A stretch of 63,789 nt of DNA, counting the filler, from Olpidium bornovanus S191 (taxonomy: Eukaryota; Fungi; Olpidiomycota): assembly GCA_017911155.1 (NCBI GenBank). It is 29 parts of 29 records of this genome, joined end to end, with 100 filler letters (N's around TTAATTAATTAA, not from the genome) between each part and the next. Parts side by side here need not be neighbours in the genome. Positions count along the whole stretch, not along the records: positions 59,906 to 61,083 come from JAEFCI010003378.1; positions 61,184 to 63,789 come from JAEFCI010009028.1; 27 more parts are not named here. One strand, written 5' to 3'. The translations under genes were made by a program, and so were the position numbers. A model generated the notes under the pieces. That model searched no databases, was not told the origin of the DNA, and was given only the letters and a program-made list of their open reading frames with translations. This document shows positions 1 to 63,789 of this stretch, one piece after another. The stretch's first letter is position 1, and each line of letters starts with the position of its first letter.

Positions 1-1
1 C

Positions 2-517
2 ATGATGTCGCGACTAGACACACCGGTGTGTCTAGTGGTCTTGCCGAATCTCGGGTCACGTGATCGGCACTCGGTGGGCTGCCCCCGAGAGGGGTTTGAC
101 GCAGCCCGAGAGGGGATTGACGCCGCCCGTAGCGCGCGCAGTGACATAAGGGCCATAGCCGGTGCGGAGAAAGAGATACTGAAATACACCAGAGCTGTCG
201 GACTGGCAAGCGGAATCGGCACAGCCGACCTGACAATACGAGGCATAGTAGAAAGGAGCGAAGGAAAGTGGAAAGGCTTCTACGCAAATTGCAAATCGTG
301 GACAATCAGAAGTGAGATGCATGTCATTGACTACGGTGATGGCCACATGATTCCGTCGTACAACCATCCAAGCAGCTTGTGGTACACTGGTGGAGACCAC
401 TACAATTGTCACTCAGACTGGTCAGGCGAAAAAAGCGTAGACATGTCCAAGGTGATCGGGCTCAACCAGCAGCAGCGTGACCTTCTTCACTCACTGTACG
501 AGAGCGATGACAGCTGA
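2..517 (+). CDS. Hypothetical intronless ORF (171 aa); weak resemblance to an OTU-like protease C-terminus
   Basis: Open frame from contig start to TGA. The motif LWYTGGDHYN loosely resembles the OTU L-x-Y...HY histidine motif, but no catalytic Cys motif is seen. Confidence 0.25.
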   Translation: MMSRLDTPVCLVVLPNLGSRDRHSVGCPREGFDAAREGIDAARSARSDIRAIAGAEKEILKYTRAVGLASGIGTADLTIRGIVERSEGKWKGFYANCKSWTIRSEMHVIDYGDGHMIPSYNHPSSLWYTGGDHYNCHSDWSGEKSVDMSKVIGLNQQQRDLLHSLYESDDS

Positions 518-967
518 AGCAGCGGAAACAGTGTCCCAAGCAGGAAGGTGACAGCCCTGGCTACAGACCGCGCGTGCTTCTGCTCCGCAGCCTGTTATGT
601 GATCGGCTCATTCGCCCATTGCGCAAATGTTCAAAACCAGGCGAAGACAAGCCCGCAGCAGGCTCTGTGCCACTGTCTCTCTCCAAGCCATACACCACAC
701 ATGACTCTCCCCGCACCACTGACCCTCACACCGCCAGCATCGCAGCTCAGTGCTGAACCTCGCACACGGCCACCCCACATCAATGGTCCACACTGTACTG
801 TCTGTCCTGTATGGTGTGCCTCTGTCGGGAGTTGAGAATGTCGGTATGTTGAGAAATGCGGTGATGTTGGAGGACGTACGTATGATAGTTGGAGGCGAGA
901 GTTTTCAAGTTTTTATCACAACTGCAATACACATCGTACTTGAAATGAAGTCAGTGCGCGATGGCGA

Positions 968-1072
968 ACCGAGCGAGCGAAGCGAGCGAGATGAGTGAAA
1001 AGTGACAGCAGTACCCGAGCGAGCGGAGCAAGTGAGGTGCAAGACCGCAGTATCCGAGCGAGCGGAGCGAGT
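968..1072. repeat. Three spaced copies of CCGAGCGAGCG(A/G)AGC(G/A)AG
   Basis: Motif read at about 968, 1015 and 1053, separated by purine-rich linkers. Confidence 0.6.
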
Positions 1073-1414
1073 GAAGTGAGTGTGAAGTGACAACAAGACC
1101 ATAGTCAGCAGTGAGCGGTAGCGACTCGAGAACCATCGCCCCACACGTGCCAGCCGTGACACACTCACAAGGCAGACGATGAAACACGTTGTCCATAACC
1201 AAGCGCATGGCCAGCGGTAGCTGTATATGTGTGTGCCCCCCGCCCCCCCCCCCCAGTGGCTGAATTGTGTAAAATTGTTTGCTGCAGAGTTTCTACGGGG
1301 CGCGCTTCTCAGCCCGCTCTACTATTTGCCCCCCCGCCCCCCCTTTTTCCTCCCATCTCCGGGCTCTGAAGGCAGCGAAATTCTACGACCCAGCCCCGCC
1401 CGCTTCTATGTACT

Positions 1415-2373
1415 CTATTGCAAGGATTTCACGAGGCACACCCCGTCCGCGTTTCCGTCCGGGATGATCTTCTCGTACAATCGGGGAAGCTCGGCCGCGA
1501 CAAGGAACCCCGCACGTTGGTAGAGCCTCTGCGCCTCGCTGTTCGTGCTCTGGACATGGAGGTACACGTGCCCGATTGTGCCATCGTCCGCCGCGACGGA
1601 AAGCGCGTAGTCCAGGAGCGCTTTGCCTTTTTTTTTTTTTTTTTTCGTGCGCCGGCACCCGATTTCGATGGTCACGCAAAGACTCCGCAATTAACTTTCG
1701 GCGGGGCGCGGGGTCCCGTGCAAGAATTCGATGGCGACAGCCCCGAGGCGGCGGAAGCTTACCTAGTCCTTTGTTTCGGTAGGGCGCCAGCACCCCGAGC
1801 GTCACGATGTACAGCACGTTCTTCCTGATGCCTTCCGCCTGGATGCTCTTGATTACATCCGTCTTGGATTCAGCCGCTGCTTCTCTGCGGCAGCACACGG
1901 CACCCACGCACGTGTCCCTGAAGTAGACTTCCAAATGGTCGAAAGTTACGCGGGGCGCAATTACAATAAAGCACTAGGTCAGGTAACGATCGAACCATCC
2001 CGTCAAGGGTCCGACGAAGCAGGAGCAAGATGTTGACGGTTGCTGTTCACCATACTTGTTCGGGAGTATACCTGTCCGTCTATAATAGAGTCGTAGAATT
2101 TCTTACCGAACCTGGTCTGCCGCAAGGGTTGCCGCCAAGCCCGGTCGCAGTACGATCAGATTTAACGCAGCTATTGCGGATGTGCCCGGAGGAAGCTGCT
2201 GCAGGCCTTACCGGGAACAGCACGGCGTGGAGGTTTCTTAGATCATCAATGTTCTCCTTAGTGACTGGGCATATGCGATACCGCTTGTCACTGGCGACGA
2301 CCGACTCTACGCTTCCAGCTGCCGCAGGTTCCGCCGTCGTCTCAGCTTCGGTTTCCGGCGCTTTTGCAAACAT
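1415..2373 (-). CDS. NAA50: Naa50/San-like N-terminal acetyltransferase (GNAT) domain, 4 exons
   Basis: Spliced reading gives ICPVTKENIDDLRNLHAVLFP|TRFGKKFYDS...|YFRDTCVGAVCCRRE...LYIVTLGVLAPYRNKGLG|KALLDY...VYLHVQSTNSEAQRLYQRAGF...stop 1415-1417. GT-AG intron at 2211..2117. Motifs match the Naa50 family (FP-x-Y/F-x2-KFY, VGAVCCR, YIMTLG, RxxGxG, YLHVQ). Confidence 0.8.
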
Positions 2374-2962
2374 TTCTGGCAGAAACGTCGCGAAGGTGAG
2401 GTAACTCGTGTGCCCTCGGACTTCGTCCGGCGGCATCGAGACGGCGAGCCCCCGTCCGGTATGCGCCGCCTGCTTGCCCTTTCTCGAAAACGGCGAGGCG
2501 GGTCCGGCCTTCCCGCCTGGCGGCGAGGCGGCCGCAACGCACCGCTGGGTCTGACTCCCGTCGTCTGCCGAAGCGAGTGCAGTTTCCGTTGGTTTCGGCG
2601 CGTTGTCTGTCATCGGCTCGTCATCCGCCGAGGCGAGTTCCGTTTCCGTTGGTTTCGGCGCGTTTTCTGTCATCGGCTCGTCATCCGCCGAAGCGACTAC
2701 CGTTTGCGGTTTCGGCGCGTTGTCTGTCGTCGGATCGCCGTCCGCCATCGGCTCGCCGGTGCTCGTCGCCGACGCCAAGTTCGCTGTTCTTCGCTCGTCT
2801 AGCAGCCGGGCCCGCTTATTCTGATGCTCGACGGCGACCTCGATCGCGTCGTGCACAGATGGGAGCGCGATCTTCCGCGTGTCTAACGGCTTCGCCAGGC
2901 ACTCGAACATCGTAATGTCTGGACGTATCAAGAACGTCCATCGAAATGAGAAGCAGGGGCAG

Positions 2963-3000
<38 letters not shown>

Positions 3001-3254
3001 AAAAAAGACGCCTTTCTAAAAGTCTCGAACCTCTAAACCGGTTTTCTCGCAAAGCAGCGCACGTCCGCTGAACCTGCTCTATGCACGGACTGAAGCAGCA
3101 TATCCGACCGCATTGATTTCGCTGTTCGCGGTCCGGACGTTGTAAGTCGAATCGGTTAAAGAAGGGAGCGTCCCATGCGGAATAATTGCGCCGACCTTGA
3201 ATGCAGACTTCGCAGCAGGAATTGCCTCCCATGGGGCCGGAAGATCTAGGAAAA
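2374..3254 (-). CDS. TRM61: tRNA (adenine58-N1)-methyltransferase catalytic subunit, C-terminal part (5'-truncated)
   Basis: Exons encode VFLDLPAPWEAIP, GRICCFSPCIEQVQRTC, DITMFECL and the family C-terminal motif GHTSYLTFAT; GT-AG introns flank the exons. Confidence 0.9.
2563..2750 (-). repeat. 60-bp coding tandem repeat (about 3 copies; ADDEPMT(D/E)NAPKPTET(A/E)LAS) inside TRM61
   Basis: GGTTTCGGCGCGTT(G/T)TCTGTC recurs at 60-bp period (2590, 2650, 2709) and the frame is preserved. Confidence 0.85.
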
Positions 3255-3350
3255 CTGTACGTCCGTAATAAAGGCGTGGCGCCGGCCGTCGCCAGAGCAC
3301 CCCGGGTGCGCGAAAAACGGTACGCGAGGAAAAGTTGATGAACGCAAGGC

Positions 3351-3450
3351 NNNNNNNNNNNNNNNNNNNNNNNNNNNNNNNNNNNNNNNNNNNNTTAATT
3401 AATTAANNNNNNNNNNNNNNNNNNNNNNNNNNNNNNNNNNNNNNNNNNNN
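3351..3450. other. Artificial contig-joining spacer (first of 28)
   Basis: 44 N + TTAATTAATTAA (stop in all six frames) + 44 N. The identical 100-nt block also starts at 4768, 6880, 9015, 11320, 12961, 14601, 16189, 17599, 19007, 21205, 25908, 32920, 34191, 35307, 36433, 37998, 39745, 41705, 43983, 47052, 49630, 51188, 52576, 54255, 57167, 59806 and 61084. Confidence 0.99.
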
Positions 3451-4489
3451 CATGACATTGGTTGCAAACAAAGTACCGCGCTTTGCCGGGTTTGCCCAGT
3501 CGTGACCCGAAAACAGGGTCTGCAGCGGCACTGCGTTCAGGTCGGCCGCGCGCGCGGCGACAAACTTCCGCTGCCCGACAGAGCGACCGGTCCGCAGGCA
3601 GACATAATCTCAAAGTGACGAGGCATCGACGACGATTTACCTGTTCGATCGCGTCTGTTGACGATGCGCGCGCGACGCCGTCTCGTCCGCAACCATGCGC
3701 GCCTCATCAAATGACACGACATCGTACTGGAGGAGTGCGCTGGGCGAGCTGTTTGGTCGATGTAACACACGCCGCCTCCTGCCTCTTCATCCTTGCGGCG
3801 GTGGGCGGGGTCGCGGCGGGGCCTGCTCGCCCAATCGTTCTAAAACGCGCAGGTTCCGTCGAGCGTCCCTCTTCGCTTTGTTGCGGTTCACAAGTTGATG
3901 CATCTCTTTTTTAACGACGCCCGGTCAAAACTGCGGACCCGGGTCTTCCGGGAATAATCCCGCCTGCAGCACCATGTTGCAGAGGTTCGCCGCCGCCGAG
4001 AAAACCAACGCAGGACAAGAGCGTACGCCGAAAAGCGGTTTTTTCGAACGTTCGGCGCTCCACTCCGCCGCGCGCGATTTGACCAAAAAGAAATTACTCG
4101 TTGATCGGCGACGCCCAGAACCCCGGCTGTTTTGAGAAAGAAGGAACTGGGAGAGCGGGGAGGGAGGAGAGCGTGGGGGAGATCTGCCCTGATGAAAACA
4201 ATCGCGCTTACCCGCCAACTCTTGGCGTGCCGCGAATAACAACACGCAGCATCGAAAAAAAAAGAAAAACTAAAACCGAGCTTGTCCGAAAGAAAAGAAA
4301 AATCCTAGGCCACCGTTAAAAAACAAGGCCAATGGTGGACCGGAAAGGTCTCCGGGGCGGTTGCAAGTCCAAGTTTTACAGCGACCTCGAGCCCGCTATG
4401 AAGGTCGCACATTTCCCCCTGTTTCTCTCTCGCGGGAACGGCATTCCCTGGCTTCCCCTTTTTTTCACCACGACTTCCTAATCGTCGTT

Positions 4490-4669
4490 TTAACGACCGT
4501 GCCTGCCGCCTCCGTGCCAGCCGCCGCCGTGCCAGCCGCCGCCGCCGTGCCGGCCGCCGCCGCCGTGCCGGCCGCCGCCGCCGTGCCAGCCGCGCTGGGC
4601 AAGAGCTTGCGGTGTCGAGGTCAGGACCAGCACCATCGTCAGCGCGAAGACGAAGTAGAAGTCAACCAT
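4490..4669 (-). CDS. Small secreted Gly/His/Arg/Trp-rich peptide (59 aa)
   Basis: Hand translation: MVDFYFVFALTMVLVLTSTPQALA-QRGWHGGGGRHGGGGRHGGGGWHGGGWHGGGRHGR*. Hydrophobic N-terminus with an A-L-A cleavage motif, AAAATG start context, TAA at 4492-4490. Confidence 0.75.
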   Translation of the reverse strand: MVDFYFVFALTMVLVLTSTPQALAQRGWHGGGGRHGGGGRHGGGGWHGGGWHGGGRHGR

Positions 4670-4867
4670 TTTTACCCCCAGTTTTTTTCGGGTGGACGCT
4701 GCTGCGACGTACAGGAAAGGTGAGGGGTCGCGCTCGCGTTGTCGTCGTGGCTGGAACCTTGCAGTAANNNNNNNNNNNNNNNNNNNNNNNNNNNNNNNNN
4801 NNNNNNNNNNNTTAATTAATTAANNNNNNNNNNNNNNNNNNNNNNNNNNNNNNNNNNNNNNNNNNNN

Positions 4868-6879
4868 CATGGCCGCCGACGTCGCGAGTTACAAGCCGAC
4901 GACTTTTCCACACCGCTTCGTCATCCACGGCCGCCTATACGAGTTTCGGGACGACACCCGCAGGCAGCACTCGGCCCTGGCGCTGCTCAGGCAGAACAGC
5001 AGCGCGGTCGCGGCCATCGACGCGGCCACCGGCGTCGACGTGTCCGTGTACTTTCCGCCGCCGGTGACCACGTGTTCCGAGCTGGCAGTGAAAGCCTTCT
5101 CCGTCTCGTGTTCGCTCCCGCAGTTCGATATGGCGTACTGCCACAGCGTGAAGCTTTCGGATCCGGTCATGAAATACAGCTTCCTCGGCGAGATCGCTTA
5201 CCAGTGGTCGGACATCAGTCGGCCGCCCGACGGCCGGAAGCTGTTCGCCTACAACGGCATCGTCCTCGACGTCACGCGGTTCCTGAAAGACAACGACTCC
5301 TTCCTGGGCCAGTGGGTCCAGGACGCCGTCGAGTCTTCTGTGGGGACCGACGCCACTATCCGCTTCGGCTCGAACAAGGCGACACGCGCGGCAGCTGCGT
5401 GCCTCCAGTCGCTGTACGCCGCCGGCGTGGTGAGCACCAAAACGGTCGGATGCTTCATCTCGGACATAATCCTCTACACCTCCCTTGTGGCCGTCCTGGG
5501 CGTCGTCGTCCTCAAATTCGTCCTGGCGGTCATCTTCAGCTGGTTCATGTCCCGCGAGCTCGGCCGCCTCCAGGAGAAGCGGAACAACTTCTACCGGAAC
5601 CGGAACCGAGGCAGTAAATCTTACGCGCTGGTGCGGAAGTCGCGTGACAACTTGGCGGACCGCCAGGGCAGCCTGCCGCTCAACCAGTCTCCGCATCACG
5701 TTCACGTATGCCCCGGGACACCCGGCTCCGGCCCCACCCGATTCGGCACCATCGCCTCGCCGGCGAACAGCCGGCCTCTTTCGGCGGCGTCGAGCCCGCA
5801 GCTCTCCGCGGCAGTGGCCTCGTTCGGGGGCGCAGCGGACACGCAGGTTTTGCCCGACGAACTCGCGCCATTCCCCACCGTCGAGGAGGCGCGAGACCTG
5901 AGAAACATCCACACGATCATGCTGGTGACTTGTTACAGCGAGGGAGAAGAATCGCTCAGGTGCACGCTGGACTCGCTCACCTGCACGGACTACTCGCCCG
6001 AGCACAAGCTGATCGTGGTCATCGCGGACGGCCTCATCCAAGGCGAAGGAAACCCCAAGTCGACGCCGCAGCTGCTTGTCGACATGCTGGAGCTGGATCC
6101 CACCCTGCCAAACCCGCCGGAGCCAATGATTTACTGCTCAATCGTAGACGGCGCAAAACGGCACAACAAGGCGCAGATCTACGTCGGGGTCTACCGGTGC
6201 GGCGGCAAGTGGGCCAACGCCGTGGTGATAGTCAAGTGCGGGACGGAGGGGGAGAAAGGGGGAGAGAAACCAGGGAACCGCGGCAAGCGGGACTCCCAAG
6301 TCATCCTGATGAGGTTCTTCCAAAAGGTCATTTTCAACGACCCAATGACGCCGCTGGAGTACGACCTGTTCTGCAAGATCCGGCACGCTGCCAAGGTGAC
6401 GGCTGACGCCTACGAGATCCTCTTGATGGTGGACGCGGACACCAAGGTGCTGGCGGACTCGGTCACGCGAATGGTGCTCTGCATGGCTCGCGACCCCGAG
6501 GTGATGGGTCTGTGCGGGGAGACGCGGATCGCCAACAAGCGGGCTACCTGGGTGACGCGGATCCAGGTGTTCGAGTACCACATCTCGCACCACCTGGGCA
6601 AAGCGTTCGAGTCGATCTTCGGAGGCGTCACCTGCCTCCCCGGATGCTTCTGCATGTACCGCATCAAGGCGCCGAAAGGCGACGGGAACCGCTGGGTGCC
6701 GATCATCGCCAGCCCCGCGGTCATCGACGAGTACCGCGTAAACGTCGTCGACACTCTGCACAAGAAAAACTTGCTGCTCCTCGGTGAGGACCGCTTCCTC
6801 ACGACGGTCATGTTGCGCAAATTTCCGAAACGGAAGATGATCTTCGTTCCCAAGGCGGTCTGCAAGACCGTCGTCCCGG
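4868..6879 (+). CDS. CHS: Chitin synthase, division 2 (class IV-like), internal fragment
   Basis: Cytochrome-b5-like segment (LFAYNGIVLDVTRF), then TCYSEG, GNRGKRDSQ, MVDADT, QVFEYHISHHLGKAFES, CLPGCF and LLLGEDRFLT. Open across the whole contig. Confidence 0.95.
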
Positions 6880-6979
6880 NNNNNNNNNNNNNNNNNNNNN
6901 NNNNNNNNNNNNNNNNNNNNNNNTTAATTAATTAANNNNNNNNNNNNNNNNNNNNNNNNNNNNNNNNNNNNNNNNNNNN

Positions 6980-9014
6980 CATGCACAGTACAATGTGCAA
7001 GTTTCTTTTAACCCGGTCGATGAAGTAGTTGTACAGCGCCGCGGGCGATCCGTCCCCGGCTCGACCCTCTTCGTTGGCCTGAGCCGCCGCCTTCTCAATA
7101 ATCGACTGCTTCTCGTCCGGCTGGAATAGGTTGGGGACGTCGCCGGTGTTCAGCAAGCTGTTTATGTCCTCGATAAAGGACTCTTCCTTTATCTGCGTAT
7201 CGCTAAAGAGAAACACTATCGGGCGATTTTCCTGCCCGGCTTTGCAAAGGATCTTTTTCACATCTTCCCTGAACTCGATTTTCGTGTAATTTTTAGTCAG
7301 CTCGATCTGGAAAGTCTCGTACTGCATGATGTGCGCCGCCAACCGGCAGGCGCTCTGGCGGCCGCTGCCGCCGACTCCGACAAGCAGAGCGTGGCCTCCC
7401 GGCAGTTTCAGTATGCGGCAGATTTTCACGACGTGCTCCACGGCAAAGTGGAAAAGTACAAGGTTCATTTTGCTCTTGTACAAGTTGTTGTAAACTACCA
7501 GTTGGGCTTCCATCGTGCTGACGATCGCTTTGACGTCCTTGATTTCCACGTACGGTTTGGCCTTATTTTTGTCCGCCGTGGCGGGCCTGCCTCCGCCTTC
7601 CGACGGCGCCGCTTGTTGTTGGTTAATCGACTGAGGTACCATGTCCCCGAAGAGCAGGCGACGCATATCGTCCTCCTGGACTTTTCCGGGAGTTCGCAAC
7701 GTCATGTGCTCAAAAATCTCTTCCATCGACGAATTGAATTTGCCGGCGACAGTCGACGATATGACGCCGAACAGACTCTTCCTGTCTTCGTCGCTGACAA
7801 GCCGGTCGCCGTAGACCCTCAGGACTTCGTGGACCCACAAGCGGACCATGAAGGTCACGTCCGTGTAGTTCGTCGGATCCGACAGCACCAAGCCCTGGAC
7901 GACCCGGGAGAAGTCCCGCAGGTTGAATGTGTAGTGCGTTTTAGCCGGCGTCGGCAAAAGGTTGGCCAGCGCCCACCGGTACACCGTCATGGTGGCGCCG
8001 ATGAGAGCAGGCACTGCGTTCTGGAATTCATCTGCGAACCCTCGTGTCGTCATGTGCCACATCAGCAGACGACTAAATATATGCTCCATAGTTTGGTCGT
8101 CGAAGGCGTTAATTGCTACCTGGCTGAAGTGGCGAAGGAACCGCGTAGAAACGGGGTTTCTGCCGCCTCCTGGCGGGCCCATGGCGGCCAAAAACTGAAT
8201 GTCGATGAGTTCCAGTTTGCTTGTATCCTTTTTGTCGTACCAGTTGCCGTGGTCAAGCCACTGCCTCAACAGCTCAATGGGTGGTTGCGCTCCATAGGTT
8301 TCCTTTGCGGGCATGTTAAGATCGTCGACAAAGATGATCATGCGCTTTCCAACGGGCGGGCCAAACACCCCTTTCCTCCTTTTGTCCAGCTTTGCCATTA
8401 TAATGTCCTGGGTCTGCGTTGCCGAAGTTCTCGCCGAAAAGTTCACCATCATCGGAATGTACTTTTCTTTGGGCATGCCGTTAAGCAGCTTGTTGGTGAT
8501 GTACTTGCTTTTTCCGGTACCCGTAGGCCCCACGAGCAACATTCGTTTGTCGTGAGTCAGCAGAAGGTCGAGCAGGTAATCATACCGGACCGTTTCTTTC
8601 GTTGGTATGGTTATGTTGCTGTATTCTGCGTTCGCAGGGATTTTCGCCTCTCGGTCTATCGCGTCCGTCCACAGGAGCCACTTCCCTCCGCCGTCGCCAC
8701 TGAACACGTAGTCGTATACCTGTCCGGATTCCGGCAATGGCACGATGAAGGGCGTTTTCATTTTCGACATTGCCGCCCGCAGGACGACGTCAAACTTCTG
8801 GCGGCCTGTGGTGTCCACGCTGCCGCCGATGGACCACACGAGGGCGAAAATGAACCGGGACTGGATCCTCGCTTCCATTTCTTGGTCCGTAAGCTGATTC
8901 GACCCTCCCAAATCGTCGAGAAGGCTATCAAGGATGTTGATCAACGAGCTGACCAGCCCGATGTCGGTCGTCGGGGCGAGCTCCTTGCATTCCCGGCGCA
9001 CAAGTTGTAGCATG
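6980..9014 (-). CDS. DNAH: Axonemal-type dynein heavy chain fragment (AAA2 end to AAA4), inner-arm-like
   Basis: P-loops GPTGTGKS and LLVGVGGSGRQS; KLDKRRKGVFGPP, FVDDLNMPAKETYGAQPPIELLRQW, HYTFNLRD and GDVPNLF. Confidence 0.95.
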
Positions 9015-10323
9015 NNNNNNNNNNNNNNNNNNNNNNNNNNNNNNNNNNNNNNNNNNNNTTAATTAATTAANNNNNNNNNNNNNNNNNNNNNNNNNNNNNN
9101 NNNNNNNNNNNNNNACCCGCGGAGCACGTGTCTTTTACCCTCATCGTAACAAAAAAGATCACACGCTCCGGCAGTTTCCTTCGCTTCCTGACCGCCTTTC
9201 TCCTACACCAAAAAAAGGGAAGAATTCAACCATGGGAGGCCCCCGTGCAGCGGACTCTCCATCCGTGCACCCTTCTTCTCCCAAAGAGCGGAGGCGAGGG
9301 TGAACAGGAGCAGGAACGCAGGACACCCTCTTCTCCCCACAGAGAGATTTGGAGAAAAGAATGGGCCCAACGATGAAAAGTTCGCTGCCCCGACGCCTCC
9401 GATGGTTGAATTTTTCCGTTGTGCTGAAAACGAGAGGGCGGTGAGGGAGGGAAGAAGGCTGCGGAGCGGTCTTTTGTTTACGATACAGGAAACGTCGCGT
9501 GCTCGATGGATCTACGGTTTGGCTCACACGAATCGTGTAATGTTCTTGATAACGGCGGGTTTTTCTCCTGACCGGCCGCGATGAACTTGGACTCCAAGGA
9601 CGTAGAAAGGAAAGAAATGACTGTGAGAAGCCGGGCAAATCGCGAAATCACGGGCGAGAAGCAAGAAGTGGCAAAAAGCAGCAAAAAAAAGAAAGAGAAA
9701 ATCTCAGAAAAAAAAAAAGAAGGTAGAAAGGAACAGAACGAAAACAGTAGAAAGTTGATCTAACGGTTAGCATGAGCCTGTCGTCCGCTTGTCTTGGCCT
9801 CGGCCCTCATCCTCGTCCTGTCATGATGAAAACGAGGGAAAAGCAACACGGGGAAAAACAAATCCAGTTTGCTCTCGTGAACTTGATAGCTTTAAGAAGC
9901 GAGGGACAAAAATCATCTGCTTTGCAGCGTGGTGATCATGGACATCGACGGCGTCAACGCTTTTTCAAAATTTGCGGAAGTCCGGAGCGCAAAAGTTCTT
10001 TCGTGAGCTCATCCGCCAAATTTCTTTTGCGAAATGACATCAACGACTTCTTTACTAGCGTCTTTGACATCTTTGAACATACAGTTCACAGAGTCTAATG
10101 TGTTTGGACCGTTTTGGAAGTCCATTATTGTCTCTGGCGATTATCGCTGTTCTATAATGCCGATGTGGAAGGGAATTGCATTATCGTTGTTAAGTATTAT
10201 CGAAACCTGCAATTTCTCTCCACGCATCCGACGCTGCCATGACTTCCGCTTCCGTCAAAATATGGGCGATGCAGTTTTGGCGTGCACTCCGCCAGGCCAC
10301 CACAGCATTTCCATAGCGAATTA

Positions 10324-10456
10324 TGTGCTAAAACTGACAGTGGGCCAACCGACGGTCAAACTCGGAACCCTCCCCTACCCGGAGGGATGCTCGACTACTG
10401 AGCTATCCGCCTTTTCGCACCAGGTGTCTGGCTCGTCATTGAAGCCACACTCAACA
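10324..10456 (-). mobile_element. Solo LTR of the tRNA-containing TRIM family
   Basis: TG...CA, about 131-133 bp. Shares the 18-bp block CACCAGGTGTCTGGCTCG, GAAGCC and a degenerate tRNA-like core (10341-10412: TAGCTCAGT box A, CCGAGTTTGACC box-B-like) with the LTRs at 61908 and 62140. Confidence 0.8.
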
Positions 10457-11237
10457 TGATGTATCCGATGATGGACCGATGATTGTCGTGAACGCGCTTC
10501 GAGTAACGTTTGCGGCCTCACGTTGAATTGATACGCAGGAAACGCATCTAAACGGCTCTTTTACAAAAACCTGCGATAGTTGACGCTTGTAGGCGCGAGG
10601 AAAAGATGGACAAGTGTGGTGAAAACCTACTTCCATAGCCTCGACGAGTTTAACGAAAGAAGAGATCAAGGCTGGATGCCAGAGTGTTGCAATTGTAGCG
10701 CTGGCCGGCCACTCACACTCTGAACTCCAACCGCAACGACCGATAAGGCCCGCAGAGGGCAGAGACGGCGCCTGGCCGAAATGGGCGGAGATGGGCTGCT
10801 GAACAATTAGTTCCACCGCAGCGTCGTGCTCTTGATCGTGACCCCATCTCTGCTTTCGGAAGGGGAAGGGAGCGGCGGCCGCCACCTAAGCTTTCCCTGC
10901 GGCTAAAATCCTGCCCAGTGCCTCCACGACCCTTCGACCGGTCCGACCACATCTTCCGCTGCTCTCCGCCCCCACCCCCCCCCCCCCCAACCCCCCCCCG
11001 CCCCCCCCCCCCTTCCCCCCGCCCCCCCCCCCCCTCCCCCTCCCCCCCCCCCCCCCCCCCCCCCCCCCCCATTCCCGAAGCCCCGGCCCCCCGAAAAAAA
11101 AAAAAAAAAAAAACAAAAGGATAAGTACACACACACACACACGCACACACACACACACACGCACGCACGCACGCACCTACGGTGCACGACACTTAAAGCC
11201 AACTACCCCCCCCCCCCCCCCCCCCCCACCCCCCCCA

Positions 11238-11319
<82 letters not shown>

Positions 11320-11440
11320 NNNNNNNNNNNNNNNNNNNNNNNNNNNNNNNNNNNNNNNNNNNNTTAATTAATTAANNNNNNNNNNNNNNNNNNNNNNNNN
11401 NNNNNNNNNNNNNNNNNNNCCCCCCCCCCGCGCGGGGGGG

Positions 11441-11472
<32 letters not shown>

Positions 11473-12449
11473 GGCCCTCCCCCCGCCCGCGCGAAACGGC
11501 AGGCCGTCCCGTCAGCGCGCAGGCCGAGGACACCACTTCGGGTCACTCGTGCTGAGCCCAGACGGGACAATGAAGAGCGCGCGTGCAAGTGCTCGCGCGC
11601 GCGTACAGATATAATCAATAAATGCTCGTTACAGAAGGCGTAAGTAATGACAACGGCATTACATATACGATTGAGTGGGGTGTTAGCGATTCAATCGCGT
11701 GCACGCGTGCGCGCGTGGAACCCCCCGCGGGCCAGGGGTTGAGATGGGAAATCTCGGGCCTGCGCCCCCAGTCAAAATCCTACCGGGCGGGCGGCCCCAT
11801 TCCCCTGCTGGGAAGAGAGCCAAATGCAGTGCGGTCACGGCGCAAACTCCCCGGCCTGCGTGCGCGGGTAGCTCGCGTGAATCTCTTACACGCGGCCAAC
11901 TCCCGGGCACTTCCCCAAGAAACACGCTAGAGAGAGCGGCGGTCAGAGCGGACTCGACGCCTGCCACTCGAGGGGCAAGCGGAAAAAAGGTGCGAGGCCT
12001 GTATGTCGCGTGCATTTGTTGCGGCTAACATTTCTTGACGGGTTTGCGCGCGCGGTTCTCAGCCGGTTGGGGTGGGACGGTTGTGTGTGTAGTGTTGTTG
12101 CCCGCTGGAGCACCCGAATGTCCTGCTCCCCTATGGAGCACCTGTTTAAGTTCTGCTCTGATAGCCGTAAATCTTCACGAACCGAATCATTTGGTTCTGA
12201 GAATGCCAAAACAACGTCATAGAAAAGCGACTCTGTCAGGGTGGGATAAGGAAGGAAGCCCGTTGATGCGATCACGGTTTTTTTTTCTTTTTGCTGGTCG
12301 AGGAAGGCGAGGAGGAAAAGCAATTGTCGCGTCATCCGCCGCTCGCAGGCTCCCGAGTTTCCGAGGTTATCCAAGCATGCATGGCATCCTCGCTTGCCAA
12401 ACCACCGCCGCAACTGGCCCGAACACGTATAACGGGACGTCGGCTGTCG

Positions 12450-12960
12450 TGACCATGGCCTACTCGTGGGACAACTATATCGGTGCCAGTAGTGTAGGTA
12501 GCACAACGCGCGAAGCGCATCCCTTTCAAGAAATTGTCCCGTGCGGGCTTCCTCCGTGTCGGATGCCGTTCGTTCGGACCCGCCGCTAAAATCACTCAGG
12601 CCGCCTTCGACTTCGCCATCATCAACATTTCCTGGATGTACTCTCGCTCTTTTATTGCCCTGGAAAGCATTCCGCGAGGACGACCGAAGGATGAAGGCAT
12701 GACAAGTTAGCGTAAGAATCAGGGGCGAAGGCAGGAAAGCCGACTGCCAGAAGCCGGTAGGAAGGCCGCGGGCTCTTTGAAAACGCAGCTTTTCCAGGCG
12801 AGGGTCTACTCACGTGATGCCAGCGGCGACAGCAAAACACATGACGCCTATCGCGATGTGGACGGCTTTTTGGTACAGGGTCTCCCACCCGACAGCGGCC
12901 TCAGACCACCGGGTAACGCACCAGGCGGCCGAAAACGCGGCGGCGACGAGCGCGTGGGGC
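12450..12960 (-). CDS. Unidentified membrane-protein exons
   Basis: Hydrophobic exon ...QKAVHIAIGVMCFAVAAGI ends at a GTGAGT donor and splices in frame at a TTTCCAG acceptor to AIKRARVHPG... Confidence 0.35.
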
Positions 12961-13109
12961 NNNNNNNNNNNNNNNNNNNNNNNNNNNNNNNNNNNNNNNN
13001 NNNNTTAATTAATTAANNNNNNNNNNNNNNNNNNNNNNNNNNNNNNNNNNNNNNNNNNNNCCCCCCCCCCCCCCCCCGCGTGGGAAACTCGTTAGGACAG
13101 CGATCCTAC

Positions 13110-13850
13110 CCCGGCACAAATGGTGTCGTTCTCGTTTATTATCGGCACAACTCCCAGCGCCAGCAACTCGTTCAACGTGTTCACGGCGTTAAAATATTGC
13201 GTTCGCTGCAGCAAAAACGCGCGCCCGTGCATTAGTATCGCCCGGTCTGGTGGGGTCTAACGACTTGGAAGCGCCGGAACTCACGTCCGCCAGGTCGTTT
13301 TTGGTTAACAAGACCTGGGCGATGGGGGTGTTGAATTGTTCGAAAAGGTCATCGTACAGAGACATGAGGCGGCCCTGGCCGACGGCTGCTAGTGCCTGAA
13401 ACAGACACAAGTGTCAAGTGCGGCTCTCTGTTAGCGACGCACGCAAAGGACTGGTTTTGCCCGCGGCCCACTCCAGCCGTTCTCGTTCTCCTCGACTACT
13501 TCGTCCTCGCACGAGCAGCCCACCCAAACGGAGCCCGTCAACTTCCGCACCTGCACCTGCGCAAGAGTTTTAGGTCTCGCCGGGATGTTAAGCCTCCGCA
13601 GGCCAGTAGCGATGGCGCCGCTTGAGACAAGGGCCACGCGGTGGCCCAGCTCTCTCAACTCTACGATGGCCTCTACGACCAGGCTCAGGTTCGACAGCAG
13701 TGGGCGGTGGGTGACCTCGTGACAGATGCTGGAGGAACCGAGCTTGAAGACCACGGTGAGCCTCTGCCGGCAGCCGGCCTCCTTACTGCGCGGGTGCTGC
13801 TGCTGCAGCATCTGGCTGTTGCCGTCGGTGGCGGCGGCGCTCGCCGACAT
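13110..13850 (-). CDS. PRO1: Glutamate 5-kinase, N-terminal 3 exons (3'-truncated)
   Basis: [48 protein letters not shown] and [20 protein letters not shown]. Confidence 0.93.
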
Positions 13851-14452
13851 CGAGGGAGGTGTAGCCCGAGGGGGCGACGATCTCGAGCGGGGCCCTCCGG
13901 ACGGCAGCTGGGCGGGCGTGCGGCGGCCGTTGCGCGGCCGCGCGGAGGAACAGCACCGCGGCGGTGGGCGTTCGGGGTGTCTGGGTTCTCTCGCGTACCG
14001 ACGGCCGCGGGCGGCGGCGGAGGAGCGCGGGCTGGGGAACCGTCGACCAACGTTTTTTTTTTTTTTTTTTTTTTTGGCGCGGTGGGACGGGGTGCAGTCG
14101 GGGTGGGGCGGCACGTGACCGCGGGGCGGACGGGTGGGGAACACAGAAATCGAAAAGAAAATTTCCCGCGCCTGCTCGGCTGACGCCTCTTTTTCATTTT
14201 TCATTTTTTTTTTTTGTTTGTTGTTGTTGTTGTTCGCTTTTCCGCCGCGCCTACGTAGTAAGACTGTGATTCTGATCCACTAATCCCATTTTGCTGAGGT
14301 GAGTCATCGGCAGCAAGGAGGAAATCAAAGCCTATCGCGTAGTAACGACAGATTTCGGGTTCTTGGCAGGAAAGGCTCCGCCGGAAAGTGAGAGCTGCGT
14401 GAGGGTTCGGTGTGGTCTGGACCTACGCGTTTTGATTCATCGCAATACTGTT

Positions 14453-14493
<41 letters not shown>

Positions 14494-16002
14494 GAGTTTT
14501 TGGAGGAGCGGGGGCCTTTCTCTTTCCCCCCCCCCGGAGATGTGCGGGTTTTTTGAGGCGGGGGGGGAGCGTTTTCACCATTTCCCCCCCCCAGGAGACG
14601 NNNNNNNNNNNNNNNNNNNNNNNNNNNNNNNNNNNNNNNNNNNNTTAATTAATTAANNNNNNNNNNNNNNNNNNNNNNNNNNNNNNNNNNNNNNNNNNNN
14701 CATGGCAGCCGCACGTCCTTCGCGCCTTGCACGGTCCCTGACAGCAGGCGACTTGTGCTGGGGCCGCCGGCTGACGTCGCGCTAGCGTTGGAAATTTGCC
14801 GGCTGACACCGCGCTACTGCGGGCAATCGCTGCCGGCACGCCCGCGGGCGTCCTCGAAACTCTTTTTGCGCCAGTAACCGTTCCCGCCAGAAGAAACTAC
14901 GAAGATGCCAATTGGATAGAGAAGAACGGCTCTTCGGCAATTCGACGTGTTGCGCCAAGGTTCGGCAGACGACGGGCACGGTGCGGCTGGGCGCAACAGA
15001 CCCTTCGCCGCCTGCGTGCCGCCGGCTGCCAGTCTGTGCAATCGCGTCGTCTCACGTGAGCTCCCGCCCGCTGGCCGGGAGGGCGTGACCACTTTCTCTG
15101 GGTGCAAGACGCGTTTGGGCGCGGCTTTTCGTCCTCTAAACCTCAGTGACAGAGGATCAGACCAGCAGCACCCGCGCATTGCCGCTTTTTATCTCTCCCG
15201 AATTCCGGAATCTCGCTTGCGTCCCACAAAACCGAAGCGCGCCACACCGCACCGCACCGCATCGCACACCGGCAGGGCTGTCCTCTCTCCCCATTTCGTC
15301 GGCTCGTCGGCACGGTGTTGCCGCGGCGACAGCAGTGACGTGCGCTCCCCCCCCCCTCCCCCGCCACCCCTCTGCCAGGCTTCCAGCAAATCTTCGCCTG
15401 AAATGGATTCTGATTAAAAATAATCCTCCGCAACATCATGCGAGCTCCAAACCAGCGGTAACATCCTTCCCGCCACGAGCAGCACGCGCCTTGGACTTTG
15501 GGGCGGGGAGGGCCTGGGGGAAGGGGGTGGGGGGGGGTGATGCAAAATAAGCTCCGCGCGGGCCGCCGACTGCGCGAGAGCAGCCCGAGATGCTGCAGTC
15601 GCGATGTGCCCCACGGCTCGAGCTGCCAGCCGTACCCTTCACTATCTTCTGGTGTTGGGCCGTTCATCGTCAGCCACTCTGCGAGTTCAGGGACGGTCCA
15701 CGTTCGCAGAAGATCCTGCAGTCGATAGCCGCGCAAGGCTGCCAAGGACTGAGCAAACCAGCGAGTTTGAAAGCCAGCTCTCCCGATGTCCGTTCTCTTC
15801 CGTGTGTCGAGAAGCTTACATTCCGTTTTGCGGCGGCCCGGGTCGCCCCCGCCGACCGCGTTCCCGGGGAGCCGCCCTTTCCCTCGCGTGTTCGTTGGCG
15901 AAACGGAGAAACCGAAGCAAGTCAGTGCAAGTGAGCCGCTGGCCGGCTGACGTTTGGCGTTCGCGAAATGGTTTCTGACAGCCGCCGCGCGTTTACTTTC
16001 AG

Positions 16003-16188
16003 GATGACGGGCGCGTACGCCGCCTTGTAAAAGTCGAGCGTCGACGCTGGTCAGAGGAGGAAAAAGAGCGGCTTGTTGAAATGGTCAACCAGAAGCTGGT
16101 AAACGTCAGGAAGGTTGGCTGGGAACAATTGGCTGATAATTTCCCCGGACGAAGCATTCAGGCTCTTCGGCGAAAGCTCTCAAACATG
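16003..16188 (+). CDS. Myb/SANT-like DNA-binding domain exon (truncated by contig end)
   Basis: After a TTTCAG acceptor: RRWSEEEKERLVEMV...GWEQLADNFPGRSIQALRRK, with the W-x-EE...W...FPGRS Myb pattern. Not in the ORF track. Confidence 0.75.
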
Positions 16189-16288
16189 NNNNNNNNNNNN
16201 NNNNNNNNNNNNNNNNNNNNNNNNNNNNNNNNTTAATTAATTAANNNNNNNNNNNNNNNNNNNNNNNNNNNNNNNNNNNNNNNNNNNN

Positions 16289-16425
16289 CTAAGGCCCCTG
16301 ACAGCATCCGGCAGCAATGACGCGGGCTAGTTTGACTTCTAAGCCCCCTGACAGCATCCGGCAGCAATGACGCGGGCTAGTTTGACTTCTAAGCCCCCTG
16401 ACAGCATGCAGCAATGACGCAGGCT
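16289..16425. repeat. 50-bp tandem repeat, about 2.7 copies
   Basis: CTAAG(G/C)CCCCTGACAGCATCCGGCAGCAATGACGCGGGCTAGTTTGACTT at 16289, 16339 and a partial copy at 16389. Confidence 0.9.
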
Positions 16426-17449
16426 GCCCGTCTACGCCTTACCTAAGTACCCATCTTCAACGCTTACCCAATGAGTTAGGGAAGTTCGTGATTATGTGTT
16501 CCTTCATGCTATCCAAAACCTTTCCACTTGTGGCCGTCAGATGGGCGAATGGAGGATGTCAAAACGGAAGTGTCTACGTTGCCAAAATAAGATCATCGCC
16601 CGGGCGGGATATTTTGCGACGCGACTGGGCCGACCGCCCAAAAGCTACCGCCAGATGTTTCTTCTGCGGGTGTGTGAACAAACAAACCCGACTGTTCGCG
16701 AAAAACGCGACGGGCGCACCACAGCACAATAAGGCGTTTTACTGCTGGGAATTCTTAACTTTTCGCTCGACTCAAAAATCCTTTTACTCGCCTCAAATCC
16801 TTTTGCTCGCCTCAAATCCAAATTCCCCGGCGGGTACCACAGCAGAAAAAAAAAAATGCCCGGACGCTTGGAGGCTGCTCGTCCGCGAAAAACCGGGCTG
16901 AGGAGTATTACAGAGACTTCAGTTAATATGAGCGTCGGGCCTCTAGGAATTGGGAAAATTTGTTTTTTTTTTCCCGTATTGCGGGGCACGCTTCCCTGCG
17001 TGTGCCCTTGTGTCACTGGAAAGACGTCCAGCCGGCGTTTGGGCTAACGGCCGGGTGGCGAAAATGTCAGCGGTCGAAAAGGCAAAATCGGCCGACGCTT
17101 TCGTCCGGGCCGCGCCTCGTCAACGAGGAAAAGGTCCGCACGCGTTACCTCGACGCTGACCCGAAACCGCCGAAAGCGCTGCCCGAGGCCTCGGCGCCTT
17201 TTGCCTGCGACCATTGCTGCTGCTGCTGCCCCTCCCGGGTTCCGAGCGGACTGAGAAATTGGTCGGCCGTCGTCTCCCCCGCCCCGACATTTTTCGAGGA
17301 CGTCTTCGTCTGGTTCTTCGCCGCCGCGGCGGAGGGCGGCGGAGGGAGCAGGACAGGCGTCGTTGATAACGCCACGGGGCCGCCAGCCGCGCCCGTCTTT
17401 TGCGCCGAATTCGGCCGCCGCTTGGTCACCTGGACTCGGGGGAGGGGCG

Positions 17450-17491
<42 letters not shown>

Positions 17492-17829
17492 AAGTGACGG
17501 GAATTTTGGGGGACGGGAAAAGGAGTCGGCGGCGGCGCACGGCCACGAGATTTGCATAAATCAAGTACGAAACGGTCCAAATTAAATTACCGGTTTTCNN
17601 NNNNNNNNNNNNNNNNNNNNNNNNNNNNNNNNNNNNNNNNNNTTAATTAATTAANNNNNNNNNNNNNNNNNNNNNNNNNNNNNNNNNNNNNNNNNNNNAC
17701 TCCGACACGTGATCCTTCTCGTTAACCAGCTTCTTTTGCAAGTCGGCGATCTCGCTCTCTATTCAGACGCATCCAGTTCCCAGATTTAAGCGCCTCGACG
17801 GTAGCGAGATACGAGCACCTCCACAGATG

Positions 17830-18930
17830 CTCGCTACATACCGTTTCTGGTGTTCAATTCGCGAGCCATGACCAGATCGCCCATGAGCTTTTCCTGCTGG
17901 GTTGCGAAATTTTTGATCTGGTTGATTTTGCCTGCCATCGCCTGCTGAGTGTCCGCGAGCCCGCCTCGGAGCTTGCTAATTTCTTTTGCATTCCTAACGG
18001 TCATCGTCACCATAGCACGAACGTCAGGTTCCTGAACCGGCAACGGTTTTTTTAGAAGAACGGTTTGCCCACATCTCTATCTCTTGCTGTAGCCGGGCAA
18101 TAGTGCCATTGGCCGCTTTAACATTCTCTCGTTCCTTTAAATATGTTCCGCGTCAGCATCAGTCCCCTGAACAATCGCACGTCCCCCGATCTTGGCCATA
18201 CCTCCTCAAGCAGATCCATCGCTTGCGCGGCTTTTCTTTCTAGCTCGTCTTCTAATTCTGCCATCTTTTTCTCGTTAAGATGGCAGATTTGGCCTATCTC
18301 AATTTCGTGGTCGAGCTTTACCCCTTCGAGCTTTCGATTCAGCCGCGCAATTTCAATCAAACGGTTCCTTATAAGTTCGCTACTTTTAATTTTGTGAATT
18401 CCTGCGATCGCATCCGCACGGAATACCCAAACGGAGTCGCGATAGACGAACCTGTCTCCGAAACCCTTCGCGCTCCAGCTCGAACGCTTCGTCTGCCGTC
18501 TGCTGGTCATTTATCATCGAAGCGATCGCTTTGGCCTGCTCTTCTTTCAACGTTTCGATCTAAACGAGAAAGCCCCAAGCAACCCATCCGCCTTTCAGAA
18601 CGGTGGGACGGCGCAACGGCGATTAACGTCAAATCGCCCGATCTTCCTCCTTTTCCGGCGGACCTCGGACTCGTACGCCATTTTTTGGGCCTCCCTCTCG
18701 TGCTTCATCTGGTTGATGTTCTGCTCGTGCTCGTCGCCCAGCCGCCTTAATTCCCCGGCGTACTCACGCGCCGCGTTCTCCGCGGCCTCGGCAAGGCTCT
18801 CAACCTGCCGCTGCAGGTTTTCCCGCGTCTCATTGCTAATTTTCAATTCCTCCTCAAGATCTGTCTGCCGTCCCTCAGCCGCCGCCTTGTACTCCGCATA
18901 CTCCTCCGCCGCGCCGCAGTATTTCTGGGC
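17830..18930 (-). CDS. Unidentified multi-exon coiled-coil protein (fragment)
   Basis: Three E/K/Q/A-rich heptad-like exons (…EEELKISNETRENLQRQVESL…, …LIEIARLNRKLEG…, …AMAGKINQIKNFATQQEKL…) bounded by GT/AG. Confidence 0.55.
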
Positions 18931-19218
18931 GTGAGGGGTAGGGGGGGGGGGGGGGGGGGGGGGGAAAGTTGGGGAGGGACTATGAAAAAAAAAAAATTAA
19001 ACGGGGNNNNNNNNNNNNNNNNNNNNNNNNNNNNNNNNNNNNNNNNNNNNTTAATTAATTAANNNNNNNNNNNNNNNNNNNNNNNNNNNNNNNNNNNNNN
19101 NNNNNNCATGTGCGTGGGCTTCACTTTGGTGTGCCCAGTGCGCGCGTTTCACTTCTCGGCACGATTTATTTTCACATCAATTTTCTTGCAAGAAAGTTGA
19201 CCTTTATCCACATCTCCC

Positions 19219-19263
<45 letters not shown>

Positions 19264-19545
19264 CCGCGGCAAGAGAATGGGGGGCCGGCGAAGGCCGAAG
19301 TTTGCCATTTTGGTCGTTTCTGCTGGAGAGGCGGGAAGGGGGAGAGGAAGAGGGGGGGAAAGCGCACGCCGAGGGGCGGGAGGGGAGAATCCGATTTGCG
19401 ATCTGTGAAGTATGCGGGGCCGGAAAGAATGGGGGGGGTGGGAAGGGGGTAAGGACTTGAAAAAAAAAATGGAGATCAAAATTGGGGATGCTGGATGTTG
19501 CGCTTGGGAGGTGGCGGCAGGGAGGGCGAGGGGTTATTGGGTTTT

Positions 19546-20908
19546 CTATCGTTGCGGATTTGAACATTTCCTCCTTTTCTCCGCGAGCGGGAGGAGGGAG
19601 CGCAGCGAGGACGCGGAGACGCCGACGTGTTTCTTGATGTAGGGCAGCACCGACTCCTGCTGCTGCTGCTGCTGCTTTCCGGACGTCACCTCGTTCGCCG
19701 CTGGCGGCTCCGGCGGCGTAGAAGTAGGAGAAGGAGGAGGAGGGGCGGCGGCCGGCTTGATGGGCGGCAGGGCCGAGCGGCTGTTGAGAGCGGAGCCGCA
19801 CCTGGACCGCAGGCCGCCGTCGAAGGGGGAGGACGGCGCTTCGGGCTTCGCCGCCGGCGGGAGGTTCTCGAGCGCGGCTCCGGCGGCTCCGGCAGCGGCG
19901 GCGGCCGCGGCGGGGAGGCCGGGGCCGGGGCGGCGGGTCCTCGGATTCGGCGCGAAAACGTCGTCGGCGGAGCGGTGCTTGCCGGGCGGCGGTGCGGGGC
20001 GCCGCACGCTTTCCGAACCCGCGATGCGGGACCCGACACCGCCGCCGCGCGCGGCGCCCTCGGCCTCGGCGAGCCTCCGCGTCAGCCACTCGATCTCGCG
20101 CTGCTTCTTCTCGCACTCGTCTTTCAGCCGCTCGACCAGCCTCTCGCGCTCGTCTTTCGCTGGCGGGAAGTGGAGTCCGAGGCGGGGCGGGGAGTAAGAG
20201 TGAGGGGGACCTCGGGCGGTAAACGTCAACTCGATCTTTTTTTTTCTTTTCTTTTGTCTCTCCAATGTCATGGCGAAGCCCGCCAGACCCCCCTCCCCCA
20301 CACCACCAGCCCGGAAACCCCGTTTTCCGGGTACAATTTTTTTGGTTTTTGTTTTTTTGGTTTGTTTTCCTCGTCTTCTCACCCTTCTCCTCTGGCATCA
20401 GTCCGGGTTCGGGATGCCGCCGCGGGGATGCCCGGGGGGGCGCGGCGGCGGCGGCGGACCTCGCAAAAACGAGCTGCTCGGCCAGGTCGGCGCACACGTT
20501 CTGGAGGCGGAAGACCTCCCCCTGGAGGCCCCTCAGGCTCTCCGAGTGCTTCGCCTGCAGCTGCTCTATCGTCTTCTCCAGGCCGTGCACCCGGGCGACC
20601 GTCCGCTTGTGGACGGACGCGGGCACGCCGCCGAGGCCGCCGCCGCCGCCCCCCCCGTCCGCCGGCGGCGGCGGCGGCCTCGGCGGCCGCGGGCCCTGGT
20701 CGGCGACGGCGGGATCGGACGGCGTCTCGGGGTCGGGCGGTGCCGGCGATCGGTCGGACGGCGACGGCGACGGCGTGCGGCCGCCGGAGGCCGCTTCCCC
20801 GCCGGCGCTGGCGCTGCTCCCGGCCCTGCTCGGGACGCCCGGGCGACCGGCCGGCGGCGAGAACACGTACTGCGGCGGGGGCGGCCGTGCGCCGACGACG
20901 ACCGCCAT
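19546..20908 (-). CDS. CCDC92/CCDC74-like coiled-coil protein, 2 exons
   Basis: RVHGLEKTIEQLQAKHSESLRGLQGEVFRLQNVCADLAEQL resembles the CCDC92/74 N-terminal coil; the rest is Pro/Ala-rich low complexity. Confidence 0.5.
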
Positions 20909-21107
20909 TTTCGCCGGTCGCCGGGGTGGATGCGGGGTGGGTGGTTGACGACGGGGACGGGGGGGGGGGGGGGGGTGGGGGGGGGGGAGGGGGGGGGGGG
21001 GGGGGGGGGGAGGGGTTGGGGAGGAAGGAAAGGGAAGAGAAAGGGGGGTTTTTTATATCTGAGACGGGTTGAGAAGGGAAGCGTGGGGAAGGGGCTGTTC
21101 AGTCGCG

Positions 21108-21204
<97 letters not shown>

Positions 21205-21313
21205 NNNNNNNNNNNNNNNNNNNNNNNNNNNNNNNNNNNNNNNNNNNNTTAATTAATTAANNNNNNNNNNNNNNNNNNNNNNNNNNNNNNNNNNNNNNNN
21301 NNNNGAGGGGAGG

Positions 21314-21380
<67 letters not shown>

Positions 21381-21460
21381 CGGGGAGTTGGGCCCGGGGG
21401 AGTCCAACGAATCCAAACGGAAAACAAGGAAGGAAGGACAAAAAACAAACAAACACGTAC

Positions 21461-23297
21461 CCCGACCTCCGCGCCGAAACCGTACCGGAACCCGTCGGCG
21501 AACCGGCTGCTCGCGTTCCAGTATACGCCGGCGGCGTCGACGCGGCGGGCGTACTCCTCGTAGCGGTCCCGGGAGGCCGTGAGGATGACCTCGGTGTGCC
21601 GGCTGCCGTGCGTCGACACGTGGGCGACCGCCTCGTCCAGCGCCCCCACCGCCTTGACGGCGATGGTCAGGTCCAGGAACTCGGTGTCGTAGTCCGCGGG
21701 CGAAGACGGGACGACCTTGTCGTCGCGGCCGCCGCCCAGCGCGGCCAGGGACTCAGCGTCGCACCGGAGGGTCACGCCGCCTGCGCGCAACTGCTCCGCT
21801 ATCCGCGGCAGGTGAGAACCCAGCACGGACCGGTGGACCAGCAGCGTTTCGGCGGAGTTGCAGGCGGCGGGATAGCTCGTCTTTTTTTTTTTTTTTTCCC
21901 AAAATTGGAAGGACGTTTGGATTGGGTCAGGTTAGGCGGGCGGCGGGACCCCGACCTGCGTCGGCGTAACAGGCGAGAGCCCGCGAAAGGTCGACGCCGT
22001 GCAAACTTTTTTCCACGACACCTTAGAGTCAAAAATAACCCGGGCGGCGAGCTCGACGTCGGCGTCCTCGTCCACGTACACGCTGCAGAGGCCGTCGGCG
22101 TGCCCCAAAACGGGTATGGTCGTGTTCCGCTTGATGTGCCTGACGAGGTCTGCTGACCCGCGCGGCACGACCAGGTCGATTTCCTGGTCCATGTGCAGGA
22201 GTTCGGAAACCTGGTCCCGGGTCTCGGCCGACAATATGGCGTCAGGCCGCAGCGCCTTGCGGTTCGCCTTGTAAAGTGCTTCCCGGAGGGCCGCGTGCAG
22301 CGCCGCGTTTGTGTGCGCCGCCTCTTTGCCCCCTTTGAGGATCGCGGCGTTCCCTGCCGGGTTTCGTTTCCGTTTCAGCGTTCCCCCGCGGGCGGCCAAG
22401 GGGGAAGAGGGGGAGAAACCGGGCGCGCGCAAGAGGCCACTTCGGTCGGCGCCGCGTTCGCTCACCGGACTTGATCGCCAAAGCCGCGATGTTGATGACG
22501 ACCTCCGGCCTCGCCTCGAAAATTACAAGAAGGACGCCGACCGGGCAGGTAACGCGGTACAGATCTAGTCCTTCGTCGAGCTTTGTGGCCAGCGTAATCT
22601 TCCCTGGCCGGCGACAGGCGCAACGGGAACACTGTGTTTACCGCAACTGCGCACCTTGGCAAAATGCTCGAGCGGACCGTACTCCTGCGTTGGAATTGTT
22701 TTTATCGTCGAGCGCTCGCTCACCTGTCGGGTCCTCGAGCTTTTCCACGTCCCGCACGCCGGCGACCATCGCGTCGTACTTGGTCCCGCTAAGATCCAGT
22801 CTCTTAGCGAGCGACGCCGACAGTTTTCCGGCAGAAACGGCCGCCTCGGCCGCCTACGCCCACCGAAAAGCAGTACGGAGGAATCACGGAAAGATTTAAA
22901 ACTCTTGCTTAGACGCCCCGGTAGCCCGCTGACTAGGTTGCGACGAAGGGCCCGTCGCTTTCCCCCCACTTTGCCGTGCCCTCCGCCCAGTTGGGGAAAT
23001 GGGAGGGGGAGGGGGGGAAAGGGGGGGGAGAAGGACGCATCTCTCTCTCTCTCCCTCTCCCTCTCTCTCGCTTTTTCTCATCTCTCTTCCGCCCTTTCTT
23101 CTCACCTCCGTGTCCCTCCGGTTGGCCTCCAGAACCCTGTCTCTCCACCCCAGCAGGGTGTCGGCAAGGGAGCGTAAAGCAGCACTCTTGTCCTCGGCGG
23201 TCGCGTCCGCCAGGAGCGCGCTGGCGGCACGCGCGCGCGCGGCTATCTCTTTTGCGGTGGGCTGCGGCCGCGGCGGCGACGGCATCGGCGACGTCAT
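21461..23297 (-). CDS. PRO2: Gamma-glutamyl phosphate reductase (3' end truncated)
   Basis: [22 protein letters not shown]|[50 protein letters not shown] and [19 protein letters not shown]. Confidence 0.95.
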
Positions 23298-23332
23298 GTT
23301 GGAGCGGGAGCGGCGTGCAAAAGCCAAAAAAG

Positions 23333-23375
<43 letters not shown>

Positions 23376-23463
23376 AAAATTCCCGCTCGCTCGCAATCCC
23401 CCCCCCCCCCCACACCCCGCCTGCGACCCTGGAGCCGCCGCCTTCGCCGCCCCAGGTGGAACC

Positions 23464-25769
23464 ATGCCGACGCGCCGTCCCGTGCGCCTCAGGGACCCTG
23501 TGCCGCCGCCCGGGACCCTGCCGCAGCCGCCGCGCCGCCGCGACGCCGCCACGAGCTGTCCCCGCTGCTCCTGCTTGCCGCCGAGCGCCGTCGCCGGGAG
23601 CCGTCGCTTCCGGCTGCGGCTGCGCCGCCGAGGCGTCCTCGCGCTTCTCGTGCTCTTGGTCTTCCCCGCGGCGGCGCAGCCGCCGCCGCAGCCGGTGCTG
23701 CACGCAGACCTCGTGATCGTCGGCGGCACAAAAGGGAAGGAGATCCCCGCAGGGATCGACGTCGTGGAGGAGGCCGCCCTTGACAGTACGGAGGTGGTGG
23801 CAATGCCGGGCGCACCTCTTCCGCCGGCCGAGGGCACAAAGGTACGACGGCTCCCGCTGCGCCAACGGGGCTCCCTTCCAGGGGCGGGGCGGGGGGAACG
23901 AGTGGGGAGCGGGGAAGAGGCAAGGGGGGGGGTGGTGTGCGGGAGGCCGGGCGGGCGAGGGAGCGGAGTGGGAGGGGGACGCCCAACGCTTTCCTGGTTA
24001 CCGCTCACGTGGCACCCTCCCTTTCCCCAGGGTGTGCTGTACGATGCCTCCGGTGCTTGCCCGGTCTCGCCGGCGCCGGAAGTGCCGCCGGATTTCCCGC
24101 CGTTGAAAATCGCGCTGGTCGCGCTCGCCCGCGGCTCCGCCGGCGACTGCGACGCCGCGACCCGCATCCGCAACGCCCAGGCGGACGGAGCGGACGGGAT
24201 AATCCTCTGGGCGGGTGATCCGACGAACGCTACCGCTTCGGTCGCCGTACCCGCCGCGGGGCTCGGCGCAGCCGACGGCGTGTCCGTGCCGGTGTTTATG
24301 GCGGACCCAAGTCTCGCACGGAAGGTGGGTGCGGATCCGGCGCCGATCAGCCTGTGGGGAGGGATCGACACGGCCACCTCTCCCCCCCCCCCCCAAATCT
24401 CCTCTCCCACCTTTTTTTTTCCTTCCGTGGCCATCGCAACTGGAGCGGCATCGCTCGAAATAGGGGCTGACAAGCGGCTCTTCGTCTGTACGCTTTCCTC
24501 GGCTCAGCTTCTTGACGCATACAACTTGCTGCTGCCAAACCCGAATGCCCCGTTCGACCGGCGAGTCCGGGTCGTGTTATACCCGGACGAGCAGCAGTTC
24601 CTGCCATTGTGGCAATTTACACTCATCTTCCTGGCCTGTCTTGTCGTGCTAACGACGGGAATGTCGGGTAAGTGGCGGCGCATGATCTGCCATCTCGCAT
24701 CTTGAGCCCGCTGAAGGCGACGACTTACTCTGCGGTATTCGATTGTCCAGTGGTAATGCACTTCCATATGTTTGGCCTACGACGTAGACATCGACTTTAC
24801 TTGGCCGCCCAACAAGCCGTCCGCTCGTCACCGCCGACGCTTACGACGGAGTCCCTGCAGCGGTTTCCTCTGGTGCGGTACCGGCCGCCGCGGGAACGGT
24901 CAGCATCCTCGGACGCGGCGGCGCCGGCCGACCTTGACAAGAGCGAGGGCAGCCGCGGCGAGTCCGGCGACCAGATCACGGTTGCCGCCAACGCAGGCTT
25001 GCCGGTGCAATACACCGGTTCGGACACTTGCGCCGTCTGCCTCGACGAGTTCGAGGAAGGGGACATTCTACGTCGGCTTTTTCCCTGCGGCCACCGTTAC
25101 CACGCCCGCGAGTGCATCGATCCGTGGTTGACCACAAAGAGCTCAAAATGTCCCATGTGCAAGGCCGAGTGCCGCGACGAGGGAAGCGCGCAAAAGGAGG
25201 AGACGGAGCGCGCTCGCGAGAGATTTGCGGCGGCGTACAGGATTGACGAGGCGTACTCCGTGGCGGAGATTTTGTTCTTCGGGCTGGCCTGCGGCTGGGC
25301 GAGACCGCGGATAGTGGAGCATCCTGAGAGGAGGCTCCCGGAGGGGAGATTTCGGACGAGTGGGACGTCAAATCCGCGCACGGTGATTGACGCAAGAACT
25401 GCCGCCGACAGCGGGAGGAACGGAGGGGATCGACAACAGGCGGGCACCACCAGACCGGCTTTTTTGGTGTTGTCTGCTCCGGAGAGCGTTTCGTCCGCCG
25501 AGCCGGCGGGCGGGGAACCATCGCAAGCGTCCACCGTCGTCCGCATAGCGGCGTCGCCTGTGGGCCCGGCGTCGCCGTCATCCCAACCGCCCATTTCGAC
25601 CCACGACTGGCCGCCATTGTTCCCGTCGACGCCTGTGTTGCCGAACATTGACTCCCTCGGCGGCGAAGGATTTCGTTCCGCGGAAGACGTCGGCGTTGAG
25701 CCGCCCGCGTCGGCCAGTTCGGTCTCCCCGCAGGCCGTCGTCCCCCCGCCGGCGACACCTCACGTCTGA
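23464..25769 (+). CDS. PA-domain / transmembrane / RING-H2 E3 ubiquitin ligase (RNF13/RMR-like)
   Basis: Signal-like hydrophobic stretch, PA-like IAL...GDC...[18 protein letters not shown] helix [14 protein letters not shown], and [12 protein letters not shown]...[15 protein letters not shown]...CPMC. Confidence 0.85.
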
Positions 25770-26740
25770 TTTTTTTTAAAGTTCATCATGCTGACATAGG
25801 TATTTAAACGACGAGGCTTCAATGGGGGAGCGGGCCGTCTTTCCTTTTTCTGGAATTTTCGCATCTAAGCAAAGTCGCATTCACTCCTTCAGTCTCTTTC
25901 CGCATCCNNNNNNNNNNNNNNNNNNNNNNNNNNNNNNNNNNNNNNNNNNNNTTAATTAATTAANNNNNNNNNNNNNNNNNNNNNNNNNNNNNNNNNNNNN
26001 NNNNNNNAGGGCCGGGTCGGCGGCAAGGCGGTGGAAGACGAGAAGACGTGGTGCAAATCCTGCGTGTGGAGGGAAACGGGCGAATTGATCGGTGAGAGGG
26101 GCGGGGGAGGGGGGAAGTTTTGCGAAAAAAAAAAAAAAAAAAAAAGACGAAAAAAAAAGCTCCCACTTTCTCCCGTCGTCAATCCGCGCGGGAAACCCCG
26201 GCATTATTTCAACACATGCCTGAACGCCGCGACGCGGGCTCTCGTTTCCGCAAAAAAAAAAAAAAAAAAAAAAACTGCCAGGGGACGCTCAAACATTCAT
26301 TGATCTGGTAAATATGTGTGTGCGGCGGAGGGAAGAAGAGGGAAAGGGCCGTAGGGCCCTTTTTTTTTCGTTCACCCGGTATTGTTCCCCGCCCCACTTT
26401 CCCGTTTCACCTGCCGTGTTTCGGGCATTATGTTGGGGGGAAGGGACGGGAGGTGGGGAGGTGGGGAAGGGGAAGGGGGGGATTGTGGGGTGGTGACAAA
26501 ATCGCTGACGTTTCGTTGTTGTTGTTGTTGTTGTCGTTGTTGTTGTTTTTGGGGGAGCGTTTGTTTGTTGTTTTTTTGTTTGGGGGGTTTTTTTCCTCTT
26601 TTTTTTTCATTTTTTATTTTTATTTTCTTTGTTTTGGTGTGCGGTGGTTGTCTGCGCCGTTTGCGCGCGCGCTCTTCCCCTTACCCCCCCCGCCCCCCCC
26701 CTCTCTCCCCTTCGTGTTTTCCCCTCCGTGTTTTTTTGCA

Positions 26741-27107
26741 GATGACCAACACGTACAACCAGCACGTGGACCTGCCCGACGAGCTCCTGCGGCAGATAGC
26801 CCAAGAGAACCTCGCGCTGGGACTCCGCCGGCAGGAGAAGGAGAGGGCGCGCCGGCTCGCGCTCGAAGAGGACTGGAGGGCGGCCGAGGCGCGCGAGCGG
26901 GCCGCGAGGGACGCGGAGGCGGCGAGGGCGGCCAGGAGGAGGAAGAGCTCGGCGAGGGCGCCGAAGTCCGCCGCGCCGCCGAGACTCGCGGCGGCGGCTG
27001 CGGAGGGCGGCAGGCCGGCCTCGGCCTCGGCTGCTTTGAAACAGACCCAAATCCGGCCGCAGACGGCGGGGAAGACGATTGCCGAGGAACGTTTCGGTGC
27101 GAAATGA
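26741..27107 (+). CDS. Terminal exon of an unidentified charged/coiled-coil protein
   Basis: Follows a long pyrimidine tract and GCAG acceptor; GC3-rich codons; ends in TGA. Confidence 0.45.
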
Positions 27108-27851
27108 ACGAAACGAAACCGTATTGCGTGCGTGAGGGAGGGAGGGTGGGTGGGGGGGGGGGGGCCGGGGGGGGTTTTTCCCTAGGGACCGGCGAAAGCA
27201 GGAAAAATAAAAAGCAAAAATAAGAGGAAAAAAAAAGGAAAGAAAAGAAAGGCAGCCCGGGTTGCGAGTGTGAGCGCGAGAGCGGGAGTGAACAGTGAGC
27301 GAGCGGGCGGGCGTGCCGCCCTGAATCGCGGGGACCGCAACAGTACGCGGTGTCATCGACGGGGGGAGGAGAGGAGGGTAGTAATTGAGGCAGATCGAAG
27401 CAAACGGTGTGGGTGTGTGGGGTCGTCCGGCGCGCGTCACGACACGGAAATTTAATTGCGATTAAATTTTGCTTTTTGCTCTGGTGGTACAAATCAAGCG
27501 ACAATGTAAAGTATAACGGCACTCCCGAGATGGCTTGCTTTTAATTCGAGTTTTTTTTTGTATGTTTCCAACTACCCGACAGGGGGAGGGGAGGGGGAAA
27601 ATACCGGCGGAGGGGTTAATGGAGGAAGCCCGGGTTTGAGCTTTCGCCCCCGGTACCATCGCGGGCCACCGTTTTTGCGCGAGCGCATGGGGACGGGGGG
27701 TAGGGGAGGGTAGTACGGCCCCTCACCCCCGTCCCTCTCGGCGTTTGGGGGCAAGTGCCCCGCGCAAACGTTTGGCTGGACACTCCAGAGTCGGTGATGA
27801 TTGCTTAATTGAGAGGAACGCATTTTTCGGCCGTCAACGGTTTCTTGTACA

Positions 27852-29002
27852 TTAGAACATGCTGCCCTCTGGAGGCTGGGCGAGCTTCTTGTTCTGGGGA
27901 TTGGCCATTTCCCTTCACGAAGCGCCCGGTCCCACCCCACACCACCACACCACCACCCCGCAACACCCGGAAACGGGACAGCGGTCAGAATAAAACAGGC
28001 GGCGACACAAAATAAATTCGGCCCGTTCCCAACTACAAAAAGAGCAGCAGCGTTCACGTACCTCCGCAGTTCCGTCAAGATGGTCTCAAGCGAGTATTGG
28101 CATTTCCAGTTCCCCAGGCACGAGAGTTTTGACGGTTCGACCTGGAAAAGGATTCCCCACCCACGACCGCCACCCCGAGTACATACATTCGAACGACGTC
28201 AGAAAGCAAAAGAAGGCGGCAGGAAACGCTTTTCCTTTAGAGCTGACCGCCCCGGAAAACGCGAACCCCGGGACCAAAGCGGGAAATAAGAGAAACCCGG
28301 ATATACCTTCCCGGTCTGCTGGTTCACGCAGGGCAGGTTGATACGCGAGAGGAACTGGACGGTTGGCGGCGAGTCCGGATAGTTTCCGTCGCAATACAGC
28401 TTGAGGGAATAGATACGATTTTCGTGGACCGTCTGTGGGGAATCGTTTTATTTTTTATTATTTTTTTTGCGCGGACGGGGCGGAGCGAAACAGCGGGCGT
28501 GAGACAACTTTTCCGTCTGCGTTAAAACAAATAAAGGAAGGAAAAAAAAGCACGTCCAGAGTTTCGATACTGCGGCGGCGAAGAAACGGGTGATTCCCTA
28601 TCTTCTCCGCCCAAAGGCCTGAGGGAAAATTGCCCTGGATGTGTCCTCAACCGTGCTTCCGGATGGCATTACCCGTATTTACATACGGACAACGCGAATC
28701 CTGACGTCCAGCACCGCCTGCAGGAATATCCCGCGGCGCGCTCCCGGTTGGAACTCCCGGCAGCGCTTAGGTGGGAGGGGTGGCGTGACCTCCTCCCAAG
28801 TTCACGCAAACTTTTTTCGAAAGCGGCGACGGGGGGCTTTTTTTTTCCGGCGGGGCACTTCAAAAAGTCGACCAGGTTTGCGTGACACTTTCGCAACCGG
28901 GCGAGTCCGCCGCCACATAGTTCAACGTGCGGACCCCGTTTCCGTTTATCGGCGTCCCCCTCTTCGAGTTCACGGACACCTGGCCGCCAGCCCGACGCGT
29001 TT

Positions 29003-29048
<46 letters not shown>

Positions 29049-29599
29049 TCTGCCGCTCGGGATAATTTACGCACGTGTCCCGGTCCGAGGATCGTCCCGT
29101 TCCAATTTGACATAAGGATGTCATCGGCGTCGGCCAGCCCGTAGCTGCACGTGCCGTCCCCGATGCCCTTCTCCCCCTTCTCCAGCTCCTCGAGGAGACG
29201 GAAGTTGCGGGGAACTGTGTGGGGGAAAGGGCGAAGGGGGTTTTTGTTTCCCCATCAAGCGTCAGTAAACTCTCCTGCTGAACAAAAAAAGTATGAAAAA
29301 CGACCGTGCGGCGGACTTTTCCCCGACCCAAAAAAACGGTCCTCCGTTTTTCGCAAGCGGGGCTTTCCACGTCCCATTTCTTCAAGGCTTCCCCCGGAGG
29401 ACGGAAACGAAGAATTCGGTCTGTCTCGGGAGTCACGGGGAACCAGGCCCGCGGAGCGCTTTTCCTCGTCTCTTTACGTTTCTTTTTTCTTTTTTCTCTT
29501 GTTTCCCACACCCAACCCCTTTCGCCCGCGCGTCCGCACGCGAGGGCGTCGGCCGGTCCCGGCCTTGGGGGGGGCATGATCACCTTTCGCGCCCGCCAT
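27852..29599 (-). CDS. MMS2: Ubiquitin-conjugating enzyme variant Mms2/UEV1, complete, 140 aa
   Basis: Exons 29599-29584, 29214-29075, 28432-28307, 28141-28062 and 27912-27852, all GT-AG, total 423 nt. Translation [22 protein letters not shown]...[24 protein letters not shown]...QPPEGSMF*. Not visible in the ORF track. Confidence 0.95.
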
Positions 29600-32066
29600 G
29601 CCGCCGAAAAAGCTTTTCTCGACTTTTTCTTTTTTTGTTCCCTTGGTGGGAAGCCCGCGTGGGGGCCGACCGGCGATGTGCGGCCGAGACAGAGGGGAGA
29701 GAAAAAAAAAAAAAAAAAAAAATATTCCGCCCTCCTCCCCACCCGGCCCTTCTCCCCGGGAAAACGGGGGTTTTTTTTCTTAAAAACTTTTTCCCGGTCC
29801 CAATGCCAAAGATCCATCACCCAAAGTGCCAGGCCTGAGGATTCGACCGTTTCGGCCAAGGAATGAGGATATTGGACGCACCAGCAATGAGGCAACGGGA
29901 TTAAAAAAGTTTTCTATTTTTTTTTTTTTCTTAGAAACTTTTTCGCGGGGGGAAGGGCAGTGGGGGGGAATGGGGGGGGGCTTTTTTTTTTTTTTTTTTT
30001 TTTTTGGATCTTTCCGCCCTCAGCCTCTCTCCCCTCCCCTCATCATCCCCAAATCCGCCGTGACACACGAGCACGTGCACTTTTATGCAAGGCCGTTTCC
30101 GAATCCCCGAGCTTCCTGTTTTATCCCCCGCATGTGTACATTATATATGTACCCTCGGCGCTTTGCAATCCGATGTTGCAATGCACCGCTTTATCTTTTG
30201 TTACTTTCCGTGAGGCGGCGGAGATCCGAAAATTCCGAGAGGAAGGGCCCGCGGCGATGGCAACGCCGCGAAACCCTGGACCGACGGCAAGGGGAAAAAA
30301 GGGCAGTTTGGATTTTCAAATGCAAAAGAGGCCTGTTCTTTTTACCCACCCTCGTTTTCTTTTATTCTTCTTTTATTTTATTTTTTTTTTTTTTCCTTTT
30401 TTTTGCTCGCTCGTCGAGCTAGTGGCTGCGTTTATCTCGCCTGTGTTTCCCTGTTTTTGCTTTTCGTGCTTCTGCTCTCCAACATCATACCCGTGTCTAA
30501 CGTCCCTTCTCTCAATGCGCTTTCAGCCCTTGGCCCCCCCCCCCCCCCCGGTGTGTCGCGTTCTTCTTCGAACGAGGAGTGTTACGAACCGCAAGACGGC
30601 GCCCTGCGGGTTCGCGTGATTAGCAAAAATGCAATCCCTTGGGGGTGAGGCAGCGGCGGTTTGTAGCCTTCTAATACTGAATTACTGAAACCGCCCATGA
30701 TGACTGGAATACTAAATCACGAAGCCGCCCATGATGACCACCCGACGCTCAGACAACGTACTCAGAAGAAACTCCTGGAAACTGGTGCAAATATATACAG
30801 CACCCAGTCCTCGAATTTCCAGCTCGAATTTCCAGCTCCTTCCGTTGCTTCTTGACGGGTGTGAGAAGATGGGAATATTTCACACCTATTCTGAGCCGAG
30901 GAAGATGGTTCACCTGCCCGTTAGGCAGAGTCCTTTTGTGTGTGTGGTTCAGCAGAAGGACGGGTGGACGTGGCGTGAAGGACCTTGGGTTGAGAAGGGT
31001 ACGGCATGGGACTGCGTCGTGGAGTTTTCTTTGTTTTTTGTGTTGGCACGTTGGGGCTGGGGTGCCCAAGGTGTTACGTTTCTTGTTTTTTTTTCTTCTG
31101 GCAGGCATAGGGTAGCCCAGTGGGGTAGTTCAGTAGATAAACCAGTCCCCTTCTCCAGTCGTTTTTGGCACGTTGCGAGGGTTTTTCTTGCGAAACGTAC
31201 CTCCCACGGGTCAAAGTGGCCTGGATTCGCAAAACAGCAAAACTTCCGTCGTCGAATCGAATCCACTCGCTTTTCCCTGGTTTTGTGACACGTTTCAGGC
31301 TGCGTTTCACACAGGGGGCCGCTACCTTTTTGGGGGATGGCACTCATTTTCTCACCATACGAGGGGTTTTATTCGAGAAAAGTCCCTCCCACGGGTCAAA
31401 GTTGCCTGGATCGAAAAAAGCCCAACCCGGTTTTTGACAAATTTTAGAGTTTGTGGAAAAACTTTTCCGACAGTGCCTCAGACACGTCAGCGCTCGCTTT
31501 TTCACCAAATGTTCCGCGGGATAGAAATGGGCAGTCTTTTCTATCCGGATTGATATCCAGGGCAATCTTATAACAGTTCGGTCGCTCAGGTTTGACACAG
31601 GTGTGTAACCCACATCACCCACACCACACGTATCCCAGGTAATACGGCCATCAAAAAGAAGGTGATACGAGAAAACGGCTCTCTAATGGTTTGACCCCCC
31701 CTAATCCGTCCGTCTGTTGCCATCCCCGATGTTTACGTCGGGATTTTGACCTTGTCGCGTAGGGGGGAAAAAAGAAAAAGAAAAAAAAAACAACAAAATT
31801 CCGAATTCCGCGCCGACACCGCGCGCGCGAGGCGGGGCTGTCTGCAAAATGCGCAAAACGGGGACACCCAGTATAGGGCGCGCCCGCAGCTTCCCGGTCA
31901 ACCGGGTGGCCCGAACCGCTCGAATTTATTTCAAGTTGACCGAGGGGGGGGTGGTCAAAAGTTCCCTTTTTCGGTCCCGGGATCGCTCGCCGGGCTCAAA
32001 AGCTCTCCGAGACTTTTTGATGCAGAAGCGCCGGAATTGGGATCGGATCGGGCGCGCGCGCGGGGG

Positions 32067-32104
<38 letters not shown>

Positions 32105-33045
32105 GGGGGGGGCGGGGGGGGGGGGGGGGGGGGGGTCGGATCGGGCCGACCGGAGCGAGGAGTCGGCCCCTAATGGAACCACGTAAAAGTTTGGAAAGGA
32201 AGACGGGGTGAGGGGAGCTGGCCCGTTTCCGGAGAATCGCCGCCGCCTTCCGGAAACGACGACTCCCACCCCCCAGCGCGCCCGGGGGATTCGTGGTCGG
32301 GAAGGGGGGCGTTTTTGTTTTTGCGGCTCCGCTGGGGCTGTTTCTACCTCGGCGGGAAGGGGGGGGGGGGGGGGGGGGTCGCACGAATACCCGGATTCTC
32401 GCGAAGCGGCCCTCCAATATTCCCACCCCCACCCCCCTTTCTGTTTTTCCCCCGCCGCCCCCGCGCGAGCGTTTTTTTTGTTTTTTTTTTTTTTCAACGC
32501 AGAGGAACGGGGGCACACACGCACCCGCGGCGGCAAGTCATTTTTTTGGTTTTCCCGCAGCGCCGCGGCGGCGGCGGGTTTGGTCCCAAACGGGTGGGGC
32601 GGGGGGGGCCGGGAGAAAAGTTTTTGTTGCGCCAACGGTGCCGCATATGTTACACATGGTGCATAAACTTAATTTTATTCAATGAAATGGGAGATGTCAC
32701 AAAGGGGGGGGGGGAAGGGGCCGGTCCGCTGTAGGGCGCAGACGAGCGGACACGTTCCGGCGGCGGGGGGTGCAGGGGAGAAAGAAGGGGGAAGCGCGCA
32801 ATTTGCCGCTACTACGTGCACGGGAAGTTCTCTTCTTTCCCGCCGGCGCCGCAGCCGTTTCCGACGTTCCCGTTGTACATAGATGTATTCCGATGCTCCC
32901 GTTGTATATAAAGTACATGNNNNNNNNNNNNNNNNNNNNNNNNNNNNNNNNNNNNNNNNNNNNTTAATTAATTAANNNNNNNNNNNNNNNNNNNNNNNNN
33001 NNNNNNNNNNNNNNNNNNNCATGGACGTGTTTTCGATTATCGTAG

Positions 33046-34090
33046 GATCGCTCTTTCTACACGTCAAATCGGCCCCCTTTGGACTGGAGCCTTCCGCGGA
33101 CGCTCACCTTCACGTCTAGCAAGCCATTTGAGTGGTGCCACTCTCCGAATGCATACCAAGAGTCGATGGCCCTGGCGGCGTTCGTCACGAACGCACCGAC
33201 GCAGGCACAGTCCAACGTGTCTGAGTGCGAAGCCGAACAGTTGGCGTGCGATTTCCAGCGGGCCTTGTACTCGTGGCAATTCCCGCTTGCCCAGCCGTCG
33301 CCGCACCAAGCAGCCGCGATTGTGAGGTTTTTGAGCCGGACGCGGTCAGGACAGCACATTTATGGTAAGAAAGGCGACGCTTTGGCGAGCGAACTGGGTG
33401 ACGACCGCGCCGAGTACGAGCAGTTCAAGGCTCGGGAGACGCAGTGGAGGCAAGCGTTCCGCAGCCTCTACTACAGCATGCGCCAGGCCGTCGAAGTTGA
33501 CCGCGTACCCGAGACGAGGCATTTCTACGTCATCGCAGACGAGTTCTCCGTGCTTTTTCGCGCCCGCATCGGATCCTCTTCCTTCTCTGCGGTATCACCC
33601 GGAGTCGAATCTTGGGTCGCAAGCAACGGAGAAAGCGGCAAATACGCCGCGGAATTCGAAGCTGTGATCACGCGATCGACGAGAGGCTTACGACAGAAGC
33701 TGGAGGAAGACGGTGGGTTGCTGCGATGGTGAATCGTTCCAAACTTTCCCCTATCTACATTATCTGCTTAGAATTCTTCGCATTATATCAGGTGTTCCAT
33801 TCTCAATGCCGCTGAAAGACGAGACCACCGGCATACTGCGCGCTGCCGGTGCTCCGGAAGTGAAGGCCGATGTGGATTCGGAAGCAGAGAGCGACCGTTC
33901 CCTCGGGCACTTCGTGTTGGAAACGCCGACAAAAGCCAGCCGAGCCCCTGTCAACGCCAGTGTAGAAACAGCTATTCCGGAGTCGCTGGTCGCGGCGATC
34001 AAATCTCGACAGTCCAAGGGCGTAAGCGGGGCAACCAGCCCATCGCCGAAAGATCAATTGGATATGAATCATGACGGTTTAGTCGTGTAA
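33046..34090 (+). CDS. DONSON: DONSON (downstream neighbour of SON) homolog, partial
   Basis: PLDWSLPRTLTFTSSKPFEW, FQRALYSWQFP, WRQAFRSLYY, FYVIADEFSVLF and STRGLRQKLEED|GVPFSMP follow the DONSON family motif order. Confidence 0.75.
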
Positions 34091-35406
34091 GGCTCTCGGC
34101 GTTCGGGATGCGCGTGTTCTATTTACGGAGACCGCGCGAAGTTTCTTCGGCGTGTCCCGCGGCCTGCTTCTCCCGTCTGACTTCCGCGTCNNNNNNNNNN
34201 NNNNNNNNNNNNNNNNNNNNNNNNNNNNNNNNNNTTAATTAATTAANNNNNNNNNNNNNNNNNNNNNNNNNNNNNNNNNNNNNNNNNNNNCATGATATCC
34301 TTACCCGGTAGCCGCATGGGCAAGGTTTGAAAAACTTATCCGAAAGGTCCATTTCTTCCACGCAGAGCGGGCACAAATCATCTTCGTCGTCCGACATGTT
34401 TGCTAAAGCTGCCCGTTGTGCGCTGAGTGCTCAACAAAGTGTGGACTCCCCGTCTCGCGTACAGGAAGGCGACCGTCAAAGAGGAACGGCACTATGCGCA
34501 TGTACCGTGCGAACACGAGGAAACACGAGAAACACGAGGAACATGAAAGGTTAGATGACGAAGCCGCCTTTTCTCGTTCAGACTGCCGGGCCTTGTACAG
34601 GTCTTATCACTGTCTCGTTCTCCGCACTGAAAGCTGGGCAATCCTTTTTAAACCGTGAACTTGGACCGGGTTCCCACACCAATCCTCGGCAGATTTCATC
34701 CATCGCCCGTCAGTCGCTTGTTCCAGCTCTTTTGTCGCGGTGTTCTACGCGGGTGTCGTGAGGACCACCGCGTGCCAACGTTGCAAAGTTGCTGAAAAAA
34801 CCATTGCCAGACCCAGCGCTCGCGGCGCACGCGGTCCCAGTGATCTATTCCTTCACCAGTGCGTCGCCATTTTGGATTCACCACGAAGTGACTCCGCTCG
34901 AAGAGGGCTAAAAACACTGCACATCCAAGACATACCACAAGCAGTCGCCCAGGCGAGCTCGGGACGAAAGGGTTGCCTCGACGCTTAGCGCAGTTTGCAG
35001 GCTCGCTTTTGCCTGGCCGGGAAAGCAAGCCGGGATGCGCCGGCCGAGGCAACTATTTTTCTTGCAAGAGAAGAAGCTTGCGAGCGGCGAAACAAGCCGA
35101 GGCTCCGGCGCATGTCACGCCGAAAGGGCGTGCGGCTGATGGAGCGAGCGGGAGGGGCAAGGCCACCGACCAACAAAACTGCGGACGCCCTGCGACACGT
35201 TAACTTGCGAACGCAAAGTGCCCGAGTGCCGCTCGCTGTCCCTCCGTGTTTGCGGGATCTTTCCAGCCAGTACCCTGGGGGGGGGGTTTCCGGGGGGGCC
35301 GGGGGGNNNNNNNNNNNNNNNNNNNNNNNNNNNNNNNNNNNNNNNNNNNNTTAATTAATTAANNNNNNNNNNNNNNNNNNNNNNNNNNNNNNNNNNNNNN
35401 NNNNNN

Positions 35407-36432
35407 ATCGCCGTACAGTCGGTCCACAGAACAAAAGGAGAGTGTAAAAGAAACGGGCGGTATTCGCGACAGGAACGGACAACTGCGAGACATTCCCGTT
35501 CTGGCTGACTGTAGTTCTGCTCCGTCCGCAAGAGCTTCCAACTGCCATAGTAGCACACCCTGTGGTGGCCGGAGACGTCACGTTGATACAGGTTGCCGGA
35601 AATCGCGTGTGGACCGGCATCGACTGCGAGATCGAAGGTGCGCGACGGATCAGGGTGAGTAACGACAGGAGCAGAGGCCAGGAGCGCCTTCAAAGAACAG
35701 AAGCTCTCTTCTTAAATGGAGGTCCAGCGCCAGGGCGTCGATTTGCGCATAAGATCCGTGAGCGGGGCAGCAATGGCGGCGAAGTCGACCAGCAAGCGGC
35801 GGAAGTATTGCACAAGTCCGACAAATTCGCGCACGGCACGGATCGTGGTCGGGCGGGGAATTGCAACCAGCTTTTCGACTTTGGCGGGGTCGGCAGTGAC
35901 GGAATCCCCCGAGACCTGCCATCCCCACACCACCAAGTCGCCAAACGCGTACTTCTCTTTGGTGGCCTTGGTGACGAGACGGAACTCCTCGAGGCGGGTA
36001 AACATCATGTGGAGATGATGAAGGTGAAGCCCCCAGGTGCGGGAGTACGTAGTGATACCGTCAATGAAATACGGCAACGAAACGACTCAGTTCGGTAGGA
36101 AAACCTTCGTCATAAGGCGGCTGAAGCCTGCGGGCACGCCCGTGTAGCCCATGGGAGTGACGCGCCATTGCTTGCTGCCGAACGGCGTGGAGAATGCGGT
36201 GAACTCGCGGGAAGAAGGAGACAGCAGCCACTGCCATAATCCAGAAAGGAGATCGCAAGTCGTAAGAAATCGGGAACCGCGAAGTCCGCAGAGTAACTCA
36301 TCAATGTTCAAAAGAACTCCTGCGTCCTTGCGCACGACGCGATTCAAACGACGGTAGTCGACAATGAGGCGCCACCCGCCGCCGTGGGGCTTCCGCACGA
36401 CGAAGCAGGGAGCGGACCAAGGGCTGTCAGTA
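35407..36432 (-). mobile_element. Degenerate Ty3/Gypsy RT-RNase H fragment
   Basis: SPWSAPCFVV..WRLIVDYRRLN, TAFSTPFG, PMG, RNase H AVDA...NYSQPERECLAVV. Frameshifts present and YxDD altered to FIDG. Confidence 0.9.
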
Positions 36433-37003
36433 NNNNNNNNNNNNNNNNNNNNNNNNNNNNNNNNNNNNNNNNNNNNTTAATTAATTAANNNNNNNNNNNN
36501 NNNNNNNNNNNNNNNNNNNNNNNNNNNNNNNNGCCCCTCCCTGGCCTGCTTGGAGGTATTCAGTACTTCAGGCGTCGATTTGCCGGCAGACCAGGGGGTG
36601 GGGGATGGCCCGCACGGTCGTCAAGACTTTCCGCGCCGGCCGCTATTGCATGACTGAGACCAAAGAAGGCAGGTTTTCAAGGTGGCGCAGGGCCTCTTAT
36701 TCGTGGGACAGTTTATGTTAAGAGTGGGCGATTACGCGTTTCGAGAGAGAGGGAGAGAGAGCGGGATGGACGAAAGTCGGCTACCGTTTGCGTGGGTTCG
36801 CACGCGTCTAGGGGGGGAAAGAAGGGGCCTACGCGTAGTACAAAATTATTCCGTGGCAACCGGCCTCCCACTCTTCTACAATAGTTGGAATTCTATGCTC
36901 GGTTTCTGGAATTTAATGTGCGGCTCTTGGTTTCCTCACGACTTCTCCCGTTTTCCCCTTGTACCCGTCGTTCCTCTTCACTACAGCCACCCCCCCGTGA
37001 CTG

Positions 37004-37997
37004 ATGAGCTTGTTTCGAAAGTCACGGTTCGCCACGTCACTAACAGCTCTTTTGGTTTTTAACGAGTCGGATTTGGCCCCACCAACGCCACTTGCCCCGC
37101 ACCATTACACCGCACTTCAGTCTCCGCCGCGTCCACCCGTCCACCTAGCCACAATGTCGTCCTCTGCGTCCGCTGCCCCTGTGTCCACCTCGTCCGCCTT
37201 CACCGAGAGACGTCTCGACGCCGCCACTCGTCGGATATACACGGCCTTCTGGGCGCACCGGTTGCGAGACTCCCGCAGTTTGCTCGCGGCCGCAGCTGCG
37301 TGCGTTGCTGATCGGCCGACGCCAGAACGTCAATGCACTCTGCGCGGGCGGATGATCCGCTTCATCCATTACGCGTGGATGTTTCGCGCCGTCCACGAGG
37401 ACGGAAGTACCGAAGCCTGCGTTGCCCTCCTCCAGTCAGTTTTGGTCCCTCTTTTGTACTATAACTCTACTTTGATAGATAACCTCTTCCACGTCTACTT
37501 GCAGACTTCGCCGATCGATGATTGACGCCTTCCTCCAGGTCATGAATTCGCCAGCCTCCTTTTGGCTTCCTGCGGATCCTCGCGATCTGGAATTCCTGTT
37601 CTTGCCGTCAGACACGCAGTATTGTGGCCCCGGTGGGCCCGAAGATCGCCACTACGATCCGCGTCCCGCCCCCGTCGCCGAGGACAGTTATATTCAGATT
37701 CGCGTCCTCATGCACCCGGTCTCTCCACCGCAGCCAGACGCCGAGCTTGCAGACGATGCCCCAACAGCCATTTCTCCCCGCGCCCGGGACTCTTGGTTCC
37801 CGGAGCTCCACCAAAGTGCCGACTCCTATAATTTTCTCCGCCGGCTCGCGGTCGCACGAGAGGATCCTCGCATTGACATGTCCCGGATCGACCAGGGCCA
37901 AACACGCTCACGAAATTTTCTTTTCTCAGACATTTGGCGGGACGTTCCGCGCGACGACGACGACTATCCTGAGAGAAGCTGCAGGGACGAGGGCGCC
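37004..37997 (+). CDS. Two overlapping intronless hypothetical ORFs (173 aa and at least 160 aa)
   Basis: ORFs 37004-37525 and 37518-contig end overlap at ATGATTGA. No recognisable motif. Confidence 0.3.
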
Positions 37998-38097
37998 NNN
38001 NNNNNNNNNNNNNNNNNNNNNNNNNNNNNNNNNNNNNNNNNTTAATTAATTAANNNNNNNNNNNNNNNNNNNNNNNNNNNNNNNNNNNNNNNNNNNN

Positions 38098-38850
38098 AGT
38101 GGACCGACGAGTACCGCCACCGTCACAGTCCGCTTACTGGATGTCAATGGGCATCCCTGGCAGTTTGACGTACCCTTCTTCATCACCAAAGAGATTTACG
38201 ACGCGATCTGTGGCATGCCGTGGTTACGGAAATACAATCCGCACATCGAGTGGACCAACCTTTCTTTCATGTTCGCTGACGGACGCCGCTTTGCCGCGCT
38301 GCCCCCAGAGGCCGTACGACAGTCACGACCCCTTCCAGAAGCCTCGACCATGTCCAAACGGGAAGCCGGACGGGCCTTACGAAAGGCAGGTCAGGAATCC
38401 TTTTTTGTACTTCCATCTGAGACCTTGGGCGCTTTGGCAATCTGTACGGAGGAGAACGAAATTGCTGAATTTCATACCGAGCGACAAGCGCAGAAGCCGC
38501 TCGAGTTGGAGCCCCCTCAAGGAACACTCGTCGAGCGGTTGGAAAGCAAACTCGCCGGCATGTCGGACCAGCTCCGACAATGTTACAATGCCCTTTTACT
38601 CAGACTTCCCAGCGTCATGCCCGACAAGTTGCCTGCCGTTTGGAATCTTTTTTTCGACCTCTGAACACGAGATAACCTTAACGTCCGACGCTAAACCAAA
38701 ATCGTTTCTGATCTACCATCTGTTCAAAGCAGAACTAGCAGAAATAAAGCGTCAGCTAGAGGACCTCCTTGCGGCAGGACATATCTGTCATAGTCAATCA
38801 CCATGGGGATCGCCAGTCCTCTTCGTTAAGAAGCCCGGCAGAAAACTTCG
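38098..38850 (+). mobile_element. Degenerate Ty3/Gypsy protease end and RT start, interrupted by a nested LTR
   Basis: DAICGMPWLRKYNPHIEW, then EHEITL...ELAEIKRQLEDLLAAGHI..SQSPWGSPVLFVKKPGRKLR, which breaks at TGTTG (38851). Confidence 0.88.
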
Positions 38851-39744
38851 TGTTGAATTCCGTCAGCAATTTTATTTTCTTTTGTATTAATATCGCGCCG
38901 TGGAAAATAAACGCGTCTGGCACCCACGGGCGCACAACGCAAAACTTTTAATAGGTTATGAGCGCAAGGGGACTCTGACGGCCGAGCTCGCTTCGCCGTC
39001 GCTTCGGCCCCGAGCTCGCTTCGCCTCCGCCTTCGGCCCCGAGCTCGCTCCGCCCCCGCTGCTCGCCTCCGCCTTCCGCAGAGCTCGTCTCCGCCTTCGG
39101 CCCCGAGCTCGCTTCGCCCCCGCTGCTCGCCTCCGCCTTCCGCAGAGTTTGTTTCACCCTCGGCCCCGAAGTCGCTTCGCTTTCGGCCCAAGTTCGCTTC
39201 GCCTCCGGCCCCAAATTCGCTTCTTCTTCGGCCCCCGAGTTTGCTTCGCCTTCGGCCCCGAACCCGCTTTGCCTTCGACCCGAGCTCGCTTCGCCTTTAG
39301 CCCCCAACTTGTTTCGCCATCACTTCGGCCCCGAACTCGTTTTGCTGTCGCTTCGGCCCCGAGTTCGCTTTGCCGTCGTTCTCGCCGCACCGCTCACCGC
39401 TGTTTGCCGCATCCGCAGACAGCTGCTGCAGCCTACACACAGCTGCCGCCGCTGCTTCCACCGCCGCGCTTGCCCTCGAGCAACCATGCCGATTGACCCG
39501 CTTGACGAAAACACCGCCCAGGCTAGCACAAGCAAACCGAGTAGAGGCGCAATCTTCTCCAACACCCCTTTGGGTGTTGGATACGGACACGGAGGCCAGT
39601 CGCCCCAGACTGCTGCACCCACACCTTTGAATGAAGTCGAGACCTTACGCGCTGCCCTCTTCGAAGCACAAGCTCAACTGCGCCGCCAGGCCCAGACAGA
39701 TCATCATGATCGCGATCGTCTAGACCGCCGCCCAGCACGTGCAA
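38851..39744 (+). mobile_element. 5' end of a short-LTR element: 103-bp LTR, half-tRNAiMet PBS, repeat-filled leader, gag start
   Basis: LTR 38851-38953 (TGTTG...TAATA), PBS GGTTATGAGCGC at 38954-38965, ORF from ATG 39486 containing KPSRGAIFS shared with the gag at 55058. Confidence 0.75.
38975..39400. repeat. Degenerate array of CTTCGGCCCCGAGCTCGC-type units in the element leader
   Basis: CTTCGGCCCC(G/A) recurs more than 10 times with variable spacers. Confidence 0.85.
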
Positions 39745-40380
39745 NNNNNNNNNNNNNNNNNNNNNNNNNNNNNNNNNNNNNNNNNNNNTTAATTAATTAA
39801 NNNNNNNNNNNNNNNNNNNNNNNNNNNNNNNNNNNNNNNNNNNNAAATCTGAACCGCCGTCCGAATCCAATTCAAAATCCTACACAACTCCGCGCGCCAA
39901 TGGCAAAAGCCAGAATTCACAGAGGAACGAGATTTTTGCCGAATCGGACTCACAGGATTTGCATGATTCGCAGGCTTCACAAAGCACGGCATCCAGCATC
40001 AGCTTGAACATCTGCGCGCCCGCGCGCAGGCAATCGCCGATAAACTCGGCAAACGCTTAAGCGCAGCACCGACTCAATCAAGCCGCCCAATCCCGTCCGT
40101 AGCCCGCTTGCGCCAAACTCCCGCGCGGCCCGCGCGCGCCGCGCTCCCGCCGCCGCGCGCAATTCATTGTTTGCTCTCCACGAGGGCCCGCGCGCCTCTC
40201 TATTCGCGCGCTCCCGGCCGGCCCGCCGCGCGGAATAACCCGACGCCACCGCCCGTTGTACCACCAGTCGAATGCGCCAGCCGCCTACGCGGCGCTTGCG
40301 CTTCCGCCGCGCGGAATAACCGTTGGAGCAAATTCACGTTTCTGCGAGTCCGTACGATTTGCCTCCGCGCAGGTACCCTC

Positions 40381-40440
40381 CGGACCCCGGTCTGGGCCCC
40401 GGTCCGGACCCCGGTCCGGACCCCGGGCTCGACCCCGGGT
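40381..40440. repeat. 12-bp minisatellite (CGGACCCCGGTC), 5 copies
   Basis: Direct reading. Confidence 0.8.
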
Positions 40441-43400
40441 CACAGGACAGGCCGCCCGTTGTTCAACTACGACTCCAATGCCTCCTAAAGCATAGTTGCC
40501 AGGCCGTGTTCTCCGCATACGGCACGTTACTCAACTGCCCCATTAACGTCTCCATAATGCGTTTCCCTCATTTAAGCTCACTGCGTATTTTCAAAAATGG
40601 CAGCCCACGCACACCAGAGTCAAGCATCTCTGCTTCTAGAGGAGCTCGCAAATTTGGAGCGCCATTTTTTTGCTCAGTAATAGCCAATTTTGGCCGGTTT
40701 TCTTTCCGGCTTCGCTGGGCAAATCAGCCAGTCGCATCAGGGGGACGCACGCACGCGCTGTTGAATCATCATTTGTCGGCTGCGATTGAATTAATTTCGG
40801 GAAGTATATCTTTACTTAATTATCTCTGAATTCATCGGTGTTGACATTTTGTTTTTTTTTCCCGCGACGTCCTCTCAAAAGCAAGTTTTTCGGATTGCAG
40901 GCGTTGCCTTTCTTCCCGTCCGTTTCAAGACGTTGCGTAAACTCCTGCTGGGGGGATGGACGCTGGCGGCCGCCGCTTCGGCAGCTTTGGCTCCAGCGGT
41001 GTCTTTCTACACGAACTTCGACGACAAACGAGGGCACGCCGGGCGACGGATTCCGCGGCTTCCGCAGACTTTCCGCCGGAAGTCTTCCCGCGTCTGCCAT
41101 CGACCGCGTGCTTACATCTTGCCGGAAGAACGGAGGGAGCGCGCGTTCCTTTTTGCGCAGGCGCGTTGAGCCCAAAGCTTCTTCCCCGAGGGGCTTCCGC
41201 GGTTCCCTACCCTGGAGCTAATTTTCGTCGCCGACGCCGGTTTCCCCCGGCCACCGCCGCTTGTTCTTGCGACGCTGAGCTCGCTTTTGCGTTTTGAGAG
41301 ATGGGTGGGAGGGTAGGGGGCGGAACTGTCGTCGGAGGTGCTTCCCGGCGTGAAAGCGCGCAAAGCGAAGCAGCCTTGGATTCGTTGTGTCCTCCTGCTG
41401 CTTTGCGCACAGCCAAGTCCGTAAGGGACGGCAAACCCCCTCTGCGACAGCCCGACTTGCGCGGCTCTCGGCGGATAAGAGCCGCGCGGGTAAGAGCAAA
41501 CGCCGTTGCAGGCGGACATTATTTCGAAAACAGGAGAATATTGGCCTGGGGGAGGGGAAAGAGGAGGAAGGGCCGGCGACGTTAACTAGCGGCTTCTGGC
41601 GTGGCACGTCTTACAGACCGCGTCGCTCTGAACAAAGGAAAACGCTAAAAGGAAAAGTAAAGGAAATCAACAAAGCAAGCGTCTTATCTGCCTTCCCGTA
41701 CATGNNNNNNNNNNNNNNNNNNNNNNNNNNNNNNNNNNNNNNNNNNNNTTAATTAATTAANNNNNNNNNNNNNNNNNNNNNNNNNNNNNNNNNNNNNNNN
41801 NNNNGCCCCACCGCCATATGTCAACTTACCCCCCCCGCATCAGAACTGTATGATTCCGAGAGCAACTGAGAGAATAGATTGGTTTGGCCTTTGTGTCGTG
41901 GATCGATTCAACCTGTGAAAAAAAAATGCGACTTCAAGGCTGACGTCGATAAAAAGCTTTGCCCCTTTGAATCCGCGTAAAAAAGCAACGAACAGGTAGA
42001 AAGATAAACTCATGGGACCAGCTTTCGCGAAGGAAAAATGAGTCGAAAAACAAAAGAATAGATAAAGCGAATTCGAGACGGCACCAATAGTAGAGTTTGG
42101 CGGAAGCTTGCCGGTTATAGAGAACCCGGCCCCCCGGCCCAACCCAAATTATCGTATTTGCTCAGATGAATATAAAAAATCAACTAGCGACCCATCTAGA
42201 CTACAGGGCAAAACGCGGCTTCTCTACTCCTTCACGTGGACGCGGGCTGCTCCTCTGCAACTCCGCTTCAAAGGGGCATATTGCAGCGATCAACTGCGGC
42301 CGGAATGCAGCGTGCTCGCAAGAAAGGCGTCTTTATTCGACATTTAGGAAACAGGTTACCGGCGCTCCGTTCTCAACGACTCTAGCTGGACTCCCTTGGG
42401 GCAGCTGCCAGGCAGAGTTATCTGATTTTGTGTAAAAAGACGCGTTTCACGGGGTGCGCACGCGCGAAAAGAGGGCCCATACGGGGCTACCTGCACGACC
42501 CTTATTTATTTGCTCCCTGGGCGACCGCTGACCAGGCCGTGTTTATTGTTACCGGCGTGCTCCAAGTCAACCGTTGCAGGCAGAACGCTGCCGAACGACC
42601 GGAGGTGACGTCTGCGTGCCAAAACAAGCTGCTTCGGGGCGCGTTTCGAATATACGGCGTGAGGGGTCCGCTGCGCTTGCGGCAGTTTGGGCTTGCAGAA
42701 GGGACCGTGCTGGCGTCCGCTTCTCGCAGGAACAAAGAACTTTTCCCCTCAGCTTCCCCCGGTCGCCCGCGTCCTGCAACTCCGCCGAGTAAGCGCACCT
42801 GACTGTCAAAACGGGTGGCGTCGCGTGGCCGACGACGCCGGCGGCGCCAGCGAGGGAAAAAAAAGGAACAAAAAAAAACCGAAAAAAGGAAAAAAGCAAA
42901 AACCGGTAAAAGCCATAGGCGGAGGAGCGCGATGGGAACAGGGAAGGAAGAGAACCGCGGCGTTAACTGCAAAAAGGCGAGGGCGACTGGCAAACGGCCG
43001 TCTGGAACACGCGGGCGCGTGAGGAGACCGGGCAGGCGGCACGACCTTTTTTCTCACAGCTCCTCTCGCCCCTTCGGCCCGCGCCCGGGGAAGGGCGGAG
43101 CAGGGGTGCTGCCCGCGGGGATCTTTTCGACGTCCTCTTCGGGCGCGCGCGCGTTTCCCTCTCCCGACTCCTTCCGGCGGACGCGGTTCTCTAACCCGGC
43201 GCTTTTGCTGTCTCTCAAGCCGAGCGGGTCGAGGGGGACGGGCGGGGCCCTGTGTGAGTCCAAATTTTCCACTGGAATTTTCCATTCCGACAGATTCTCC
43301 GTTTTCCGACGAGCTTTTTCAGATGGTCGTGTTTTGATTTATTTGGCCGGATTTCCGACAATTTTGAAGTTTTGGTTTTTTTTCTCCAGATTTTCGGCTA

Positions 43401-46038
43401 TGCTGATGTGACCCTCGTTGATTGGCGTGTGTCCCACGCCGGCATTGCTCTGCATCCACGAGGAGAGCAATAAATGGCGACCGCCGCATCCAGAAACGCA
43501 AATGGAAACCAAAAAGCGAAGTCTCCCTCTTGCCCACCCCCCCCCCCCCCGCCCGCGTGCAACTCTCTTTTCTCCTTAGCCAGCAAAAGTTAAGCGTTAC
43601 ACTACGAGATTCAAAAGCGAAAGTGTGGACGGTACGGGAAAACGGGGGAAAAAACCGGCAGATCAAAAAAGCCTGGTACCTACATCCTTCGCCATCCGCC
43701 GCCTGCAGGCGAGTTCTCAATCCAGCGCAGTGCTTTATTTGCAGGGGCGCCGGGGTTGGGGTCCAGTTAGGTGATAGCGTCACGGTCCATCGCGGCCTGC
43801 AGGTTTACGTGGTCAAATTAACCTACGTCAAAGTCAAGTTTCAGAGTACAAAAGTCCAACGCCCCCCCCCCTCCCCCCCTCCGTCATTAATTCCATGACA
43901 GCCAAAATCACAAAACGAAGAGGCGCCCCAAAGCACAGTCACGAGCCAGAGCACCGCCCCACCATCCTGCCCCCCGCCTCACNNNNNNNNNNNNNNNNNN
44001 NNNNNNNNNNNNNNNNNNNNNNNNNNTTAATTAATTAANNNNNNNNNNNNNNNNNNNNNNNNNNNNNNNNNNNNNNNNNNNNCATGATGTAAAACGTTGC
44101 GGAGAACGTCTTGCCAGATCTCGCTACGCTGCATAAAATGGGAATTTGCGCGTTCGCGCAAAATCAGTTGCACGTCTCCGTGTTCGTCTCCTCTGCCTCC
44201 GTCTTCGTCTCGGTCTCCTCAGTCTCCGTCTCTGTCCGTAGTTTTCGTTTCTGTCTACTCTGTCTCTGTCTCCGTCTCCGACTTTGTTTCCCGGGTTCGT
44301 TCTTCACAACGGGCAGCGTGGGGAAGGTGGGGGGGGGTGTCCGTAAACTAGGGACAGCGGTTTCTCTCCCGTTAAATGGTCGGTATACCATAAACTATCG
44401 ACGCGAGCCCTCGAACCTGGGTTCATCAGTTGCCTATGTACCCGCCGAAGCAGGATCAGCGTTCGCGAAGTCCCATCCGACGCACTCCGTTTTTTTTTTT
44501 GACCGTTCCTTCTTGTATACGTCTCCCCACGCCGTCCGCGTCCTCTGGCGACGTCGTCTAAGCTGCTGCGTTCCGCAGTCGTCCTCTTTATTCTGCACTC
44601 GTCGGCTGCGGTGCAGTGGATCTGCTTGGCTGGCAAACCGAAGCTTGCCCACTGTCGCTGGCGTCATCGGTGCGGACGCGAGCATCGAGGGTCGGCCGAT
44701 CATCGATGAACTTTCTTTTAGCCTCGCCGAGTGGAGGTGCCTGCGGCACCATCTCCCCGTCGTAAACGCCACAATCGGCCCCGTCGGCCGATGCGGCGGG
44801 GATTCGGACATGGACCGGTCCCAGGTATCCTTCGTTCGTGCTTACGCTGCTCTGAGACGAATCCTGGGCACGCAACCAGGTCTCGTATTTACAGTGCGGC
44901 ACCGGCAAGCAACTATCTCTCGATGGTGTTCCAAATATTGGAATCGTTGAAATACACAAACTTTCCGTTGCAGACTTCAAAAATGCTGAAGAATGGAAGT
45001 ACGTAGTAGAATCTAGTTTTTGTGAGACGCCGGCTCGGCGGGGCGACCCGGTCAGGTCCAGAGAACGGGATTTTCGCGGTGGCGCCTGTGGTGGCCGCAG
45101 GGCAAAAAGCTTTCTCGGTGACCGACGCTGCCCGTTCTCGCTGACGGCGCCAGATTGGCGGCGGAGGCGCTGCCCCGCAGCCGAGGCGGCAGGCCACGGC
45201 CGTCGCCAGCAAACCCCTTTGGGCGACACGGCGGCGTTTTCTCTCTGCGCACACGAAGGCTGCAGACGGCGCCCCGGAAAAAAAAACGCCGCCCTCTTTC
45301 CACTCTTCCCACCACCCACCCCCCTGCGCAGTGTTCAGACTTGGGAGGGAGTGGTCGCCTCGCCCGGAACCGGGTTGGTTAGTGCCGCGTCTGGGCGCTC
45401 CCCCAAATGATGGCGTCGGCGGACCGTGGGCGCCAAAGGACCTCGCCGCCGAGGGAGGCCGGGCAGCAGTGGATGCGCGCGGGAGGGAGACAGCACCCGA
45501 CGCACCACGGAGATAAGGTTGGAAACGCACGTTGCGCCGCGAACACTGCCCGCGCCGACAACCGCTTTCCCCGCGATGCTCCGCAAGTTTCCACTGACTT
45601 TCGCCATCTCGCGGTTGGGTCTGTGTTGTAGCTATACGCTGGATATCCATCCAAGGAGGGAGGACCGGTGAAGGGTGAACTGAAGGCAGGTGGAAGGTGC
45701 TTGAGCCCCAGGTCGCCGACGCGATCTCGCTCAAGGGACCAGGATCACTACCGATGGGGGACGAGGCCGGGATCTGACGTCCGCGCCCGCGGGAGCAGCC
45801 CAGGCGGGAACACGCCAAAGGGCCGACGCGCCTCCAACCCTTCTGGGGCGATAAACGGTTGGAACGACCAGGCCGCGAAAGCCAACTGCCGAAATGTGCG
45901 CCCAGGCGGTCCACTTCCCCCGTTCATCGACGCCGAGGTTCGGGTGAACTCTACCTTTAGTCTGCGACGCTTCGATTCTTGACTTCGATGTATTACGCTG
46001 ACTGGCAACGCGGCTTTTCGCGGGTCTCATTTAACTAG

Positions 46039-47051
46039 GCTGAACCGTATGTTCAAGCTCTGTTCGATAATGTCGACGTCCAAGCCTCTGTCCGGCAGAT
46101 TGCTGCCAAGGCCGCTGGACTTCGGAGGTGGCCGAAATTTTTTCCTGACGGTATGTTTGCTTTTCTCTGGAAGCTAGAATCTAACGGGGTTGAAGGTGTG
46201 CCGGCAGACAGGGGCGAGAGAGAGAAAAGAGAAAGGGGGGAGGGCGTAGATGGATGGGGATATGTAGGCGTCAGAAAGTTGCCTTATTTTAGTTTTTTTT
46301 TGTCTTCAGCGGTCAGCCGCGACCCGCGCGTTGCGGATGCTATGCGGGAAACCGTAGAAAACGAAGCTTTCATCAACGACCTCTGGCGCCTCCAGAACCC
46401 GTCACAGCTGAACCAGTGGTGCAACGAATACGGTATCCCTCAGTACGAGCGTGTTCTCATCGATCTGCCATGTAGGCCGCCCCCAATTTTCTACAGGGAC
46501 CTCCACGAAAAGCAAAACCAAGGGTGGGCGGACGATTTGTGGGTAACACTTTGAGAGAGCCGCCCAGTCGCATTTAGTTTTATCCGACAATTAGTGCCAT
46601 TGTCGGTTACCACCGTTTGTGTCGGTATTTGGCATATCGTCGACCCGTGGAATGCCGACTGTTCACACTCCTCCGCCCGTACCACCGGCCACAAGTGTTG
46701 CCGCCGCTGTTAAGCACTCGCACGGCAATCAACACGAATTAGCAATCAAGGGTTTCTCCGAGGCGATCCGTTTGTACCCGCGGTGTGCAAAAGCTTTCGT
46801 GGGACGCGGCGCATCGTACGTGCCTCCTGTTAAGTTAGATTTATTTTCGATTTCAGGGCCAAAAGGTTGACCAACATTCAATACCGTCCCGTAGACGTGC
46901 CAATATGGGCCAATACGAGCTGGCGATAACGGATTTGCAGGATGCTGTTGCAATCGATCCGTACGTCGCCAATGGAAGGTCTTATTTAGAATCTATCGTG
47001 AAGAAGTTCAACGAAGAGGCAAAAAAGCAGGGCAAGCCACTGATGCGCATG
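46039..47051 (+). CDS. TPR-repeat protein fragment (TTC14-like)
   Basis: Exons with HELAIKGFSEAIRLYPRCAKAFVGRGASY and MGQYELAITDLQDAVAIDPYVANGRSYL are TPR helices. Confidence 0.7.
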
Positions 47052-47469
47052 NNNNNNNNNNNNNNNNNNNNNNNNNNNNNNNNNNNNNNNNNNNNTTAAT
47101 TAATTAANNNNNNNNNNNNNNNNNNNNNNNNNNNNNNNNNNNNNNNNNNNNCATGTTATGTGCGCCCATCATCAGGCTCGCTGGTTGCCAAAGTGGCACA
47201 AATCCTGCGCGACTGATTCGCGTGCGGTAAGCGGGTCACGTGATATCGGCAGCGGCCGCGTGGCAAAAACACGCTGGAACGGCGCCACCGGGAGGCCCAC
47301 GCAATACAGTTGTTGGCGCGAAAGCGGAAAGAATGCAACAGCCGGTTTTGGATTTGGCTAGTCGCGGCGGAGGAACGGGAAATGAATGGAACAACGTCCA
47401 ATGCGGCTGTGTTTGCCCCTCCTCGCTCCTGCCGGTTCTCACCGCGTTCTCGGTTGACGGACGGGGCGA

Positions 47470-49001
47470 TGCTCTTTCGCCGTCGGGTTGTCCGATCCCG
47501 AGCCACGACGCGCTCGAGATCGCGGTCGGGTTGCTCCTGCTGCTGGGAATGGTCGTCAGCTACCTGCCGCAGGTGGGAGGGGACCAGGAAAGCCTCCCCG
47601 TCGACGCCTTGGAAAAACAGTTTGAAAAAAAGGCAGCTCTTTGTCTTCTCTTTTTGCTGACCGCCGGCACCCCGCCTCGTGAGCTCGCCCCAACAGCACT
47701 ACAGGATAATTTTTACGAAGTCGTCCGAGGGGTTTTCGCCAATCTTCCTGTTGATGGGGGCCGTCGCGACGAATTGCGGGACGCTCAACATCGTGCTGCT
47801 GCAGTGGGGACTATTTGGCTGCTGTCGCACGGCGTTCACGGCAGGGGACTGCGCTGCGAGCCTGCTTGGCGTTGCGCAGGTCGGTACGCAGTGGGTCATG
47901 TTCATGGGCATGTGAGTGCCTCGTTACGAAGTGGGTGGAAGGGGGGCGCGACAGGTCGAAGAAATTCACCTGGACAAAAGCGCCTTTCCGAACTTGTTTC
48001 TTCTTCCAGTGTCTTTCTTTACGTAGCGTACTTTCCAACACACAAGAAATACGTCCGGTCTGCCCCGGCTTTGTCGCCGCGCAGCCAGCGCCCGGCCTCG
48101 ACTAGTCCACCACTTTCGGAGGAGTGGAAGACGTCTGTGCGCATCACCACCGCATTGATGGTGTTCCTGGTTTTTTGGGGGCTACTGAGCTTCTGGACTT
48201 TGTGGTACTACGGGTCTGACAGCAATGGCGTCGCCCGGTTTGCGGGCTTAAATGGGCTGATGTCCATGGCGTTAGGAACCGTGCAGTTCCTGCCGCAGAT
48301 TTACTGGACGTGGAAAGCCAAGGTGCGTCGGGATAACGGGTAGTAGCGGCGCCGGGCCGAGGCAGGAAATGGCAGGTGCTGCCTGACACGGGGGGGAACG
48401 TAAACCTATTGTGCGGCCCCGCCCGGAGAGGAGAGGGGAGGGTCATTGACTTTCATTTTCTTTTGTTATCTGGTGCAAACCCACTGCTAAACGGCAGACG
48501 GCAGGAGCACTTTCGATACCGATGATGCTGCTGCAGACCCCGGGCTCTTTCCTGCTCGCGTACACGATTTCGATCCGGCCGGGCACCAACTGGACCAGCT
48601 GGATCACCTACCTGGTCGGGGGGACGTTTCAGGGCATGCTCCTGCTCCTGTGCATCACCTGGCACCTCCGGGGAGCGGGGACGCCGCGGCTGTCCGAGGA
48701 CGTCGACGGTGGGCACGGCGGCGACGATCGAGGGCTGCGCTTTCCGGTGGCGGAGCCGGATCCGGCGCGGAACCTTGCGGCCATCCTGACGGGGAGCTTG
48801 GCAGCCGTGCGCGACGGAGCCGCCGCCGCCGCCGCCGAAGAGCGGCGGCCGCTTTTGGGAGGGAACGCGGGGCTGAGGACAGGCCCTGCGGAGTCGAGAA
48901 CGGAAAGGCATTTGGCCTCGCCGACCCACTCGACCCGGCAAACCCGTAAGAGGGTCAGGAGCCCGAGTCCCATACCCATCGTAGACGACTGCGGCGGATG
49001 A
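47470..49001 (+). CDS. PQ-loop repeat membrane protein, multi-exon
   Basis: VSYLPQ|HYRIIFTKSSEGFS and QFLPQIYWTWKAK|TAGALSIPMMLLQTPG, with multiple TM helices. Confidence 0.88.
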
Positions 49002-49534
49002 AAGCGGAGTCCAGGAATTAGCCGCTACACTCGCAGATCTTAGCTTTCGGTATTCTTGACTCCCGAAGTTTGTAGTTAATTAGATTTTATACCCAGAAGA
49101 GAAAAAAAACTTTCAATGACGTCAAGTCGTTTTTGCCATTCAAAGGTTTTTGACGGTGTACCCAGTCGGTCCAGTTGCGAAACGTAACGACTCTGTGCCG
49201 CGAGTCCACGACTTTGCAAGCTTCAGTGCCCTTCGCGATTGACGCAAGGTAGAGCTCGCGCGAACTCCAGCGTGACGCACAGAAAAAAAAAATGAAGCGA
49301 TTTCAACTATTGCTAGCACGTCGCGCCGGCAGATACTGGTACCCAAGGGCAAAAGCAGCCAGCAGGCGCCCTCCACAACCTAATGCCAGTGGGGTGTCCG
49401 TTCCCGAACGTTCGGCGACTGCTCGTTATCTCACTCTCGCCGGATCTTTTTTCGGTTTTTTCTATTATATTTCGTCTTTTCTTTGTTTTTTCTTTTTTTT
49501 ATTTTTTTCGTTTTTAGTTTCCTTATTTTTGGGG

Positions 49535-49536
<2 letters not shown>

Positions 49537-49573
<37 letters not shown>
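49537..49573. repeat. (GA)n microsatellite
   Basis: Direct reading. Similar (CT)n/(CA)n tracts occur at 11127, 19224, 29003 and 59990. Confidence 0.9.
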
Positions 49574-49577
<4 letters not shown>

Positions 49578-50049
49578 TGTGACTGAGAAAGACCGCAAAA
49601 AGGGAAGTGGGAGCACCCGGCGGGCCCGGNNNNNNNNNNNNNNNNNNNNNNNNNNNNNNNNNNNNNNNNNNNNTTAATTAATTAANNNNNNNNNNNNNNN
49701 NNNNNNNNNNNNNNNNNNNNNNNNNNNNNATTGGTAGTTGTTATTATTGATGTTCGAAAATGGTTAATAATGTTAAAAAAGGTTGATCAACCTTAGATAT
49801 TTGTATATTGCCAAACTTTTCTACCGCCCAGCCCTGGGACAGCTCATGGACGCCCACTCTTTTCTTTCTTTCTAGATTATTCTTTTCGCCGACGAGCCGC
49901 CCTTTTCAGCCTCAGGCTCTGGTACAAATCTCGTGATGTCACGTGATCGTGCTTTTGCTTTTTCCTGTTCGAGCCCCAGTGGGCACAACGACCCCCCTTT
50001 CCCACTCCGCCTCGACGAGACCCCACAGACCCACCGGGGACCGTCAGCA

Positions 50050-51069
50050 ATGGTTCTCTACTTCAGAAGCGACGGTAACGGCGTAGACCCCTCCGTCGCC
50101 TGGCCGCTCGTGCAACTGCGGTTTGCGGAGTGGCAACGCAGCATGCTGACCGTCGCCGCCTTGTTCCTGGGGGTTCCTGTGGTTTCTACTTGGCCAAGTC
50201 GTCTCGCCGCCTGCCACGGTATACATGGGCAAGGACAAATTCGAAAGTAATTAAAGCGCGACCCACGTACAACCGCGCCTTTGGGGTGACTCCGCGTAGC
50301 TCTCCCGTGTGCGAACACTGCGGGTACTCACGAGGCGCTCTCAAATTTTGCATCGAGTTTTTCAGACGAGGACTTGATCAAACATGGCTTCCCAGAGGAC
50401 GTGTGGTACGTCAACCGGTTTTCGATTGAGCGTTCGGAGACTCGGTCCCGGGCACTCTGTGAAGTGGGCTGACTCGACAGCAATTCCTTTTTTAAAAAAA
50501 AATAATGACGGAAAAACTTAGGGTACGAGGAAAAGAACAGTGCGCCACCAAATCGTTCTGCAGGCTTCGGCGTGCTTCCCAAGCGGCGCGCGCACAATGT
50601 CGGTCCATCGACAGCATGCGCGCAGCCTCGTCTTCACGGAACTGAAACCAGCGAACCCCCCCCCCCAACCCCCCCCCCCTCTCCTCACCCCCACCGCCCG
50701 GACGCCTCCCCGCGCCGCCGAAGTTCCACGTTGACCGGCTCTCCAGCGCCCACGTGTACTTGCGACTGCAACCGGGAACTTCCTTCTCTGACTGGCAGAA
50801 TATCCCGGAGCCGCTGCTGAAGGACTTGGCTCAGCTTACGAAAGCCAACTCGATCGAAGGTGCCGGGGGGAGATTTTTTGGACGGGTTTTGGACGTCCGG
50901 CGAACGGGAAATGAGGGATTATGTCCCGCCCGTGGCGGAAATTTTGAAACTCCCGGAGCAATCCAGGGAACAAGAAGAACAACGTGACCATTGTGTACAC
51001 GCCGTGGAGTAATTTGAAGAAGACAAGCGGCATGGAAACCGGCCAGGTGTCCTTCAAGAAGCAGTCCAT
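50050..51069 (+). CDS. CCDC25: CCDC25/Jlp2 homolog, first 5 exons (3'-truncated)
   Basis: MVLYFRSD|[17 protein letters not shown]|[13 protein letters not shown]|[15 protein letters not shown]...[11 protein letters not shown]|[29 protein letters not shown]. Confidence 0.9.
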
Positions 51070-51287
51070 GGTGCGTCCCTCTCCTCGCAATCGCCGCGCG
51101 CCGGAATGGATTCCCAAAAGAAGTGCGGAGACGGCGAGTGCAAGGATGCTCCTGAAGGTGTAGGGCCTCGCGGCGACAGATTTCCGCNNNNNNNNNNNNN
51201 NNNNNNNNNNNNNNNNNNNNNNNNNNNNNNNTTAATTAATTAANNNNNNNNNNNNNNNNNNNNNNNNNNNNNNNNNNNNNNNNNNNN

Positions 51288-52298
51288 CATGCGTTTGTTC
51301 ATTACGACTTGGACGTGCTTGTGGGGAAAGAAAAGCCGTTCCAGTTCTTCTCGTAGTTGTTCCCAGCGCGTCCAGCGGTGAGGGTTGCCCTGGCAGTGTT
51401 CGTTTGCGTGGCTTTGCCACAGTATCGCCGCCTGCCCTGTCAGGCGGTGAGTTGCCAGAGCGAGCGTCCCTTGGCTTGATAGGTTTGTTTGTTCCGCGCA
51501 GCCTCAAGTTTGCTGGCGAAATTTGTGAGCGCAGCAGCCCTACCTGAGCCCGAGTAGTTGGGAACCGCCCCCAGCATGGCTCTTGCCAGTAGACCGTTTC
51601 TGGTCTCTTTGGGGTTGCCTTTGTCTTCGGCATAGCCGTGAAGCCTTCGTGTGCTCAAGTCCTCCCAGAGGAATCTCTTGACACGTTCTTGGCGGGCTTG
51701 CTTGTCGCGGTCGCGGTCGGCGTCCGTGTTCTTTTCTTCTGGTTGACGCCTTCTCCTTGGTCCTCTTGCACCTCGGGCGCCGCAGCCGGCATTCTGGAGC
51801 ATTCCTCTGCTCGGGAAAGACGCAGACGGAGGTCCTCCATTTCTCTTTCTCGCTGTCTTCATTCGTCCTCCAGTCGGTGGCGCTCTTTGAGCGCCCGGAG
51901 GGAATCCGCTAACGATAGGCGGGAGAGGCGGGAGGTCGTCGACGTGGCGCCGTTGTGGGTCTCGGGGCGCGCCAGTGCTCCCGGCATACTTGCTGGTCAC
52001 GCAGCCGCAGTCGGCTGCTGCGTCTCGGGAGTTGGCGGCTCTCCATGGTCGGCCTTTCCCTTTCCTCTTCTTTGCTTTGGACAGGGAGTCGTTGGTTTGG
52101 GCTCATAACCTGTTGGAGCCGGGCCGAAGACGAAGACGAAGAAAGGAGAACTTTATTCTGTGTTCTGGGCGTCTGTTTACTAGTTTGCTCTAGCTCTATT
52201 TTATACCACGGGAGCTGGGGATTCTACAAAGGGGCAACGCGGGCTGGTGCGCGCAGTGTCTAACCTTCCCCCTTTATTTTGCCCCTTTATTCTCTACA
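51288..52298 (-). mobile_element. 5' end of an LTR element: about 188-bp LTR, half-tRNAiMet PBS, degenerate first ORF
   Basis: Minus strand TGTAG...CCAACA (52298-52111) is followed immediately by GGTTATGAGCCC (52110-52099). Downstream coding is interrupted by stops. Confidence 0.7.
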
Positions 52299-52480
52299 GG
52301 GGAAACTCGCCGGGGAGGCCAGTCGCTTTTCGAAGGTGGGGGGGGGGGCTGGGCCGCGCGCGCGCTCTCGCGGGGGGGGCGGGGGGGGGGGGGGGGGGGG
52401 GCGACGGCCAATCCTCCTCCTCCTCCTCCGCTCTCTCGCCCCTTCCCACGCGGGCGCGACCCCGCAGAGAGTGCGCCCCC

Positions 52481-52564
<84 letters not shown>

Positions 52565-52675
52565 CCCCCCCCCGCNNNNNNNNNNNNNNNNNNNNNNNNN
52601 NNNNNNNNNNNNNNNNNNNTTAATTAATTAANNNNNNNNNNNNNNNNNNNNNNNNNNNNNNNNNNNNNNNNNNNN

Positions 52676-53827
52676 CATGAGTGACTACCGGGGCGAACGT
52701 CTCGTCGAAATGGACTCCTTCAGATTGCGTGAAGCCGCGTGCGACGAAACGAGCCTTGTGCCTATCGATGGTACCGTCTGGTGGTAATTTGGTTTGGAAA
52801 ACCCATTTGCTGGCGCAAATGTTGACGTTGTCGCCAGCTGGGCTCGGAACTAAAGTGAAAGTTGAATGGCGTATCAGACTGTTTAGCTCAGAGTCCATTG
52901 CTTTGCGCCATTCACGAGCATAAGGAGAACGCATAGTTTCCTTGACTGTAAGTGGGTCACGAAGATTCTACGCAGCCGCGACCAAGGCGCAAGCTGAGGG
53001 GTCATTGTCCTGAATACTGCGTGGGACGGGCAGCCTGTGTCGGATAAAATATGAACGCAGCAGGCGATTACAGGATAAATTTCGGATAGGCTCCCAAGTG
53101 TTTTCAGAAGCAGGAAAACCTTTCCATTTCAGCAAGAACTGCAAAGTCCCATTGTCGTCGTGCCGGTGGGCAAGGATACGCTCGACTGCGAAGTCGTCGG
53201 AGCTTGTTTCATCTTGCTCGTCGAAGGATGTAACATCTATAGGCGTGTAACCTGGTGCATTGCAGAACATTGCATTTTCATCGAAAATGACATCATACCG
53301 CTCTATTATGAGGTTGTCCTCCGGCGTTCAGATCCAGTAACCTTTCAACACAGGTGAGTACCCGACCAAGTAGCCGATTTTTGCAGCATCACCGAGTTTT
53401 CCTTCACGTTCATGCTTTTCCAAATGAAAGAAAACCTTGCAACCGAGGACGCGCAGAGGGGTGAGATCGGCGGTATACGCAGAGTCACCGGATAAAACAT
53501 GGTATGCTTCAATGGGTAAGCCGCCCTTTAACTTGGAATGTGGCGACCGATTGTAAAGAAAGACGACGGCGGTCCAAAGTTTGTCCCAGAGTCCCAGAGG
53601 CAAGCCCGAGTGAGAGAGGACGGCGCGTACGTGCTCCAAGATTGTTCGATTGAAGCGCTCGGCTATACTGTTTTGCTGAGGAGTAGGGCGTATTGTGAGT
53701 TGAGTGGTAACTCCCTTCTCCCGCAAGTAGGCAGAGAAGGCATCAGACAAGTACTCCCAGCCACGGTCCGTGTGCAAGGACAGAATCTTGGTACCTGTAA
53801 AGCGCTCAGCTTCAACTTCCAATGTGC
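52676..53827 (-). mobile_element. Ty1/Copia pol fragment: integrase - chromodomain - RT in one frame (two nonsense codons)
   Basis: Copia integrase (LHTDRGWEY, PQQNSIAERFNRT, LRVLGCKVF, GYLVGYS..KGYWI*..RYDVIFDE), chromodomain 53192-53046, then Copia RT start (DPLTVKETMRSP..EWRKAMDSELNSL, KWVF, KARFVARGFTQ, ETFAPVV). Confidence 0.92.
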
Positions 53828-54354
53828 TGTAGCACGGCCCTCGAACCGCCCGTCGACCGACGCCACGGAAGGCGGGCGGCGGGCGAAGGGCGGCGGGCAA
53901 AGGGCGAGAGGCGGTCGAAGGGCGGAGGCGGCGGCGGGATCGAGGGCAGGACGGCCCCCGAACCCGGGGGCCGACCAATAGTGCGATGTGCGAACGCCGC
54001 CGCCTGCTCCTGCCGCCCGCCCGTACTTCTCCCTCCGGCCCCCGGGCGCCACAACCGCACCGCCCGCCGGTGCCACCCGTTCCTGCCGCCCGCTCCCGCC
54101 ACAACCACACCGCCCGCACTCCCCAACCGCAAGCAACAACGAAGCGGAAGCGCAGGCGAAGACAAAGGAGGACGCCGGACCATGGAAGGCGAGAGCGCCG
54201 GAGCAAGCCCCGCCCATGCGGGGCAAGACCCGCAACCGCGGGGCAAGACCTGCANNNNNNNNNNNNNNNNNNNNNNNNNNNNNNNNNNNNNNNNNNNNTT
54301 AATTAATTAANNNNNNNNNNNNNNNNNNNNNNNNNNNNNNNNNNNNNNNNNNNN

Positions 54355-55784
54355 GAAAGATTCTCGACATACAGAACGGTCAAAGTCACATCGTCCATTC
54401 CACCTTGGAGGGCAGCAGCTAACGTATTAAACTTAGTAGTAAACTGTTGAACGGTCATGGATGTCTGCTTCAGGGACCGAATCTGGCGATTTGCCTCCAG
54501 CGACTCATATTGCGAGCCGTAATGTTGACGGAGCAGTTCCTTCATCGATGCCCATGACTCCTCGTTGCCAGTGTCGACTTGGGCGAACCACAAGGATTCC
54601 GGAGGACCGGTTAGTTTATTAACCGCAATCATAAGTTGCAGCGTCGAAGATGTTTGCGCAAACGTAAAATACATGTCGAGTTTGCTGATGAAGGAGCATA
54701 GTTGGCTAGCACCTCCGGTCCTGTCGAACTTCGCGATATTGGCGAGCGTAGAGCGAACTGATTTGGCGGACTCGGTAGGAGGTGACAAGGCTTTGCGCTG
54801 ATCGCGATGACGATGCGGACGGTCTGAACGTTCTTTGTCGCAGAGAAGGGCAGCGACTTGGGCCTTAAGGATTTCGATGTCTTCAGCATGTGGTGATTGG
54901 TGACGGTCTGATGGCGACGCAACCGCGGGAGGCGGTGAAGGCATGGTAGAGTCAAAACCATAATCACTTTGAAAGCGTTGCCTGGAGAAGATGGCACCTC
55001 TGCTAGGCTTGGTGGCGCTTGACTGTCCGTCAAGTTGACGTTCGTCCTCGAGAGGCATGGTAAGAAAGCGGCGGCGGCGACTAGAGAAAGTGGCGGCGGC
55101 GACTAGAGAAAGCGGCGGCGGCGACTAGAGAAAGCGGCGGCGGCGGCTAGAGAAAGATGGTGGGTGAGCTGCGGCAGCTGTGGCTAAAGAAGGCGGCGGC
55201 GGCGGCCAGAGAAAGCGGCGGCGGCGGCCAGAGAAAGCGGCGGCGGAGCGCAGCGGTGGATGCGCAGCGGGAAAGCGCAGAGGCGGCGAAAAGAGCAGCG
55301 GCTGCCGGAAAGCGGGCGGCGCTGCGGCGAGCCGGAAAGGCGCAGCGGCGGCGGCGGCGGCGGTGAGCAGCGGCGGCGGCGGCGGCGGCGGTGAGCAGCG
55401 GCGGCGGCGGCGGAAAAGCGCAGCGGCGGCGGCGGCGAAAAAAGCGCAGTGTCTGCCGGAAAGCGGCGGCGATGGTGAGCGGCGGCTGCGGCGGAGGATG
55501 GCGCTGCGGAGGGCGGCGGCGGCGAAAAGCGGCAAAAAGCGCAGCGGCGGCGGTGGCGGTGAGCAGCGGCGGAGGGGCGACGGAGGGAGCGCCGACGCGT
55601 CAACGGGAGGGAAAGGGGCGTCCCGTTGGGCTCATAACCTGTTAAGTTATGTGTTTTCGCCACGGGGGGCGTTGTATTGTACAGGGGATTTTACGCGTTA
55701 TAAGGACTGAAACATTTAAGGGGTTCTGACTAACCGCCGGGGACCTAAACGAGAAGGAAGAAAAGAAAAGGAGAAATTCCAACA
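54355..55784 (-). mobile_element. 5' end of a Gypsy-gag element: 145-bp LTR, half-tRNAiMet PBS, GCC-rich leader, gag
   Basis: LTR 55784-55640 (TGTTGG...TTAACA), PBS 55639-55628, gag from 55058 with a Retrotrans_gag-like pattern (W..MKELLRQHY...ANRQIRSLKQ..TVQQFTTKFNTLA). Confidence 0.85.
55070..55150. repeat. 22-bp tandem repeat GCGGCGGCGGCGACTAGAGAAA, about 4 copies
   Basis: Direct reading; lies just upstream of the gag ATG. Confidence 0.85.
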
Positions 55785-57064
55785 GAAACAGTCCGCCCGT
55801 TGCTGGAACGGCGACCTGGACTCCACGCTCCGAGACCTTGATTTCGTCCCCGTGCGCGGTGAACCCTGCCTTTATGTTTTGCGCTCCGGCTTTCCTTCCC
55901 AAGACGCCACCGCGCAAGGAGGGGATGAGTCTGCACCCACCGCGCACAAGCACGCACCCATCGCACACGATATTTCCCATCCCAGATTCTTCCACTTCCC
56001 GTGATTTTGACCCCGCTCTTGAACCCATCTCGTCCATCTCAATAATCATCGCAACTTGGGTCTACGACTTGATAACCACCGGACTCGACGCCTCATTTCT
56101 TTGCCAAATCGAACAGGCTCTCAACGCAAAGTTCCCGCTGACGGACTCCGGTGCCCTCACCCATATCCTTGGCGTCCAAGTTCTACGGGTCGACAACGAC
56201 ATGTACCTCGTCCAGCGGCATTATCTCGAAGCCGTTCTCGAACGCTTTCACCACACGACATGCAACCCAGAACAGACCTCGCTCGATGTCACCGCCATCC
56301 GCACCCTGGCCTCGCGTGAAGATCACGCGCCTGCGGCTGAGCGCGGAAAATACGGCAAACTCATCGGGTCACTCCTATACCTCTCAACCAGGACGCGCCC
56401 TGACATCACAGCGGCAGTCGGTTTCCTGTCCCGATTCACAGCCAATCCCTCACCAGCACACTGGTCGGCCCTGAGGCGTGTCTTGCGTTACTTACGCGGC
56501 ACCGCCGACTTCGGCATACGTTTCCCGGGACGCAAAGAGGGTGATGACCTCACCACAAACATCAACACACACTCCGATTCCGACTGGGCCTGTGCAGTGG
56601 CAGATCGGAAATCCACCACCGGATACCTGATCCCCTTCGGCTCCGCACCAATCGCCTGGCGCAGCGGTAAACAGTCCTGCGTCGCAACTCCTCAGTAAAC
56701 AGTCCTGCGTCGCAACTCCTCAACGGAAGCCAAAGTCATTGCGGCGTCAGAGGTGTGCAGAGAGCTCATGTGGCTGAAGCAGATTGTGGAAGACACTCTC
56801 GGAAACCCAGCACCCATCCAGCTAAAAATCGATAATCTTGGCGTTATCGACATTGCCAAAGACACACGGCACATCTCCAGGCGCAGCAAAGATATCGAAG
56901 TCCGCCACCTCTACGTCGGCGACTGCGTCGCACGCGGAAAAATCGAGGTCTTCCCCGTTTCGTCAAAGGACAACCTGGCTGACTTCTTCACGAAAGGCCT
57001 CCCGGTCGCCGACTTCTCTCGACACCGCACCGCCATCGGCATCGTGCATGCCCCTCCGACCTAG
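55785..57064 (+). mobile_element. Degenerate Ty1/Copia RT-RNase H
   Basis: KQSARCWN, EPCLY, YVDD decayed to WVYD, YGKLIGSLLYL..TRPDI, RVLRYLRGT, SDSDWA..RKSTTG, WRSGKQ, TEA, DN, KDIEVRHLY, LADFFTK. A 28-bp tandem duplication (56667-56722) shifts the frame. A purine tract GAGGAGGG follows near 57090. Confidence 0.92.
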
Positions 57065-57460
57065 CTAACACGACAAGACTTCGTCGACGAGGAGGGCACC
57101 GAATCAAGAAGCGGGAACTGCGCGAAGAGATGCCAAGACCGGGAACCCGTCCCTTTTACGGAATCCNNNNNNNNNNNNNNNNNNNNNNNNNNNNNNNNNN
57201 NNNNNNNNNNTTAATTAATTAANNNNNNNNNNNNNNNNNNNNNNNNNNNNNNNNNNNNNNNNNNNNCCCCCCCCACCCCCCCCCACCCCCCCCAACCAAA
57301 AACCCCCCCCCCCCCCAAAAAAAAAAAAAAAAAAAAAAAAAAAACACACACGAAGACGACGACGACGAAGACGACGACGACGACGACGACAAACCGCGAG
57401 ACTATTGTGAGGGGATCATCACCCCCTCATCAGCGGGGAGAGGAAAAAATTAAATAAAAA

Positions 57461-59254
57461 ATGCGGTCGTCCGTACTGCTCGCCGTCCTTGCCGCGGCAT
57501 CTGCGTCCGCCGCCCTGGTTGACGTCGGCGCGCTCGGCCTGCGGCACTTGCAGCCGCTCTCGGGCGTCGGCAGGTTTTTTAAGGACTGCGCCGAGGGCGT
57601 CGCTCGCATTTTTTCCGGCCACCTGCCGTTCGAGAAGGTGGCGAGGGTCGACAGGCACTCGCGCAAGGACGGGGAGTGCGCGGCCGTCGTCCGCAGGTGG
57701 AACGGCGATCCGAGGAAGGAGCGCTGCCGCGACTTTTTCCGCAAGGACGGCCGCCGCCGCGAAGACGTCTGCGAGGAGGATGGGTGCCACGAGTTCATCC
57801 GGGAAGCGTTTGGCGAGATCCTCGGCGTCTGCAGGCCCAACCTGCCCAGGAGGAGCGACGCGTACGTCGCCGACCAACTCAAGCCGGCGTTTTTCGCCAA
57901 CGACAGGGAGTACACCGTCGCCAAGGTCGCGACCATGTGCGACAGGGCGGCTGACGACCAAGGGTACTGCCACCAATCGCAGTTGGCGGCCTTCTTTGCC
58001 AACCCGATCTTGGGAAACGCCGAGCGGGATATCCAGACCTTCCTCGACGCCGCCTGCCGGGAGACGACCTGCAAGGCTTCGCTCATCAACGAGGCTCGTT
58101 TCGTGGTGAAGAGCAAGAAGCTTTTGGGGATTCCCACTGCGTTTGACCCAGACAACCTCTGCCCGGCCGAGTCGAAAGTCCCCGCCGATAACAAACCCGA
58201 CGTGCCGGTCTGCGTTGAAGGCGAGTACTTGGACGAGCGCGAAACTCCTGGTTTCCGCTGTAAGGTTGCTGAGGAAGACGATGGGCGTCCAACATACTCC
58301 GTTGCAAACGACAACCCTTCCAGCAAAGGATCCTTGCCCTCCTCCTCTGAGAAGCCATCAACCCCTATTGTCGCACCGGTGGCGGCTGCGGCTTCCGCTG
58401 CCTTCGACTTAATGGACATCCCCGATTCCGCCTCCGCCTTTGAAGCTTCTCGCATTATCCTTTCCGGTTCTCGCAAAGCTCGTTCCGGTTTCCGGAACAC
58501 CGGCCAAGCTGCGTCTAGAACCGCCGGGGGCGATGCGCAAAACGGCGGCGGCAATGCGTCGGATGACAACTACGGCGTCGGCACTGTGTCCCACGTCATT
58601 CCCCCCGGCTCTCACGCTCTTGGCGACAGCGGCGAAGTTGCACCCGAAATTGCCGGCGACGCTGCGCGACTCGAAAACGGCTATGCGACGAACCGCGGCG
58701 AAGGCGACGCGTTCGACGTCGAAGGCGCGTCTGACGGCGTCGGCAACGACAGCGAAGTCGGAACCGCGTTCGGCGACAACTTTCTCGCCTCCCACGGTGC
58801 TCTCGCCGGTCCCGGCGATCGCGGTATGCCCGGAATTGCCCGGGGCGCTGCACGAGACGGCGATCGGAAGACATCCGACGACGACGCCGGCGCCGGCGCC
58901 GGTGCGCGGACCGCCGATATTGGCGAGCCCATCGCGCTCGCCGGCGATCTCACGTCGCTCGCCGATTTTGACGGCGCCGCTGTTACGAACGCTTTTGCTG
59001 ACGCGCCCGCGGTCGACGTGCCGATTGAGAACGCATACCCAGGCGGCAACGACGTCAGCCTCGCGCCCATTGATGCAATGAGCCAGACGAGCGGGGCGCG
59101 CAAAGTGGTCGGACCCGCGACGGCCGAGGACGGCCGGCCAGGTTCGCAGGCGGCGGGCAAGGGCGGTGAGCAGAGCGGGATCTCGGCCGTCCACGTGTCC
59201 GCCGCCAACTTCGCCGCCGGAGTGGCGGTCGTCGCCGCGGGCGCCTTCATCTAG
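57461..59254 (+). CDS. Secreted, probably GPI-anchored, Cys-rich surface protein (597 aa, single exon)
   Basis: Signal peptide MRSSVLLAVLAAASASA, about 14 Cys in the first 270 aa, D/G/A/S-rich stalk, and C-terminal small residues plus a hydrophobic tail (…FAAGVAVVAAGAFI*). Confidence 0.8.
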   Translation: MRSSVLLAVLAAASASAALVDVGALGLRHLQPLSGVGRFFKDCAEGVARIFSGHLPFEKVARVDRHSRKDGECAAVVRRWNGDPRKERCRDFFRKDGRRREDVCEEDGCHEFIREAFGEILGVCRPNLPRRSDAYVADQLKPAFFANDREYTVAKVATMCDRAADDQGYCHQSQLAAFFANPILGNAERDIQTFLDAACRETTCKASLINEARFVVKSKKLLGIPTAFDPDNLCPAESKVPADNKPDVPVCVEGEYLDERETPGFRCKVAEEDDGRPTYSVANDNPSSKGSLPSSSEKPSTPIVAPVAAAASAAFDLMDIPDSASAFEASRIILSGSRKARSGFRNTGQAASRTAGGDAQNGGGNASDDNYGVGTVSHVIPPGSHALGDSGEVAPEIAGDAARLENGYATNRGEGDAFDVEGASDGVGNDSEVGTAFGDNFLASHGALAGPGDRGMPGIARGAARDGDRKTSDDDAGAGAGARTADIGEPIALAGDLTSLADFDGAAVTNAFADAPAVDVPIENAYPGGNDVSLAPIDAMSQTSGARKVVGPATAEDGRPGSQAAGKGGEQSGISAVHVSAANFAAGVAVVAAGAFI

Positions 59255-60018
59255 ATTTTCGAGCAAAACGTGTCGCGGGTCCGCAAGATGCGCCTACAGC
59301 ATCGCTAATAGATTATTTGCAGACGATCCCCCCGCTGGTTTTGAACTAAACGAAAAACTTAGATCTAGACGCAGCCGTAATTCCCTTCCTTCCCCCCCAC
59401 TTCCCCTTCCCCTTTTCCCCCGAATACCGAAAGCGATCGGGGAGATCAACACCCCGGCGCCTGTCTGAAAGCGCGCGGACGCGATTTTGTCGAGTGGGCG
59501 GGGCCCGGTGCAACTCAGAATTCCGGACCGCAGTTCAAAGCAAGGGGTCGCAGACCGTTGTGGTCGCGAACAAAGGCCGGCAGAACTTTTTGACACGTCG
59601 CCATCCGGGATACCGTTGATTGCGCTTGAATAGGCTTCCACACCCCCCCTAGCTCCCTTCCCGGCCCCCGCACGCGTCGGGACACATGCAGCTTGGACGA
59701 CCCCGCAGAAAAGCCACCGCACGTTTTGCATCCGCCGGTCGGGATATGAATTTTATGCCGTCACACACCACTGCAGATTATACCTGACTACCGAGGCCGA
59801 AAAAGNNNNNNNNNNNNNNNNNNNNNNNNNNNNNNNNNNNNNNNNNNNNTTAATTAATTAANNNNNNNNNNNNNNNNNNNNNNNNNNNNNNNNNNNNNNN
59901 NNNNNCATGCGCCACCTTCCTCTCCGCCCGCCCCTTCTTTGCGCTGCGGGATTGATGACGCCCGTGTGATCTTTCTCTCCTTCCGCTGTTCTCTCTCTGT
60001 CTCTCTGTCTCTCTGTCC

Positions 60019-60049
<31 letters not shown>

Positions 60050-61923
60050 TCTCTCTGTCTCTTTCTCACTGCTCTCTCTTTGTCTCTCTCTCTCTCACAC
60101 TGTATATCTCTCTCGTTGTCTCTTTCTTTTGCCTCCTGGTCTGGAAATAACTGGGGCGCGCGCGGAAGTTTTTTTTTTTTTTCTCCGTAGAATTGCCCTG
60201 ACCAACCCCCCCCCTCTTCCCCTCTTCCCCTCTTCCCCTCTTCCCCTCTTCCCCCCTTTCCCCACATCACCCCCTTACCACCCCCCTCCCCCCGTTCCCC
60301 ACGAGGGTCGGAACGCGCCACGAGGGGGGCTTTCCCGCCGCCCCCTTCGTCGCCCCCCCCCGAAGGGCGAACACACACATCTGGAGGAGACGCGGCTCAG
60401 GACAAGAATGACGACACCGTTTCCCTTTCCTATCTTTCTCTCTTTCTTTCTCTCTCTCGGTCTCTCGCGCTCGCTCGTTCTCTTTCTTTCTTCACTCATT
60501 CCATCCGCTCTCCAGAGGGACTGATTATAGACGGGACAGAAAGAGAGAGAGTGCGTGCGTGCGTGCGTTCGCGTCCTTCCGGCTCTGAACAGAATATCAA
60601 CAGGGGAAACAGAGAACCCCACCGCCGTTCCCCGCTCATCCCGCGAACTCACCCCGCCCCGCCATCCCCACATTTTTATACACAGTCCGACGTCACGTTA
60701 CGCCGTCGCTTTCTGCTGCACTCATGTTCGGCCTCGTCGCGAAGCTCAAGGGGTCGTACTTCTGGACCTCGCTGAAGGTGGGAGAGAGCGGGTGGGTTTC
60801 CTCGGAGGAGAGAGCGGGAGAGGGGAGAGAGACAGAGAGAGAGAAAGAGAGAGAGCCAGAGGGACCACGGATCGGAAAAGCCCCAGCGTCACCCCACAGC
60901 CGGCCGGCCTGCTGGGTGGCGCACACACGTTGGCCCCCTCTTTCCCCCACCCTCTTCTCCGCCACACGCACACGCCCTGCGGGGTGTTCGTTCTCCTCGC
61001 GCGTCATTCCGTCCTTCCATGGCAGTACCGCCCAACTGGCCACCTCATTCTCAATCGGCAGTATCGGCCTCGCCCCTGTCATCNNNNNNNNNNNNNNNNN
61101 NNNNNNNNNNNNNNNNNNNNNNNNNNNTTAATTAATTAANNNNNNNNNNNNNNNNNNNNNNNNNNNNNNNNNNNNNNNNNNNNCATGATACTTGCTTGGC
61201 CCGTGAGACGGTTTGTGGCCATTGCCAGCTAGTCTTTCTTGTCCAGGCCTGCTTGTTCGAATGCGGATTCCAGCTTGGCAATGAAGTTTGCGAGGTTTGT
61301 TGCTCTGCCTGTGCCCGAAAAGGTTGGGAGTGCCGCTAGTAGTGTTTTCCCACCGCCGCTCCTCTTCTCTTTTGTGGTGGGGAGCTCATTGTCGCTGTCG
61401 TTTTTGCTGTTGACGTGGTCGCGTGTGACGAGTTCTTCGATGGTTTGTTGGTAGTCCTAAACTTGTTTGGTCAGGGCGCTTATTTGCTTCCATAGGACTT
61501 GTACTTCCGAGTCTGCGTCTGCTGCTGCCCGGCGTTTTTCCTGTTTTGCTCTTTCTCTTTGAAGAAGCACGGAGTCCACGATTCTTTGCAAGTGCGTAGA
61601 CAGCCTTGACATTCTGGTGTTCTGCGAGAAGGCGGAGTCTCTGGATTCACTTCGTCCGTGGGCGCCGGGCATCGTGGCATCCGCATTGGGGTTCTTCCTC
61701 TTTCAGTCGTGGCGTAGTAAGCATACGCCGTGTTCTCCTCTGCTTCTGCCGTTTGGAGGGCTCCCGGCAAGCCGTGTGCGTGCCGTCGTCCTCCCTCTCC
61801 CAGCACTTCACTTATGCTGAGTTGTGGGCGTTCTTCCATGGTTCCGCGTCCGCGTATGGGGAGTAAAAGGTTTGTGTTTGCTTCTTTGACGGGGTGTCTG
61901 CGGTTTGTGTTGCGCATCAAAAG

Positions 61924-61996
61924 TGGGCCGACCGAGGGTCGAACTCGGGACCTTCCCTATCCTGGAGGAACGCTATACCAACTGAGCTATCTGCCC
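61924..61996 (-). pseudogene. tRNA-like cassette in the 3' LTR (73 nt; apparent anticodon AGG, C at position 33)
   Basis: GGGCAGATAGCTCAGTTGGTATAGCGTTCCTCCAGGATAGGGAAGGTCCCGAGTTCGACCCTCGGTCGGCCCA. Folds as a cloverleaf (perfect 5-bp T stem, 6/7 acceptor pairs), has box A and box B, and is followed by CTTTT. Confidence 0.85.
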
Positions 61997-62155
61997 TATT
62001 CACCAGGTGTCTGGCTCGCCCTGCGAAGCCATTCCAACACCCCCCCTCGACCCAGGCACCTCAGGTTCTGCTGTCAATGGGGTTCAGCCACCCGCGCAAC
62101 CACAATCGGAGAGACGAAGTCACGATTGGGCTCATAACCTGTTGCATATCAAAAG

Positions 62156-62228
62156 TGGGCCGACCGAGGGTCGGACTTGGGACCTTCCTTATCTCGGAGG
62201 GACGCTCTACCAACTAAGCTATCTGCCC
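62156..62228 (-). pseudogene. tRNA-like cassette in the 5' LTR (73 nt; apparent anticodon GAG, box B mutated)
   Basis: GGGCAGATAGCTTAGTTGGTAGAGCGTCCCTCCGAGATAAGGAAGGTCCCAAGTCCGACCCTCGGTCGGCCCA, followed by CTTTT. Confidence 0.8.
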
Positions 62229-63789
62229 TATTCACCAGGTGTCTGGCTCGCCCTGTGAAGCCGGGCTCATAACCTGTGGTAAAACGTGCCCTCCGGAGGA
62301 GACCCCGGGAAATTCAAGGGAGCTGCGCAAGGATTTGAAAAAGGTGAATACTGTTCTGTTTCTTCGCGGTGTTTTGATTCTACGGATTCCGCGCCTGTTT
62401 ATGTTGGGATGCCGTGCGGATTCTACAAAAGGGGGAAAGGGGGAAGTAATTCGTGTAGGAGCTCTATCCGTGCTGCCTCTTGCTGCGCCCCCCCCTTTTT
62501 CCTACATATCCTACACCCCTTCCCCCACCCGCCGCTCTTCGCCCCCTTCTGACGGCGCAACCTGCTGGGCAGAACCGCCCACACTTCCGCCGTCGTCGAC
62601 CGCCGCCACCGTCGTCGTCGCCGCACCCCGCCGTTTTTTCCTCGATCGCACCTGCGACACCACTCCTCTGCGTCGCCGCCGCTTGCCGTCCCTGTCCGCG
62701 GTTCCTCCGACGAAGCGCAGCCCGCAGCGCAGCTTCCGCCGTTCCCGTCTCTGTCCCAGTGACGTGACGCCGCCCCGACCGCCGTCGGCCTCGGAAACCC
62801 GTTTCCCCTTCTCGACGAAGCGCTCACCGCTGCTATGCGCCGCCGCCGCCGTCGACTTCAGAGACCCGTCTTCCCTTCTCGACGAATCGCATCCCCGCGC
62901 ACTGCAGCAGCCCTGACGGCGCAGCCAAACCCCCCAAGTCGGACATGACCCCGCTGAACGCCGCCGCGATCGCCACTGCTCAGTCGCCTCTGGTTCGACC
63001 AAGCCGCAGCTGCACGCCATCGCCGCCGTTGCGTTCTGAGCTCAGCTCAGCTTCGAGTGCCTCCCTTCTCGGAGCGCACTCTTTTCGCCCCTGAGCTCAA
63101 CTCGGCGCCCCGTCTCGCACATGACAGCGCCGCTGTCTTTAAATCGCAGCTTCGCTTTCAAGCCTCTGCGGTCGAACGCCGCCCGCTCCGCTGCCGCTCC
63201 GCCGGCTCCCCGCAGCCCGCAGCGCCCACCGCCCACCGCCGTCGACTTCGGAAACCCGTCTCCCCTTCTCGACGAAGCGCTCATCGCCGGGACCGCAGCC
63301 GCCACTCTGCATCAGCCGGGCAGACCCGGCACAACGCCACCTTCAACCAACCCGCCGCCTTTTTTTCTTTAGGCGGCCGCAAAAAAAAAAAAAAAAAAAA
63401 TGGCGCCGGCGACCGCAAAAATGTTGCAGACGTTAAGTTCCCGCCCTCGGGCTCGTCTCCGTCTCCCCTGAAGATTTGAAGAGTTCAGAGAAGCCTCCTA
63501 TATCAAAATTCAGTCTGTAGCGCTAGCCCAGATCCGCGGTTGCATTGAGGTGATGTACAGCAGAAGAGGCCAGAAACTTCAGTTGCACCTCATTTGCTGG
63601 GATAACCGTGACCGTACTATCTGGCAGGCCATACCGGCCGAGTGGGTCCCCAGACCTATATTCTCGTTATGGCAGGGCTGTCTACTCCCTCACAAAACAT
63701 TGCTGTGGCTAAACGCCATCAGTGCGACAGGGCAGCCATAAACAAAATGGAAATGCTTCTGAGAGAAATCAATCAGTTGTACGCACATG

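Follow-up and report, generated by a model that had tools for sequence, protein, structure and literature searches.

A TRIM of the Helenus/TRIMp3 design with tRNA-like sequences in its LTRs from Olpidium bornovanus

Positions 61908-62262 of the window, which is the whole 63,789-nt stretch of Olpidium bornovanus DNA analysed here (filler included), hold a short non-coding sequence in which a tRNA-like unit occurs twice. The question raised by this locus is whether it represents an LTR element carrying a Pol III promoter within its repeats, or rather a set of tRNA genes, pseudogenes or SINE copies. The locus is very probably a minus-strand copy of a Helenus/TRIMp3-type TRIM, belonging to a family with elements of 359-366 bp. 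It matches the published group named Helenus or TRIMp3, non-autonomous LTR retrotransposons described in 2024 (Kojima 2024, PMC10886601), in a fungal lineage outside its list. The initial annotation of this DNA had mentioned a TRIM group of that name with tRNA sequences in its LTRs, and such a group does exist.

Structure of the window copy and of its insertion site

Two direct repeats of 123 nt each (61908-62030 and 62140-62262) share 91% identity. Comparison with other copies sets the full LTR length at 132 nt (61908-62039), and the limits of the 3' LTR are marked by breakpoints at 61907/8 and 62039 in contigs whose flanks are unrelated. The initial annotation had described repeats running from TG to CA, the 5' copy without its first 9 nt, around a 100-bp non-coding interior opening with a PBS and closing with a PPT, and this structure is confirmed (Table 1). 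Its orientation was corrected, as all the features lie on the minus strand, where the tRNA-like units run in the same sense as the element. The plus-strand reading was discarded: it places no PBS beside an LTR, whereas the minus strand provides the PBS, the PPT and TG...CA termini. The 12-mer of the PBS is antisense to the anticodon arms of both yeast and archaeal initiator tRNA.

Table 1. Features of the window copy, of the element that it interrupts and of other loci of the family
Feature	Position	Strand	Description
3' LTR, complete	62039..61908	-	132 nt, TGTTGGAAT...GCGCAACA; 97.7% identity to family consensus
5' LTR	62262..62140	-	123 nt, first 9 nt (TGTTGGAAT) missing; 93.5% identity to family consensus
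Non-coding interior	62040..62139	-	exactly 100 nt
PBS	62126..62139	-	GGTTATGAGCCCAA; directly 3' of the 5' LTR; antisense to initiator tRNA-Met anticodon stem-loop
PPT	62040..62048	-	GAGGGGGGG; G-rich; abuts TG of the 3' LTR
tRNA-like sequence, 3' LTR	61996..61924	-	73 nt; Rfam RF00005, 46.6 bits, E 3.5e-8
tRNA-like sequence, 5' LTR	62228..62156	-	73 nt; Rfam RF00005, 40.7 bits, E 1.5e-6
T4 tract, 3' LTR	61922..61919	-	1 nt past the tRNA-like 3' end; Pol III terminator-like
T4 tract, 5' LTR	62154..62151	-	1 nt past the tRNA-like 3' end
Host-element PBS	62263..62274	-	same 12-mer as the TRIM PBS; outside the TRIM
Host-element 5' LTR	62275..62506	-	about 232 nt, TGTAGGAAA...ACCACA; boundaries approximate; aligned to L004 LTR
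Host leader and decayed gag N-terminus	61184..61907	-	ends at the edge of the piece
TSD of L007			CTGAC/CTGAC; perfect
TSD of L008			CGACC/CGACC; perfect
TSD of L001			AATCC/AATCT; 4/5
L009			tandem array of the family

The window copy is slightly damaged, with no TSD and a truncated 5' LTR, and it is old, since its LTRs have diverged to the identity given above with a decay biased towards CpG. Its insertion point is the junction between the PBS and the leader of a second LTR element. An "empty" paralogue contig of the site joins 61906 to 62263 and skips exactly 61907-62262, while a repeat boundary at 62274 supports the edge of the host 5' LTR. The host gag is interrupted by in-frame stops at 61457-61459 and 61229-61231. 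The TRIM would have inserted canonically at the target CAAAC of the host element, and a later deletion of 13 nt, taking 4 nt from the TSD and 9 from the LTR, would account for both the absent TSD and the shortened 5' LTR. We also considered the copy as a reverse-transcription chimera, produced by a template switch at the host PBS or by cDNA capture at a break, an idea prompted by its abutting the host PBS, by the lack of a TSD and by the 9 missing nt. This was abandoned because insertion at CAAAC followed by that one deletion reproduces the observed junctions exactly.

A dispersed family

The family is dispersed, generates 5-bp TSDs, and also occurs as solo LTRs and in tandem arrays. Besides the window it is found on four contigs of the Olpidium bornovanus MAG (five loci in total) and on many public-run contigs, and it is not the single-locus repeat that the initial annotation had named as the finding that would speak against it. 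Three of the MAG contigs hold full elements of 359-366 bp with 5-bp TSDs (two perfect, one 4/5), and the PBS and PPT, whose lack in other copies that annotation had likewise named as counter-evidence, are kept in 6/6 interiors. In solo-LTR-like contigs from public runs, the 132-bp unit is set in unrelated flanking sequence. The consensus derived from eleven LTRs is 132 nt long, with termini TGTTG...CAACA; identity between the two LTRs of single elements ranges from 86 to 91%, and all the copies seen are decayed. Variants common to 5' LTRs and distinguishing them from their own 3' LTRs were evaluated as counter-evidence to retrotransposition and set aside; there are only 3 such sites, including 2 CpG transitions, and pairwise identity shows a star-like pattern.

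Public matches come from the Olpidium bornovanus MAG only, in agreement with the zoosporic fungal host proposed earlier. Of two LTR-pattern scans of JGI metagenome contigs, one returned 0 matches and the other 2 chance matches in unrelated sequence. In the public annotation of the MAG, the family is already a source of spurious "hypothetical proteins".

The tRNA-like units and their possible role in transcription

An Rfam scan at E<=1 returned tRNA only, with no 5S rRNA match, and RF00005 matches were obtained in 10/11 LTRs of the family (31.7-58.1 bits). The units had initially been described as 73-nt cloverleaves with a downstream TTTT; the 73-nt matches and the T tract after both units stand, but MFE folding yields no cloverleaf (z -0.04 and -0.65, no better than shuffles), and the tRNA call therefore rests on the covariance model. 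In the window, the unit of the 3' LTR has box A TAGCTCAGTTGG, box B GAGTTCGACCC and the anticodon loop CCAGGAU (AGG), and it is the only one called by Aragorn, as Pro-AGG. The unit of the 5' LTR has the loop CCGAGAU (GAG) and a box B mutated to GTCCGA. The discordant anticodons reported initially were thus recovered, and the Rfam alignments place C33 in both loops, again as reported. The family consensus retains both promoter boxes (box A TAGCTCAGTTGG and box B GAGTTCGACCC) along with an intact acceptor 3' strand and T4; its acceptor stem has an A5/G68 mismatch, and its anticodon loop is CCGGGAU, nominally Pro-GGG and also with C33.

These features bear on whether the LTRs carry working tRNA-Pro genes, in which case the element would spread functional tRNA genes. 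Aragorn calls Pro-GGG in 6 LTRs, the top copy reaches 58.1 bits with Rfam, and tRNA coding is considered possible for a few Helenus families (Kojima 2024, PMC10886601). Nevertheless, this reading is very improbable, as the near-universal U33 is replaced by C33 in the consensus, the acceptor stem is mismatched, the D arm is not Pro-like, the anticodon drifts among copies (AGG, GAG, GGG) and folding gives no stable cloverleaf. To our knowledge, moreover, eukaryotes do not normally use a Pro anticodon with G34. Judged by sequence, the units are not working tRNAs, since C33 stands in the consensus loop; this agrees with the initial annotation. With C33, the A5/G68 mismatch and Rfam scores of 31.7-58.1 bits, the tRNA part is likewise not an intact host tRNA, a match to which that annotation had named as counter-evidence. 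Even less credible is the view that the locus consists of two tandemly duplicated tRNA pseudogenes, or of tRNA-derived SINE copies, with no LTR element involved. The spacing between the two units is 232 nt, a T tract follows each of them, and one is flanked by a direct repeat of 15 nt, GGGCTCATAACCTGT, that can be mistaken for a SINE-type TSD. This repeat, however, is the LTR end plus the PBS, doubled because that PBS also occurs in the host element; the repeated unit extends 43 nt upstream of the tRNA-like start and has TG...CA termini, an A-rich or LINE-like tail is absent, and at three other loci 5-bp TSDs surround whole LTR-interior-LTR units.

As the TRIM encodes nothing, its copying must depend on the reverse transcriptase and integrase that an autonomous LTR retrotransposon in the same genome provides. 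We infer that the genomic RNA would start at the internal, tRNA-type Pol III promoter in the 5' LTR, read through the weak T4 of that LTR and terminate at its counterpart in the 3' LTR; the tRNA-like segment would thereby become the R region used in strand transfer. Pol III transcription is also unproven for the published Helenus elements (PMC10886601). A Pol II-transcribed TRIM of the ordinary kind, in which the tRNA-like segment is a fossil with no present promoter role (e.g. an old SINE or tRNA insertion in the ancestral LTR), is a somewhat unlikely alternative. In its favour, variability within the LTR peaks in the tRNA-like part (0.083 changes per site per copy, vs 0.057 upstream), and box B is decayed in many copies, with CpG loss in 5/11 LTRs and disruption elsewhere in 2 more; a T4 directly after the unit would also halt part of any Pol III transcription. 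Against it, the consensus promoter boxes, acceptor 3' strand and T4 are intact, and the block GCCCACTTTTGAT is invariant in 11/11 LTRs (the longest invariant run is 13; p about 0.03 by permutation), as is the T4 following the unit. Runs of T>=4 occur nowhere else in any element, the predicted transcript of ~320 nt fits Pol III, and Helenus, Ajax and Cassandra are independent instances of this design, of which the last is reported to be transcribed by Pol III.

Relatives, partner elements and significance

The likeness to Helenus is one of architecture, comprising a short, non-coding element, two direct LTRs with tRNA-derived boxes A and B, a PBS and a PPT between them, 5-bp TSDs, solo LTRs and tandem arrays. 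Fungal Helenus elements have a 5-bp TSD, and a PBS matching the iMet anticodon loop is their dominant type; the size of the Olpidium family falls at the low end of the published range of 311-1263 bp (PMC10886601). Sequence homology to the Repbase Helenus families is not required for membership, as Helenus is considered polyphyletic (PMC10886601). The fungal hosts on record are Pucciniales and three Agaricomycetes (PMC10886601), whereas the host here is an Olpidium-like zoosporic fungus. Cassandra, a group of plant TRIMs, similarly holds a Pol III promoter and terminator of small-RNA gene origin within both LTRs, but the embedded gene is 5S rRNA instead of a tRNA-like sequence and the hosts belong to another kingdom. 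Ty5 of yeast and copia of Drosophila share the priming mode predicted here from the PBS, which uses the initiator tRNA-Met anticodon stem-loop, but they differ from this 360-bp non-coding element in being autonomous members of the Copia superfamily with Pol II-type LTRs. SINE2 elements are also short and non-autonomous, with a tRNA-derived head containing boxes A and B; unlike the present family, they are devoid of LTRs, PBS and PPT, and their LINE machinery, variable longer TSDs and 3' tail have no counterpart here.

As for the autonomous partner with the same PBS postulated initially, gag-bearing LTR elements of the same genome have an identical ACA+GGTTATGAGCCCAA junction and the same TGTTGGAA LTR start, and support extends that far only. 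Their gag matches PF03732 (41.3 bits), with a weak Ty3_capsid match in addition, and the contigs end within gag. On the two gag pieces of the window Pfam gave no match, and gag was identified there via a homologue found by exhaustive search. The gag of the likely partner looks Ty3-like rather than Copia-like, while fungal Helenus elements have been linked only to Copia partners (Kojima 2024, PMC10886601). It is conceivable, albeit rather doubtful, that a Helenus-type element arose independently in this early-diverging fungal lineage and is mobilised by Ty3/gypsy-type elements priming from the initiator tRNA-Met anticodon loop. Should the partner prove Ty3-like with an internal tRNA-iMet primer, the known range of this priming mode, so far tied to Copia, would widen.

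In practical terms, the family inflates tRNA predictions through nominal Pro-GGG or Pro-AGG calls. Its terminator, a T4 present once per LTR and nowhere else, makes it a clean test case for termination versus read-through in a Pol III-driven LTR element. More broadly, the Helenus/TRIMp3 design, known from Dikarya, animals and a lycophyte, is now extended to an Olpidium-like zoosporic fungus, which lends support to the view that Pol III promoters are captured repeatedly by LTR elements.

Anatomy and insertion site of the element

Within the piece 61184-63789, two direct repeats of 123 nt each (61908-62030 and 62140-62262; 91% identity) delimit a miniature LTR element (TRIM), the parts of which are coherent on the minus strand only. 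On this strand, the upstream repeat 62262..62140, ending in ...GCAACA, is directly followed by GGTTATGAGCCCAA, and GAGGGGGGG and then TGTTGGAATGGCTTC precede the downstream repeat. Contigs of three public sequencing runs diverge into unrelated flanks at 61907/8 and at 62039, rather than at 62030, indicating that the true LTR measures 132 nt (62039..61908), with termini TGTTG...CAACA. It follows that the 5' LTR is devoid of its first 9 nt, as the initial annotation had proposed, and that the interior is 100 nt long (62040-62139). The TRIM has no coding capacity. In initiator tRNA-Met, the anticodon stem-loop is complementary to the 12-mer GGTTATGAGCCC; identical letters are carried by an antisense yeast tRNAiMet oligonucleotide (PMC11230868) and by an archaeal initiator tRNA construct (PMC2965216).

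The flank of the TRIM is another LTR retrotransposon (the host element, minus strand), which is repeated in public runs at 88-93% identity; the first of its two gag stops reads CAG in other copies. The host element's PBS is split by the TRIM after its nucleotide 12 and before its nucleotide 13. A 509-nt contig of one public run joins 61906 straight to 62263; it is a paralogue of the flanking repeat from which the 356-nt element is absent. Canonical insertion at a target CAAAC, followed by the loss of 13 nt (AAAC plus TGTTGGAAT), would exactly reproduce both junctions, and we infer this course of events in preference to more exotic chimera models.

Coordinates of TRIM copies and associated features (in the window, or on the named contigs of the Olpidium bornovanus MAG GCA_017911155.1)
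Feature	Location	Strand	Details
tRNA-like unit, 3' LTR	61996..61924	minus	Rfam tRNA model, 46.6 bits, E 3.5e-8, 73 nt
tRNA-like unit, 5' LTR	62228..62156	minus	Rfam tRNA model, 40.7 bits, E 1.5e-6, 73 nt
Host element 5' LTR	62506..62275	minus	~232 nt
Host element PBS	62274..62263	minus	same 12-mer as TRIM
Host element leader and decayed gag	within 61184-61907	minus	in-frame stops 61457-61459, 61229-61231
TRIM, full copy	L007:1662-2020		TSD CTGAC/CTGAC
TRIM, full copy	L008:317-681		TSD CGACC/CGACC
TRIM, full copy	L001:108-473		TSD AATCC/AATCT
TRIM, tandem array	L009:2-626		int-LTR-int-LTR-int-LTR; first interior cut by contig end; TSD not readable

Family copies, tRNA-like units and decay

ORFs running through the TRIM were translated and queried against a protein collection, and matched only translated TRIM copies, annotated as 'hypothetical proteins' in the Olpidium bornovanus MAG GCA_017911155.1. 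The gene models BJ554DRAFT_7210, _404, _1660 and _1885 of this MAG (L001:47-338, L007:1657-2078, L008:118-627 and L009:198-528) are TRIM translations, and are annotation artefacts. A 132-nt consensus was derived from 11 LTRs, single copies being 88.6-98.5% identical to it, and PBS and PPT are retained in all six interiors. Solo-LTR-like copies were present in run contigs of 1.7-2.1 kb, in which the rest of the sequence is unrelated to the TRIM apart from a 132-bp unit. A contig from a soil metagenome matches at 95% identity, and scans of JGI metagenomes gave no genuine match.

Between the window's two tRNA-like units, Aragorn calls that of the 3' LTR alone, as Pro-AGG. Their anticodon loops, CCAGGAU and CCGAGAU, confirm the disagreeing anticodons (AGG and GAG) and the C33 previously noted in both. 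Exactly TTTT begins 1 nt past each tRNA-like 3' end, and this T4 is the only run of at least four T in any TRIM copy. MFE folding of the units did not recover the cloverleaf, which fits decayed tRNA-like sequences. Across the family, Rfam scores lie between 31.7 and 58.1 bits; the consensus retains boxes A (TAGCTCAGTTGG) and B (GAGTTCGACCC), and has the loop CCGGGAU, with Pro-GGG called by Aragorn in 6 LTRs. It also features C33 and an A5/G68 acceptor mismatch, and is therefore not a working tRNA, as is described for published Helenus families (PMC10886601).

Among the 11 LTRs (window, L001, L007, L008 and L009), G>A and C>T account for 61 of the 88 substitutions from consensus (69%), and 34 of the 88 sit at its 9 CpG dinucleotides; this bias suggests cytosine methylation of repeats in the Olpidium bornovanus genome. 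The two LTRs of most elements differ in decay, one being close to the consensus (97-98.5%) and the other far more decayed (91-93.5%). The CpG of box B is lost in 5 of the 11 LTRs, and 2 further ones have a box B disrupted at other positions. The block GCCCACTTTTGAT, unchanged in all 11 (permutation p about 0.03), weakly hints at constraint.

Candidate partners and neighbouring repeats

The PBS and LTR terminus of the TRIM are common to gag-bearing elements of the same genome, the ACA+PBS junction occurring at 7 places on 5 contigs. P0002, a homologue of the host element's gag (47% identity, E 1.7e-5) with Pfam Retrotrans_gag (41.3 bits), sits on contig L004 behind a 186-nt LTR (TGTTGGAAA...TTTAACA) and the same GGTTATGAGCCCAA. 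The gag of the candidate partner looks to be of the Ty3/gypsy type, which is a lead to a partner other than the Copia one proposed for fungal Helenus (PMC10886601). Loci with a putative truncated-primer mode are L004:2308-2507, L006:327-545 and L005:971-1185; this mode is reported for Copia lineages in plants only (PMC10886601).

The region 62507-63370 is GC-rich and non-coding, with a 56-nt unit present three times (62775, 62842 and 63232), and a run contig is 100% identical to the window across 62626-63291. On the minus strand, its purine tract (GGGTGGGGGAAGGGG) terminates 9 nt ahead of the host LTR start, so that this LTR may be common to two tandem elements. At 63378-63432, an A run of ~21 nt lies between the near-identical 14-mers GGCGGCCGCAAAAA and GGCGACCGCAAAAA; past it, at the repeat boundary 63422, where a run contig diverges, the sequence starts TGTTGCAGACG, possibly marking the end of a further LTR. 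A second short-LTR element at L001:522-680 (LTR ~134 nt, TGTTGAAG...CTTAACA; PBS GGATATGAGCCCAA; interior GC-rich and repetitive) is 72% like the TRIM over 36 nt counted from the end of the LTR, and may be a related non-autonomous family.

Relation to Helenus and proposed mobilisation

LTR-retrotransposon architecture, 5-bp TSDs, solo LTRs and arrays are established for the TRIM family, and tandem arrays like that of L009 are known in other TRIMs and one Helenus family. Helenus comprises TRIMs with tRNA-derived LTR sequences, hosted by Pucciniales, three Agaricomycetes, six animal phyla and Selaginella; fungal families have a TSD of 5 bp and, as the dominant PBS type, the iMet anticodon-loop (Kojima 2024, PMC10886601). 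The Olpidium family agrees with Helenus in every structural criterion and differs in host lineage and, putatively, in its partner; the literature search found no paper connecting Olpidium to retrotransposons or Helenus. The overall interpretation of the initial annotation stands, the TRIM being real and well formed.

The TRIM would be copied by the proteins of a PBS-sharing, gag-bearing element, with priming by a tRNA-iMet fragment ending in the anticodon loop, as is reported for Ty5, copia and the majority of fungal Helenus (PMC10886601). Pol III would initiate upstream of the 5' LTR's tRNA-like unit, and some transcripts would pass the T4 of this LTR and stop at that of the 3' LTR, giving a ~320-nt RNA whose terminal tRNA-like repeats (~85 nt) may serve as R. 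As a Pol III terminator, T4 is efficient in vertebrates and poor in the yeasts studied; poor termination would explain how a full-length transcript could pass the T4 inside the LTR.

The Olpidium TRIM belongs to a kind described in 2024, and the kind itself is not new. Its LTRs will also be listed by tRNA predictors as Pro-GGG or Pro-AGG genes.
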